Virus record (IMG/VR): IMGVR_UViG_3300032272_000018
Span: 1-53,911 of that record
Reading direction: 5' to 3' (one strand)
Origin: a virus
Taxonomy: Duplodnaviria; Caudoviricetes
Length of the DNA: 53,911 nucleotides
Shown: one piece after another, positions 1 to 53,911 of the stretch
Layout of the letters: the number at the start of each line of letters is the position of its first letter
Position numbering within the stretch: position 1 is the stretch's first letter
The notes under the pieces: generated by a model
What the model saw: the letters and a program-made list of their open reading frames with translations, nothing else
What the model was told of the DNA's origin: nothing
Database searches by the model: none
Program-made: the position numbers and the translations under genes

Positions 1-143
1 TGCCCCTGTGATTTCATGCCCCTGTGATTTCATGCCCCTGTGATTTCATGCCCCTGTGATTTCATGCCCCTGTGATTTCATGCCCCTGTGATTTCATGCC
101 CCTGTGATTTCATGCCCCTGTGATTTCATGCCCCTGTGATTTC
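1..143. repeat. Tandem repeat, 16-bp unit TGCCCCTGTGATTTCA, ~8.9 copies, truncated by the window edge
   Basis: Eight perfect units plus 15 nt are directly visible; a further partial copy GCCCCTGTGATTT lies at 193-205. Confidence 0.97.
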
Positions 144-482
144 TCATGGTGCGGAAAAAACAAGGCTTAGTGTTGAGAGTAAAAATAGCTTCGCCCCTGT
201 GATTTTGTAGGGCGAATATGTTTGGGGGTACGGAGGGGGGATAAACCCCCATTTTTGAAAGGGGTGCGCTTGGCTCGGCAGGGTGATGGAAGGAGGAGCG
301 GCCTTATGGCTGGGGCTTGCTTGGCTGCTGTTGTGCTTCCGCTTTGGTGGATCCTTGCCGGTGCCTCCTTGCATGGTTTGCCGTCATGGGGTGATGTATA
401 GCGGTTTCCTGCTGTGCTTTCGTATATTGCACAGCAGAAGGCCAGCGGTAATATACCTCACACGCTGGCCTTGTCAAACGGT

Positions 483-887
483 TTATGGTGTACATGAGGA
501 TTTCAACACCTTCACCGCCCACCCGTTCGCGGTGAAGGTGTACCCGCCTTCCTCTGCCTTGTTCATGTGCTTTATCAATGTTGTGCGTTCCATATTCAAA
601 ACCCTGGCAACTTGCGAGCGATTAAGCAGAGGGAGAACGGTATCAGTTGCCGGGTGGATGCATTTATATTTTCTATAGGCCGTTGACGCGCGCGGCGCGC
701 TCTCCATCCCAAGGTGGTTTTCAATGATCAGTAATACAGCTTTATTTGTCGAGCAGTGGGGGAATTTCTCTTTCAATGCTTGAAAGGTCTCAAGGGGAAG
801 GGTTGAGAATACCCCTTTGGTTCCTGTTGCTTTCTTGGCTGGCTGCTTGGTCGGCTGCTTGGCTGGTTTCTTCGCTGTGGCGGTCAT
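483..887 (-). CDS. Putative DNA-binding protein (C-terminal HTH-like segment, Lys/Pro-rich N-tail)
   Basis: 134-aa ORF with GAGGGG RBS; LLNRSQVARVLNMERTTLIKHM resembles an HTH; AKKPAKQPTKQPAKKA basic tail. Confidence 0.6.
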   Translation of the reverse strand: MTATAKKPAKQPTKQPAKKATGTKGVFSTLPLETFQALKEKFPHCSTNKAVLLIIENHLGMESAPRASTAYRKYKCIHPATDTVLPLLNRSQVARVLNMERTTLIKHMNKAEEGGYTFTANGWAVKVLKSSCTP

Positions 888-910
888 GCGCTGCCCCTCG
901 GAATGATTAA

Positions 911-965
911 GCCCCGGCCTTTGATTGGCCGGGGCGGTTGTGGTTGTGGTTGTGGTTGTGCTTGT
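911..965 (-). repeat. Intergenic hairpin element copy A: (ACAACC)4 + GCCCCGGCC-AATCAAA-GGCCGGGGC
   Basis: Perfect 9-bp stem with 7-nt loop at 911-935, upstream of the RBS of 483..887. Confidence 0.9.
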
Positions 966-975
966 TGTTGCGGCC

Positions 976-1167
976 TTAAAACTCCTCGGAAAGCTGGCGC
1001 GCTACTTCAGCGACACTTCCGAGGACAGTGTGCTCTTTCCCGGAGGTCATTCGGATCCTGGCAATGCTATCTAGGTCAACCTGTTCGATTGACTCCACTA
1101 GCGCCTGATTTATAAAGAGAGCCTTGTTGCCTCTATCATTGGTCTCGGTACTTTTAAAGTATTTCAT
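976..1167 (-). CDS. Small early protein, FlbD-like
   Basis: 63 aa, AAGGGG RBS; the pattern FIN...VESIE...IRM.SG....V.GS..EV resembles the FlbD/SwrD-type small proteins common in phages. Confidence 0.55.
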   Translation of the reverse strand: MKYFKSTETNDRGNKALFINQALVESIEQVDLDSIARIRMTSGKEHTVLGSVAEVARQLSEEF

Positions 1168-1179
1168 GCTATCCCCTTT

Positions 1180-1221
1180 GCCCGGCCTTTGATTGGCCGG
1201 GGCGGTTGTTGTTGTGGTTGT
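1180..1221 (-). repeat. Intergenic hairpin element copy B
   Basis: GCCCGGCC-TTTGATT-GGCCGGGGC (plus strand) at 1180-1203 followed by a GGTTGT-type tract; abuts the RBS of 976..1167. Confidence 0.9.
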
Positions 1222-1255
1222 GGCCTTAAAACTCCTCGGAAAGCTGGCGCGCTAT

Positions 1256-1588
1256 TTACGGCAGAGTGTTGCTAACGTCTATCCGCTCAAGCAGGCCCCA
1301 TTCGTAGCCGATTTCTTCTATTTCGCCTGTGGTAAGGATCGTCCCTTCCGGAGCGCGGCCCTTGAGTTTAAAAACCAATGCTGTATCGCCTGCCTGCTGC
1401 TGATACTGTATCCGGTTCATTCTAACCTCTACCCCGAGCAGGGTAGAGATAACGGCGGCGGTTGACTCGTGCCCGACCGCGCTCCGAAAGCAAGGCGTGA
1501 TGATCTTCTTTGCTTGCTCAAGCGAGCAAGCTTTATAGGTGTACGTTCCGTGCGCCGTGATGATTGATGTATTTAAGATTGTTATCAT
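1256..1588 (-). CDS. acrIII-1: DUF1874 / STIV B116 / YddF family protein = AcrIII-1 cA4 ring nuclease (anti-type III CRISPR)
   Basis: 110 aa with the family hallmarks ILNTSII, SAVGHESTA (catalytic GH), MNRI, GDTALVFKL and RAPEG.IL...EI; GAGAGG RBS. Confidence 0.88.
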   Translation of the reverse strand: MITILNTSIITAHGTYTYKACSLEQAKKIITPCFRSAVGHESTAAVISTLLGVEVRMNRIQYQQQAGDTALVFKLKGRAPEGTILTTGEIEEIGYEWGLLERIDVSNTLP

Positions 1589-1611
1589 TTTATGCTATCC
1601 TCTCTTGTTAA

Positions 1612-1749
1612 TTAAAATATTACAGGCACAACCTCAAACTGATATAGGTTGCCGCAGACATAGCAACCCATGTTGCTGCCAATATTAACGGCCGTTTCCC
1701 TGACGTGTGCCGATGTGCTTTGCGCATATTTTGTTCTTATTTCGTTCAT
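1612..1749 (-). CDS. Small hypothetical protein (45 aa, CxxC)
   Basis: Start re-called at MNEIRTK, just downstream of hairpin copy C; ORF track start is 1806. Confidence 0.45.
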   Translation of the reverse strand: MNEIRTKYAQSTSAHVRETAVNIGSNMGCYVCGNLYQFEVVPVIF

Positions 1750-1760
1750 TTTTTCTCTTT

Positions 1761-1796
1761 GCCCCGACCATTGATTGGCCGGGGCGGCTGTGGTTT
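1761..1796 (-). repeat. Intergenic hairpin element copy C
   Basis: Minus strand GCCCCGGCC-AATCAAT-GGTCGGGGC; the single stem change gives a G-U pair on the minus strand. Confidence 0.85.
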
Positions 1797-2053
1797 TACC
1801 TTGCAATCTTTCCGGGGCCTATCTCGTCAAATCGGAAAGATAGTCTTGGCTTGTCGCCGAATGGCGTTAAATCTATAGTATCTCGCCACAAAGACACTAT
1901 AAACGCCGGGCTTGTGCCTTGCGGGATGTCCGTTATTTCCCTGATTTGCAGGGATGAGCCGTTATAATCACCCGGCTTTGATCCTGGATGTGCCAATGTT
2001 GTTACAGGTAATCCTTTTCCGCTGCATATTGTCTTTACCAATATTTTTTTCAT
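1796..2053 (-). CDS. Hypothetical early protein (85 aa)
   Basis: Start re-called at MKKILVKT with an AAGGA RBS, downstream of hairpin copy D. Confidence 0.6.
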   Translation of the reverse strand: MKKILVKTICSGKGLPVTTLAHPGSKPGDYNGSSLQIREITDIPQGTSPAFIVSLWRDTIDLTPFGDKPRLSFRFDEIGPGKIAR

Positions 2054-2066
2054 GATCTTTATCCTT

Positions 2067-2095
2067 ACCCCGTTGCCGGGGCGGTTGTGGTTGGA
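2067..2095 (-). repeat. Shortened hairpin element copy D (ACCACAACC-GCCCCG-GCAA-CGGGGT)
   Basis: Same 5' tract and stem base as the other copies, capped by a GNRA tetraloop. Confidence 0.7.
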
Positions 2096-2096
2096 T

Positions 2097-2333
2097 TTAT
2101 AACCAAACAAGGTTGTGTTTCTGCGCATTCCACATAATGCTTTTCCTATTTCGGCGGATCGAAACCTCATACCAGTGAATACGGCAGGCGAGATGCTTCC
2201 CTGCTCTATCATGATATAGACAGAGGTCTTTCTTGCCTGTGTTCTTAAGTACGAATCTCAGCTTGTCGGTTGTCGGCTCTTTGCGCGCGTATAGCGTCGG
2301 CCTTGCATATTTTACTTTGAATGATGTTGTCAT
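2097..2333 (-). CDS. Hypothetical basic early protein (78 aa)
   Basis: GAGGGG RBS; fills the slot between the ribozyme and element D. Confidence 0.6.
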   Translation of the reverse strand: MTTSFKVKYARPTLYARKEPTTDKLRFVLKNTGKKDLCLYHDRAGKHLACRIHWYEVSIRRNRKSIMWNAQKHNLVWL

Positions 2334-2365
2334 GATCCCCTCTTTTGATAGGTGATTATAAAAAA

Positions 2366-2449
2366 AGCTGGCTGGCCTCGTCAGAGGGCGGGAACCGCCC
2401 CGCCCTGACAGCAGAGGGTAGGCCCCTGCTGTTTCGCCTGTATCAAGCT
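2366..2449 (-). ncRNA. Hammerhead ribozyme, type II topology
   Basis: Minus strand reads GGC-GAAA-CAGCAGGGG-CCUAC-CCUCUGCUG-UC/AGGGCGGG-GCGGUU-CCCGCCCU-CUGACGA-GGCC. Full conserved core (CUGANGA 2384-2378, GAAA 2435-2432, GUC 2409-2407) with a 10-bp stem III and an 8-bp stem I. Confidence 0.88.
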
Positions 2450-2984
2450 AATTACGCGCTTTCCTCAATACAGATGAAAAGAAGAAACAATCAAGGAGAA
2501 CGAGCTTGCTGCTTGCAATAGCTATGTTGTGCGGCGAAATCTCAAACCTTATATCAGAACCGTAATTAGTTAGAGCATCCACAGCCGCGCAGAGAGCGGT
2601 TTTCTTGTGGTGGAACTTGTTCGGAATTTCCCTGAACATGTCCTCGGTATTGTAGAAAGATTCATATGAGCACTGTTCGGGTGTCAACTTGCGAAGACAA
2701 CAGTAGAATTCATATTCGTACTGAGAAAGATTACCTTTCACCTTGCGCACCTTGTCAAAATGTTTCTGCTCGTAGATGCTGCTCTCTTCGTCTTCACATA
2801 TAGCTATCCTTTCAATCTTTGGGAACAACCTTGAACTAGGGAACCAGCCAAGAGACATGCATTCTTTTACAGGGTCATTTGATTTTATTAAAACGGTTGA
2901 CCTGTTTTTTCTGTAGACAGTTGAAAAGGCTCCCCGGCCTATGCACTTCAGCCCTGTGGTGCTGGTTTCGCGTGATGTGGTCAT
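2448..2984 (-). CDS. Protein kinase-like fold early protein
   Basis: Gly loop IGRGAFSTVY, VLIK lysine, catalytic-loop-like FEISPHNI, metal-binding-like LVLLDCF. Start re-called at MTTSRE with an AAGGGG RBS. Confidence 0.7.
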   Translation of the reverse strand: MTTSRETSTTGLKCIGRGAFSTVYRKNRSTVLIKSNDPVKECMSLGWFPSSRLFPKIERIAICEDEESSIYEQKHFDKVRKVKGNLSQYEYEFYCCLRKLTPEQCSYESFYNTEDMFREIPNKFHHKKTALCAAVDALTNYGSDIRFEISPHNIAIASSKLVLLDCFFFSSVLRKARN

Positions 2985-2999
2985 GATATATTCCCCTTT

Positions 3000-3041
3000 G
3001 CCCCGGCCTTTGATTGGCCGGGGCGGTTGTGGTTGTGGTTT
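3000..3041 (-). repeat. Intergenic hairpin element copy E
   Basis: Perfect copy of the 25-nt hairpin (3000-3024) plus (ACAACC)2, abutting the RBS of the kinase-like gene. Confidence 0.9.
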
Positions 3042-3043
3042 GA

Positions 3044-3235
3044 TTAGTATTCTTCCCAAGATCCCCAAACAACCGAATCGTTGGATGCTTCGTATCCGCT
3101 ACGTCGGGCCACAATGACCCGTCCTTTTATTTTGATCTCTTGCACTTCCCCGCAATAATATGGAAGAATCGCATCGAGTCTTTTAATGAGCTGCTTACGG
3201 CCCTGAATTGTTGCTTGTATTTGTTTTTCTGTCAT
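3044..3235 (-). CDS. Hypothetical early protein (63 aa)
   Basis: Strong AAGGAGG RBS; first gene after promoter P2. Confidence 0.7.
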   Translation of the reverse strand: MTEKQIQATIQGRKQLIKRLDAILPYYCGEVQEIKIKGRVIVARRSGYEASNDSVVWGSWEEY

Positions 3236-3288
3236 GATATCCTCCTTGTTTGGGTTGTTCAGGCTTTCACCTGATTTGCTTTATACTT

Positions 3289-3350
3289 CTCTCTGATCTG
3301 TCTTAACTATAACACCTTTATATAACAGTGTCACGCTTTTTCTTTGTGCT
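3289..3350 (-). promoter_or_regulatory. sigma70-type early promoter P2
   Basis: -35 GTGACA (3334-3329), 17-bp spacer, extended -10 TGT-TATAGT (hexamer 3311-3306), A-rich UP-like tract; near-identical to 4091-4152. Confidence 0.8.
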
Positions 3351-3405
3351 TTGTTCTTTTTTCTCTGCCTGCCGTTACCGCGCGACGGGGCGGTTGTTAA
3401 CGGTT

Positions 3406-3993
3406 TTAATTACGCGGTATGGGTTTACGAGCAAATGCTAACCCCTTTGGTACTGTCCCCGTTTCCAGGAAGAAGCAGTCCGTCCCATATATGTCGTCAC
3501 CCGTGGCTGCATTAATATCAAGCAGCTCTCTCATTTCAGGATTAATTAACCAGCATTCGTTTGGGGTTATTCCACAGGCAAATAACCTGTACATGGAGCA
3601 ACCGTATCTGTATAGGTTATTATTTATTTTTTCAAACTCTGTAAACTTCACGGTCATTTCTCTTTCTCCTTTAGACTCATTTGCTTCAAATCTGTTCTTC
3701 ACCACTCTGACACACTGCAAGCGGACCGCTGCCAGCGTGGCAGCGTCAAAGCAAAAAACTGTATCTGTTTCAAGGTCGGTTGTAATGCCGTGCCATGTTT
3801 TTTCGCCCATGTCTGCTTGCTGGTAGTACTCGCAGACTATCAAGCCATTGTCAAAGTCTTCCGTGTAAAATGGGTTTGCGACATTCCTTTTATTTAATCC
3901 GGTCCGGCTACTGATCTCGCACCTAAGCAACGAGAGGGTTAAACCCGCCGCTCTCTCATGGCTCTCTTTGTCTATGCTGCGTATGATTTTCAT
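3406..3993 (-). CDS. Hypothetical early protein (195 aa; possible fusion of two genes)
   Basis: AAGGGG RBS; an internal AAGGAG RBS and in-frame ATG at 3657. Confidence 0.7.
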   Translation of the reverse strand: MKIIRSIDKESHERAAGLTLSLLRCEISSRTGLNKRNVANPFYTEDFDNGLIVCEYYQQADMGEKTWHGITTDLETDTVFCFDAATLAAVRLQCVRVVKNRFEANESKGEREMTVKFTEFEKINNNLYRYGCSMYRLFACGITPNECWLINPEMRELLDINAATGDDIYGTDCFFLETGTVPKGLAFARKPIPRN

Positions 3994-4090
3994 AATGTCC
4001 CCTTTTGCTGGTTGTCTACATGGTGCTTTTCTCGCCTCTGCCTCGGTGCTGCATGTGGTCAGATCGTTATCAAGTGCGCTCGGCTGTTGT

Positions 4091-4152
4091 CTCTCTGACC
4101 TGTCTTAACTATAACACTTTCATATAACAGTGTCACGTTTTTTCTTCGTGCT
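4091..4152 (-). promoter_or_regulatory. sigma70-type early promoter P1
   Basis: -35 GTGACA (4136-4131), 17-bp spacer, extended -10 TATAGT (4113-4108); duplicate of P2. Confidence 0.8.
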
Positions 4153-4199
4153 GTGTTCTTTTTTATTTAAGTTATTGTTATTGCCTAATGTATTGCAAT

Positions 4200-4221
4200 A
4201 ATGTGAACCGCGCTTCACATT
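4200..4221. promoter_or_regulatory. Palindromic operator-like site AATGTGAA-N6-TTCACATT
   Basis: Perfect 8-bp arms in the divergent early/late intergenic region; extra half-sites near 4239 and 4272. Confidence 0.45.
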
Positions 4222-4353
4222 TTGAATATTAGATTCATAATGTGAACTTACCCTCGTTTATTGCAACAGACGTTCACATGTCAAAAACGCCGTGCATTTT
4301 TAACCCATATTCTTAGCCTGCTAACTATTTATTACAGTTTTGTATTAAATATA

Positions 4354-4382
4354 TTGCAACCTTTTTACAATTATGTGATAAT
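4354..4382 (+). promoter_or_regulatory. sigma70-type promoter for the packaging operon (probably leaderless)
   Basis: TTGCAA-17bp-GATAAT with a TG extension; the ATG lies 6 nt after the -10 and has no SD. Confidence 0.55.
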
Positions 4383-4388
4383 CGTTTT

Positions 4389-5201
4389 ATGAGCGATGAA
4401 AAACCCACAAAACCCGATAAATTCAAAGATCCAACACAAACCCCCAAGGGATCAAAAAAGGAACCGTGGGCCCCGCTCCCTCCTGGTAAGGCCGGAAATC
4501 CAATGAAATACGTACCAATTCCCAAGGATCAGCAGAAAAAGCGCGGGCCTGCTCCCCGTAAAGGACTGTTTGCGGAGGCTCGTAAAAAGGTGGCGGCCAA
4601 GAAAAAAGGCCCGCGCACCCTGCCCCCACTATCCCTGACCCGTGCGGAATACAAGGACGTATTCCGCACTATTGAGGATTTAGAGACAGCCGCCAACGCT
4701 TACCGGGACGAGTGTTCGAAGACCGGAGATCTACCCACCTTGACAGGGTTTTGCTTGTCCTGCGGCGGCAACTCAACACTCCTCGACTCCTATATAGATG
4801 GAGCGGATAAATCTCTTGCTCGTGCTGCTCAGGCCGTAGCTGATTGGATTATCGAGCAGATGGATCAAGCAGTAATCGGCGGGACGTGCCCTGTTAATTA
4901 TGCTCAGCATATTGCGATTAATCAGCATAAGAGAGTGAATTCAAGGACGTACACAGAATCAAGCAATAAGACAGTAGTGGACAATCAGCACACCCTCGCA
5001 AACATCATTGACAAAGCAGACACCGGAGGACTACCCGCCCCGCCTGGAGCAGTTAAGAGGATTGGAGCAGGCGCAGACAAGCAACGGGTTATAGAGCTGG
5101 AACCGGTACGGGACACCAGAGGGCAGAGCAGGCCGGGCAGTAAGGCAGCGCAGAGGGTAACGGACTCTGAATCCGTTGGTCGCAAGACAAGGAAGAGCTG
5201 A
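4389..5201 (+). CDS. Terminase small subunit (P22 gp3-like DNA-packaging domain)
   Basis: FRTIEDLETAANAYRDEC...PTLTGFCLSCG pattern; basic disordered termini; position upstream of TerL. Confidence 0.7.
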   Translation: MSDEKPTKPDKFKDPTQTPKGSKKEPWAPLPPGKAGNPMKYVPIPKDQQKKRGPAPRKGLFAEARKKVAAKKKGPRTLPPLSLTRAEYKDVFRTIEDLETAANAYRDECSKTGDLPTLTGFCLSCGGNSTLLDSYIDGADKSLARAAQAVADWIIEQMDQAVIGGTCPVNYAQHIAINQHKRVNSRTYTESSNKTVVDNQHTLANIIDKADTGGLPAPPGAVKRIGAGADKQRVIELEPVRDTRGQSRPGSKAAQRVTDSESVGRKTRKS

Positions 5202-5451
5202 ACTGTAAGCACATGCACAGCAGTACAGTATTTGCACATACTCACAGCCCCCGCACTGCCCCCACTTTTTGCCGCATGGCTTGGCTGATTGGCGTGGTCT
5301 GCTTGGATGATGAATGAAAAAGTTTCCGAATGGTCATAGGCAGGATGATGGGGGGGGGGTGCCCCTGGTGGCTAATCGGCGGCGGCTGTAATATTGATAG
5401 GGGGGTGTCCAGTGCTCCTGAAAAATTTGAAAAAAAAATTGGAGAAAATAG

Positions 5452-6096
5452 ATGACGAAGATAAAAGACGCTGCTCTAGATAACCCTATCTGGAGGTTGA
5501 ATAATTTATATTCTATCCAAGATAAAGCTGGTCATGTAGTACCTTTTAGTCCGAACAAAGACCAAACTGATTTTATAGAAACTTCGCTTACAGGCTTGAA
5601 TTTCGTGCTCAAGAGACGCAGGCAAAAGGGACTAACTTCAATCGTACTGATGCTTATGCTAGATGAGTGTCTGTTTGCCAAGAATGTTAAATGTGGACTC
5701 GTCGAACTCACCTACCGAGCCGCCTCTAATGTTTTATCTAAAATAAAAATGGCATACGACAAAATTCCGACCGAGCTGAAGGAAGCATGTCCGCTTGTAT
5801 CCGAAACAAAAAGGGAGCTGGTATGGGCTAACGGTTCAACCATTTACGCGGGCACTTCAATCAAAAAAGGCGAGACCCATGATATGCTATCCATATCCGA
5901 GTTCGACTTTATACAAGAGAGGCTGCCGAATCTCGCGACAGATATTGAACAATCCATCCACGATTCATTGGCAGAGCACGGACAGTGCTTTGTAAGCAGC
6001 GACGCAAGAACACTAGACTCGATCCTTGGGTTATATGATATGGCTGAAAGGAATTCTAATGGCATCGACCATAATGGATTTTTTATTTTTGGCTAA
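5452..6096 (+). CDS. Truncated terminase large subunit paralogue (ATPase domain only)
   Basis: Aligns by eye with the N-terminal half of 6108..7670 (WRLNNLYSI, LKRRRQKGLTS, KIKMAYDKIP, ELVWANGS, LSISEF); no nuclease domain; GGAG RBS. Confidence 0.82.
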   Translation: MTKIKDAALDNPIWRLNNLYSIQDKAGHVVPFSPNKDQTDFIETSLTGLNFVLKRRRQKGLTSIVLMLMLDECLFAKNVKCGLVELTYRAASNVLSKIKMAYDKIPTELKEACPLVSETKRELVWANGSTIYAGTSIKKGETHDMLSISEFDFIQERLPNLATDIEQSIHDSLAEHGQCFVSSDARTLDSILGLYDMAERNSNGIDHNGFFIFG

Positions 6097-6107
6097 CAGA
6101 CTTCAAA

Positions 6108-7670
6108 ATGCCAAACCATAAAAAAATAGAGAGATGCGTCACCGATATAGAGTGGCGTTTCGATAATCTATATTACATCATCAACAAGGACGGAAAGAGA
6201 GTTCTCTTTAAGAGGAATCCGTCCCAGATGGACCTGTGGCTGAATCGCTGGTACTGGAATATAATTCTCAAGGATCGCCAGCGAGGTTTCTCTACACTCA
6301 TAGCGATGATTATGGCTGACACAGTTTTTTGGAATAAAAACCAGAAATGCGGAATCATTGACATTACCCTGAAGGATGCAATGAGGAAGCTCGGTAAAAT
6401 AAAATATGCCTACGACAATCTCCCGGAGGATATCAAGGCGAAGAACCCGCTAATCACCGACTCGAAACAGGAACTTGTCTGGAAGAATGGCTCATCGGTT
6501 TATTGCGGAACTTCCCACCGTGGCGACACATTACAGATCCTCCATATCTCAGAGTTCGGGAAGATTTCTGCAAGAGCCCCTGAGCAGGCCAGGGAGATCA
6601 TTACAGGAGCCATCAACACCCTGAAGATAGGGCAGACACTGTTTATCGAGTCCACAGCAGAGGGCAAGTCGGGCCGGTTCTACGAGTATTGCCAAAAAGC
6701 TCAGGACATGATGTTGTCCAAGGCGAAGTTGACCAAACAAAGTTTCAAATTCTTTTTCTATGGATGGTGGGAAGACGGTAACGACAACGAGATGAATCCA
6801 GAAGGAGTATCCATCTCAAGAGATAATGAAAAATATTTTAAAAATTTAGAGCGAAAATTAAACATAACGCTCTCCGAACCAAAGAAGGCTTTTTACCAGA
6901 TCAAGTCTGATACCATGAAAGGGGATATGTGCCGAGAGTATCCAGGCACCCCCGCTGAGGCATTTGACGCTTCCATTGAAGGGGCATACCTCGCTTCAAA
7001 AATAAAAGAATTACGGAAGAAAGGGCAAATTTCAAACATTGTCCATGACCCTTCAAGTCCTGTAAACACTGCATGGGATATCGGGCTTAAAGACAACACG
7101 ACCTGCTGGCTCCACCAATACATAGAGAATCAGCACCGGTTCATTGGCTACATATCAGGAACAGACGAAGACATACTCTTCTACTGGGCCGAGCTTAGAA
7201 AGTTTAATTACATTTGGGGAAACCACTTCCTCCCTCATGATGGTGAAACTCGTAGATCCGGTAGCGCAGAGTCAGCTACCGAAAAGCCAAAGACCTTGAA
7301 GATGATCCTTGAGAAGGCCGGGATGCAAAACGTACACACAGTACCTCGTATCCCAAATAAATACATCTCCATTCAGGAAACAAAGTTATTTCTCCCTCAA
7401 TGCTTTATCTCGACAGCATGTGAGTCTCAGCCAAAGTGGAGCAAAGAGACCTCTGATACGTACAAAGGAGGCATCACTTGCTTAGAGAATTACCGCCATG
7501 AGTGGGACAAGAAGAATGGTTGCTGGAAGGACACCCCGGTTAAGGACTGGGCGGGGCACGGATATGACTCATTCGAGACCTTTGTCCGAGGATGGGCTGC
7601 TCATGGCGGGACCGTAGGTGGTCCGGCCCCGAAGATGAGAAAAAAACGACAACCAACCCCAGCATGGTAG
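6108..7670 (+). CDS. terL: Terminase large subunit
   Basis: Walker A variant LKDRQRGFST, Walker B LHISEF, motif III ESTAEG, nuclease motifs WDIG, LPHDG and HGYDSF. Confidence 0.95.
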   Translation: MPNHKKIERCVTDIEWRFDNLYYIINKDGKRVLFKRNPSQMDLWLNRWYWNIILKDRQRGFSTLIAMIMADTVFWNKNQKCGIIDITLKDAMRKLGKIKYAYDNLPEDIKAKNPLITDSKQELVWKNGSSVYCGTSHRGDTLQILHISEFGKISARAPEQAREIITGAINTLKIGQTLFIESTAEGKSGRFYEYCQKAQDMMLSKAKLTKQSFKFFFYGWWEDGNDNEMNPEGVSISRDNEKYFKNLERKLNITLSEPKKAFYQIKSDTMKGDMCREYPGTPAEAFDASIEGAYLASKIKELRKKGQISNIVHDPSSPVNTAWDIGLKDNTTCWLHQYIENQHRFIGYISGTDEDILFYWAELRKFNYIWGNHFLPHDGETRRSGSAESATEKPKTLKMILEKAGMQNVHTVPRIPNKYISIQETKLFLPQCFISTACESQPKWSKETSDTYKGGITCLENYRHEWDKKNGCWKDTPVKDWAGHGYDSFETFVRGWAAHGGTVGGPAPKMRKKRQPTPAW

Positions 7671-7676
7671 CAATAA

Positions 7677-10190
7677 ATGGCAACTGAAATAGAAAGCGCG
7701 CTCGCTGGCAACAACAGCGATGCCTATGCTGGCGAAGAAAACGAAAGTGCTTCTGCGCAGTCGACATTAAAGAAGAAGAGAAAATCTCCTCACGATATCC
7801 CGCTGACAGTTGAAGAGCTGGTGAACATCCGGTCAGAGATGATTGACCAGAACGCCTGGAGACGCAGGGCTGACCTCGAAAGTGACTACGCTGATAACAA
7901 CCAGCTAAGTGCCCCTGTAATGAAGAGGCTGAAAGACAGGGGTGTTCCTCCCGCCGTCGAGCCGCTGATCAAGACAGCCCTTAATGCTGTATCAGGAGTA
8001 GAGGTCAAGACACGAACAGACTTCGTTGTTCTTTCTGACAGCGATAGCTCATACGACCCAAATGACGAGGAGTATTTCACAAGGGTTGAGCAGGAAGATG
8101 ACAAGGTAAAGGCACTTGGACAGCGGCTTAAAAAAACAGAAATAAGATCAGGATGTGATCGCGCATGTACCGCTGGGTTTGAGGGGCTGCTGAAGGTTGG
8201 AGTCGGATGGGTCGAGATAGGCAAAGAGCAAGATCCTTACAAGTACCCTATCCGTGTAAACTCTGTCCATCGCAATGAGATGTGGTGGGACATGTCGAAC
8301 CCGGAAGATCGCCTGCTCAAGAAGGCAAAGTGGGTTGTCCGGGAAAAGAAGATTGTAATGAAAGGAGAAAACTTACTCTTCATTATCAATTCATTGAAAG
8401 GAAAAAGAAAAAAAGAAAGAGCTGCTGAGATGACTGGCGGAGGCGCCATGTCCCTGCTTGAATCATCTGACAATGCAGGGCTGGAGCTGAACGGAGTATG
8501 GGGATCTGACAGGGGATATGCTATTGAAGATGAAATCTTCAAGGATAAAACCCGCAAGGATACAGTGCTTACGGAGATACTGTATCGGCGATGGGCGGAA
8601 ACAGTCCTGCTGATGAAGGAAGATGGTGAATGTATAGAGTATGAGCCTGGCAACCCAGACCACTTGGCCATGATCGGACTAGGGGCAAAGGTTATCAAAA
8701 GAGTAACCAGCAGGGTCCGCCAAGCATATGCCATTGGCAATAATATATTCTACGACGAATTCTCTTCCATATTCCGTGACGAATTTCACTATGCCCCATT
8801 CTTTGGGTACCTAGAGGATAGAACCGGCACCCCATATGGAGAAGTCCGTGGAATGATTTACCTCCAGGATGAAGTGAACAGCCGGACAAGCAAGATGCAA
8901 TGGCTATTATCTGCTGTTCGCACCGTTCGACCAGACGGAATGTTTTTAGCTGATGACGATACCTTCAGAGACGAGGTTGGCAGGGCAGATGGAGATTTAG
9001 TTTTTTCTCCCGAGTTCGTTGACAAGTACCCTGGTGCAGCCAAGATGCTCAGTATCGACTTCATGCGTGACCTCACGCAAGAGCAGTACCTGCGACTTCA
9101 AGATGCCAGGGCTGCTTTATTTGCGGTGGTGGGGATCACCCCGGCTTTCCTTGGACAGACAAGCGGAGGGCAGGAATCAGCTTCAGGGTATAATCAGCTC
9201 ATAGAGCAGACAACGCAAGTTTTGGCAAAGCCGTTTGATTATTACAATAACGCCAGGAAAAATGTTGGAAATTTATTATTGATGCTTGAGGCTGAGTCCA
9301 TTCAGGAAAATGAAGCTGTCCTTATTAGGAACGAGTTCGGGGACGATAAGCTGATCGTGCTGAACCAGATTCCCTCTGAAGACAGCAAGCTCACCAATTC
9401 TGTTCAGCTGCACACCATGCACATAGAGCTGGCTGAGTTACCGAGCACCCCGACTTTCAAGAACCAGCAACTCATCTCGATGACAGAAGTTGTTAAGTCA
9501 GCTCCGGACGAGTTCAAGGCTGCTCTTTATCCACGTATGCTGGCGTTGATGCAGATCCATGACAGGGCTGAAGTGATAAAAGAAGTCCTTGCCAAGATGA
9601 AAACACCTTCCTCCGAGCAGATCCAGGAACAGATTGACGAGGGCGTAAATGCCGGACTGCAAGAGAAGATGTACGAGCTTGAGCTAAAGAAGCTCTCCTT
9701 GAAGGAAAGAGAGCTTGACATCAAGGAAGCTGAATCAGCGAGCAAGGTAGATAAAACAGATGCCGAGACTGACCACGAGATAGAGAAGATAAAACTTACA
9801 AAGGCGACAACAGGAAAGACATCGGGAGATCACAGCTTCTCGGCGATAACAACAGCCCGTGAGATTGTTGCCACACCAGAAGTTGTACCTATAGCTGACG
9901 AGCTTTACATTGGCCAGGGCGGGCAAGACCTTAACGATGCACCCACGTTCCTTCCTCCGGTGGTCGGGACAAGTCCTGGACTAGGAACTCCTGTGGCAGG
10001 GAAGCCTGTTGAGCCGGTAGTTACAGGCGGGCAGGAGGCTACAGCAGGGCAAGCAATTAACCCAAACACAAGCCCTAACTTTCCTCCGAGAGTAAGCGGG
10101 CAGGATGAGCAGCAACCAGCTACCGTTCTACCTGAAGTGCAGGAGGAAACACAGGAATCCCCTTTTGAAGGGATAGAGGGAGGGGGATGA
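7677..10190 (+). CDS. Portal protein (P22-like) with a long C-terminal extension
   Basis: 837 aa after TerL; DYADNNQ...RGVPP, GVGWVE, PYGEVRGMIYLQDEVNSR and SG..I motifs of podoviral portals. Confidence 0.88.
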   Translation: MATEIESALAGNNSDAYAGEENESASAQSTLKKKRKSPHDIPLTVEELVNIRSEMIDQNAWRRRADLESDYADNNQLSAPVMKRLKDRGVPPAVEPLIKTALNAVSGVEVKTRTDFVVLSDSDSSYDPNDEEYFTRVEQEDDKVKALGQRLKKTEIRSGCDRACTAGFEGLLKVGVGWVEIGKEQDPYKYPIRVNSVHRNEMWWDMSNPEDRLLKKAKWVVREKKIVMKGENLLFIINSLKGKRKKERAAEMTGGGAMSLLESSDNAGLELNGVWGSDRGYAIEDEIFKDKTRKDTVLTEILYRRWAETVLLMKEDGECIEYEPGNPDHLAMIGLGAKVIKRVTSRVRQAYAIGNNIFYDEFSSIFRDEFHYAPFFGYLEDRTGTPYGEVRGMIYLQDEVNSRTSKMQWLLSAVRTVRPDGMFLADDDTFRDEVGRADGDLVFSPEFVDKYPGAAKMLSIDFMRDLTQEQYLRLQDARAALFAVVGITPAFLGQTSGGQESASGYNQLIEQTTQVLAKPFDYYNNARKNVGNLLLMLEAESIQENEAVLIRNEFGDDKLIVLNQIPSEDSKLTNSVQLHTMHIELAELPSTPTFKNQQLISMTEVVKSAPDEFKAALYPRMLALMQIHDRAEVIKEVLAKMKTPSSEQIQEQIDEGVNAGLQEKMYELELKKLSLKERELDIKEAESASKVDKTDAETDHEIEKIKLTKATTGKTSGDHSFSAITTAREIVATPEVVPIADELYIGQGGQDLNDAPTFLPPVVGTSPGLGTPVAGKPVEPVVTGGQEATAGQAINPNTSPNFPPRVSGQDEQQPATVLPEVQEETQESPFEGIEGGG

Positions 10191-10368
10191 AGAAGAATCC
10201 AATTGACAGGCAGTTCAATGGCATACTGGCAAGCGGGCAATCAAGGCTGTCTGCCAGATATCAGCAGAGGCGTAGCGAAGGACATAGCCCTGAAATAAAC
10301 CGCAAGATAAGGGAGCGCAGGCCAGCTCCGAAAGATTATATAATTACCCCTGAACAGGAGGAGCAAAG

Positions 10369-11265
10369 ATGTCAGATGATGGCGGAATTAAAGAATTTAT
10401 GAACACACTCAATGTTGAACCAACTCGTGACGATCATGAGCCGGAAGTAAAAGAGGAGCAACCGGAGCAACCGGAGACCACTGCGATCGCAGGTCTTGCA
10501 GAAAAATTTACATCCTCGCTCACTGATATGACTGCAAACCAGCAGCGTATATTCGATAGCCTTCTCGAACAGGTGGCGAAGAATAATACCCCTGCTGAAG
10601 CGGCTATTGCTCAAGCAGCGGCACCGACAGCTGACCCGGTCTACGTGCCGAATCCTGCGCTTGAGCCGATGAAAACCTTTGACCCAGATTCCTATGCTGT
10701 CTTAGTTGCAAAAGATAAGGCTGATTTTGAAGCTAACCTTGCTCGTGATCGCAGGTTAATGGATGTCATTAACAAGCAGGCAGACCAGATTGACAACTTG
10801 ATCCAGGCGAACAATAACAACCTTGGGTATCTCGAAGAGAGTGTTGTTGGGGCAAAGCATGCGGATGCCTCTGTCACGGTGAAGTCCCCTGAATTCACGG
10901 CCTGGATTGACGAACAGAATCCAATTGTCAAAGATGCATATAATGATGTGCTTAAAACAGGAACCCCGGCAAACCGTATTCAGTTGCTTGACATGTTCAA
11001 GGAGCAGGCGACGGCCAATAAGGATGCCGCTGCACTGGACTCCGCCGCCAAGGGAGCCGAGGCTGGCAAAGCAAGTCTGCCTGCGCCGGGAAGTTTAACA
11101 GACTTTGAAAGCTCCAAGAGCGATCGCTCAAGAAGTGATAGACTTATTGACATGGTGGCCGATGAGGCTAAATTGTCGAAGTATCTAGCGTCCGCTAACG
11201 GAGACCCCGCCCAGATCCAGAGATTGAGCGAGAACCTGCTGAAGGCGATAGAGGACGAAATGTAA
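10369..11265 (+). CDS. Putative scaffolding protein
   Basis: Between portal and capsid; helical and acidic; KHADA....SPEF.AWI..Q motif; AGGAGG RBS. Confidence 0.7.
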   Translation: MSDDGGIKEFMNTLNVEPTRDDHEPEVKEEQPEQPETTAIAGLAEKFTSSLTDMTANQQRIFDSLLEQVAKNNTPAEAAIAQAAAPTADPVYVPNPALEPMKTFDPDSYAVLVAKDKADFEANLARDRRLMDVINKQADQIDNLIQANNNNLGYLEESVVGAKHADASVTVKSPEFTAWIDEQNPIVKDAYNDVLKTGTPANRIQLLDMFKEQATANKDAAALDSAAKGAEAGKASLPAPGSLTDFESSKSDRSRSDRLIDMVADEAKLSKYLASANGDPAQIQRLSENLLKAIEDEM

Positions 11266-11323
11266 GACGGATAACTGGCACAGTTTAGTTCAAAATAAAC
11301 AGAAGAAGTAACAAGGAGAAGAG

Positions 11324-12634
11324 ATGGGAGCGTCAACAGTAACACAAGGTGGGGCCGCTGCAATGATTGTGCAGTCGGCTACCATCATGACCATGAACCG
11401 AAGCCGACCGACTGCCTTTAACGGCATGACCGGCGCGCTTCCTAATCAGTCAAAGGCTGAAACCCTTGCAAGGGGAACCACTAAAATTCAGTCCGCTACA
11501 GGGATGCCTGTTGTCACTGCAAAAGACTTCATGGCTGGGGACGGGGACGAGATTGTTTTTGACTTTCTTCGTCCGCCTAAAATGATCCCCGTTATGGGGG
11601 ACAATATGGCGGAGGGCCGAGGGGTAGGATTCGATTTCGTTGATGATCGCTTCAGGATCAAGCAGGCCCGCTTCCCAATCAATCCAGGAAGTCGCTCGAC
11701 GCGAAAGCGGACAAAGCACGATATGAAGAAGTTTGGCAAGGCATTCGCCCAGCAAGCAGTGGACAATTACATTGATCAGCGGCTTTCTACCCAGATCTTT
11801 AGCGGGCGAGGGACTGTTGATAACATTGAGTGGGTAATTCCACTGACAGACAGTACCGAGCACAGCTTCAGCGATATCATGGTAAACCCTGTCAAGGCTC
11901 CGTCTCGTAATCGTCACTGGGTTTGCGAGAGTAGCGGGGCGAGCCTGGTTAAGCTCACTCCGGCTGCTGGCGAGATTAATATCTCAACCGCAGACATCTT
12001 CAATCGTGACCTGGTACAGACACTGGATGGATTGATGACCTATCTGGTCGCTGCCCCTCGTCACATCAGTGTTCCGGGTGACAAGATGGTCACTCAGCAG
12101 CCTGTTACCGTGCTTCTTGTGCCTAAGATCGCGTACAAGGCATTCATGGCGAATGCTGCATACCAGCAGCTTCGAGCAAATGCACTGACTCGCGCCACCA
12201 AGGCGGGTAACTCTCCGGTTTTTAACCAGACCGATGCTTACGATGCCAACTTCCTTATCATTCCTGTGCCCTGGCTCCATGCTTGGAAGGCAGGCGAGGA
12301 TGTCCCTTACTGCGCATCGACCACGTCCCAGACGGAGTCAACAGCAAAGGTTCCTGCTGCTTTCGGCACAACCCATGTGCTGTCAAGATGTGTTGTCTTG
12401 GGTGAAAGTGCAATTGGAGAAGCTTTCGGCACCTTTGACGACACTCAGTCCCCAATCTTCTACAACGAGAAAGATTTTGACCACGGCGACAAGATGGAAC
12501 AGCTTGCAGGCGTTTTGGGTGGCTGCTCAAAGATTCAGTACCTGATGGACTTCAACGGTACCGAGGAGTGGACAGACAACGGCCTTGTTACAGTTGACAT
12601 CGCTGTACCTATCCCTGACATCCAGGCTATTTAG
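11324..12634 (+). CDS. Major capsid protein, N4-gp56/DUF4043-like
   Basis: GD.I.FD, PVMGD..AEGRG, VNPVKAPSRNRH and E..FDHGDK.E motifs; synteny; AAGGAG RBS. Confidence 0.85.
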   Translation: MGASTVTQGGAAAMIVQSATIMTMNRSRPTAFNGMTGALPNQSKAETLARGTTKIQSATGMPVVTAKDFMAGDGDEIVFDFLRPPKMIPVMGDNMAEGRGVGFDFVDDRFRIKQARFPINPGSRSTRKRTKHDMKKFGKAFAQQAVDNYIDQRLSTQIFSGRGTVDNIEWVIPLTDSTEHSFSDIMVNPVKAPSRNRHWVCESSGASLVKLTPAAGEINISTADIFNRDLVQTLDGLMTYLVAAPRHISVPGDKMVTQQPVTVLLVPKIAYKAFMANAAYQQLRANALTRATKAGNSPVFNQTDAYDANFLIIPVPWLHAWKAGEDVPYCASTTSQTESTAKVPAAFGTTHVLSRCVVLGESAIGEAFGTFDDTQSPIFYNEKDFDHGDKMEQLAGVLGGCSKIQYLMDFNGTEEWTDNGLVTVDIAVPIPDIQAI

Positions 12635-12664
12635 TCAGGAATTTAGTCAGGAATTTAGTCAGGA
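12629..12664 (+). repeat. 12-bp tandem repeat ATTTAGTCAGGA x3 overlapping the capsid stop codon
   Basis: Directly visible; followed by a hairpin at 12678-12701. Confidence 0.9.
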
Positions 12665-12723
12665 GTTTACGCAAACAATATCCCGGCATTTGTCGGGATA
12701 TACATAAAATAAAAGGATATATA

Positions 12724-13203
12724 ATGGCTACATATTTCAAGAAGAATTGGAGCAAGAAGGCAGGACGGTACGGAGAGATGCCTAACGGCAACCAGATGGT
12801 CACCCGGTTGCGATTGGAGACAGACTCATCCGGTATCATGAAAGAGGTTACTGATGGAGCAGCCGCCGCAGTTGCTGTTGCTGACGTTATTGTCCTTGAT
12901 GAACTGCCGAAAGGCTTTGTTTGGCACGACGCGCTGGAGGTTATTTCTACAGCAGCAGGGCAGGCCGCTACAGTGAATGTTGGTTTCCGGTACTCTGACG
13001 GGGTTGACGATGCAACTTTCCCTCAAAGCGATACAGCATTTTTCTCCGCACTGGCACTGAACGCTACTTCTCGTGGTTCCACGGTATCGGTAAAGGAGAT
13101 GAAACCATTGCCAAAAGCCGCCAAGATTGTTGTGGTTGTTGCCGGGGCAGCCCTCTCCAGTGCGCTTGTTGCACAGTTCGTACTTCTGGGAGAACAAACA
13201 TGA
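12724..13203 (+). CDS. Putative capsid decoration/cement protein
   Basis: 159-aa beta-rich protein immediately after the MCP; DVIVL..LPKG...TVNVG pattern. Confidence 0.6.
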   Translation: MATYFKKNWSKKAGRYGEMPNGNQMVTRLRLETDSSGIMKEVTDGAAAAVAVADVIVLDELPKGFVWHDALEVISTAAGQAATVNVGFRYSDGVDDATFPQSDTAFFSALALNATSRGSTVSVKEMKPLPKAAKIVVVVAGAALSSALVAQFVLLGEQT

Positions 13204-13886
13204 TTGATAACAGATCCGGGATGGTTCCGATCATGTACGTAGGCCGGGCATTCGCCCGGCATACCGAGTGGCATGACCGGCTGTATGGCACAGGGGTCAT
13301 CTGGACAGAGGATAACAATATCCAGCTTGTCCCTAAAATCCCCGCTCAAAAGATGCTGAAGAACAATCCAGATTGTTACCGGAAAGCAGATGTCGGGGAT
13401 GTGAAGGACGGGATCAATGCAAAGTCTAACGCAAAGGCAAAGCTCGATATATCAGGAATCGAAAAGATGATTTCTGAACTCAGCGATATTGAGGTGCTGA
13501 TGAATTTCGCAAAGAGCGTTGACCCTTCAAAGGAACTTGACTCCTCCATCCCCTTGGCTGATTTGAAAAAAGAAGTCATCGGCATGGTCAGAGAAAAGGA
13601 GAAAAAGCGAGTCGAGAGCCAAGAGGTTGACCTTGAACGATTAATTAAATCAGGCAAGGAGACCTCCGACAGAGTAGCCGCTAACGAGAAAGCTGAGATG
13701 GATACTTCTGTTGCAAAGCAAGATTTGTTGAATATAATTAATGGCATGGATAACAAGGAGTCATTGATAGAATACGCAATGAGTAATCCAGACCTTGTAA
13801 ACGTTAATGTCGACAAGAGAAAAACTGTCGCAAAGATCCAAGAAGATATTATTGAAGGATTGAGAGCGGTAGGGAAGGTGTACTAA
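13200..13886 (+). CDS. Hypothetical virion-module protein
   Basis: ATGA-coupled ORF; N-terminal YVG...DRLYGTG..W motif. Confidence 0.7.
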   Translation: MIDNRSGMVPIMYVGRAFARHTEWHDRLYGTGVIWTEDNNIQLVPKIPAQKMLKNNPDCYRKADVGDVKDGINAKSNAKAKLDISGIEKMISELSDIEVLMNFAKSVDPSKELDSSIPLADLKKEVIGMVREKEKKRVESQEVDLERLIKSGKETSDRVAANEKAEMDTSVAKQDLLNIINGMDNKESLIEYAMSNPDLVNVNVDKRKTVAKIQEDIIEGLRAVGKVY

Positions 13887-13887
13887 T

Positions 13888-14538
13888 ATGTTACTGCCCG
13901 AAATGATAGGAAGGTTTCGCGCCAATGCCAGAGACAGGACTTTGCCCTATTTATGGTGTGATGATATCATTCGGGCACGTTTGCTTGAAGGACAGAGAGA
14001 GGTTGCGATACGCCAGCGGCTAATTCGCGACTCTGATTGCTCAATATGCACAATTCCTCTTTCTGTGGATCAGCGAAAAGCATATCTTCATCAATCTATA
14101 ATAAATATTGAATACGCAGATCTTTGGACTGATGACGTTTTTGATTCAAACTTGCAGATAATTGATCGTGGAACCCTGTCTCGTCTCGATAGTGAATGGA
14201 GAAAACTTACAGGGAAGCCTGAATATATTGTCAATGACGATAATTCTATCATTGTGTCTCCTTTGCCTAATGTAGCGTGCGAAATAAGACTCAGTGTGGT
14301 ACGATATCCGTTAGGGCCGGACACAGCAGAGATGGAGGTATCGTCAGAGCATCACGAGGCAATCGTTGACTATGCGCTGGCAATATCGTATGATGACCCT
14401 GACTCAGATGCATACGATGCCAGACGGGCTGAAAAATACATACGCTCCTTTGAAAGGAAGTATGGACCCCCTGTAGCTGGCGGGGCGCGGCGAAGGTCAG
14501 TTGCTTCGGCCCCTCATCGGAATACAGTTCAATTGTAA
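13888..14538 (+). CDS. Head-tail adaptor protein
   Basis: FR..ARD...PYLW.D, HEAIVDYAL..YDDPDSD.YD motifs; synteny. Confidence 0.7.
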   Translation: MLLPEMIGRFRANARDRTLPYLWCDDIIRARLLEGQREVAIRQRLIRDSDCSICTIPLSVDQRKAYLHQSIINIEYADLWTDDVFDSNLQIIDRGTLSRLDSEWRKLTGKPEYIVNDDNSIIVSPLPNVACEIRLSVVRYPLGPDTAEMEVSSEHHEAIVDYALAISYDDPDSDAYDARRAEKYIRSFERKYGPPVAGGARRRSVASAPHRNTVQL

Positions 14539-14555
14539 ATAATTTTGGAGAAAAA

Positions 14556-14795
14556 GTGAATTTAAACACAGCAACATCGGCAACAGCCGAAGACATCAAA
14601 GATGTTATGGATTACCATGAATGGACCCCTGAGCAGGTCGAGAATGGGACAAAGATCCGGGAAGCTCTTGGCGTGGCACTGAAGCTCATTATTGAAACTG
14701 TTCCTCCTTGCCCGGACCGGTCAGCTGCTATCCGTAAACTTCGTGACGCTCGAATGGATTGCAATTCGGCGATTACTCATAACGGGAAGTATTAG
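14556..14795 (+). CDS. Acb2/Tad1-family cyclic-nucleotide sponge-like protein
   Basis: 79 aa, GTG start with GGAG RBS; DYH...EQ...IRE...P.CPDRSAAIRKLRDARMDCNSAI matches the helical-hairpin pattern YH...P..RE.SLA.TKLEE..MWANAAI. Confidence 0.75.
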   Translation: MNLNTATSATAEDIKDVMDYHEWTPEQVENGTKIREALGVALKLIIETVPPCPDRSAAIRKLRDARMDCNSAITHNGKY

Positions 14796-14798
14796 CAG

Positions 14799-14829
14799 TT
14801 CAGTTGTTAAGTAATCCTTAACAACTGAA
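14799..14829. repeat. 13-bp perfect inverted repeat (TTCAGTTGTTAAG-TAATC-CTTAACAACTGAA)
   Basis: Directly visible between the two sponge-like genes. Confidence 0.85.
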
Positions 14830-14860
14830 AACTTTCTTAATAAATACGTAAGGATATATA

Positions 14861-15037
14861 ATGGACACCAGAGGCGGAGCGGCACTGGCTATGGCAAACG
14901 AAGGTTTCGATAAAATTGAGATATGCCCTCATATTGACACGCGTTCTGCTGACGGGAAATGCGTGGTCGGGTGGCTCGCCAGTCAAACTGATATGCTTGC
15001 TGAAGATTGGTGTATCGTGGGCGGAACTGCAAAATGA
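14861..15037 (+). CDS. DUF2829 / Tad2-like protein (58 aa, lacks the usual N-terminal part)
   Basis: Not in the ORF track; translated by hand as MDTRGGAALAMANEGFDKIEICPHIDTRSADGKCVVGWLASQTDMLAEDWCIVGGTAK. Signature GWLASQTDMLAEDW; AAGGA RBS; ATGA overlap with the next gene. Confidence 0.8.
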   Translation: MDTRGGAALAMANEGFDKIEICPHIDTRSADGKCVVGWLASQTDMLAEDWCIVGGTAK

Positions 15038-16272
15038 CAACCCTTCAACCAACAGGAGGGATCAACAACCGGTCAAAGGACATTAACATCCCCAAGGACG
15101 GACGAGGATCCCCTCTGTTTGTCCGCAATGCTGTTAATGTGAACATATCCCCTGAAGGGGTTTTCTCTTCAAGAGAAGGCATCGGACAGGTGTGGTTCGG
15201 GGCCGGTTGCCGGGATGGTTTCTCCTGCCCTGGAGGTTCGTTTTTTCGACAAGGGACTGTGATCATGAAGTTCAACGGTCCAAACGATGCCGAGGTTATA
15301 GCAGAGGGTGTAACAGGGACACAGGTTTCCTGGTTTTATGACCATGCCACCGGGAACATTTTCTTCTCTGATTCGTTAAATGCAAAAAAGATACTCCCCT
15401 CTTGGGTGGTTAGAAGATGGGGCATAGTGCCACCAGCAACGGCTCCGATACTCTCTGGAACCGGGCACCTCGGTGCTGGAACATATAGCTGCTGTTATAC
15501 TTATCTGGGAGAGGACGGCACAGAATCTGGCGCAAGTCCAGTACGGTCGGCCAGCGAAGGCAGACTTGTCTCAGGACTCTCCGACTCTCCGGATCGACAG
15601 GTGGTAGGGAAGAAGGTTTACCTCACTACACCGAACGGAAGCGAGTATTATTTTGCAGGGATGGCTCCGGTCGGGCAGTCGTCACTATTGGTTAACTTCG
15701 ATCATCGAAGCGGGGAACAGCTCCCGACCAAGGGTAAGACTTGCCCGCCTGCTGGTCACATCATAAGGCGTTTTGGGGCAAGAATGATGATTGCCGACAA
15801 GTCCAGGATATGGTTTTCTACTGCCTTTTCCAGCGACCTTATCTCGATTGGCGAGTTCACATCAGGAGATAACGAGATCAATTTCTGGCAGTTCCCCAAA
15901 GCCATATCAGTGATGGAGCCTGTCGAAGGTGGAATTTGGGTCGTGAGCGACCAGACTTATTTTGTATCAGGAAAAGATTTGACAAACTCATCTCCAATGG
16001 TTGTTGACCAAGAGACAGCCGTCTTTGGTACCTCCTATGTTGATGAAGGGAAAGCGTACTGGTTCGGGTCAAAAGGGGAGGTTGTGGCAGAGCCAGGAGG
16101 GGGAATAAGATACCCGCAGTACGATAATGTCGCCGCACCTATCTCTGAAACAGGGGCAACAGCTATCATGGTTAACGACGGTAATAAGAACAAAATAACA
16201 ATCTTGAATGACGGAACCGCCAACAAATTACAAGATAAAGATTGGGCTATCAAGAGACAAAACTATGAATAA
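15034..16272 (+). CDS. Tail nozzle/stabilisation-like virion protein
   Basis: Start re-called at MTTLQPTGGINN; RNAVNVNI...G...R and beta-propeller-like composition; synteny. Confidence 0.65.
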   Translation: MTTLQPTGGINNRSKDINIPKDGRGSPLFVRNAVNVNISPEGVFSSREGIGQVWFGAGCRDGFSCPGGSFFRQGTVIMKFNGPNDAEVIAEGVTGTQVSWFYDHATGNIFFSDSLNAKKILPSWVVRRWGIVPPATAPILSGTGHLGAGTYSCCYTYLGEDGTESGASPVRSASEGRLVSGLSDSPDRQVVGKKVYLTTPNGSEYYFAGMAPVGQSSLLVNFDHRSGEQLPTKGKTCPPAGHIIRRFGARMMIADKSRIWFSTAFSSDLISIGEFTSGDNEINFWQFPKAISVMEPVEGGIWVVSDQTYFVSGKDLTNSSPMVVDQETAVFGTSYVDEGKAYWFGSKGEVVAEPGGGIRYPQYDNVAAPISETGATAIMVNDGNKNKITILNDGTANKLQDKDWAIKRQNYE

Positions 16273-16762
16273 CATGCCAATTCCCCCAGTTGTATATACC
16301 CTTCAGTGCTTTGGTAGAGACGGGAAGATTAAATGGACAGACAAGCTTAGTAATCTAACGCCTTACGCAGCTAGGGATTATTGGATGGCTGCAAGTCTTG
16401 TTGGCGGGACTCAACATTCAAGCTTCTATGTAAACGCTTTTCAAAATGTGGTTAATCCAACATACGATGACGTGGCTACGGACATCACCTCTTATGGAGA
16501 GATCACTGACTGGGTAGAAACTGACCGCCAGCTTTTCGTCCCCGGATCGTTAACAGGGGGGCAATACACAAACTCCCTCAACGAGATAGTATATACAGCT
16601 GCGGCGGCAGTGACTGTTATGGGAGTTTTCATGACAACAACATCGCTATTCGGGTCAACAACCGGGCTATTGTTTTCTGTAGTAAGGGGCGCATCTCCAC
16701 GAGAACTAATTGCGGGAGAGACATTGCGCATCCCCATAACAATCTCAGGTATCACTTCATGA
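16265..16762 (+). CDS. Virion tail-associated protein
   Basis: Start re-called at MNNMPIPP; G..KW.D...NL.P pattern; beta-rich. Confidence 0.6.
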   Translation: MNNMPIPPVVYTLQCFGRDGKIKWTDKLSNLTPYAARDYWMAASLVGGTQHSSFYVNAFQNVVNPTYDDVATDITSYGEITDWVETDRQLFVPGSLTGGQYTNSLNEIVYTAAAAVTVMGVFMTTTSLFGSTTGLLFSVVRGASPRELIAGETLRIPITISGITS

Positions 16763-17562
16763 TATCAAATATTTTCAGCACTGTTGCCAACACGACATCG
16801 CTTGCATGGTTACTCACTACAGGGGCGTTCACGAGACCTGTGTCATGGGAAGTGCTTATGCACTCAGGAGACCCTGGACAGGAGGGGGCAGATAACGAAA
16901 TTGTTGCCGGTGACGACCCCGACTATGCGAGACAATCTATAACATTCGGTGCAGCTAATACAGTTGGCAGCGAAGTAAGGGTTATTAATAATATCGCTGT
17001 TGCATGGACTCCGGGTACCGGTGCAAGCTACCTTGTTACTCACCTGTCCGTGAGAGATGCAGACAACGACGAGTGCTTAGTAGTATTGCCACTATCTTAC
17101 CCTGAAACAATGACAGCCGGAGTGCAGAAGCAGTACGACTCAGGGTCGTTATCAATTACGTTGGTAGGCTTCTCTTCTTATGCTGGCGAGCAAATTCTTA
17201 ACCTGCTGTTCGGTACAGAGGCAGTGTCTAGACCGGCAGAATTGTGGGCTTCACTCCATACAGCAAGTCCAGGTATAAATGGCGCGAACGAGCTTACGGT
17301 CGGGATAGATCCTAGTTACGTAAGAAAAAGTATAGTTTACGACGCTCCGTCTTTTGTGCAGAACGGCGGGGTAGCAGCATTGTCTCCGACAGTTCTATCG
17401 TGGACGGCTGGAGCAGATTACGATGTGGTAGGGTTGGGAGTTTTTGACGCATCGGCACCGGGAGGAGGAAACTCTTTGTTCTCGGCAGACCTGCAAACTG
17501 TTTTAAATATGGTTAATGGATCTCCTAATGTTGGGATTCTTAATCCTGTCTATTTAATATAA
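16759..17562 (+). CDS. Tail protein with two tandem homologous domains
   Basis: Internal repeat: RP.SW...HSGDPG..GA.NE...DPDYARQSI versus RPAELW..LHTASPG..GANE...DPSYVRKSI. Confidence 0.65.
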   Translation: MISNIFSTVANTTSLAWLLTTGAFTRPVSWEVLMHSGDPGQEGADNEIVAGDDPDYARQSITFGAANTVGSEVRVINNIAVAWTPGTGASYLVTHLSVRDADNDECLVVLPLSYPETMTAGVQKQYDSGSLSITLVGFSSYAGEQILNLLFGTEAVSRPAELWASLHTASPGINGANELTVGIDPSYVRKSIVYDAPSFVQNGGVAALSPTVLSWTAGADYDVVGLGVFDASAPGGGNSLFSADLQTVLNMVNGSPNVGILNPVYLI

Positions 17563-17576
17563 AGATAAGGTATAAA

Positions 17577-18038
17577 ATGAAAACGGGAATGCCGGCAAGG
17601 AACTTCATTCTTGATGCTCTAGCAGGGCAAATGGAAGCTCAAAATTATGGATTGTTCTTTTACGATAACACATCACCGATCCCAGCCACTCCCGGTGACG
17701 GGGTAGGAAGCTCGGTTCTATTGTGCAAGATGACCAACAACGGGCAGCCAGGAGTTGGGCTGTCATGGGAAGCGGCCTCGTCTGCTATCCTGTCAAAAAC
17801 TGTGGCAGAGGTATGGAAAGGTGCTGTTATTGCCAATGGCACTGTAGCCTTCGCGAGATTGCAGCCGTTGACAGATACCGGGGCAGCCTCCTCTTCGATA
17901 ATAAGATTGCAGTTTACCGTAGGGCTGACGCTTGCAACAGCTGACATTGCATGTAACCCTGTGGTTTGGTCTACTACCGACGCTGACAAAACTATTGATG
18001 CTTCCTCGCTGATTATGCCAGAAAGTTATAACCTGTAA
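17577..18038 (+). CDS. Virion tail-associated protein
   Basis: RN..LD, P.T.G, L.K...E.W.G...GT..FARL pattern; synteny. Confidence 0.6.
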   Translation: MKTGMPARNFILDALAGQMEAQNYGLFFYDNTSPIPATPGDGVGSSVLLCKMTNNGQPGVGLSWEAASSAILSKTVAEVWKGAVIANGTVAFARLQPLTDTGAASSSIIRLQFTVGLTLATADIACNPVVWSTTDADKTIDASSLIMPESYNL

Positions 18039-18039
18039 T

Positions 18040-19332
18040 ATGACTATTACGCCTGCACTTATACCATTCCCGTCTTCTGACGTATCCAGTCTTGGGTGCT
18101 GGTTACTCTTTGGAGGAACAATCACAGGTGGCGGTCCCGATGAAAGGGTAGTATTTATCAACTTGCCACACGACGGAGGGATGGATGATAGATATTTCAA
18201 TAACGTTGTATTGACTGTCGATGAGGCTGGTGATTTTACAACCAGCACAGTCCTTGTTTCTGAGTATTACATAACCGACGATACATATATACCAGAATTA
18301 GCTTCGAGTTCAAGTCTTGCAGGCAGGAAGATTCTGCCAATACCTACTGACAGTATAAATTCCGGTTTCTACCTGATAGACGATACAAACTCGCCGCTTA
18401 CATTGCGTTTTGCGGATAGTACCTTTAGCTTCCTTTCCGGGACAGGCAAAGGGGCCAATGTGGTTATAAATCTGATAGGTGATGAAGGAGAAGAAGGAGG
18501 TGATGAAGGGGAAGAAGGAGGTGATGAAGGGGAAGAAGGAGGTGATGAAGGGGAAGAAGGTTTATTGGTGGTTGCATGGATAACCAACGGGGTATCCAGT
18601 CATGCCGGGTTACTATCCTACCCGAACGAAGATGGCGACTTGCAAGTTATTGATGCCTCAACCGGAACACTCCTGCCCGCAGGGTATACACTGTCTGAAT
18701 ATACCGATGCCGGGCAAGTTGGTACGCATAACGTTGTTTATTTCTCCAGGAGAAATACCGGATCAACAAATGAAATAGTCTTGCATCGCAGCGTGTGTAA
18801 CGCACTGTACACCGGCATAGAAGTTTATGGAGCATACACCCTCAATGAGCCAGATGGATACAATGTCGCGTTGTCGGGCGACCCTGAAGGGGTTGGTTTT
18901 TTTCTACAATATCATGTTGGTGGAGTTTTACGCACAGTGTACGGAGAGTTAGATGGAGCATCTGGCTTGGTACTGAGCGATACTTTTACTTACGGATCAT
19001 CCTCTGATGTAAAAAGCGGCCTTGTGTATATCCCAGGGGCAAGCAGGTTTGTGTCCATTGTCCCAAAGCCAGGATCAATAGATATCGTCCTCGGCACAGT
19101 TAGTAACTTTTCCATATCTTACGAACTTATAGACTCTATAGCTGTTAATTGTGTGGATCAGCCCAGCGTATCCATAGATGAATCTGGCAATGTAATTGTT
19201 GGTATATTTGGCGACGGCGGGACGACGTGTCCTGTAGCTGGAGCACCCTACATGTTTATCGTAGCGGTAGACACTACCCCTGTGGCAGACCTGTTCTGGA
19301 CCAACCACGTATTGCAATACGAAATAGGTTAG
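18040..19332 (+). CDS. Hypothetical virion protein with an acidic (GDEGEEG)4 insert
   Basis: 430-aa ORF, beta-rich. Confidence 0.65.
   Translation: MTITPALIPFPSSDVSSLGCWLLFGGTITGGGPDERVVFINLPHDGGMDDRYFNNVVLTVDEAGDFTTSTVLVSEYYITDDTYIPELASSSSLAGRKILPIPTDSINSGFYLIDDTNSPLTLRFADSTFSFLSGTGKGANVVINLIGDEGEEGGDEGEEGGDEGEEGGDEGEEGLLVVAWITNGVSSHAGLLSYPNEDGDLQVIDASTGTLLPAGYTLSEYTDAGQVGTHNVVYFSRRNTGSTNEIVLHRSVCNALYTGIEVYGAYTLNEPDGYNVALSGDPEGVGFFLQYHVGGVLRTVYGELDGASGLVLSDTFTYGSSSDVKSGLVYIPGASRFVSIVPKPGSIDIVLGTVSNFSISYELIDSIAVNCVDQPSVSIDESGNVIVGIFGDGGTTCPVAGAPYMFIVAVDTTPVADLFWTNHVLQYEIG
18478..18561 (+). repeat. In-frame 21-bp VNTR GGTGATGAAGGGGAAGAAGGA x4
   Basis: Directly visible. Confidence 0.95.
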
Positions 19333-19334
19333 AC

Positions 19335-21308
19335 ATGAACAAAGAGTTCCCAGTCAAGAGGCAGGACGGGCAACGATCCCTACTCAGAAGGTGGTTCGGG
19401 GAGAAGAAGTATAATTTTTATATTTCTGCCAAGATGGATATTGTCAAAAAGATAAAGTGGGAAGGATTTCTTTTTGACATCGACACGATGGTTGGCAACT
19501 CTATAACAGTCACCGCTCCAGAAGGAATGATTGTCACTTGCTCTACAGAGAGAGGGGTGTTCTGCGCTGAGTTCGACTACTGGAGAGGGGTGCTAACCAA
19601 GGACAATATCCCCATGAAGATTTCTGACCAAAGAATGCTCGAAGCATTGACAGAGGATACAGGTACCGGGCCTGACGGCAAGCTTACAATCATGCTGAAT
19701 GGCCCTGCCGAGGAAGATCTTTATGTGGCACTCCCCCAGTTCAATATCCTATCAACCGTCACTGCCAGACAAGGAAGCCTATATAACTTACTTCCAGGAC
19801 ACCCGTTAGGGAACCCATACTATTATATATTCCCTGACGACTGGCCCTCTCCGGCAGTATTCCCCACCACAGGAGAGGCTGGTTGGTACATGCACTCAGA
19901 GGTGAACCCTAAGCCATTTCCTGATGGCGACCCTGACAACGACCTGTATGACTACCTAACAACGCTTGAGGTTACAATAAATAGTTTTGTAGGGGACAAT
20001 TCAAAAGTAGGCGGAAGGAGAGGGGTGCTAGAACAGCTTGTAGACTCTGAAGACTATCGTCCTCCAGTGTTCATGCAGCCACTCCCTGTTAGATCGGGAT
20101 TCAGCGTAATGGTTCCTGTCACAGGGGGGTATTACCCATTTGACACAATTACATCCAGGAGGTATTACGCGACAAGGATGTTTTCTGAAAATGGGGTTGT
20201 TGACTACGAGAGGTACTATCTCGACGAGGCCGTGAGTGGGTTGGCCAGCACCACCATTAAGGACGATTTACTTTTTGGTAGCGACAGTTCGGCTAGACCA
20301 GGAGGCAGTTTCTTTTTCTGTCGAGAGGTCGAATCTATGCCGATTATAATACATTATATTTATTTCGCTGATAAAAAGTACGACGGGACAACAGGGACTC
20401 CAGGGAGAACGTGGTGGGAAGATAATCCTGGTGAGCAGATATACCGGTTCATGCTCCTGTATAATGATACATCAACCGGCATCGTTTCCCTTATAGACTC
20501 TGGACAGTTTATATCTCTGATGGAGTCGGCATCGCTTCACCCTGATCTATTTAGAATTTATGGAGATATAGATTACGAGTATGCTGAATTTGTGATATCA
20601 CAGTGGTTCGGAAGACCAAACCATAATTTCTCTGTCCCTCACGATGTTGTCATGTTCAATGACTCAGACAATGTTTATACATGGAATAGGCATTACCCTA
20701 ATGTGGTAATAAACGGTAGCGGGATAGCTCAAGCAGCAATGGTTATGCCGGTAGAGTCCGAAGTGGCAGGGGTAAGGCCAACTATCTATTATATCGGAAA
20801 AGACGCTGACGATGAAGAGCTGGATGTATTTTTCTGTTTCTGCGAGAAACTTGAAGAACCAAAGGAGATAATGGGGATTAGCAAAGGAAATCCATTCCTG
20901 CTGGCGGACCAATGGGTTTCCTTTGCTCTCCCAGAAGAAGGGCGGCTCATCTATATTAAAATAGTATCTCCTGAATTATTGATAGGAATCCTAGAGAAAG
21001 AGGTAGAGACAGAGCCTGATATTTTTGAACAAGTAAGGTTTATCTGTTATTATAACCTTGTCACATGGGAAGTAGGGTCTGCAATAAAATTTGATATATC
21101 AGATTCTTACGATTATTATACCGATCCTGGGCCGGGGTGGTATCCTACCGACCCTCCGCCAACCGAACCGTTCAGGGCAAGCTGGGACATATCGCTGTTT
21201 GGGAAAGGGCCTCACGTTGCAAGTATGATGCAGCAGCTGTCGCAACCGGCTGTGTTGCCAGCGATGCCGGTTGGACCTTACAGTGGATACCTGTCCGGGT
21301 TGCCATGA
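19335..21308 (+). CDS. Hypothetical virion protein
   Basis: Start re-called at MNKEFPV, directly after the upstream stop; ~657 aa. Confidence 0.65.
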   Translation: MNKEFPVKRQDGQRSLLRRWFGEKKYNFYISAKMDIVKKIKWEGFLFDIDTMVGNSITVTAPEGMIVTCSTERGVFCAEFDYWRGVLTKDNIPMKISDQRMLEALTEDTGTGPDGKLTIMLNGPAEEDLYVALPQFNILSTVTARQGSLYNLLPGHPLGNPYYYIFPDDWPSPAVFPTTGEAGWYMHSEVNPKPFPDGDPDNDLYDYLTTLEVTINSFVGDNSKVGGRRGVLEQLVDSEDYRPPVFMQPLPVRSGFSVMVPVTGGYYPFDTITSRRYYATRMFSENGVVDYERYYLDEAVSGLASTTIKDDLLFGSDSSARPGGSFFFCREVESMPIIIHYIYFADKKYDGTTGTPGRTWWEDNPGEQIYRFMLLYNDTSTGIVSLIDSGQFISLMESASLHPDLFRIYGDIDYEYAEFVISQWFGRPNHNFSVPHDVVMFNDSDNVYTWNRHYPNVVINGSGIAQAAMVMPVESEVAGVRPTIYYIGKDADDEELDVFFCFCEKLEEPKEIMGISKGNPFLLADQWVSFALPEEGRLIYIKIVSPELLIGILEKEVETEPDIFEQVRFICYYNLVTWEVGSAIKFDISDSYDYYTDPGPGWYPTDPPPTEPFRASWDISLFGKGPHVASMMQQLSQPAVLPAMPVGPYSGYLSGLP

Positions 21309-21330
21309 ATCAAAATAATAGGAATAAAAA

Positions 21331-23358
21331 ATGACAGGCAACCTCAACAAAGAAAGAACAACAACAGTAACCCCAGGCATAGCAGCAGTAGCTCCAACAA
21401 GAAGCATTGCGCCGATGCCTGGGTACACTTCTGTTGAAACAATCTCTTATAGTGTATGTACAAAGGTCGGAACAACAGTAGGGATAGACATCGGCTCCCC
21501 TAGGTATATTGATATATTTTCTACAGACACAGACGACGGGTCATTAAAAGTAAATCTCGATGCTAAGCGTGCCTGCGAATATCCAAATCTATGTGTTCAC
21601 GAGTTGGTCGATAACGAGCAGCCTTCAGGGTGCTCGTTCCCTTATATGCCAGTTACCGGCTTTGCAACAAGGAAGAAGTATCACCCTCCTTCACCAGCCA
21701 TACCCGGTCGAGAGGCCACAAGGGGATCACAGGCTCAAGTTGAAAGAAACAGGAACGCAGGGTGGGGAAATTCAAGATCAACGTCTATACAATCTGTATT
21801 GTCTGGGTATTATTTTCGTGGGCTGGTCCCGCATGGCATAAGGGGTGCTTTTTTTGGATTAGCGTCACAACAGGCTGGCGGGTACACATTATCAGAATAC
21901 AAACACGGGTTGATACTGTCCAAGGACGGGGTGGTTGTTTTTGAGAATGGGAAGGAGACATACAAGCTTGCTGACAGCTATGTTGCTGGAGACGAGGTGC
22001 GGATAAATGTCGTTAACGGGAACATACGATACGAGTTCATTGATCTGTTGGACGGTGTTTCATTTTACGAAACAATGTCTGGAATACCCCCCGATCAGGA
22101 GGGGAAGATATATGGAATATTGTATCAGTCAACGGACACAGTAACTGAAGCAAGTATAGAAGCACTTATAATTCCTATGCCAAGTATAGTCGATTCTGCT
22201 CAATCCTTCTATGCTTCACCTTCTCTAGTCGGACATGTAGAAGGAAGGCAGTCATTTATCTCAGAACCAGCACTGGTTCAGCGCGTTGCAGGGCAGCAAT
22301 CATTCCTCTCTGCCCCTTCCTTTAGCGCATCCAGCGCAGTGATGAGATCCACTATTCCGCCTATTCAGGGAAATAGCACTTATGATTCTTCTCTCATAAC
22401 CATGAAGGCTTCCATACCCATTGGAGGAGTTAGCACAGAAGCAATTTATACCCCTCTTCCACTTACGGAGATAGAGGGTGTTTTCCCGCCAATAAGTGCC
22501 TCTATGATTAATTCTTCTCTTAATTCGTGCAATATGCTGGCGGTATTGCCATCGTTACTGGGGAGCGTTGTACAGGATATAAGCAGTTGCAGCATGATAG
22601 CGACAGTGCCAACCATTAAAAGTCAAACTACCGAGTTATTCAAAGGGTTCTTCCCCGTGGACATACCGGTTAGCATTTCCGAACAAGTAACATCTTTGGC
22701 AGGGATAATGTTTCTAATGCAGGAGACGCTATCTATCAATGATGCTGTCACTCCGCTGGTGGAGATTATTTTCTCCATTAGCGAGTCGTTGCAAATGCAA
22801 GATGCTGTCAGTACCTCGATAGACCATATATTCAACATGTTCGAGAGTATAAGTATTAATGACAATATCTCGACGCTCATTGAGGGGCTACCAGAGTTGG
22901 GTGACGGTCCGGCATGGGTTATGGATATCGAGACAGGTGCCACTACTATTTATCTTGACTACGCCTTTAACTCTTTTTTCCATTACGATGGAAACTTGCA
23001 TGGCGTGTGCAATAGTGGAATTTACCAGCTACAGGGGGCAGCTTCCCCTGCGCCTGAGTCATATGTTGAATATGGTCAAGTTCGATTCAGAGAGAGAAGG
23101 TTGAACCGCATACCTTATTGGTATGCGGCGGTCGATGCTGCTGGAAAGCTATACCTAAAGGTGGAGGTTGATAACGGAATATGGTACTATAAGGCTGACA
23201 ATAATACTCACACTCCAGAAAATCAGCGGTTCCAGGCAGGGAGAGGGCTCTTGTCGTCATTTTACGGGGCAACGCTGATTGCCCCGGAAGGTGTGGCTAT
23301 CAAGGCACTAGAATCTTTACACTTTGACCCTGTAGCTACAGGAAGGAAGCGAGGATGA
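21331..23358 (+). CDS. Tail-associated virion protein
   Basis: 675 aa; C-terminal W.M...TGA.T.Y..Y.FNSF and R...GRGL...Y motifs; (S.SI.D) stalk repeats. Confidence 0.65.
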   Translation: MTGNLNKERTTTVTPGIAAVAPTRSIAPMPGYTSVETISYSVCTKVGTTVGIDIGSPRYIDIFSTDTDDGSLKVNLDAKRACEYPNLCVHELVDNEQPSGCSFPYMPVTGFATRKKYHPPSPAIPGREATRGSQAQVERNRNAGWGNSRSTSIQSVLSGYYFRGLVPHGIRGAFFGLASQQAGGYTLSEYKHGLILSKDGVVVFENGKETYKLADSYVAGDEVRINVVNGNIRYEFIDLLDGVSFYETMSGIPPDQEGKIYGILYQSTDTVTEASIEALIIPMPSIVDSAQSFYASPSLVGHVEGRQSFISEPALVQRVAGQQSFLSAPSFSASSAVMRSTIPPIQGNSTYDSSLITMKASIPIGGVSTEAIYTPLPLTEIEGVFPPISASMINSSLNSCNMLAVLPSLLGSVVQDISSCSMIATVPTIKSQTTELFKGFFPVDIPVSISEQVTSLAGIMFLMQETLSINDAVTPLVEIIFSISESLQMQDAVSTSIDHIFNMFESISINDNISTLIEGLPELGDGPAWVMDIETGATTIYLDYAFNSFFHYDGNLHGVCNSGIYQLQGAASPAPESYVEYGQVRFRERRLNRIPYWYAAVDAAGKLYLKVEVDNGIWYYKADNNTHTPENQRFQAGRGLLSSFYGATLIAPEGVAIKALESLHFDPVATGRKRG

Positions 23359-24359
23359 TATTCACCACAATAGGTAACAACTGCGATGCTGGCGCACTAG
23401 AACCGGCAGCCTACATAGATTGTGTGTTGAATAAAATGCTAAATTTTGCTTACAGCATATCAAATTCATCAATAGATCTAGCAAGATCGGCTGTTAGCGA
23501 GGTGGAGGGGGCTGACTGGAGCATCAACAGGCAAGAAGATCCGTTTGCCATGACCGCTGAAGAGCCAGACATCCCGGAAATAGACAATGCTGTCTCTGTG
23601 TACGAAGAGCAGCGCGACTACCTCATCCCATTGTTTGAAGATTTATATAACAAGTTTATTACTTCTGACAACAATATTGTTTTCAACCCGGCCAGAGATG
23701 CTGCTGGAGAGTGGCTGGAAAGAGTTATACTTAACGGAGATGCGTCAATACCTGCTGCCTTAGAGAACCAGATATGGGGTAATGAGCGAGACCGCCAACT
23801 TATATCGGCTGCGAGTGCCAGAAACACAACACTTAACAATGTTGCCGCCAAGGGTTGGATCCTTCCGCCCGGAAGCCTGCTTGCAGTCACTGGCAACATA
23901 GACTCAGCCGCCTTGCGATCTATTGGGGACGCATCTGTTGCTGTAGCCACCAAGAGGTTCGACACTCAGATTGAATCAACAAGATTTGCAGTTGAACAGG
24001 CGTTGAAGGTGTACGGGGATGTCCTGTCAGCAGGGACAGGGTATCTTAACGCATTAATTGACGCACTGAAAGCATCTCTTGATGTGGCAGAAGTTGACCC
24101 AAATGTCCACGCGAACCTTGTCAACGCCTATTCAAATTTGTACGGCAAGAGAATACAGAAGGATACAGTGATGTCCGACTCGTTATCTCAATTTTACGAC
24201 CGCTTGTGGAAGGATGGAGAGCTGAGGAATGATACTGAATTAAGAAAGCTCGGCCTCAATGTTGATGCCAGGAAGTTTGCTGGTGATGTTGGAGCAAGAT
24301 TAGGAATGGCCGGTTTATCTCAGTTTAGTGGCATATTGTCACAAACAGTGGCTGGGTAG
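23355..24359 (+). CDS. Virion protein (helical)
   Basis: ATGA-coupled; ENQIW..ERDR...AAKGW.LPPG motif. Confidence 0.6.
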   Translation: MIFTTIGNNCDAGALEPAAYIDCVLNKMLNFAYSISNSSIDLARSAVSEVEGADWSINRQEDPFAMTAEEPDIPEIDNAVSVYEEQRDYLIPLFEDLYNKFITSDNNIVFNPARDAAGEWLERVILNGDASIPAALENQIWGNERDRQLISAASARNTTLNNVAAKGWILPPGSLLAVTGNIDSAALRSIGDASVAVATKRFDTQIESTRFAVEQALKVYGDVLSAGTGYLNALIDALKASLDVAEVDPNVHANLVNAYSNLYGKRIQKDTVMSDSLSQFYDRLWKDGELRNDTELRKLGLNVDARKFAGDVGARLGMAGLSQFSGILSQTVAG

Positions 24360-24408
24360 AAATCTAAAATAAAGTAACAGTAGACTGCCAATACAGGAGT
24401 AGTTTGAT

Positions 24409-25857
24409 ATGGGTTTATACAATAATGAAGAAGAGCTGAAGCGCAGGAAGGGTAGAGGGGAATCTCTTATAAATAGAGCCGCGACAACCTCTATTCCAGG
24501 CAGGATAGCTACCGCAGGGAGAAGTGTTTTAGACTTTGCAAGGCAGGGGGTTACTGACGCTTCTCAAAAAAAAACATTAGCCGGGAAAGTTGGTAGCCTT
24601 GCGAGGACAGCGGTGACCCTACCTGTTGCAGCAGCGGCTCCTATGGCTGGGGAAATAGCCAGGGACGCGTCCAGCGTTTACCGTGGAGTAAAAGATTTTG
24701 GACGTGCTTTCGCCGGAATTGAGCAACCGTCTACAGCCCTTCCTAGATCAGCCGCAAGGGTAGCTGCTCCAACCACAACTACGGATGCCAGGGTTCCCCC
24801 GAGCACAGCGTCAATGGCAGCTGACACTGCACCAGTTACCCCGTCCCCCATATCCAGGGTATCACCGGTTAGAGTTCCAGGGTCTGGCAGTATAACCACC
24901 TCTTCTGGCGGGGCCGCAAGGATTGACCCTGATACTGGGGAAATTACTGTGACCGGGAATCCATTGAGAGCTGATTCAACAAGATTGCCTACAAACGCTC
25001 AGGAACCGGAAAAGCGGCGGGCTGCCAGGATGGTGACTTACGGCGGGTACAGGCTCCCCGATCGGACTGAAGAAGCTCAGTCCCCAGCAAGGGTAAGAGT
25101 TTCAGATATTGCCGAACCAAAGACTGTCGGAGCTATCCCAGGGTACCGCCGCAGAGTTGAGGCAGTCAAGGCTGATATGTCCGCAGACCAGACCGATGCG
25201 CAGCGCGCGCAGCAGCAAGGTCAGTTTGAGCAGGGGCAGTCCCAAGCTGCGGCTATCGCCATGCAGAGACAAGCTCAACAGCAAGATCAGTTCGAGCAGG
25301 ACAAGGCATTGGACGAGCGAAGGATCGCCGGAACAGAGCAACAGCAGCAGCTCGCGGCGGATCAGCAAGAAGCTAAACTTGCGGCTGAACAGCGTAGGGA
25401 GGGCCGGACAGTAGCGAAAGAGAAAGAGATCTCTGCGGCCAGGGCCAAGTTTGAGGCTGCGGACACCACGGCTGAAAAGGTTGCGGCGGCGCAGATGCTC
25501 AACTCTTTGCAAGGTATGAAAATTGATACTCCGACAAAAGGAAAGCCTCCAGGGCTTACGCCAAAGGAGACCTCTCAGCAAATACAGGGGGCGTTGAAGG
25601 CTTTCGAGAGTGCCGGTGGGGAAGCGGCTGCCGGAACTGACTTCTACACATGGATGAGGCAAAACGATACAAGAGGGTATCAGGCTGCTTTCGGCAATTT
25701 GACCCCGAAGGATATTCGTGTTAATGCGATGATTAACGAATTGACAGATGAGCAGCTTATGTCAAGCGACATGGCCGGTGTTATGAACCCCGGCGAAACC
25801 CCTGCTCAATTCAGACGGAGGCTTGATGCTGAGTATCGAAGCAAGAGAGGATACTGA
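24409..25857 (+). CDS. Putative internal virion/DNA ejection protein
   Basis: 482 aa rich in Ala/Gln/Pro with coiled coil; AGGAG RBS; position before the giant protein. Confidence 0.6.
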   Translation: MGLYNNEEELKRRKGRGESLINRAATTSIPGRIATAGRSVLDFARQGVTDASQKKTLAGKVGSLARTAVTLPVAAAAPMAGEIARDASSVYRGVKDFGRAFAGIEQPSTALPRSAARVAAPTTTTDARVPPSTASMAADTAPVTPSPISRVSPVRVPGSGSITTSSGGAARIDPDTGEITVTGNPLRADSTRLPTNAQEPEKRRAARMVTYGGYRLPDRTEEAQSPARVRVSDIAEPKTVGAIPGYRRRVEAVKADMSADQTDAQRAQQQGQFEQGQSQAAAIAMQRQAQQQDQFEQDKALDERRIAGTEQQQQLAADQQEAKLAAEQRREGRTVAKEKEISAARAKFEAADTTAEKVAAAQMLNSLQGMKIDTPTKGKPPGLTPKETSQQIQGALKAFESAGGEAAAGTDFYTWMRQNDTRGYQAAFGNLTPKDIRVNAMINELTDEQLMSSDMAGVMNPGETPAQFRRRLDAEYRSKRGY

Positions 25858-25863
25858 TTGTGA

Positions 25864-25892
25864 TTGACCGGGAGTGGTTTTCATGATAAGTT
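25864..25892 (+). promoter_or_regulatory. Putative internal sigma70 promoter
   Basis: TTGACC-17bp-TAAGTT with a TG extension, followed by a nested stem-loop leader. Confidence 0.4.
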
Positions 25893-25992
25893 GAAGACGG
25901 AGCGGAAAAGCCGGGTACTCGGTGGCTTTTACTCACAGCCTCCGCTCTATTTTTTCTAATAAAGTGAGTTATAATTCAATGGAGATTGAAAA

Positions 25993-26994
25993 ATGGAAGA
26001 CGCTAAAGCAAGTACAGATATATCAATATGCATCGGCTCAGCCCTTGGATCGGAGGACTTTTCATCGCTCTTTGAAAAAACTCTTGATGAATATATTCGG
26101 CGGGGAACGTTCGTCATTGCGATATCCCCTGATGGGCTTCTTGGCAACAGGGGTGATGCTATTGATTTCTCTGATTACCGGGAGCATGGATGCTGCGAGC
26201 GTGATAAGGACTGTCAACTGGTTGAAAAGAAAGAAGCCGTAAAGCAGACCTGCGCCGACTGTGTCAATCAAGATGAGGATCTAACCACTGTTGCCGGATC
26301 AGGTATTACGCTATGCTCTGATCGACAAATACATGTCCCCTTGACCTCGCCAGCTTGCGATTGGTTTGTTCAGGTATCTAAGGACGAGAATGAACCAGAG
26401 CCAAACGAAACCCTTCAGGAAAAAACAAAAACCATCGCTGAAACAATATCTGATCTGTATTACCAAATCGCCAGCCTCGATTCTCAGAAGGAAGCCCTGA
26501 AGTCAGCCAATGAAGAATTACTGGGGCTATCCAATAATTGCCCTGATTGTGAAGAGTATTGCGAAATCGCCGACGCTGTTGAAGAGGAGAACATGATCCT
26601 GCGTGATCATAACGCTTCTCTTGTCAAGTCCAAGAAGCGAATGTCGGGCGAAATACAGGCCCACTGTTTGGCATCAGAGAGAGAAAGCGAGATAATCGCC
26701 AATCTGCAAAGAAGGCTTCAGGCTGAAGTAAAAGAGAACGAGATTCTTGCAAATTCACTCAGTGCCGCCGAGACCGCTCTGGGTATACACGAAGATACCA
26801 TTGATCAGCTTACCAAGAAGAACGCTACCCTGCTTCGAGACTACAAATTTGAAAGCAAACAGGCGCGCGACATGCACAACCAGCTGCGCCGTGCCGAAGA
26901 AGAGTACATGAAACTTGCTGATGCGCAGAGCCTGTCGCCTGCTTGGCAAGAGGCGATAAAGAGTCTTTATGGGAAAGCGATCAAAGGAAATTGA
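25993..26994 (+). CDS. Hypothetical Cys-rich / coiled-coil protein (moron-like)
   Basis: GGAG RBS; CADC and CPDC motifs, long heptad C-terminus. Confidence 0.7.
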   Translation: MEDAKASTDISICIGSALGSEDFSSLFEKTLDEYIRRGTFVIAISPDGLLGNRGDAIDFSDYREHGCCERDKDCQLVEKKEAVKQTCADCVNQDEDLTTVAGSGITLCSDRQIHVPLTSPACDWFVQVSKDENEPEPNETLQEKTKTIAETISDLYYQIASLDSQKEALKSANEELLGLSNNCPDCEEYCEIADAVEEENMILRDHNASLVKSKKRMSGEIQAHCLASERESEIIANLQRRLQAEVKENEILANSLSAAETALGIHEDTIDQLTKKNATLLRDYKFESKQARDMHNQLRRAEEEYMKLADAQSLSPAWQEAIKSLYGKAIKGN

Positions 26995-26995
26995 A

Positions 26996-29900
26996 ATGCA
27001 ATACGATATATTAGAGAACGAGGAAGAACCTCGTCCTCTGGAGTCAACCGCCCCGACCCAGCGCCCGGATCAGGAGAGTATCCCTGATCCGGGCGCTCCT
27101 GTGTCCGCTCCTGTACCAGTTCAACAGCAGGATGACCCGCAGCCAGAACCACAATACTCAATCCTGACTGGAAGGGACTGGAACCTCCCTGAACCGCTGG
27201 AGAGAGGGTTCACCGGTGATCTTCTCACTGCTGCCGGCAGGGGCGTAGGCAGGGCCATAGAAGCCACCGGAGCCGGGGCGGAGACTATGGGCGCGGGGAC
27301 CACCGGCAGTTTCTGGAAAAGAAAGGGCCGGGAGATGGCCGAGAGTGAACTACTCAGGCCTGACGACACCACAGCATCAGGAGGGGACGGTGCTGTAAAG
27401 AGAACTTTTCTGTCTGCGGTTGAGAGTTTGCCCACGTCCCTTGTCCCGCTCGCTACTGGAGCACTCGGTGCAGCGGCTGGATCATTAGCTGGGCCGGGTG
27501 GAGCGATATACGGGGCTTACGCGGGTGGGGCAGCTGGCCTCGGGACAACAGTCGCGGCTGGAACGTATGGGCTTGAGAAGGAAAGGTTTTTAAAGGAAGC
27601 TGCTGATCCTAAATTATCAAAAGAACAGAATGAGCAAAACGCCCACGACTTCGCACTGAGCCAAGCACTGTGGGAAACAATCCCCGAAGCAGCTTCTGAC
27701 CTTGTTGCAGCCGGAACTTTCGGGGCATCAAAGCTGCTCATGTCCGGACTTGGTGTTACCGGGACCAAGGTTACCTTGAAAGGATTGTTGTCTCAAGGTC
27801 CGAAGGCTTTTGCTCAACAGTTCGGCAAGGCGTATCTGAAGTCTATGCCGGTGGAAGCCCTGTCAGAGATGGTGACATACTGGGGGCAGGCCACCGGCGA
27901 CAAGGAAGCTGGGCTTGGAGACGGTCCAATCGCTCAGGGATTTATTGATGCGGCAGCCACATCTGTCTGGATGACGGCCATGATGGGCGGCAGCATGGCT
28001 ACTTACTCCCAGCGGGCCAAGAATCGCATAGCCAAGGCCATCCAAAGTGACAATCCAGTCATGCGCAGACAGGCCGCAGACAGGGTGCAGGAGGGGATCG
28101 CCAAGGAGTACGGGGAAGAAAGGGCGCAGGAATGGCGCAATGCCGCAGAGGAGACATTTGCTGCTGGAGGGGCTATTGACATGACCTCCCCTATATTTCA
28201 AGCCGCTCAGGAAGACACGGCTGTTAGAGGTGCCAGAGAGAGGTCCGACGCAGCGAAAGGAGTTATGGCTAGGGCGTTGAGTTCTGTTGGTGAATCTGTA
28301 GAAGTCGGGAACGATACTCTAACTCCTGAGCAGATAAGAAAGATGGATCAGGAGAATACAATATCAGGGAAGATAGCTGCTGGTATCCCTCTCACGGAAG
28401 AAGAGGAGTATAGCAGGTACAACCCAGATGCCCCCTCCGTAACGCCTGCCGCCAACACGACGATAGCGACACCGGAAGCCGTTACTGGCATTGCCTCTCC
28501 ATCGTCCACCGGCAAATTAGAAAAGGAAGTTTCCCAGGCCCTGCCTATCATGATGAGGGATCTATCCTCGGCTGAAGCTGGGCGCAGGTTGCAGGCTCCA
28601 GATCCAAGCGCAGCCCCATACTCTGCGGACGCTGGAGCAACTATCCGACAGCCTTCCTCGTTCCCCGCATGGGTTACAAAAGACAAGGTAATCTCGAAGG
28701 CAGGGAAGGCCAATATTGAAAAAATTATCGCAAGGGCCATAGCCGGAGAAGAGGATAGATTCACCCTTCGACAGACCGAACTTTGGGAAAAAATTAAGTC
28801 AGCAGCGAAGGAAGAATACAATACAAACCCTGAGATCATGGCCGGGCAAGAGGCTGATAAGCTTTCCGCCGAAGGGTTCGATCTTGGAGCTACCGAGGAC
28901 ATTTCTGTCGGCAGCTTAAATCCTGGCGATGAGGTGGTTGTTACTGATTCCGCTGGGATTCCTGACAAACTGGTTCACAAGGGTTTTGATGATGACGGAA
29001 ACGCTATCCTGAAAGATGGCGTGACTATGACTGTTGATCCTTTTGAACAGATTTCTATAATCGGAAAGAAGATAGGACCGGAAGGTGATGCTGTCTCCCA
29101 GCGCATGGTTGACCTTGTGACCAGCGTGAACTCTGAGACATCTCCGGCAATAATCAGGAGGTTGATAAAAGACTCCCCTAAGATGCTTGCTGTTGACAAA
29201 GCACTGGCCCCTTATGCCGACATGGTTAAAGGATCTCTTGAGCGGAGGTTGGCAGAGCTTGAGCCTGATAATGGGAAGATTGTCGAAAAAAAGAAGAAGG
29301 AGGATGTTACCGAGGCTGCGAAAAAAGATAAACTCAGCGAACGCGCGAAGAAGCGCAAGAAAGAAAAAGAATCAGCTCAAGTAAAAGAGAAGTCCAAGAA
29401 AAAGTCTATCCGCCCCGAACAGAAAGAATTTGAAGGTTCAGGAGCGGGAGTATCCGAGGAAGCGAGGGATGGCGTAGCGAATGGTGATAAACTTGATCTG
29501 CTTCACGATCCGCAGCCTGATTCTGGTGAAAAACCTAAAATTAATGTTTATCCGGTTAGAGGCAATAGCAATGCTCCTGCAAAAATAGTGCGCGAATGGC
29601 TGTCTGTTTTTGAGTCAGATTTGAAGGCACCGGTCAATGTGAAAGTGCTGACCAAGCAAGAACTGATCGACAATATAGATAATCCGTCAGTTGTCCCTGG
29701 AGAGTTGAGCTCGGAGATCAAGAAGAATGAAAAAATATTAGCAGGAAATATACAGGGTTTCAGGTGGCGCGGAGCCGGGCAACATATAATAGTTTCCGGT
29801 GCTGTAACTGACGGGTCGTTGTCGTCGCTGAAGAATTTGTCAACATTGTCTCACGAGGTCGGGCATGTTATAAAAACTGAATTTTTTGATAACGCCCCTG

Positions 29901-32704
29901 CCAATGTAAAGGATAAAATCCTTGCGGCGCACGCTGCCTGGGTTAAGGAAAATGAACAGGATATTTCATCCGGTAAACTGAACCGCAGTAAAAGGCTACC
30001 AATTGGACAGGCTATTTTCGGAAAAAAGGTTGGGGCATTCGATATTGGAGAGAAGACTCCAACCGGGGGGTCGCTGGTAGAATATCTCCTCTCTTTTGAT
30101 GAGTGGTTTGCCAATGAAACAGCGAAAGCCCTTACCTCCAGGGAGACTCCTATTGGAACAGTAGAAAAGTTTTTTGCTGATTTAGCAGCTATGATGCGTA
30201 AGCTGGCGAAAAAAATAGCAGGCACATCGTTCATGCCAGACGCAGCGGTGGCGAACTTTGTTCTTGGTGGGGATATGATCCTTGATGATAAGGTTGCCGC
30301 TGCCGAAGGTAACAAGCCTGCCAATACTGATTCCATCAACCTGCTCTACGATCCCCAGGAACCAATGAGTCCACGAGTAAAGTCCATGCTCAAAGAGGCA
30401 AAGGCGGGGCCGAGCGAAGAGAAGTATGTCAGGAGGTTTGAGGGTAAAAGCAACGAAACCTCAGCTAGGTACGCAGCAAGACAGACAAAGGCAATGATCC
30501 GTGATGCCGGGAATACTGTTGACAAATTCCTCGGAGCTATCTCGTCAAGACTAAGAAAGTGGAGTCCTGAGACAGAGAAGGCGTTGCGCCGCATGGAGAT
30601 TGATATTCTGCAAGACACCCGCGACTATACAGCCGCAGTGGAGCCGCTGATGGAATCCGCTAAAGTGAAAATGACACCGAGGGATTACTCTGATTGGGGA
30701 CTTGCAAGACACGATTCCGACAAAAAGAAAATAGATTATCTGGTTAAAAAATACAATCTCGAATCTGAATATAAAGCTGCCAGGAAAGTTATCGAGAGGA
30801 TGTGGCAATTGCTAACCGATGCCGGATTCGACGTAGGGAAGGTTGAGGAGTATTGGCCGAGGGTTGTCAAGGACACACAGGGCTTGCTGCGCCACATGGA
30901 GCGAGGAGATATGCGCCCTGTATTTTCTGACGCGCTGAGGGCCAAGGCGAAGCAGATGGGGATAAAGGTGTCCGCCCTTACAGACGAGGACAGGGCTAAG
31001 GTAGCCTCGTCTGTTGTTCTTGGGCGGAGTTACGGGATGAGCGGCCCAGGTTCATCAAAGGAAAGGGTTTTTGAGTCGATCCCTGAAGAGCTTGTACAAT
31101 ACTATTTTGACCCTGACGCTGCCATGATCGCCCACATCAGATCGGTTGTTGAAACCGCTGCCTATAGAAAATTCTTTGGGAGAACCGGCGAGAAGATGGC
31201 TGCGGTGCGAAAACGACTAGACAAGGCAGAGGAGAAACTCACCGGTAAGGGTATCTCCGCCGAGGACAAGATCGAGCTGGAGGATGCTGCTGCCGAGCTG
31301 AGGCAAATCCTTGCAAGGAATGAGCAGGGAGACTTCACGCAGCCAATCGGAATGCTTGTTGCAGAGCTGGAAGCGCAGGGGCTTGCCCCTGAAGGGCAGA
31401 AAGAGATTAGGGACACACTGATGGCGCGGTTTCACGAGCGAGGGACTTCTGGTGCAATACGAGCTTACAAGAACGTTTCTCTGATGAACACAATGGGGTC
31501 AGTCGCTTCAGCCATTACGCAGGTTGGTGACTTTGCCTCGCCCATGTACAACGCCGGGCTTTTCGAGACAGGCCGGGCATTAAGGAAGGCGATAACTGGC
31601 AAGCAGCGTATATCAGCCAAGGAGCTTGGTCTTGACGATATCGCCGAAGAATTTACAGATGCGGGCAAAATCGGAGCTGCGGTAAACAAGATCTTTAAAT
31701 TGACCGGCCTAAGCTATATGAACCGTATAGCCCGTGATACTTTCCTGAATTCAGCGTTTGAGCAGTTCAAAAAGGAGGCCATTGTTGACCCTGCCAAGTT
31801 GAAAGCGAAAATAAAGCCGATGTTTCTGTATGAAACTGATTCTGTTGTGCAAGACCTGTTGAATGATGATGTGACCGACAATGTGCGTCTTCTTGTAATC
31901 GACCGGTTGCTTGACTTCCAGCCTGTTACAAAATCAGAGATGCCAGAAAAATACCTCACTGCTGGGAATGGCAGGCTTTTCTACTCGCTAAAATCCTATA
32001 CAATCAAGCAGTTCGACATCTACCGCAGGGAGATAGTCACCGGGCTAAAGAGCGATTCCAAGCAGGAGCGTATTGACGCTCTTAAAAATATGACACGTCT
32101 GGGAATGTTCCTTGTCTTGGCAAACGCATCTGCTGACGAGCTGAAAGACTTTCTTCTTGGAAGGGAATCAACCCTGCAAGACAGAGTTGTGGATAATATC
32201 CTTCGTCTCGGTGGCATTTCAAGATTCGTCACTTGGCAGGCCCGCCGCGAGGGGGTTGGTTCCGCTGCTGCTAAACAGATATTGCCCCCATTTAAGCTAC
32301 TTGATGCCCTGACAAAGGATATATATTCCTTCGGCGATGACAGTGGTTTTAAGTCGCTCGATTCTGTACCATTGGTTGGTAAGCTTGCCTATTGGCGGCT
32401 CGGTCAAGGAGCAGAAAAGAAGCATGATATCTGGGATATTCGATATGACAAAGAGAAACAGCGGATCAATAAATTCAATGACCGCCTGGAGAAGGCACAG
32501 AATAAAAAGGAATTCATTGCTGAAAACAGAGATGATTTTATTCTGAGTCGCCGGATAGAGAAGTTCCAGGGCCGGTTGAACAGGAATAAGCGGCTAATCA
32601 ACAAACTTGAATCACTGGAGCCGAGCAAGAAAGTTCACGCCAGGATTGACTTGTTAAAGGATCGCCGATCAGAAATGACCAGGAACTTTCTTGATAAAAT
32701 ATGA
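26996..32704 (+). CDS. Giant internal virion (ejection) protein, polyvalent type, with a zincin-like HExxH domain
   Basis: ~1900 aa; Gly/Ala-rich hydrophobic N-region; SHEVGH at 29849-29866 and downstream EWFANE; start re-called at MQYDILE. Confidence 0.75.
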   Translation: MQYDILENEEEPRPLESTAPTQRPDQESIPDPGAPVSAPVPVQQQDDPQPEPQYSILTGRDWNLPEPLERGFTGDLLTAAGRGVGRAIEATGAGAETMGAGTTGSFWKRKGREMAESELLRPDDTTASGGDGAVKRTFLSAVESLPTSLVPLATGALGAAAGSLAGPGGAIYGAYAGGAAGLGTTVAAGTYGLEKERFLKEAADPKLSKEQNEQNAHDFALSQALWETIPEAASDLVAAGTFGASKLLMSGLGVTGTKVTLKGLLSQGPKAFAQQFGKAYLKSMPVEALSEMVTYWGQATGDKEAGLGDGPIAQGFIDAAATSVWMTAMMGGSMATYSQRAKNRIAKAIQSDNPVMRRQAADRVQEGIAKEYGEERAQEWRNAAEETFAAGGAIDMTSPIFQAAQEDTAVRGARERSDAAKGVMARALSSVGESVEVGNDTLTPEQIRKMDQENTISGKIAAGIPLTEEEEYSRYNPDAPSVTPAANTTIATPEAVTGIASPSSTGKLEKEVSQALPIMMRDLSSAEAGRRLQAPDPSAAPYSADAGATIRQPSSFPAWVTKDKVISKAGKANIEKIIARAIAGEEDRFTLRQTELWEKIKSAAKEEYNTNPEIMAGQEADKLSAEGFDLGATEDISVGSLNPGDEVVVTDSAGIPDKLVHKGFDDDGNAILKDGVTMTVDPFEQISIIGKKIGPEGDAVSQRMVDLVTSVNSETSPAIIRRLIKDSPKMLAVDKALAPYADMVKGSLERRLAELEPDNGKIVEKKKKEDVTEAAKKDKLSERAKKRKKEKESAQVKEKSKKKSIRPEQKEFEGSGAGVSEEARDGVANGDKLDLLHDPQPDSGEKPKINVYPVRGNSNAPAKIVREWLSVFESDLKAPVNVKVLTKQELIDNIDNPSVVPGELSSEIKKNEKILAGNIQGFRWRGAGQHIIVSGAVTDGSLSSLKNLSTLSHEVGHVIKTEFFDNAPANVKDKILAAHAAWVKENEQDISSGKLNRSKRLPIGQAIFGKKVGAFDIGEKTPTGGSLVEYLLSFDEWFANETAKALTSRETPIGTVEKFFADLAAMMRKLAKKIAGTSFMPDAAVANFVLGGDMILDDKVAAAEGNKPANTDSINLLYDPQEPMSPRVKSMLKEAKAGPSEEKYVRRFEGKSNETSARYAARQTKAMIRDAGNTVDKFLGAISSRLRKWSPETEKALRRMEIDILQDTRDYTAAVEPLMESAKVKMTPRDYSDWGLARHDSDKKKIDYLVKKYNLESEYKAARKVIERMWQLLTDAGFDVGKVEEYWPRVVKDTQGLLRHMERGDMRPVFSDALRAKAKQMGIKVSALTDEDRAKVASSVVLGRSYGMSGPGSSKERVFESIPEELVQYYFDPDAAMIAHIRSVVETAAYRKFFGRTGEKMAAVRKRLDKAEEKLTGKGISAEDKIELEDAAAELRQILARNEQGDFTQPIGMLVAELEAQGLAPEGQKEIRDTLMARFHERGTSGAIRAYKNVSLMNTMGSVASAITQVGDFASPMYNAGLFETGRALRKAITGKQRISAKELGLDDIAEEFTDAGKIGAAVNKIFKLTGLSYMNRIARDTFLNSAFEQFKKEAIVDPAKLKAKIKPMFLYETDSVVQDLLNDDVTDNVRLLVIDRLLDFQPVTKSEMPEKYLTAGNGRLFYSLKSYTIKQFDIYRREIVTGLKSDSKQERIDALKNMTRLGMFLVLANASADELKDFLLGRESTLQDRVVDNILRLGGISRFVTWQARREGVGSAAAKQILPPFKLLDALTKDIYSFGDDSGFKSLDSVPLVGKLAYWRLGQGAEKKHDIWDIRYDKEKQRINKFNDRLEKAQNKKEFIAENRDDFILSRRIEKFQGRLNRNKRLINKLESLEPSKKVHARIDLLKDRRSEMTRNFLDKI

Positions 32705-32733
32705 TTGGTAATTTATTACAAAAATGTTATAAT
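32705..32733 (+). promoter_or_regulatory. Putative sigma70 promoter
   Basis: TTGGTA-17bp-TATAAT with a TG extension in an AT-rich gap. Confidence 0.5.
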
Positions 32734-32764
32734 TTTTATTATATAATAACTCAATGAGATAATA

Positions 32765-33208
32765 ATGTCATATTTCTGCATTTCCCCCGACATCACCGCC
32801 GCTCCTGCGCTATTTATGGAGGCGCAGCAGAGAACCGCACTCCTTCAGGGGAACCCGGAGACTCCGTATTTTGCAATCGGAGGGTCAGGTTATTCTATGA
32901 CACAGAACAAAACTGTTCCAATGACATGGAGGTTCTGGACATCCCCTACAAACAGGGTTGTAGCCCCGCAGACATGGACATATCTCAGAGTTGAATTTGC
33001 TGACGATTTGGATTTTAATACTTCGGTAATTGCTACCCACGACTTTCCTGTTATTTATCCTGGGACATCGGAGGAATATTTTGGAGGGACATTTCCGTTG
33101 TCTGAGCTGAACAAGCTAACTGCCGGGAACTGGTACGTGGCGAAGTTGTCCAATTCTGATAACGAAGAGATCGCTCTTTGCCCGTTCTATGTAATTGGTG
33201 GTGTCTGA
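32765..33208 (+). CDS. Hypothetical protein
   Basis: 147-aa ORF at the head of the fibre cluster. Confidence 0.6.
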   Translation: MSYFCISPDITAAPALFMEAQQRTALLQGNPETPYFAIGGSGYSMTQNKTVPMTWRFWTSPTNRVVAPQTWTYLRVEFADDLDFNTSVIATHDFPVIYPGTSEEYFGGTFPLSELNKLTAGNWYVAKLSNSDNEEIALCPFYVIGGV

Positions 33209-33570
33209 TGGATGTATCTATTGGAGATATAGACGTTGCTATTGCCGAGATTGGCAGGGCTGGTCCTGCTGGTGAGCAAGGTGCCCCTGGGGTTGGCGGA
33301 GCGTCAAGGACAACACTGCTCAGTATCACGCAGCAATCACCGTCAGGTACTGTGTTTTTTGTCAACTCCGGCGGTGCGCATTATATATTTTCAGGTGAAG
33401 CTGGGAACTTAGGAGCTTCGGCACTGGATTATTTGAGCAACGAGGCTGTTCAAATTTACCTTCGCGGCGGAAAATTATTAAAAGAAGAACATGCAGTATG
33501 GGTGACTGAATATTCATTCATCCTTTATCTGTCGATGGACATCGGCGATTATCTTGAAATTCTTTCATAA
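33208..33570 (+). CDS. Tail-fibre-associated protein with a short collagen-like stretch
   Basis: TGATG-coupled start MDVSIG; GRAGPAGEQGAPG. Confidence 0.55.
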   Translation: MDVSIGDIDVAIAEIGRAGPAGEQGAPGVGGASRTTLLSITQQSPSGTVFFVNSGGAHYIFSGEAGNLGASALDYLSNEAVQIYLRGGKLLKEEHAVWVTEYSFILYLSMDIGDYLEILS

Positions 33571-33582
33571 GGAGAGAGACAA

Positions 33583-34458
33583 ATGGGTTGGTTACACAAT
33601 GTTCGACATATCGGATTTCCTGCATCACTGAGTGCTGGGTACGATACGGTATTGGAGTGGTTCCAAGGGCGTGATGTTTATCTTATGCCCTGGAACGAGG
33701 CTGATTTAACAGCAGCTGCGCAACATATCTTGATTGATGCGACAAATTTTTCCGGAACTATCGCCCTTGGAACAACGTCCACCGAAAACGGCGGATGGAA
33801 TGCGGCTGCACTTGCCGGGGCTGTCGGCACGGCGGCAACAACAACCATTGCAGACAGTGACGGGCATGTCACGAACTTAGTAGAAGTCAGAGACGCTGCC
33901 AGTCATCATCCTATCCTTGATTCTTCTGGACGGAAGGTTCTTGGACTGCTCCAGGCTGCAAGCACGGTTACGGACGGAGACGCTGTAGGCGCGGCGGCAT
34001 CAGAAAACTTGCAGGTTTCATTTGTCATCATTGCTGCTGACGGAACGGTAACCCTCACCTCTGTCACAGCAACGGTGGAAATCGCTCTGCCAAAGTTGTA
34101 CAAGCGGATGAACTGGGCAAGTTACCGAAAAGCTGGGATGACCCCTATTTCCGATATTATCTCCGCAGCTTCCCTTTCGGTTCGCAAATTTGTAGTCACC
34201 ACCGCTTTTGCAGCCGATGAGGTGATTACTTTATCAACAGGGGCTGGCAGTGTTGCCGGGGTGTCTACTCCATCTGGCGATACAATATCAAGTATCGGCG
34301 TTGACGCTGCAACGTTTGTTGCAACCAATACAACCAGGGTCAGGATCTACGGTGCTCAATTGACAAAAACAACCGCCATGTGGGGGTCGGCAACTTCGCT
34401 CCAAACCCCTGTTGCCTTGGATGTTGGCGACGTATTTGAAGTTGAAATTTCAGGCTGA
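33583..34458 (+). CDS. Virion fibre/decoration-like protein
   Basis: 291 aa rich in Ala/Thr/Val; AAGGAG RBS; its C-terminus resembles that of 33208..33570 (Q..LRG.KL...W...L.MD.GD.LEI versus IYGAQL...W...LDVGDVFEV). Confidence 0.55.
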   Translation: MGWLHNVRHIGFPASLSAGYDTVLEWFQGRDVYLMPWNEADLTAAAQHILIDATNFSGTIALGTTSTENGGWNAAALAGAVGTAATTTIADSDGHVTNLVEVRDAASHHPILDSSGRKVLGLLQAASTVTDGDAVGAAASENLQVSFVIIAADGTVTLTSVTATVEIALPKLYKRMNWASYRKAGMTPISDIISAASLSVRKFVVTTAFAADEVITLSTGAGSVAGVSTPSGDTISSIGVDAATFVATNTTRVRIYGAQLTKTTAMWGSATSLQTPVALDVGDVFEVEISG

Positions 34459-34463
34459 TCATA

Positions 34464-35969
34464 ATGGCGAACTGGATATATAACCTGCTGCACGGGAAAC
34501 TTCCTGGCAAAGGCTTCCTGGGCCGGAGCTCCACAGACTCCGGCCCAGGGGAGCTGCTTGATCCGGCTGCTGCCCGTTCCCTGCTTGGAAGCTCAGGCAG
34601 GGACTTTGCAACCATTGCTGCGGCTGAGGCGGCAACCTACACCGAGCCTGAGCATTGTGCTGTGAAGGAGACCGGAAAGGCATATATTTACGACGCTGCC
34701 AGTACCGCAACGGTTGATCACGATTACGTGCTGTCGGTTGGTGATGCTGTAGGCAGGCTGATAGCTTTCACGTTAGGCTATGCCCGAGTAGGGCAAAGTG
34801 ACTGGGCAACGACATCTTCAGCATTTGGACAACCGTATAATAGAATTAATGAATTAATGGACTGGCTCTTTAGGGCTACTGACAGATTTACTGTAACCTC
34901 TGCTAACGTTGCAAATGTACCGTCGTTATTCGATGGTAGTTTTGATACAAATTATACTTGCCTGGTGACAGCCGGAACTACAGGATCAATCGAAATTGAT
35001 TTAAGAACAGGCGCAGGCTATAACTCAGGATATGGTGTTCTTTATGCCGAAGGGTATGTACTTGTAAGTTTTTATCATACACACATTGCATATGATGATG
35101 TAAGAGCATACACAACTGTTAATTATAATGGTACTCCATTTAGGTATGAATTGACTTCGGTTGAGGATGTATCTATTAATTCTTCGTACAGAGTTTTAAA
35201 GTTCCGTTCCCCCGGTAATGTTTACATGGGAAAAATAGAGGTAGAGGTTGATGCGTCCTCAACTGGGTTGTGTGCCCTAGCAGCTATCAACTTTGTGTCT
35301 ACTAGACAAGTTACAACACCTCTCCCTTATGTAAGTTCTTACCTACCATATAGTTGGATTTATGGATCACTAAATATTAATAATAATATTTTATTAGATA
35401 GAAATGGGGGCGCAACATTCGGCGGAAAAGTAAATACAGATAATACTACTGAAGCCACAACCGCAACAGATGGAAGCTTGCAAACGGATGGCGGTTTAAG
35501 TGTAGTTAAAAACGCAGTTATTGGGTCCAACTTGTCTGTCGGTAGCGGCAGTGCCCCAACAGCCAGAATCCACGCCAAAGCCGCAACCGCCGATTCTTCT
35601 ACATTCATTGCAAAAAAAGAAGACAGCGCCGGAAAACTGCTCCAGTCACTCCGGGCGGACGGACGCTATTTCCACGACGGAGCCATCGCCCGACCTGCCC
35701 TGACGATCACTACTGACACAACACTTACGGTAGCGACACGGGCCTTCCTGCTATTAAATTTTGCCGCTGCTGGTGGCGTGGTTACGCTGCCAGCCTCCCC
35801 GGAAGACGGTCAGGAGTTTCACCCGGAAAATATAGGGGCTTTCGCGGTCACGCTTGCCCGCAATGGAAAATTGATAAATGGGGCCGCGAGCAATGTTTCT
35901 ATTGGTTCGCAGTCGAACGGATATTACAAATACGACACTGCCAGCGGGAGTTGGTGGTCCTTTGACTAA
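34464..35969 (+). CDS. Tail fibre / receptor-binding protein
   Basis: LGR...SGPGE.L start, lectin-like central domain (SLFDG.FDT), T.AT..TDGSLQTDGGL.V.KN repeat, C-terminal VTLPASP.DG module. Confidence 0.72.
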   Translation: MANWIYNLLHGKLPGKGFLGRSSTDSGPGELLDPAAARSLLGSSGRDFATIAAAEAATYTEPEHCAVKETGKAYIYDAASTATVDHDYVLSVGDAVGRLIAFTLGYARVGQSDWATTSSAFGQPYNRINELMDWLFRATDRFTVTSANVANVPSLFDGSFDTNYTCLVTAGTTGSIEIDLRTGAGYNSGYGVLYAEGYVLVSFYHTHIAYDDVRAYTTVNYNGTPFRYELTSVEDVSINSSYRVLKFRSPGNVYMGKIEVEVDASSTGLCALAAINFVSTRQVTTPLPYVSSYLPYSWIYGSLNINNNILLDRNGGATFGGKVNTDNTTEATTATDGSLQTDGGLSVVKNAVIGSNLSVGSGSAPTARIHAKAATADSSTFIAKKEDSAGKLLQSLRADGRYFHDGAIARPALTITTDTTLTVATRAFLLLNFAAAGGVVTLPASPEDGQEFHPENIGAFAVTLARNGKLINGAASNVSIGSQSNGYYKYDTASGSWWSFD

Positions 35970-35982
35970 AAGGTATATTATT

Positions 35983-36411
35983 ATGGGTTGGAATCAAGCA
36001 AGCGGGAGGCTGAAGGATTGGCCGGAAGCAGCCACAGCATCTCTGTACCGGACAATATTGTCGGTTATTCCAAAAAAGGACTACCCGCTTGAACATGTAA
36101 TTAACGAGCAGACCGGGAATAAACTGTATACTGACGGCACCGATGCAGTTGAGCCGTACGACATGGAAAAAGATTTTATGATGCAGATTGTTAAATACTG
36201 CAAATGGGAGGTACAGGTAGGGGCATATTACACATACGAAGAAATGGAGGAGTTTATAAGCCAGGGAAAACCGCCTAGAGAGGTTGAGGTATTTAGTTTC
36301 TCGGAAAAAACGGACGGCATGTTCCATCTTGCCGGGCACCCGATAGAGGCTTTTTACAATCACCCGATGCTCATGGCATTGATCCCTGCTGATTGGATAG
36401 CGGACGTGTAG
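35983..36411 (+). CDS. Hypothetical protein (possible fibre chaperone)
   Basis: Start re-called at MGWNQAS with an AAGG RBS, directly after the fibre gene. Confidence 0.55.
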   Translation: MGWNQASGRLKDWPEAATASLYRTILSVIPKKDYPLEHVINEQTGNKLYTDGTDAVEPYDMEKDFMMQIVKYCKWEVQVGAYYTYEEMEEFISQGKPPREVEVFSFSEKTDGMFHLAGHPIEAFYNHPMLMALIPADWIADV

Positions 36412-36412
36412 C

Positions 36413-36874
36413 ATGAGTCTTTTTCGAGTGATTATTGCGGCCCTGTTCATTTGTACGTGGCCCCTGTCTGCTCATTCCGGCGATATGGAAGACCCGTTCC
36501 CGCCTACCGGTCTCGACAGGATAGAGGACAAAATGGACACGTTGGTTGACAGTGTTCATAAGATTTCTGAAAATGTCGCGCTAGGACAACAAGAGATATC
36601 TTTAATAGGTAAATCGTTTGAGAAGGAACAGGAAAAAAACGATAAGCTACGTGAAAGCGTTTTGGATATTAAAGACAGGGTTGTGGTTGTAGAAATTTCG
36701 TCGAATGCGAATACTTCCGAGATACTGAGTATGAAGACGATGTTTCTTTCATTTATTTCTGTGTTGACCGGAGTAATTGGAACCGCTGTAGCCGCCTATA
36801 TCAAGTCGAAAGCGACCGAACGAAACACCGAGCAGGCAAAAAGGATCGCTGATGCTCAAGAAAAATTTAAATAG
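36413..36874 (+). CDS. Membrane protein, holin/XhlA-like
   Basis: Signal-like N-terminus, coiled coil, C-terminal TM segment (FLSFISVLTGVIGTAVAAYI). Confidence 0.5.
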   Translation: MSLFRVIIAALFICTWPLSAHSGDMEDPFPPTGLDRIEDKMDTLVDSVHKISENVALGQQEISLIGKSFEKEQEKNDKLRESVLDIKDRVVVVEISSNANTSEILSMKTMFLSFISVLTGVIGTAVAAYIKSKATERNTEQAKRIADAQEKFK

Positions 36875-36876
36875 GT

Positions 36877-37476
36877 ATGATGAAAATGATTGACAAAGAA
36901 GATGTGATGAAGATCGCCCCTGCAATTATGGGGGTATGCAATTGGAGCCTGCTGTCCGCGCTGGTTGCCGGTGTGGAGTACATGCCAGAGAACGAGGTGA
37001 AAAACTACGTAAGGGCTGCTGTTTACGGTTCGTTTCTTGGTGCATCGGTTATTGGTTATCTTGGCCGGAAAAAAAGAGCCAACGCAAAACTCTACAACGA
37101 CCGAGTTTACACTCACGACTCTGACTCCGGGCGAATTCCGCACATGGGGTATATTGCACGAGTGAATGTGCCTAACCTGCTCGTCAACCCCTGGGCCGTT
37201 CTTTCCCCTATCATGGCAGATGTTGTTCGCCTGTGCATGATAAACGGAAGCCTGTCATGCACCCCTAAAACGGTAAAATGGCTATCCTCCTCGGATGGTG
37301 TCCGGTGGAACATTGATCCTATCGGTTGCAACGAGGTAGTGTCCGGGCAGGCTGCTGTGCATCTGCGCAAGGTTATAGGTCGGCTGAACACTGCGGAAAC
37401 ACTTACCCAGCAGCAGCAGGATATGAAGGACGGCATTAAAAAGATGCTGAAGAACGGCCTGAAGATCGAAGAATGA
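36877..37476 (+). CDS. Hypothetical membrane protein
   Basis: Two N-terminal hydrophobic segments; last gene before the terminator. Confidence 0.55.
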   Translation: MMKMIDKEDVMKIAPAIMGVCNWSLLSALVAGVEYMPENEVKNYVRAAVYGSFLGASVIGYLGRKKRANAKLYNDRVYTHDSDSGRIPHMGYIARVNVPNLLVNPWAVLSPIMADVVRLCMINGSLSCTPKTVKWLSSSDGVRWNIDPIGCNEVVSGQAAVHLRKVIGRLNTAETLTQQQQDMKDGIKKMLKNGLKIEE

Positions 37477-37494
37477 TAACCTACGCAAAGACAC

Positions 37495-37535
37495 AAAAAA
37501 AGCCGCTCCTTATGGGGGGGGGGGCGGCTTTTTTT
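37495..37535. terminator. Bidirectional intrinsic terminator
   Basis: A7-GCCGCTCC...GGGGCGGC-T7 between convergent modules. Confidence 0.85.
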
Positions 37536-37603
37536 ACGAAATGTAATAATCGCCTATCAGTTCATTGCGCAAGATCGTTTATTTTCCACCCATGATGCTT
37601 GCA

Positions 37604-37804
37604 TCATTTTGACACGGTTGTTGCAAATCCACCGAGAGGGCACCTCTTGTTTTTCCAGACTATACACTTATACACGTTAACCTCTTCGGTGTAGGTAAAT
37701 TGCTCACAATTGCCGCACATCGAGCCGTTAATCCGGTATCCCATTTCTTTTTTTCTCTCCGGCACAGTAGTGAATTTTCCTTCTTTCTCGGCCTTTTTTA
37801 TCAT
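37604..37804 (-). CDS. Small Cys-containing hypothetical protein
   Basis: ATGA-coupled; CGNC...C motif. Confidence 0.55.
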   Translation of the reverse strand: MIKKAEKEGKFTTVPERKKEMGYRINGSMCGNCEQFTYTEEVNVYKCIVWKNKRCPLGGFATTVSK

Positions 37805-38088
37805 TTCTTAATCTCTTCAGTTTTTTTAACCGGATCAACCTGTTTCACCGTCCTGTAGGTCATTCTGCCCTTGACCTCAACCAGTTCCACCCTGACATTG
37901 ACTGGGACTTCAGCCTCCGACTTGCAAAGCGCGACCGCAACAGCGGCCCGTAACACACCACGCCCGTTTAGATGCTTAACCGGTTTACCGAGCGTTCCTG
38001 CGTCGCAATCTATGCCCGTTGACATGATAGCAAGGAACGCAAGTAGTAATAGCCACCACGGTGACCTTTTTTGTCTCGATTTAATCAC
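37801..38088 (-). CDS. Hypothetical membrane/secreted protein
   Basis: GGAGG RBS; hydrophobic WWLLLLAFLAIM. Confidence 0.55.
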   Translation of the reverse strand: MIKSRQKRSPWWLLLLAFLAIMSTGIDCDAGTLGKPVKHLNGRGVLRAAVAVALCKSEAEVPVNVRVELVEVKGRMTYRTVKQVDPVKKTEEIKK

Positions 38089-38413
38089 GTTGCTTCCTCC
38101 TGCTGATCTCTCTCATCATTGTTCCGGATGGCTTATGCCACCTGATCTTCGTTGTCTGTCTACCAGCCGGTGACCGCATACACAACTGCGTAAACCACCC
38201 GTACCAGACAGCGTTGAAGCCTTGCCTCCTTGCAGAGATAAAGTAATTCTCTACACAGTCAAGGATTTCTTTTGCTTTTCTCCGGTCCGGTACTCCTGAG
38301 TTGCTGAAGTTGTCAACAAGGTGCTGCTGCAAGTCTTGCTCTGTCAGTGTCCTTGTATGGCAAGGAACTGATCTCTTTCCTAGCCATTTATGGCTTCTTA
38401 GAAATTCAAACAT
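38081..38413 (-). CDS. Hypothetical protein
   Basis: AAGGAG RBS; operon context. Confidence 0.6.
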   Translation of the reverse strand: MFEFLRSHKWLGKRSVPCHTRTLTEQDLQQHLVDNFSNSGVPDRRKAKEILDCVENYFISARRQGFNAVWYGWFTQLCMRSPAGRQTTKIRWHKPSGTMMREISRRKQRD

Positions 38414-38434
38414 GATTTTAATCTCCTTTTGCTT

Positions 38435-39223
38435 TTATTTTTTCCTCAACATGCGCCTTATCTTTTCGACACGTGCCGCTACTGTATTAACCTTATCACT
38501 ATCCCTGTCCGCCACCACAGCTTTCTCTTTTCTCCCGCGCGGCTTGATCTTCACCGGTATAGGGATGAGCTTCGGGACAAACGCATTGCAGTATGATCCT
38601 GACTCCGAAGCCTCCTGATAGAAAGAATTCCCGCCAATCTTCTTGATCGGGGCAAACACATTTGACCATGCAGGAAGTGACTTCATTCCTGTTTGGTGGT
38701 AATGGGTGATCCTCTTGTCGGGAGAAGTAGTCCTGCTTAAGAGGATAACCTTTCTCGCCTGAGCCAGAGCTTTTGAGAATCTCTTGATGTCAGAGAATCC
38801 TATTTTCGGCCCTCCGTCTTCCCATACAGAGTACATGGCCTTGTATTTATTCTCCTTCTTGCTATACCCCCACTTCAGGAACTCGTCCCGCATGGTGGTT
38901 CCGCATACCTTCGCCCTGTTCCTGGCCGAGTCGGTCACCGCCAGTTGAGCCTCAATATTGTTGTCTAGGTAAGCCTCTCCTGGGCGTGTCGCTGAACCAA
39001 AGAGGGTTAGGGCTGTGACGATGAGCTCTTCATCGTTGATCTCCTGTTGACTTTGACTGAGCCTTATGAGCTTTGATTGCCACTCAACAGAAGATTCTAC
39101 CTTGGCCGCCGCCGTTTCGTGAAGACGATTTCCGACATATCCAACATGCGTCCACGAGAGCCACCACGCTGCGACGCAGAACACTATCACCCATGCATGC
39201 TTGTTCATAAAGGCAAGCATCAT
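38435..39223 (-). CDS. SleB/Hydrolase_2-like cell wall hydrolase with an N-terminal TM anchor
   Basis: ALTLFG.A...GE...QLAV....NR, YSVW, ITHYH...P.W...IGG.SFY motifs. Confidence 0.65.
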   Translation of the reverse strand: MMLAFMNKHAWVIVFCVAAWWLSWTHVGYVGNRLHETAAAKVESSVEWQSKLIRLSQSQQEINDEELIVTALTLFGSATRPGEAYLDNNIEAQLAVTDSARNRAKVCGTTMRDEFLKWGYSKKENKYKAMYSVWEDGGPKIGFSDIKRFSKALAQARKVILLSRTTSPDKRITHYHQTGMKSLPAWSNVFAPIKKIGGNSFYQEASESGSYCNAFVPKLIPIPVKIKPRGRKEKAVVADRDSDKVNTVAARVEKIRRMLRKK

Positions 39224-40056
39224 TCTACCTCCGGTACGAGAACAACTGGTTTAGAAACATAATCCCCTCTTGATGTGTTATTTTCCCCTCCAGAGGTGAG
39301 ATCGTCACCGACCGATACATAACTGTTTGGAGCAGTAAACGCTGTCTTCAGGACATCAGCCCCGAAGAACCAGGGAGCAACGGCCTGTCCAAACCCTAAA
39401 GTATCTTTCCATGCCCCAGAAATAACCCCGCCCCATACTTCATGTGCGCTTTTTGGCGGAGCTGGGGGAGAGTAAGTGGCCTCCCGATTGATATTTGTCC
39501 TTGGCATTCGGGTCCGTGACCGGTGAGATCTGTCTGAGCCGGTTGAGCCAGCAGAGTTAAAGAAGAAGTTCTCCACCGTGGACCCTGTAAAGTTCAGGGT
39601 GACACCCATATTGGACTCCGGTTGTGTCTCGCCATCGCTGGCACCTGTAACGAACAGGGATCGACACAGGTCATCTGGTGGGTACTCGCAGTCCCCTGAT
39701 TGGCAGTTGAATCCGTTGAAACACTTCTCCCTCAGCTTGGATTGATCTTCCTTGCCTGCTTGCTGCACCGGCTTGGCTGCCGGGCTGCTTTTCCTAATAG
39801 CTACCCTCTTTGTCTCCTCTTCCTGGCGAATAATTTCCAGCTGTATCTCCCTGTCAAGGGATCGGTAGTAATCTTGGTCTTTCTTCTCGGCGTACTGGGC
39901 GGCCCTGCGTTGGTCTTGCTGATCGCTCCACACCCTTAGCTGATGTGAGTATTGAATTTGAGCCGGAGACGGGAGGGCTTGATTGCTGTTCAGTGAGCAT
40001 CCAGAGAGCAGGAGGATGGCTGTGGCGGCCATCAGCTTAATTGGTACCTGTTTCAT
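39220..40056 (-). CDS. Lipoprotein, hypothetical
   Basis: Lipobox LLLSG-C after a basic/hydrophobic signal. Confidence 0.65.
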   Translation of the reverse strand: MKQVPIKLMAATAILLLSGCSLNSNQALPSPAQIQYSHQLRVWSDQQDQRRAAQYAEKKDQDYYRSLDREIQLEIIRQEEETKRVAIRKSSPAAKPVQQAGKEDQSKLREKCFNGFNCQSGDCEYPPDDLCRSLFVTGASDGETQPESNMGVTLNFTGSTVENFFFNSAGSTGSDRSHRSRTRMPRTNINREATYSPPAPPKSAHEVWGGVISGAWKDTLGFGQAVAPWFFGADVLKTAFTAPNSYVSVGDDLTSGGENNTSRGDYVSKPVVLVPEVE

Positions 40057-40550
40057 TAGATATCTCCGCCGGATAATCGTGAATCGCTGGCAGCCATGAC
40101 GATATTAATGTTCTTGCCATACTCGATTTTTAACTGCTCAATGAAGTTATTCGCTGTTTCATGCCTGCGCTCAAAAGGCACCCCCTTATTTAGTGCCAAT
40201 CTTCCGTATGCCCCGCAATTCACGACTAACGTTCCGTCGAATCTCTCTTCATCATCTGTCATGCTAATGATTATCTTCGCTGGTTCAGGAAGGGACATGG
40301 ATGCAATCTCAGCGTCGCCTATACTGAACCATTCCCAGAGTTGATGATTGCCAACGTGCCATCGCCCTTGACGGAAAGTGAAGGATCTGGAGTATGCTTC
40401 TTCGATTTCAGCTGGGCTTGGCTTCCTGTCCATGTCTCCGATAGTCTTTATAATCAAGCTCCATTCATCATGGCACTGATATGTTTGCTCTTCCTCGGCC
40501 CCACCAGACAGCCCAATCCAATTTGAAAATCTTTTAAACCAGTTGCTCAT
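40056..40550 (-). CDS. Hypothetical protein
   Basis: AAGGAG RBS; coupled to its neighbours. Confidence 0.6.
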   Translation of the reverse strand: MSNWFKRFSNWIGLSGGAEEEQTYQCHDEWSLIIKTIGDMDRKPSPAEIEEAYSRSFTFRQGRWHVGNHQLWEWFSIGDAEIASMSLPEPAKIIISMTDDEERFDGTLVVNCGAYGRLALNKGVPFERRHETANNFIEQLKIEYGKNINIVMAASDSRLSGGDI

Positions 40551-40882
40551 GATAGCTCCTTTATGTTATCCATGAAATTTCTACTCCAGTCAACCCGTAC
40601 CCTCTCTCTCTCAGGGATGACCCTTTTCCCGTAAAGAGTATTTATAACCCTTGTCTTGCCGGTGAAAGGATGAAATGAGCACAGGTTATCTATGGTTACT
40701 TTCTCTTTGTTCCTCATTGTGCTCGCGATAACATTCGCCATAGAGGCAAGCACTCTTTCGATATACTTCACCTCTAGTTCTCTCCCCCACGCACCTCCAT
40801 CCATATCTACGCTTGTGGCGGTGGCTAATTCCTTTCTATTCATGGCTACGCTTATGGCGGTGGCTAATTCCTTTCTATTCAT
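40547..40882 (-). CDS. HU/IHF-like DNA-binding protein with a duplicated first helix
   Basis: MNRKELATAIS start, EKVTIDNLCSF...R..N...G...IP.R.RV pattern; start re-called. Confidence 0.75.
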   Translation of the reverse strand: MNRKELATAISVAMNRKELATATSVDMDGGAWGRELEVKYIERVLASMANVIASTMRNKEKVTIDNLCSFHPFTGKTRVINTLYGKRVIPERERVRVDWSRNFMDNIKELS

Positions 40883-40886
40883 GGCT
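40807..40886. repeat. 39-bp tandem duplication (1 mismatch)
   Basis: 40807-40845 versus 40846-40884. Confidence 0.92.
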
Positions 40887-41864
40887 CCCTTCCTGTTTGC
40901 CTTCCTTACTTTCCCCGAAAACATCCGGCCATCTCTTCCGAAACTCCTCATGCAGCGGAGCCATGACCTCCCGCATAGACGGATCAGCAGCTTTCGAGTC
41001 TCGCTGGCCGAAGATGTGCCTCCAGTTGTCAAGGTTTGTGTAGGCAATTAGCTCTGTCTTTGTGGAATTCGGCAGCACCAGCCGTGCTTCTTGCGGACAT
41101 TGCCCGCGAAGAATATTGTCCGAGTAATCACTAGCTGCGGAGCTCATAGACCTTTCCCACTCAAGACGGTATCGGGATTCATCTCCAAAAAAAACTGGCC
41201 TAATGAATTCCATATCATTTGTCTTCACATACCGCTGCGACTCTTGCAGGAAAGAGCAGTCGCGATGCCTGACAAGCTCATGAGAAACAGCCCGGTTCAC
41301 AACGAACTTCGCAGCTACGTACTTGTGCTTCGAATACATCAGCGGGTCTGAAGCCAGCATTGACTCCCAGTCGCTTTCGTCCAAAATGGCGATAGCTTCG
41401 AGGTTAACCCAGGTCTTCAACGGTTGGCTACGCTTGCGGAATATCGGATGCCCGTCCATGAAGTTTATCTTCCGGTATAACCCCCTGGCAATTGCAGATA
41501 ATTCAAATGCCTGCTTATCATGATATAGGTCTCTGAATGTCCTCACACTACCAGTTATCAATAAAGCGTCTTCGCTTAATATTGACACCTTGAGAAACTT
41601 GACAGGCTCTGCAAGCAGGAATAATCCCAAAAAGCTGGACATTGTTTCCTGGTCGCCTTTTACCAGCATGCTCACTGTGGACATTTCAAGAACAGAATTA
41701 TGCCCGCGTGTTATCACTTTCTCGCAAAACGGCTCGGCTGAGCCTGGCTTAATCTTGTCTTCCGATTTATAGCAGATCCGCCCGCACCGCTCTATCCTTT
41801 CTGGCAGGGTGAGCTTTGCTAATTCATCTTCGATAATTGTTGCTGATGCTGTAATTATTTTCAT
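40875..41864 (-). CDS. thyX: FAD-dependent thymidylate synthase
   Basis: GRICYKSE, GHNSVLE, RAVSHELVRHR..SFLQESQRY and EARLVLPN motifs. Confidence 0.95.
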   Translation of the reverse strand: MKIITASATIIEDELAKLTLPERIERCGRICYKSEDKIKPGSAEPFCEKVITRGHNSVLEMSTVSMLVKGDQETMSSFLGLFLLAEPVKFLKVSILSEDALLITGSVRTFRDLYHDKQAFELSAIARGLYRKINFMDGHPIFRKRSQPLKTWVNLEAIAILDESDWESMLASDPLMYSKHKYVAAKFVVNRAVSHELVRHRDCSFLQESQRYVKTNDMEFIRPVFFGDESRYRLEWERSMSSAASDYSDNILRGQCPQEARLVLPNSTKTELIAYTNLDNWRHIFGQRDSKAADPSMREVMAPLHEEFRKRWPDVFGESKEGKQEGSHE

Positions 41865-42262
41865 CGCTCCACGCCTCTCAATTTGTCGGCAACAAGCTGC
41901 GCATACCCTGCAATATCAATCCATGAATCGTCGTGATCTGGGTCTCCGTTAAGGATCCTTCCGATTTTGTGAGCATTCATCTCTAGCGCTTCCTTTTGAT
42001 AAGGGGCAAGTCGCTTCCAGTTTGAAGTATCACGCATTACATCTTTCAGCGCCTGTGTTATATCTGCGTGCTCTGAGAACTTACCATATCTCACCCCCCT
42101 CTCCGTGAGGGTGTCGGTCACGGATATGCCTTCTAGAAGTGAAGGCTTGGCGGACGCTTGGTCTTTTGTCACTGGAGGGACACCTGCTGCTGGCAAAAGC
42201 TTCTTCCTTTCTTTCGCCGCCGCCTTTGCCGCTTCGATGTTAGGGTCTGGATCGTAATTCAT
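41861..42262 (-). CDS. DUF6378-family protein (all-alpha NTP pyrophosphatase-like)
   Basis: ERGVRYG.F, QKEALEM..HKIGRILNGDP...DSW.DIAGYA; start re-called to the RBS-supported ATG. Confidence 0.8.
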   Translation of the reverse strand: MNYDPDPNIEAAKAAAKERKKLLPAAGVPPVTKDQASAKPSLLEGISVTDTLTERGVRYGKFSEHADITQALKDVMRDTSNWKRLAPYQKEALEMNAHKIGRILNGDPDHDDSWIDIAGYAQLVADKLRGVER

Positions 42263-42283
42263 TGTGTTTCCTCTTGGTATCAA

Positions 42284-42508
42284 TTAGAAGTTATACCCGC
42301 ATTCAATCAGCACCGTTTTCGGTAGCAGCAAGGCATCCCGCACCTCATTGATGCTAAGTTTTTCGTTCAGGATGACCATCAATTCATCCCCTAGCTGTTC
42401 GCTCCCGCTTCCGTTGATGCACACGCCAGCGAGCCTCGAATGGTTGCCTTCGGCGATATAGTACTCGACTCCTTCTGTTGTCCAAAGGATGATCGCTGTC
42501 TTCACCAT
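42284..42508 (-). CDS. Hypothetical protein
   Basis: Start re-called at MVKTAII with a GGAG RBS. Confidence 0.55.
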   Translation of the reverse strand: MVKTAIILWTTEGVEYYIAEGNHSRLAGVCINGSGSEQLGDELMVILNEKLSINEVRDALLLPKTVLIECGYNF

Positions 42509-42588
42509 TAAATATTCTCCATTGATTATTATTAACTTCATGATCGTTCGGCTACAATTCTAATAAAAAAGCGACAACATTTACCATC

Positions 42589-42628
42589 TTCTACAAGCGC
42601 CTGTGTGCCAGCACAGGCGCTTGTAGAA
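42589..42628. repeat. 17-bp perfect inverted repeat with a 6-nt loop
   Basis: TTCTACAAGCGCCTGTG / CACAGGCGCTTGTAGAA. Confidence 0.9.
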
Positions 42629-42709
42629 CCACGTAAATTTAAGCGAATCCTTGAATAAAGAGGTAATCACTGTTCGCTCCCGCCTCTGCGGTATTGCCGC
42701 TTTTTGTTT

Positions 42710-42925
42710 CTATTTGCCGTCTTCTCGGCGCTTGTTTTCGCATTCACTTGAGCATCCAAGCTGGTCAAGATAATTGACATCATCACGCACCATGTCGCAA
42801 TTCATCTTCACCGCATCAGAAAATGTACATTCACCAGATTCAAACGTATCCATCACTGGATCAATACCTAATCTATGCTTATATTCGGAAACCCATCTTT
42901 CTTGCTCGTCTGTGTAATCAACCAT
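42710..42925 (-). CDS. Small acidic hypothetical protein
   Basis: 71-aa ORF downstream of the promoter at 43037. Confidence 0.55.
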   Translation of the reverse strand: MVDYTDEQERWVSEYKHRLGIDPVMDTFESGECTFSDAVKMNCDMVRDDVNYLDQLGCSSECENKRREDGK

Positions 42926-43008
42926 GACTGTCTTCGTACTGGTCAGTAAACCCAGCCAGTTTTCTCCTTTTTCTTGTTGACGTTTATAATTCCGTAACTC
43001 ATGAGAGG

Positions 43009-43038
43009 AATATAACCAAATTATACAGGAGCGTCAAG
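43009..43038 (-). promoter_or_regulatory. sigma70-type promoter
   Basis: TTGACG-17bp-TATATT; 21-bp core shared with 52876-52896. Confidence 0.65.
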
Positions 43039-43060
43039 GGATATTTTGCATCCATGTTCA

Positions 43061-43615
43061 TTATTTTTTAGCCACGGAATAATATGCAGGCTCAAAGTTA
43101 TATTTTTTATATAAGGCGGACAGCCGCTTAGTCAGCTTCTGCCCCGGAGCTGGAATCCTCCTTCTCTTGGTAGGCTTCTTCTGCGCATATCCCCACCAAG
43201 GAGGCAGCTTCCCTTCGTTTTCCATAATGAGATACCCCAATGCCTCATAGTTCGATTTCTTGATAATCAAATCTTTTGGTTTCGTGGAATGGTGCAGGTA
43301 ATTAGTATGGATATTGCTCTCTATGTAATCAGCCATTGCCCGGAGGATTCTCGGCTGATCCTTATACGGAACCCCGAACCTGCGCATGGAATCCTGAGAC
43401 AGGGAGCGATTTACTGCCGGGTGAAGGGCGGCCCGGCACAGCCCTGTCTGGTGGTCATGGTCAAGATGGGAGGTGCTGGCGGTGATCTCCCATCCGGACA
43501 CGGGGCAAACCCCGCCTTGCTCTTTCACCAGCTTGGCCCGCAGTTCATTAGCATCTTTTTGTGAATTGAGCTGGATAAGGTTTCCTTTGCTGAGAGCCTC
43601 ATTGTTTGATTGCAT
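43061..43615 (-). CDS. Recombination endonuclease VII-family nuclease
   Basis: EQGGVCPVSG...HLDHDHQTGLCRAALH..VN and L...ADYIE motifs. Confidence 0.85.
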   Translation of the reverse strand: MQSNNEALSKGNLIQLNSQKDANELRAKLVKEQGGVCPVSGWEITASTSHLDHDHQTGLCRAALHPAVNRSLSQDSMRRFGVPYKDQPRILRAMADYIESNIHTNYLHHSTKPKDLIIKKSNYEALGYLIMENEGKLPPWWGYAQKKPTKRRRIPAPGQKLTKRLSALYKKYNFEPAYYSVAKK

Positions 43616-43660
43616 TTTCTTTCCTTTTTATTTTGAGTTATATTATTGTTATAACTCACG

Positions 43661-43726
43661 ATGGCATTATAATGGCATCTAAATGGCGATTTAGATGTTG
43701 ACCCTAATGGCGATTCGGGTTATATT
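43661..43726 (+). promoter_or_regulatory. Rightward promoter with overlapping operator-like repeats
   Basis: TTGACC (43698)-17bp-TATATT (43721); ATGGC at 43661, 43672, 43683 and 43707; two palindromes with an AATGGCGATT core. Confidence 0.65.
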
Positions 43727-43824
43727 GTTTTTATCAGATCAAGAACACATCCTGATCGGAAACGCTTCCTGGTCTGGTGCCGAAGCAAGTAACACAATTA
43801 ACGTGAAAAGTAAAGGATGAGCGT

Positions 43825-44046
43825 ATGGCAAACAAGAAAAAGAAGGCTGCGTACAACGTGAGGCGGATTAGGGATTTCCGGGCCAAGGTTATGAGGCTTG
43901 AAGAGAAAGTTAAAGCTCTTGAGCGATTAAATTGGATACTGGGTGATGTGATTATGGAGCTTGAGGACGTGTTGGAGAATGCTATCTATAGCGACGATGG
44001 AATTGAGTGTTTGAGGGAATGGATAGAAACCGGCGAGTGGCCGTAG
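43825..44046 (+). CDS. Small coiled-coil protein
   Basis: AAGGA RBS; first gene after the promoter. Confidence 0.6.
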   Translation: MANKKKKAAYNVRRIRDFRAKVMRLEEKVKALERLNWILGDVIMELEDVLENAIYSDDGIECLREWIETGEWP

Positions 44047-44059
44047 GAGGGCGAATAGG

Positions 44060-44284
44060 ATGATAATGGAATATGAGCTGAAGAACCACCTCCCGAAGGT
44101 GAAGAAAAAGGAGGGACCGGAAGTGATGAAAATAACCATAACGGTCCCAAGGAAAGACATCGAAGATATTGACAAGGCCGTGAGGCTTTGCGGGCGTGAG
44201 GGAGACACCCCGACAGCTTACGGAAAGGCTTCTGTCGCTGTAGCGGCGAAAAAAGCCAGAGAATTACTTAACAACCAAACATGA
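44060..44284 (+). CDS. Putative ribbon-helix-helix regulator
   Basis: MKITITVPRKDIEDIDKAV strand-helix pattern; AGGAGG RBS. Confidence 0.55.
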   Translation: MIMEYELKNHLPKVKKKEGPEVMKITITVPRKDIEDIDKAVRLCGREGDTPTAYGKASVAVAAKKARELLNNQT

Positions 44285-45906
44285 GGGTGATTGTGGATAC
44301 GAAAGATAAAATGAATGGCGAAGGGATGGATGAGGTCGATGCCGATATCGTTGAAGGATTGAAACAAGAGATGGGTTTGTCTGTTATTGAGCGGCCTGAT
44401 ACAGGGATAGCCCTTCCAAGGATCACAGGATTCGGGGTTGTTGAAAGATGCGAAGACAACGGAACTCCGCTAAAGACAGAGCTGGACACCAAAACCGGTA
44501 ACATGAATCTGGTCATCGACAAGAGGGCTTTTGTCCAGCAGGTTTTCAATGGGCTGACAATAGCCGGGGGAGAGCATAAGGGTAAGTTGCTCTCTCAGGA
44601 GCTTATTGCCGAGGAGATAAAGCGCGGCAAAGAGCTTCTCCTTAAAGAAGACTTATTTGAAGGGGAAACCGGGGAAGAATATCGGGCGTATCAGTTGACA
44701 GTATCAAAGATGTTCTCGGCAGCGGACAACAAGCGCAAAGAGCTGAAAGATCCTGTTAATAAGATCAACAAGGCGTTCCAGGGGCTGCTTTCGGATACCC
44801 TTGGCGAGCTGATAGAGATCCGATCAGCTGTCATGACTCGTACCAAAAATTTCAAAATCGAAGCCGAAAAGAGAGAACGTGAAGCGGCTGCGAAGGACAA
44901 TCTCTGGAGAGAGAATACTGCTGACGAGATACTCAATATAGCCTCTCTTCCGGGGAGAGTAACCAGTTACGACGCGTCCCAGATTAAAGCTGTAGCCGAA
45001 GAACTATTGATCGAAAGGTTCACGCCCCACCCGGATCAAGCTGACCGGTACGCCGATGCTCACGATCAGACAACGCAGGCCCTGGCTACCATGTACGGCG
45101 ACAAGCTAAAGGCTGAAGAAGCTGCTGCTCTGGAGGCAAAGGAGTCTGCCAAAAAGTACGCGGCGGAGCAGGCTGAGCTGGAAGAGTTACGGGCAGGTAA
45201 AGTTGAGCAGGGATTGAAGGATGCTGCTGCTGCTCATCTGGCTAAGGTGAGTGAATTATTCTCCAAATGTGTTGAGGCGGATAGTGCTGTAATCAGCGAG
45301 GCTATCAACTCTGCTGATCGAGTAGCAGTGGCGTTCGGTGATAATAAATACATCGACATTCCTGCTATTACAGGCATCATTAACAAAATGCACAGCCTGC
45401 TCGAAGGTGCCTATGAAAAAGAGGAAGCCGCCGCAGCCGCAGTAAAGGAAGAAGCTGACCGTGTAGCCAAGGAAGCTGCCGAAAAGAAAGAGCAAGCAGA
45501 CCGTGAAAAGGCTGAGGCTGCTGCTGCCCTGGAGAAAGCCAATCAAGAATTGTTGCACGATGCCGGGTTTACTTTTGACGGCAAGGCGTACACAAAGGGC
45601 GGTTTTCTTATCAATGCTGACAAGGCTAAGTGCTCCCCTAGTAGTGACGTTGGCGCATTCATAGTCGCCACCGATAAGAAGATAGCAGCCAACGAAGCCG
45701 CCGCAGAAAAGGCCGAAGAGGGCAGGCTTGCAGCAGAGAAGGCTGCAGCAGAGAAGGCCGCAGCAGAGAAAGAAGCGGACAGGAAAAGTTATTCCTTGAA
45801 GGTTGAGGAGATGACTGCCGCTATCAGTGGTTGCGAGGACCACGAGGCTGTTGTCAAGGCTATCCTTGCAGATGAGATTCCTCATGTTCGGTTTGTTGCT
45901 GAATGA
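44281..45906 (+). CDS. Long coiled-coil protein of the recombination module
   Basis: DNKRKELKDP motif, AAEK repeats, C-terminal I....IPHV. Confidence 0.65.
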   Translation: MRVIVDTKDKMNGEGMDEVDADIVEGLKQEMGLSVIERPDTGIALPRITGFGVVERCEDNGTPLKTELDTKTGNMNLVIDKRAFVQQVFNGLTIAGGEHKGKLLSQELIAEEIKRGKELLLKEDLFEGETGEEYRAYQLTVSKMFSAADNKRKELKDPVNKINKAFQGLLSDTLGELIEIRSAVMTRTKNFKIEAEKREREAAAKDNLWRENTADEILNIASLPGRVTSYDASQIKAVAEELLIERFTPHPDQADRYADAHDQTTQALATMYGDKLKAEEAAALEAKESAKKYAAEQAELEELRAGKVEQGLKDAAAAHLAKVSELFSKCVEADSAVISEAINSADRVAVAFGDNKYIDIPAITGIINKMHSLLEGAYEKEEAAAAAVKEEADRVAKEAAEKKEQADREKAEAAAALEKANQELLHDAGFTFDGKAYTKGGFLINADKAKCSPSSDVGAFIVATDKKIAANEAAAEKAEEGRLAAEKAAAEKAAAEKEADRKSYSLKVEEMTAAISGCEDHEAVVKAILADEIPHVRFVAE

Positions 45907-45967
45907 GTTTTTGATGTAGATAAGTGATAGATATATAAGTAATAATTAATTCAAAACGGAGAATAGA

Positions 45968-46966
45968 ATGGGTACGTTCACGAAGAAAGAAGAAAGTGAT
46001 ATTGATGTTGCAGCGGAAGTTGCCAGCCAGGAAATGATGACCGAGGATTTTACCCCTGGGGATGCTGCTGAGGGCGGGGAATTGGTTGCGCAGGGACAGG
46101 GGAGTCTCCCGGCTGAGCAGGACGATTTTGACGCATGGATGGAAGAGGACGAGGATGATTCAGAGGTCGAGCCGCTGTACCTCTCTATAGGGCAAAAGGG
46201 CAAGCAAGCCGGGCTTCTTGTTTGCGACCAAGCTGAAGAAGAATATTCTTCGCTCACCGTTGCGCTGATTCGACAGCATGATACATGCAAGTGTTACCCT
46301 GTCAAGTTCAGCAAGGATAACCCGCTCCTCTGCTGCTCCAATGACGGGATCAATCCTTCCTGCGAAGATCCACTATGCGGGCCTGATGCTGGAGAGAACC
46401 CGTGCCTTGGAGTCTGGAAGAAAATTGACGGTAAAAATGTCAAAACAAAGCCATGCGAGTACGGGAATTGGAATGGAAACGAGCCTCCGCGCTGCCAGGA
46501 GGGTCGCCAGAATCTCGTAATCGAGGTTGGTAACGAAACGTACATGCCATACTGGTTAGAGATTAAATCAATCGGCCTCAAGCCGTTACGAGGACTTGAA
46601 AACAAGCTGAAAATAAGCACTAAAACCTCGGTAGTTAAACGTAAGAAGCAGGGATTAGGCAAAGCTAAAAAGTGTATGTTTGTCTTTGATATTTCATCCG
46701 TTGAGGATGTCCGTGATTCCGGGTCAAGCTACCAAGCTGCCTTTAACCATGTGACTCCTGTTTACAAGATGATTGAGAATTCCATGATGGTTGACGATCC
46801 GGAACTGGTGCTTACCGAGCAGGACATTGAGGATATAATGACTGACACAAAAAATATTGAGGAGGCACTTGCTCGTCTCTCTTATTCCTGCCAAGATAAG
46901 TTTTGCGAAGCCCGCGTTGATTCTGAGGCCGTGGCTAAATGGAAGTCCGAGAACCCTCTCGGATAA
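45968..46966 (+). CDS. Putative phage single-stranded DNA-binding/annealing protein
   Basis: C.SNDG..P...C...CEYGNW...PPRC Zn-type motif, acidic N-terminus; context. Confidence 0.5.
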   Translation: MGTFTKKEESDIDVAAEVASQEMMTEDFTPGDAAEGGELVAQGQGSLPAEQDDFDAWMEEDEDDSEVEPLYLSIGQKGKQAGLLVCDQAEEEYSSLTVALIRQHDTCKCYPVKFSKDNPLLCCSNDGINPSCEDPLCGPDAGENPCLGVWKKIDGKNVKTKPCEYGNWNGNEPPRCQEGRQNLVIEVGNETYMPYWLEIKSIGLKPLRGLENKLKISTKTSVVKRKKQGLGKAKKCMFVFDISSVEDVRDSGSSYQAAFNHVTPVYKMIENSMMVDDPELVLTEQDIEDIMTDTKNIEEALARLSYSCQDKFCEARVDSEAVAKWKSENPLG

Positions 46967-47036
46967 TTTCGGCGAACTGAAAACAACGACAAACAATATA
47001 TCCCGGCTCTTCTGGGGCCGGGGTGGCGAGGGTGGT

Positions 47037-47456
47037 ATGCAAACATCATATTTTGCAAAGTACAAGCCGGTAAAAGGCCAAGTTTTTCACGGCGTATCTA
47101 TAGCAGCTAAAGCCCCTAAGTGGTTTGCTGGTCGGCAATACAAGCAGTTGGCACCGTCGTATTCTATATTTAAGCAATGGAAAGACTCCTGTCAAGATGA
47201 AGGTGATTGGATAATTTACGCTGCAAGATATAATCAGGAGATACTTGCTTTCTTAGACCCTGCGAAAGTTCTTTCCGACCTCGGTAGCGATGCTGTAATG
47301 CTATGCTATGAACGACCGGAGGCATGCTGCCATAGGCATCTTGTCTCGACATGGCTGACAAAAAATACAGATCAAGACGTGACCGAGGTCGGCGCAACGA
47401 AGCACTCTATTTTCCAGAAATCAAATACCGGGATGTTTGTTCTCGGCTGCAAGTAA
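47037..47456 (+). CDS. DUF488-family protein
   Basis: MQTSYFA, SIA...P, KQLAPS, LCYE....CHRHLV..WL; start re-called. Confidence 0.82.
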   Translation: MQTSYFAKYKPVKGQVFHGVSIAAKAPKWFAGRQYKQLAPSYSIFKQWKDSCQDEGDWIIYAARYNQEILAFLDPAKVLSDLGSDAVMLCYERPEACCHRHLVSTWLTKNTDQDVTEVGATKHSIFQKSNTGMFVLGCK

Positions 47457-47469
47457 GGGGGTAGTTAAC

Positions 47470-48282
47470 ATGCCACAGAAGAAGCCATACAAATTCAGCG
47501 TTCTAGCATCCGGTTCAAAAGGAAATTGCTCTGTCCATGACCCAGCAGGTGACGGAAACTGTTTTCTTATTGACTCTGGCATCTCTGATAAGAAGATTGA
47601 TGCTGGGCTGTCCGGGGTGAATAGGAGTATTGGTCAGGTCCACTCTGTTCTTATCACTCATGGACATGGTGATCATCTGCCGAAGAACAAGGCTGGGCGC
47701 TACCAATATGGCAAGCTGGGCCATCGCGGCAACGGGCCTCGATACCAGCCTGTTGAGGACGGCACGACCGAGATTGAATTCACAGGTTGCTACTGCAAAA
47801 TAAATATAGTGCCAATGGTTCATGACATACCATGCGATGGGTTTGTGATTGAGAGCAATGACGGCATCAAGATTGTGCATATAACTGATACAGCAGAAGT
47901 ACCTGATGTTTCGCTGAAGTACATGGAAAAGCCTCATGCGATTGTGATTGAAGCGAACTGGGACGAATTGTTGCTGAATCGGAACTTGCAGGAAGGGAGT
48001 ACTCCTGGATGCGTTCTTGAACGATCAGTGGACACACACCTTTCCAATTCGGCAATGGCTGACGTTGTTGAGCAGCTTATGTGGGACGGCCTTGAGGTTG
48101 TTGTATTGATCCACCTGTCGTCCACTAACAACTCTCCTGTTCTGGCTCGACAGGCTGCGGAGGAGGTGCTTGAGCGTGGAGGCTTTCTTGCAGGGAAGGG
48201 TGATGGACAGTGCAGGGTGATTGTTTCGGGGCAGGATAAGCCCACCGAACTAATTATATTGAGGGGAAATCATGGACAATAG
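47470..48282 (+). CDS. MBL-fold metallo-hydrolase (YycJ/WalJ-like exonuclease)
   Basis: LASGSKGN, LIDSG, ITHGHGDH, VHD, TDT, IEANWD, HLSN, HLS..NN. Confidence 0.9.
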   Translation: MPQKKPYKFSVLASGSKGNCSVHDPAGDGNCFLIDSGISDKKIDAGLSGVNRSIGQVHSVLITHGHGDHLPKNKAGRYQYGKLGHRGNGPRYQPVEDGTTEIEFTGCYCKINIVPMVHDIPCDGFVIESNDGIKIVHITDTAEVPDVSLKYMEKPHAIVIEANWDELLLNRNLQEGSTPGCVLERSVDTHLSNSAMADVVEQLMWDGLEVVVLIHLSSTNNSPVLARQAAEEVLERGGFLAGKGDGQCRVIVSGQDKPTELIILRGNHGQ

Positions 48283-48673
48283 AGGAGAGGCGGTTATCGA
48301 GCCTGGAATGAAAGGATTCTCGACAAACCTGATCGGGCCAATTGAACTGGTAAGGAAAGGTAATGCTCCAGGAGTATGGGAGGTCATGACTGAGTGCGGA
48401 GATGTTAAGTTTGTCTCTGAGCATACCTTTTATGGGTTTCCAGAGAAAGAAAAAAACCCCTGGAGAAAATTCACTGATAACGGAGACGATCCACCCGAAT
48501 CACTTACCTTTGGGTTTTCTCGGTTTGTGATCGGCAGAGATATTGATGGGGAGAAATACCCTGTTATTTTTGACAACTGCACTGGTAAATGGCTCACTCT
48601 TACGTATCCGAAATTTATAAGCCGAGGAGCATGGTGGGAAGAGGTCGAAATTGTTGAATGGAGGGAGTTGTGA
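48272..48673 (+). CDS. Hypothetical protein (DUF551-like C-terminus)
   Basis: W....D.PP...V..W ending; GAGGGG RBS. Confidence 0.55.
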   Translation: MDNRGEAVIEPGMKGFSTNLIGPIELVRKGNAPGVWEVMTECGDVKFVSEHTFYGFPEKEKNPWRKFTDNGDDPPESLTFGFSRFVIGRDIDGEKYPVIFDNCTGKWLTLTYPKFISRGAWWEEVEIVEWREL

Positions 48674-49050
48674 TGGAATTATCGTGTTCCTGCGGGGCTG
48701 ACGACTATGACAGGTGGTATATCGTTGAAGGGTGGACAACCTTGAAAGCTCAAGGAGCAAAGCGCAGGAGGAGGTGTAGCTCTTGCAAGGCTCTGATTGA
48801 TATTGGCGCCGAGTGCCTGATGTTCTCCAACGAGAAGAAGGATGGGGAGAAAGAAGATATTTTCGGCGAATACGCTTCAGTCAGCATGGCACCATCATGG
48901 TATTGCAAAAAGTGCGGGGAGATATTTGAAAACCTTAAAGATATCGGGTACTGCTTTGATATCGGAAATGACAACATGCCGGACGCTATGGAGGCGTACC
49001 ACCGGCTTACTGGATTTAAACCTTTAAAGAAGTTTGGAAGAGGATTATGA
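48673..49050 (+). CDS. Zn-finger hypothetical protein
   Basis: CSSC...I..G..C and CKKC; TGATG-coupled start. Confidence 0.6.
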   Translation: MELSCSCGADDYDRWYIVEGWTTLKAQGAKRRRRCSSCKALIDIGAECLMFSNEKKDGEKEDIFGEYASVSMAPSWYCKKCGEIFENLKDIGYCFDIGNDNMPDAMEAYHRLTGFKPLKKFGRGL

Positions 49051-49247
49051 GTGCAAAATACCTAACACCAAAGCAAGTATCAACTATGATAGGTCGAGCT
49101 GTCAAAACCTTGGCTTCTGACCGGTATCATGATTGTGGAATTCCTTATTATCGACTTGGGACAAGACAGGTCCGGTACAGAGAGAGCGACGTGGTGCATT
49201 TCATGGAGAAGAAATGCACGAAGGTTTACCCTGGCCGTAAGATTTAA
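49047..49247 (+). CDS. AlpA/excisionase-like HTH DNA-binding protein
   Basis: YLTPKQVS..IG.AVKTL..DR....GIPY.RLG..VRY...DV. Confidence 0.85.
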   Translation: MSAKYLTPKQVSTMIGRAVKTLASDRYHDCGIPYYRLGTRQVRYRESDVVHFMEKKCTKVYPGRKI

Positions 49248-49276
49248 TTTTACTGTAAATTTTAAGGAGAATAATA

Positions 49277-49561
49277 ATGGATATAAAAGAAAGGTTTGAA
49301 TTTGCTGATGAAGAAAATGATTGCGGATTTAATATGGTCGAAAACAAGAGAAGCCAGCGACCAGATTTACACGCTCTTCTACTGCTTGACGAATTGTTTC
49401 CAAATCATGGATGCGACATAATTACAGCTGCTTGCCATGGCCAGATTTGGCTCGGTGTTAAGGACGACGATATCAGCAAACTAACTGATGAGCAGATACT
49501 TGAGCTGGTTCGATGTGGGGTCTGGTACGATGACAATGAATGTCTGGCAATGAATGTCTGA
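49277..49561 (+). CDS. Hypothetical acidic protein
   Basis: AAGGAG RBS; SQRPDLHA.LLLD...LVRCGV.YD. Confidence 0.7.
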   Translation: MDIKERFEFADEENDCGFNMVENKRSQRPDLHALLLLDELFPNHGCDIITAACHGQIWLGVKDDDISKLTDEQILELVRCGVWYDDNECLAMNV

Positions 49562-49588
49562 TATAGAATTTTAACAAAGAGGAACAAG

Positions 49589-50086
49589 ATGAGTTATAAC
49601 CCTACGCTGATTAAGATTATTGAAATAGATGCCCTTATTATTCCGTTGTCTGCCCTGGTGCTTGAAAATAGTGAATGGAACCCTATCGAGACGAACGGTG
49701 CCGATGGGAATACAACTTATGAATTCGCCGAATGCTCAATGATTCAGGGGGAAGTTTTAGGAGGGGAATTTTTACAGGTCAACAGTTTTGACTGCACAGG
49801 TGAGTGTAGCGGGGGTTGCATGGGAGAGGTGTTTAAACCAGCATTCAGGGAGAGCACTGGAAAGTTGGTCGCTGTAGTGGTGTGGGAAGGCGGGGATGCA
49901 GTTTCAACCCTTACCGTGGATGGCGGACAAGTCTCTTTTGAACCCTATGAGTTTAGTATTGAGAAGAAGGTCAGTGACGCTGACGTGAAAAAAAGAGTCC
50001 TTTCTATCCTGTCTGACTGGCGCAAGGCCCCTCTGCTTGAAGCCGGTAGGTTTCAGGGTTTTTTATTAGCTAAGCTATCATCGTGA
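49589..50086 (+). CDS. Hypothetical protein
   Basis: GAGG RBS; WEGGD motif. Confidence 0.65.
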   Translation: MSYNPTLIKIIEIDALIIPLSALVLENSEWNPIETNGADGNTTYEFAECSMIQGEVLGGEFLQVNSFDCTGECSGGCMGEVFKPAFRESTGKLVAVVVWEGGDAVSTLTVDGGQVSFEPYEFSIEKKVSDADVKKRVLSILSDWRKAPLLEAGRFQGFLLAKLSS

Positions 50087-50121
50087 TGGCACTTATCACT
50101 CAGTATAACGACAGGAAAAAC

Positions 50122-51081
50122 ATGACCAAGCCAAAAGAGGAACTAGAGCAAAAAAAATGCGAAATCATAGGCAGTAAGCTAACCTTCCGCAACCCTGACA
50201 CGGGATGGGCGATCTTCAGGGTAAGAACAGAAATTGGGGCAGGAACCGCCTGCGGAGAGATACCTGAGACAGTTGGGCCGGGAGATGTGGTCACCCTGAC
50301 CGGCAAGTGGGAGACGAACAAAAGGTACGGCAAGCAATTCAAATTTTCGTCAATTGAAGTCGAACCTCCGAGGACAGACAATGCTGAGGGGGTTCGCAGG
50401 CTGCTGATGAAATTACCAGGAATCGGAGAGGTAAAAGCTAAGTGGGCCATTGCCGAATATGGTCACGAAAAAGCATGGGAGTTAGCTCTTGCTGATCCGG
50501 CAAAGCTGAAGGTACCACCGGGCAGATGCGATGAAGTTATGGCTGTGGCGGCCACACTGATGTCTTCCTTTGAGGAACAATCGTACTTCTTGGGCCTCGG
50601 ACTAACCCAACACCAGATTAATCTCATTGTAAGGGAATTTGGCCCTGGTAAGAATGGGGGCATGAAGGTTGTGCAGGAGGCCCCATACCGGTTATTGGAT
50701 ATTGATGGATTCGGTTTCATCACAGCGGACTCTATTGCGCTCCGGTCAGGGGTTAATATCGGTGCCGAGGGACGAATTGCTGCTTGCGTGCTGTTCTTCC
50801 TCGCAGATTCACGGGAGAGTGGGGGGCATACTTGGTTCTACATGTCTGTTTTGATTAATGGACAGGATTGGAAAGGTGGAATCGCCGGGGTTAAGGAGTT
50901 GCTGAAGAAAACGGCTATGGATCAAGATATGCCACTGAGCGGATTGCCGGACGAGGTGGAGATAGAGAGGGTGGTGAGGGGGCTGTCCAAGTCTGGCAAG
51001 GTGGTTATTGAGGAAGGTCGCGTTTTTGACGCTAAGTCCATGAAGGCGGAAAAGGGGATTATGGGGGCATTGGGATTATGA
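50122..51081 (+). CDS. recD2: RecD2 helicase N-terminal part (OB + HhH domains) as a separate ORF
   Basis: FRN.DTGWAIF, G.W....YG.QF, LPGIG..KA, PY.L..IDGFGF.TAD.IA, RIAA...GHT. Confidence 0.8.
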   Translation: MTKPKEELEQKKCEIIGSKLTFRNPDTGWAIFRVRTEIGAGTACGEIPETVGPGDVVTLTGKWETNKRYGKQFKFSSIEVEPPRTDNAEGVRRLLMKLPGIGEVKAKWAIAEYGHEKAWELALADPAKLKVPPGRCDEVMAVAATLMSSFEEQSYFLGLGLTQHQINLIVREFGPGKNGGMKVVQEAPYRLLDIDGFGFITADSIALRSGVNIGAEGRIAACVLFFLADSRESGGHTWFYMSVLINGQDWKGGIAGVKELLKKTAMDQDMPLSGLPDEVEIERVVRGLSKSGKVVIEEGRVFDAKSMKAEKGIMGALGL

Positions 51082-51275
51082 GTGAAAAAAGGAGCGAGCA
51101 AAGAGAACGCCTGACAGAGTGGGTAGATAACCTTCGTCACGACCAGAAGGATTCTTTACTGGTTGAGCTTGTTATCCAGGGGATAGATAGCGAGATGATC
51201 AGCTTCTGGGACGACTCGCAATTCCCTTACTGGAGCCATACTGGCGATTCTATAGTTGACGGGCAGGATGAATAA
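51078..51275 (+). CDS. Small acidic hypothetical protein
   Basis: ATGA-coupled to the RecD2 N-part. Confidence 0.6.
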   Translation: MSEKRSEQRERLTEWVDNLRHDQKDSLLVELVIQGIDSEMISFWDDSQFPYWSHTGDSIVDGQDE

Positions 51276-51302
51276 GGAAAACAAATTATAAGGAGATATG
51301 AT

Positions 51303-51614
51303 ATGAACGAGCAAAGTGAAGTTAAGGTTGGTGATAGGGTGGTAATGAACCAAGACTGCCATTATTCTGGTGGATGCGTCAGGGAGGGCGAAGAGGGAGA
51401 GATTGAAGATGGAGACCGGGATACCGGTATATATTGGGTCAAATTCAAAAGAAGGCCAAATTTACCAATGTGGCGTTGCAGGTTTGACATTCTTCCTTCG
51501 CAGGAAGCTGACGAGAAACCCGATAGCAAATCGGAAAAAAGAGGTTTATATGCACAAGATAAAGTACGACAAAACCCAGCAATCTGCCATAAGTGCTGGC
51601 GTAGATCTTTATAA
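51303..51614 (+). CDS. Small SH3/KOW-like hypothetical protein
   Basis: AAGGAG RBS; VKVGDRVV...G.EG.I...YWVKF; its 3' end overlaps the next gene. Confidence 0.55.
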   Translation: MNEQSEVKVGDRVVMNQDCHYSGGCVREGEEGEIEDGDRDTGIYWVKFKRRPNLPMWRCRFDILPSQEADEKPDSKSEKRGLYAQDKVRQNPAICHKCWRRSL

Positions 51615-52845
51615 ATCAGATGGGGCATGCAGGATCTTGCCTATCTGTGGCGGAGCTGGCACAGGAAAGTCTTCATCGGTTACGGAGATAATTAGGCAAG
51701 TAAAGAAAATTGATCAAAGCTCTATTATCAGGCTCGCCGCTCCAACCGGACAGGCCGGTGTTGTATTGAACAAGATGTTGAAAAAATCTTTTGGAGCGAG
51801 CCCGCCTATTCCCCCGGCGAGCACGATCCATAGGATGCTCGGCTGCCAGGGGCCTACCTGGGCTTACAACCGGTACAACAAGTTACCTTGTGACCTGCTT
51901 GTTGTTGATGAAAGTTCCATGCTTGACGTGGAGATTACAGAAAGACTAGTCAGTTCCACAGAAGCGAAGATTATTATGCTCGGAGATGACGGACAGTTGC
52001 CACCTGTGGGTGCTGGAGCGCCATTCAGGGATTTGGTAAACGCCGGGATAGGCATAAGGTTCAAGATCTGCTACAGACAGCTCGCCGGGTCAATGCTATT
52101 TGAATCTATAGAATTGGTACGGGCAGGCAAGGTGCCAATTTTCGGAAAAAGAGGGGAAGACTCTATCGGAAAAGGAATGCTTGACGACTGCTTTTGGCAC
52201 GAACAAGAGGACACAGAGAAGGTCGCTGAAACGTTGGCCGAGATTATTCATCCCTGGCACCGTGATAACAAGAGCTATATGCTTGTTGTCCCACAGAGGG
52301 TAGGGCCTGTGGGTTTTTTGAAGCTGAATCCAATCATCCAATCAATAATCAATCCAGGGCCAAGTGCAGGCCTCAAGATTTTTGGTCAATTGATTAAGGC
52401 CGGGGATATTGTCAGGCAGCAGAAGAATAATTACAAGCTGGGTCGGGAAGGGGTGTTTAACGGATTTCTTGGGAAAGTTCTTCACGCTTCCCCGAATGGG
52501 ATCACGGTCGAATATCCGGGGTGGCCGGAGCCTGAAGTTGTTGTTTACCATGAATCAGAGGACTGGAACGCACTGACTTTGGGGTACGCAATTACTGGCC
52601 ACGCCTCACAGGGCAGCCAAGCGGATAATGTCTGTTGTCTGGTCCATCCGAGTAACTGGTATGCCCTTGGGCGGCAATGGCTTTATGTCGCAATGAGCAG
52701 GGCGCAGAAGGAGTGCCATGTAGTGGGAACTGAACGGGCATTAAAACACGCTGTTAGTTGCGATGATACTGTGAAGCGCAACACTTATATGTCGTTGGCA
52801 TTTAAAGAGCTGGCTGAGAGGTCCGGGAGGCGAGAAGGGGAATAG
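51550..52845 (+). CDS. recD2: RecD2-like SF1B helicase core
   Basis: GGAGTGKS, AAPTG, STIHR, VVDESSM, GDDGQLPPVGAG, YRQ, YAITGHASQGS, LYVAMSRA; start re-called at MHKIKY with a GAGG RBS. Confidence 0.9.
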   Translation: MHKIKYDKTQQSAISAGVDLYKSDGACRILPICGGAGTGKSSSVTEIIRQVKKIDQSSIIRLAAPTGQAGVVLNKMLKKSFGASPPIPPASTIHRMLGCQGPTWAYNRYNKLPCDLLVVDESSMLDVEITERLVSSTEAKIIMLGDDGQLPPVGAGAPFRDLVNAGIGIRFKICYRQLAGSMLFESIELVRAGKVPIFGKRGEDSIGKGMLDDCFWHEQEDTEKVAETLAEIIHPWHRDNKSYMLVVPQRVGPVGFLKLNPIIQSIINPGPSAGLKIFGQLIKAGDIVRQQKNNYKLGREGVFNGFLGKVLHASPNGITVEYPGWPEPEVVVYHESEDWNALTLGYAITGHASQGSQADNVCCLVHPSNWYALGRQWLYVAMSRAQKECHVVGTERALKHAVSCDDTVKRNTYMSLAFKELAERSGRREGE

Positions 52846-52875
52846 TTGAAAAAGATGCAATATAGACAAATAGCA

Positions 52876-52905
52876 CTTGACGCTCCTGGATAATTTTACT
52901 ATCTA
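52876..52905 (+). promoter_or_regulatory. Putative promoter sharing a 21-bp core with 43018-43038
   Basis: CTTGACGCTCCTGGATAATTT; the -10 is weak (TATCTA). Confidence 0.5.
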
Positions 52906-52961
52906 TGGAGTGAGAGATAGGTTTAGATGTATTACATAATATTTTACAAGAGGGATTGACT

Positions 52962-53492
52962 ATGGAAGGGGTTGAGTTTAAAGCGTGGCCAAAAATAACC
53001 AGAGAGAATCCTTTCTCTGTGACCGTCACCGAGAAAATAGACGGGACAAACGCCTGCATTATTATAAACGACGGGAATATAGTTGGAGTACAAAGCAGGA
53101 AAAGATTTATCACGGTACATGATGATAACTATGGGTTTGCTGCATGGGTTGAGGATAATAAGGCCGAATTGCTTGGACTTGGCGACGGGTATCATTACGG
53201 AGAATGGGCTGGATTAGGAATACAAAAAAATCCTTTAGGCTTGGATAGGAAGAGGCTATTTCTCTTTAACACTTATCGCTGGAATATAAACAATCCCAAC
53301 CTCCCTTCCTGTTGCGATGTTGTACCAGTTCTTTTCCAGGGGGAACTGAAGCCTGATACAATACCTTTATTGTTGGCTGGCATGGAGCTGGAGATTCCTT
53401 TGGTGAGGGAGGGGGTTGTCGTATATTATCATGTATTTAGGAAGTATACTAAGCATACAGTTAAATCGCCTAATGGAAAGTGGTGTAAGTAA
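52962..53492 (+). CDS. ATP-dependent RNA ligase-family protein (minimal nucleotidyltransferase domain)
   Basis: WPKI.R, motif I TEKIDGTN, QSR, YGEW.G.GIQ, FLFN, EGVVV, terminal K..K. Confidence 0.85.
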   Translation: MEGVEFKAWPKITRENPFSVTVTEKIDGTNACIIINDGNIVGVQSRKRFITVHDDNYGFAAWVEDNKAELLGLGDGYHYGEWAGLGIQKNPLGLDRKRLFLFNTYRWNINNPNLPSCCDVVPVLFQGELKPDTIPLLLAGMELEIPLVREGVVVYYHVFRKYTKHTVKSPNGKWCK

Positions 53493-53524
53493 TAACCGTC
53501 AAAATATAAACAAAATGATCAGAA

Positions 53525-53734
53525 ATGGCAGCAAGAAAACGAGGAACATCCGAGTCCTTCAAGCGATACAGAAAAAACCTGAAAAAAGAGGAGAACAAGT
53601 TAAGACGAAAACTCCTCTGGCGGGTATTGTGGCCGGGCTATATGGGGACAGCGGTGCGGTACACCTTTAAAGGGAAGCGCGGGCTGACTGGAAAAGCAAA
53701 TGATGGCAGGCTCAGGTTTTCTGCGTACAGCTGA
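53525..53734 (+). CDS. Small basic hypothetical protein
   Basis: 69-aa ORF, strongly Arg/Lys-rich. Confidence 0.5.
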   Translation: MAARKRGTSESFKRYRKNLKKEENKLRRKLLWRVLWPGYMGTAVRYTFKGKRGLTGKANDGRLRFSAYS

Positions 53735-53809
53735 TGCGTAGGGGTGTGCATTGGAAAGCAGTGCCTGTGTGATTGGTGCTGCTTGAATTTTAATTGAAGA
53801 GGTAAAACA

Positions 53810-53911
53810 ATGAACAACGAAAAAGCAAACCCAAACGACGCTAAACCGAAAATAATTCCGTTTAGCGAGTGGATTGAGTCGCTTGAGCTTAAAAAAACTG
53901 AAGTTTCCTGT
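53810..53911 (+). CDS. Partial hypothetical protein (runs off the window)
   Basis: GAGG RBS; MNNEKANPNDAKPKIIPFSEW... is open to the end of the window. Confidence 0.5.
   Translation, partial: MNNEKANPNDAKPKIIPFSEWIESLELKKTEVSC

What the first reader, a model, noticed from the sequence alone, without database searches (positions are those of the whole stretch)
2366..2449. Type II hammerhead ribozyme inside the early polycistronic transcript
Seen: the complete catalytic core on the transcribed strand (GAAA, 10-bp stem III, GUC, 8-bp stem I, CUGACGA-G), starting right at the stop of the kinase-like gene. Predicted cleavage is between 2407 and 2406. Stem II is short and imperfect (G10.1-C11.1, then a bulge), and loop I GCGGUU could pair with the 3' AGCCAGC tail as a pseudoknot. 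Known: hammerheads occur in phage intergenic regions with unclear roles. Inference: self-cleavage separates the kinase mRNA from the downstream message, which includes acrIII-1, and gives it a 5'-OH hairpin-capped end. It occupies the slot where the other junctions have the hairpin repeat.
Basis: partly seen in the sequence, partly recalled or inferred. Interest (0 to 1): 0.82.

Follow-up and report, generated by a model that had tools for sequence, protein, structure and literature searches.

The report
Type II hammerhead ribozyme in phage operon
A small self-cutting RNA of a well-known class (a type II hammerhead ribozyme) sits between two genes of a phage operon; it is a genuine but ordinary member of a class that is very common in phages and whose biological role is still unproven.

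Summary
Rfam's Hammerhead_II model (RF02276) matches window 2366-2439 on the minus strand at 41.1 bits (gathering score 37, E 4.9e-5), the only match in the window over a gathering score. A second model, built here only from 17 other phage hammerheads, finds the same site at 43.7 bits. It finds nothing better than 11.9 bits elsewhere in the window and nothing in 1.02 Mb of other phage DNA.

All core nucleotides are present, along with a 10-bp stem III, an 8-bp stem I, GUC with the cut after C2407, and a 4-bp loop I/3'-tail pseudoknot. Stem II carries extra nucleotides compared with the usual 2-bp form. A few natural phage copies have similar insertions, so activity is likely but unproven.

The ribozyme lies 7 nt after the stop of a phrog_11084 gene and 32 nt before a 78-aa ORF. 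Five other junctions in this operon carry a CA-tract/GC-hairpin repeat in that position. AcrIII-1 lies three genes downstream.

Such intercistronic type II hammerheads are already described (Perreault 2011; cyPhyRNA-seq 2021), so this is a new member of a known kind. No close relative and no RNA data were found. The role in mRNA processing and stabilisation is inference.

The parts
2366..2440 (-). Type II hammerhead ribozyme (Rfam RF02276 match 2366-2439; own model 2366-2440)
   Evidence: 41.1 bits vs gathering score 37; 43.7 bits with model R1, which was built from other phages' copies.
2406..2407 (-). Predicted self-cleavage site: after C17 (2407), before A1.1 (2406)
   Evidence: Position of GUC 2409-2407 relative to stems III and I. 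Cleavage itself was not tested.
2408..2432 (-). Stem III hairpin: 10 bp including one G-U, loop CCUAC. It would form the 3' end of the upstream cleavage product.
2385..2406 (-). Stem I hairpin: 8 bp, loop GCGGUU. It would form the flush 5' end of the downstream cleavage product.
   Evidence: An 8-bp stem with a 6-nt loop is the commonest form in the family (52 of 92).
2367..2377 (-). 3' strand of stem II (G GCC, with one extra G) followed by tail AGCCAGC, which pairs with loop I (pseudoknot)
   Evidence: The linker is 4 nt, against 2 nt in 107 of 127 aligned copies.
2355..2384 (-). Promoter-like site CTGACG-N18-TATAAT overlapping the ribozyme's 3' half and the U7 tract
   Evidence: 10 of 12 matches. 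Consensus match only.
2448..2984 (-). Upstream gene C, 178 aa, phrog_11084, weak kinase-like fold. The likely true start is ATG 2984 after an SD, not the longest ORF (start 3068).
2097..2333 (-). Downstream gene D, 78 aa, no family match and no relatives found
1256..1588 (-). AcrIII-1-type gene (STIV_B116-like, PF08960), three genes downstream of the ribozyme
   Evidence: E 2.7e-26, 92.1 bits; phrog_5063.
2994..3040 (-). Intercistronic CA-tract plus 9-bp GC hairpin repeat at junction B|C. Other copies: 1755-1801, 1173-1219, 905-951; short form 2070-2097; partial 3386-3408.
   Evidence: 5 matches vs 0.11 expected; folds.
3306..3334 (-). Promoter-like site P2 (GTGACA-N17-TATAGT with TG) inside a 75-nt repeat. 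Its twin P1 is at 4108-4136.

Best explanation
Window 2366-2440 (minus strand) encodes a genuine type II hammerhead ribozyme of the pseudoknot-stabilised kind common in phages.

Inferred mechanism:
1. It is transcribed as part of a leftward polycistronic mRNA that starts at the sigma-70-like promoters P2 (about 3300) and/or P1 (about 4100).
2. It folds co-transcriptionally and cuts itself after C2407.
3. The upstream piece (genes B-C, possibly A) ends in the 10-bp stem III hairpin with a 2',3'-cyclic phosphate.
4. The downstream piece (genes D to I, including the AcrIII-1 homologue) begins with a 5'-OH flush in the 8-bp stem I hairpin.
5. The net effect is to uncouple the two halves of the operon and give both new ends a protective hairpin.

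What is shown: family membership, the intact core, the fold and the position. What is inferred: transcription, cleavage and the effect on mRNA fate.
For: Match to the family:
- Rfam RF02276 scores 41.1 bits over a gathering score of 37, E 4.9e-5, full-length. It is the only ribozyme-class hit even at E<=10.
- The independent model R1, built from 17 IMG/VR phage hammerheads with none from the window, scores 43.7 bits, E 3.2e-8 in 803 kb.
- With filters off, the next best window hit is 11.9 bits.
- R1 finds 0 hits at E<=0.1 in 79 other phage loci totalling 1,019,113 bases.

Structure:
- All invariant core positions and all stem pairs are present.
- The unconstrained minimum-energy fold (MFE) contains stems III and I (z -2.39; 1 of 200 shuffles folds as well).
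- The family structure is backed by covariation: 97.5% of cells are paired against 67.7% in shuffles, and 15 of 17 pairs show changes on both sides (the alignment was fitted to the model).
- The pseudoknot potential of 4 bp equals the family mode (62 of 127).

Position:
- In the family the ribozyme sits a median 1 nt after an upstream stop (121 of 127 copies have one within 400 nt) and 9 nt before a downstream start (125 of 127).
- The window copy has 7 and 32 nt.
- No terminator-like site lies on the minus strand between P2 and the ribozyme.

Literature:
- The type II pseudoknot was validated by mutants, and prophage polycistronic RNAs were cut at every hammerhead in vitro and in E. coli (PMC3088659, passages read).
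- Three predicted RF02276 members near phage genes cleave in vivo in D. vulgaris (PMC8782182, passages read).
Against: - There is no cleavage assay and no RNA data (one search listed only one DNA run).
- The copy is divergent: rank 117 of 127 by score, and its nearest family member is only 59% identical.
- It has 4 nt, not 2, between A9 and the AGCC tail. Only 5 of 127 aligned copies do.
- Perreault 2011 reports that insertions near the pseudoknot, or one extra stem II pair, cut the rate by orders of magnitude in their construct.
- No twin of this stem II/tail form was found in viral contigs (0; 41 pattern hits, none with both stems) or in genome contigs (6 pattern hits, none a hammerhead by R1).
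- No orthologous copy exists in relatives. RF02276 was over its cut-off in 0 of 50 records. The three loci with a homologue of gene C have none.
- A promoter-like site inside the ribozyme's 3' half could give gene D a transcript that lacks the ribozyme.
- Simple folding shows no change in accessibility of the gene D Shine-Dalgarno (SD) site between uncut and cut RNA.
Confidence: 0.7

Rival explanations
1. It is a hammerhead by descent but a slow or dead one. The extra nucleotides in stem II misplace the pseudoknot, so the sequence now serves mainly as a pair of GC-rich intercistronic hairpins (stems III and I), like the hairpin repeat at the other junctions, and/or as a spacer.
For: - Linker of 4 nt against 2 nt in 107 of 127 copies.
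- Low rank by score, 117 of 127.
- Perreault 2011's mutational data on spacing around the pseudoknot.
- No natural twin of this form found.
- The other junctions make do with a plain hairpin.
Against: - Every core nucleotide is intact, and so is the pseudoknot. Neutral decay would hit these first.
- Natural phage arrays contain copies with a 3-bp stem II (14 with a 3-nt linker) and with an extra base after A9 (the three TGGC copies with a 4-nt linker and TGC in L155:5798), so this spacing lies within natural variation.
- L136:163 has the same layout: an 8-bp stem I, a 6-nt loop GCGGCG, one extra base, a 3-bp stem II, then AGCCA.
Confidence: 0.2
2. The functional element is an internal sigma-70 promoter for gene D (CTGACG-N18-TATAAT, 2384-2355, preceded by a T7 tract). 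The hammerhead acts only on read-through transcripts or is incidental. This does not exclude the ribozyme being real.
For: -: 10 of 12 consensus matches with a perfect TATAAT, one of the four best sites in 1-5500.
- The 32-nt gap between ribozyme and start codon is longer than the family median of 9 nt and holds the T7-TATAAT.
Against: - The -35-like hexamer is simply the obligatory CUGANGA core box.
- The spacer is 18 nt, and there is no TG motif as in P1 and P2.
- Promoter-like sites are common in this scan (16 found against 7.3 expected in shuffles).
- A promoter does not explain the stems, GAAA, GUC or the pseudoknot that give 41-44 bits.
Confidence: 0.2
3. It is a chance resemblance to the hammerhead consensus in a GC-rich intergenic hairpin region.
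For: - The region holds GC-rich hairpins in general.
- The score is only 4 bits over Rfam's threshold.
- There is no conservation in relatives to lean on.
Against: - E 4.9e-5 for the whole window against all families.
- 43.7 bits, against a next best of 11.9, with an independent model.
- 0 hits in 1.02 Mb of other phage DNA and 0 of 14 control genomes.
- Correct strand, intergenic position, stem I and loop lengths, and pseudoknot register match the family.
Confidence: 0.02

Closest known systems
Type II hammerhead ribozymes (Rfam RF02276; Perreault et al. 2011, PMC3088659)
   Same: - Same permuted topology: stems I and III capped, stem II open.
- Same core, and a short stem II.
- A pseudoknot between loop I and the nucleotides just 3' of stem II.
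- Location in phage or prophage intergenic regions, flanking small genes of unknown function.
   Different: - Two extra nucleotides between A9 and the AGCC tail.
- Loop GCGGUU instead of the usual GUGG(U/C)G, which shifts the pseudoknot register by one.
- U7 and TATAAT follow the tail instead of an immediate SD.
- It is a single copy, not part of a multi-ribozyme array.
   Same: - A ribozyme sits in the stop-to-RBS gap of operons of small genes.
- L174:9434 has GGC/GCC stem II, loop CGGUU and tail AGCC, the closest layout to the window copy.
- In Perreault's A. tumefaciens case the genes flanked by ribozymes include the anti-restriction gene ardA. Here an anti-CRISPR-type gene lies downstream.
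   Different: - Those loci have a ribozyme at many junctions (11, 9 and 9 hits in L166, L136 and L174). Here one junction has the ribozyme and five have a plain hairpin repeat.
- The window's genes share no protein similarity with those loci.
- AcrIII-1 is three genes downstream, not adjacent.
Desulfovibrio vulgaris type II hammerheads shown active in vivo by cyPhyRNA-seq (PMC8782182)
   Same: Predicted RF02276 members next to hypothetical and phage-like genes. They show that such predictions usually cleave in cells and in vitro.
   Different: Different organism and sequence. No such data exist for the window copy.
RNase III processing sites of the phage T7 early polycistronic mRNA, and synthetic ribozyme insulators such as RiboJ (both recalled, not from a call)
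   Same: Functional analogy only: intercistronic cuts leave hairpin-ended mRNAs and make each cistron's expression independent of its neighbours.
   Different: - T7 uses a host protein enzyme and long imperfect duplexes.
- RiboJ is engineered.
- Neither is a family relative.

Membership tests
Hammerhead ribozyme, type II (Rfam RF02276) | Score at or above the curated gathering score of the covariance model | tested here: met
   41.1 bits vs 37, full model 1-66. Same result on the whole record.
Hammerhead ribozyme, type II (Rfam RF02276) | Conserved catalytic core: C3 U4 G5 A6 N7 G8 A9, G12 A13 A14, A15.1-U16.1, and H17 at the cleavage site | tested here: met
   CUGACGA at 2384-2378; GAA at 2435-2433; A2432-U2408; C2407. 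N7 is C, a position that varies in the family. The numbering convention is recalled.
Hammerhead ribozyme, type II (Rfam RF02276) | Three-way junction with stems I and III closed by loops and stem II open (type II permutation) | tested here: met
   Stem III has 10 bp and stem I has 8 bp, both in the unconstrained MFE. The 5' and 3' ends leave through stem II.
Hammerhead ribozyme, type II (Rfam RF02276) | Pseudoknot of 4 or more pairs between loop I and the nucleotides immediately 3' of stem II (present in a majority of members, not all) | tested here: met
   GGUU (2396-2393) pairs with AGCC (2373-2370), giving 4 bp. The family mode is 4 bp (62 of 127). The family mean is 4.42, against 3.58 with shuffled loops.
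Hammerhead ribozyme, type II (Rfam RF02276) | Usual stem II and tail spacing (2-bp stem II directly followed by AGCC) | tested here: not met
   The linker is GGCC (4 nt), against 2 nt in 107, 3 nt in 14 and 4 nt in 5 of 127 copies. The sample is biased towards 2 nt, because the loci were fetched with a pattern that fixes 2 nt. This is a typical feature rather than a defining one.
Hammerhead ribozyme, type II (Rfam RF02276) | Site-specific, divalent-ion-assisted self-cleavage giving 2',3'-cyclic phosphate and 5'-OH ends | not testable with these tools
   No RNA run holds the sequence. A bench assay is needed.
Hammerhead ribozyme, type II (Rfam RF02276) | Typical context: co-oriented with genes, between a stop codon and the next RBS in phage or prophage DNA | tested here: met
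   7 nt after the stop and 32 nt before the start. Family medians are 1 and 9 nt.
AcrIII-1 / STIV B116-like ring nuclease (PF08960), for downstream gene 1256-1588 | Match to the Pfam model over its gathering score | tested here: met
   92.1 bits vs 26, E 2.7e-26, profile positions 1-100 of 101. Catalytic residues and activity were not examined.
Protein-kinase-like fold, for upstream gene 2448-2984 | Sequence or structural match to kinase-fold proteins | tested here: inconclusive
   No Pfam hit at E<=0.01. Best PDB sequence E-value is 0.26. The AlphaFold2 model has pLDDT 65.7, and its best Foldseek hit is APH(2'')-Ia at E 3.6e-4, TM 0.39.

The most novel reading that the evidence does not exclude
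The hammerhead and the CA-tract/GC-hairpin repeats are interchangeable intercistronic modules. Every junction of this operon is cut (by the RNA itself at C|D, by a host or phage nuclease in the CA tract elsewhere), so that each small gene, including the anti-CRISPR-type gene, is expressed from its own hairpin-capped mRNA. The ribozyme is the protein-independent version. If so, one natural operon would allow a direct comparison of the two solutions and would give a testable role for phage hammerheads.
Probability: 0.15. Interest if true: 0.55.

Novelty: new member of a known kind. Interest (0 to 1): 0.3.

Why it matters
The biological role of prokaryotic and phage hammerheads is still called an open question (review PMC6155905, passages read).

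This copy adds a clean single-ribozyme case. It lies in an operon whose other junctions carry a different, purely structural repeat, and it lies upstream of an anti-CRISPR-type gene. That makes it a convenient natural system for asking what self-cleavage adds over a plain hairpin.

The copy also samples a rare stem II/tail spacing that could inform the rules for pseudoknot-stabilised hammerheads.

By itself it does not change what is known. One capped scan found at least 120 comparable sites in viral contigs.

Tried and rejected
Searches that led nowhere:
- blastn of 1500-4500 against GenBank phages found no match.
- Relatives of gene C: 2 viral loci at 47-51% identity and 1 metagenome locus at 39%, none with a hammerhead.
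- Relatives through the terminase: 76 loci at 34-48% identity. RF02276 was over its cut-off in 0 of the 50 records scanned (two sub-threshold hits of 21.1 and 18.5 bits). R1 found 0 hits in all 76 plus the 3 gene C loci. No orthologue was available, so lineage-specific covariation could not be tested.
- Gene D has no relatives in viral contigs.
- Exact-architecture patterns: 0 in viral contigs. The looser GGCGAAA...CTGANGAGGCC pattern gave 41 stretches, none with both stems. By my reading, four of the six parses with a 7-8-bp stem I (L095, L111, L100, L101) are other hammerhead topologies, and L121 and L122 lack a convincing stem III. In genome contigs there were 6 stretches, none recognised by R1.
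- The 23-mer of the hairpin repeat gave 0 matches in viral contigs and 0 in genome contigs. The idea that the repeat mimics a host CRISPR repeat, or marks relatives, therefore got no support. It is not excluded either, because only exact matches were sought.
- Sequencing runs: no RNA holder was listed. There was one DNA run, probably the source sample. Laying its contigs showed one contig across 1700-3029 with no differences, and contig breaks at the repeat at 3000-3040. This run is not independent support.
- Riboregulation idea (anti-SD CCCUCU stretches in the ribozyme masking the gene D SD): MFE and pairing probabilities are alike for uncut and cut RNA, so the idea was dropped.
- Terminator idea for the U7 tract: no terminator-like site was called there and no convincing alternative helix was seen. 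Dropped.
- Survey of 113 genes just downstream of other phage type II hammerheads: mostly PHROGs of unknown function. The named hits were DUF2786 and DUF7168 (10 each), GemA (8), HU-like (4), plus one or two Mu transposase, integrase and methylase hits. No anti-defence signal could be read from the names.
- No tRNA genes in the window.
- Supplements of PMC3088659 (Figures S4-S6, Dataset S1) could not be opened. They may hold natural copies with this stem II spacing.

Full report
**What the window is.** The window is a whole IMG/VR virus record: 53,911 bases, linear, 87% complete by CheckV. It carries a P22-like portal (7677-10190), a capsid protein and a large terminase (6108-7670) on the plus strand. 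At its left end it carries a leftward operon of small genes.

**The observation.** Reading the minus strand gives, in order: AGGC, GAAA (2435-2432), a 10-bp stem III (2432-2423 with 2417-2408, one G-U pair, loop CCUAC), GUC (2409-2407), an 8-bp stem I (2406-2399 with 2392-2385, loop GCGGUU), CUGACGA (2384-2378), G GCC, AGCCAGC and U7. All pairs were checked.

Rfam's Hammerhead_II model matches 2366-2439 at 41.1 bits, against a gathering score of 37. The E-value is 4.9e-5 and the match is full-length. No other family reaches its threshold, and at E<=10 the only other hits are noise such as miRNA and snoRNA models. The same search rings in 0 of 14 control genomes. The unconstrained fold contains stems III and I.

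**An independent test.** A degenerate consensus pattern fetched type II hammerheads from viral contigs.
- Of 105 pattern matches, 92 had a stem III of at least 3 bp and a stem I of at least 4 bp. An 8-bp stem I with a 6-nt loop was the commonest form (52 of 92).
- I built model R1 from 17 equal-length copies.
- R1 found 127 sites in 803 kb. The window's site was among them at 43.7 bits, E 3.2e-8, rank 117 of 127.
- With filters off, the next best hit in the window was 11.9 bits.
- R1 found nothing at E<=0.1 in 1.02 Mb of 79 unrelated phage loci.
- On the 127-row alignment, 97.5% of cells are paired (67.7% in shuffles, 30-47% when partners are slid). Fifteen of 17 pairs change on both sides. 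The caveat is that the alignment was fitted to the model.

The family is therefore real and the window copy belongs to it. A chance match is very unlikely.

**How typical the copy is.** It is divergent. The nearest member is 59% identical and the median is 48%.
- Stem I and loop lengths are the modal ones.
- Its pseudoknot potential (GGUU with AGCC, 4 bp, plus 2 more after a bulge) equals the family mode (62 of 127). The family mean is 4.42 bp, against 3.58 with shuffled loops.

The clear deviation is between A9 and the AGCC tail:
- 107 of 127 copies have 2 nt there (a 2-bp stem II), 14 have 3, and 5 have 4 including the window. One copy had no recognisable tail motif. The sample is biased to 2 nt by the fetch pattern.
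- The 3-nt copies (arrays in L136 and L174) have GGC/GCC stem II. One of them, L174:9434, has loop CGGUU and tail AGCC like the window.
- Three copies (L136:163, L136:2928, L174:3236) have an extra U after A9 followed by a 3-bp stem II. L136:163 also has an 8-bp stem I and loop GCGGCG.
- The window copy can be read the same way: an extra G, then GCC pairing with GGC.

None of these variants has been assayed. Perreault et al. report that insertions near the pseudoknot, or an added stem II pair, lowered the rate by orders of magnitude in their construct. I therefore put family membership near 0.95 and in vivo activity near 0.7.

**Context.** The likely true gene starts follow SD sequences. The minus-strand operon reads:
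- P1 (4136-4108)
- gene A (3993-3406)
- P2 (3334-3306)
- gene B (3235-3044)
- gene C (2984-2448; phrog_11084)
- the hammerhead
- gene D (2333-2097)
- gene E (2053-1796)
- gene F (1749-1612)
- gene G (1588-1256; PF08960, AcrIII-1-type, 92.1 bits)
- gene H (1167-976)
- gene I (887-483)

These assignments rest. P1 and P2 lie in a 75-nt repeat that is 92% identical. Both read GTGACA-N17-TATAGT with a TG. The only terminator-like site on the minus strand lies at 4474-4460, upstream of P1. That the operon is 'early' is an inference from the host-type promoters.

Junctions B|C, E|F, G|H and H|I carry a conserved CA-rich tract plus a 9-bp GC hairpin just before the next SD. D|E has a short form, the sequence after gene A has a partial one, and F|G has none. 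Junction C|D has the hammerhead instead.

In the wider family the ribozyme likewise fills the stop-to-RBS gap: a median of 1 nt after a stop and 9 nt before a start. The window copy has 7 and 32 nt. The extra spacer holds U7 and TATAAT. Together with the core box CTGACG, this scores as a promoter-like site. It is a possible internal promoter and does not exclude the ribozyme.

**Mechanism.** Cleavage after C2407 would leave the upstream RNA ending in the stem III hairpin with a cyclic phosphate. The downstream RNA would start with a 5'-OH at A2406, which is paired with U2385 in an 8-bp GC-rich stem. From general knowledge of bacterial mRNA decay (recalled), base-paired 5' ends and 3' hairpins slow decay by 5'-end-dependent RNase E or J and by 3' exonucleases. 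The likely outcome is therefore two independently stable halves. The opposite effect is conceivable in hosts where RNase J1 attacks 5'-OH ends, as for glmS (recalled). Simple folding gave no sign that cleavage changes access to the gene D SD.

**Relatives and RNA evidence.** No close relative was found.
- Homologues of gene C (39-51% identity) lack the ribozyme.
- Terminase relatives (34-48% identity) lack it.
- Gene D has no relatives in viral contigs.
- Neither the exact stem II/tail form nor the hairpin repeat occurs elsewhere.
- Only the probable source DNA run holds the sequence. Its contig agrees base for base over 1700-3029.

**Upstream gene.** 'Kinase-like' has weak support. There is no Pfam or PDB sequence match. 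A four-sequence AlphaFold2 model (pLDDT 65.7, pTM 0.57) has aminoglycoside phosphotransferase APH(2'')-Ia as its best Foldseek hit, at E 3.6e-4 and TM 0.39.

**What is known.**
- Perreault et al. 2011 (PMC3088659; passages read) described type II hammerheads and their loop I/3'-tail pseudoknot. They also described their frequency in bacteria and prophages, arrays flanking small genes (including ardA), and cleavage of native polycistronic RNAs.
- The 2017 review (PMC6155905; passages read) calls the role of prokaryotic hammerheads an open question and notes their persistent link to phages.
- cyPhyRNA-seq (PMC8782182; passages read) showed in vivo cleavage of three predicted RF02276 members next to phage-like genes.

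The finding is therefore a new member of a known kind.

**Verdict.** Interest is modest at 0.3. The points worth keeping are the rare stem II spacing and the side-by-side use of a ribozyme and a hairpin repeat at equivalent junctions of one operon.

Noticed in passing
window 905-951, 1173-1219, 1755-1801, 2994-3040 (full); 2070-2097 (short); 3386-3408 (partial): A conserved intercistronic module on the minus strand: stop codon, CA-rich tract (AACCACAACC...), a 9-bp GC hairpin with loop AAUCAAA, then the next gene's SD. A 17-mer of it occurs 5 times, against 0.11 expected. Its 23-mer has no exact match in viral or genome contigs. Function unknown; candidates are a processing or stabilising site, a protein-binding site, or a recombination joint.
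   Followed up: partly
window 3288-3362 and 4090-4164: A 75-nt direct repeat (92% identical). Each copy contains a strong minus-strand promoter-like site, GTGACA-N17-TATAGT with an extended -10 TG.
   Followed up: partly
window 1-146: About nine head-to-tail copies of a 16-nt unit (TGCCCCTGTGATTTCA) at the very left end of the linear record. This could be a genome terminus, a binding-site array or an assembly edge effect.
   Followed up: no
window 954-1007 and 1204-1257: A 54-nt repeat (91% identical). In one copy it forms the last codons and stop of gene H. In the other it lies just after the stop of the AcrIII-1-type gene G. This suggests cassette shuffling at the junction modules.
   Followed up: no
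window 5452-6096 and 6108-7670: The 214-aa ORF just upstream of the large terminase matches the same PHROG (phrog_26724) as the terminase's N-terminal part. It may be a duplicated or split ATPase domain.
   Followed up: no
loci L123-L202 (IMG/VR): In 127 phage type II hammerheads the next start codon lies a median 9 nt after the model end, so the SD directly abuts the pseudoknot tail. In 107 of the 125 copies with a downstream start, that start is less than 20 nt away. This hints at coupling between ribozyme folding and ribosome binding.
   Followed up: partly
L166, L136, L174: Dense hammerhead arrays: 11, 9 and 9 copies within 7-11 kb, roughly one per gene junction. The genes downstream of the family as a whole include Mu-like functions (GemA, Mu transposase) and DUF2786/DUF7168.
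   Followed up: partly
window 2448-2984 (-): Gene C (phrog_11084) has a G-x-G-x-F-S-x-x-Y...K N-terminal motif and a weak structural match to APH(2'')-type kinase-fold enzymes. It may be a minimal kinase-like protein of 178 aa.
   Followed up: partly
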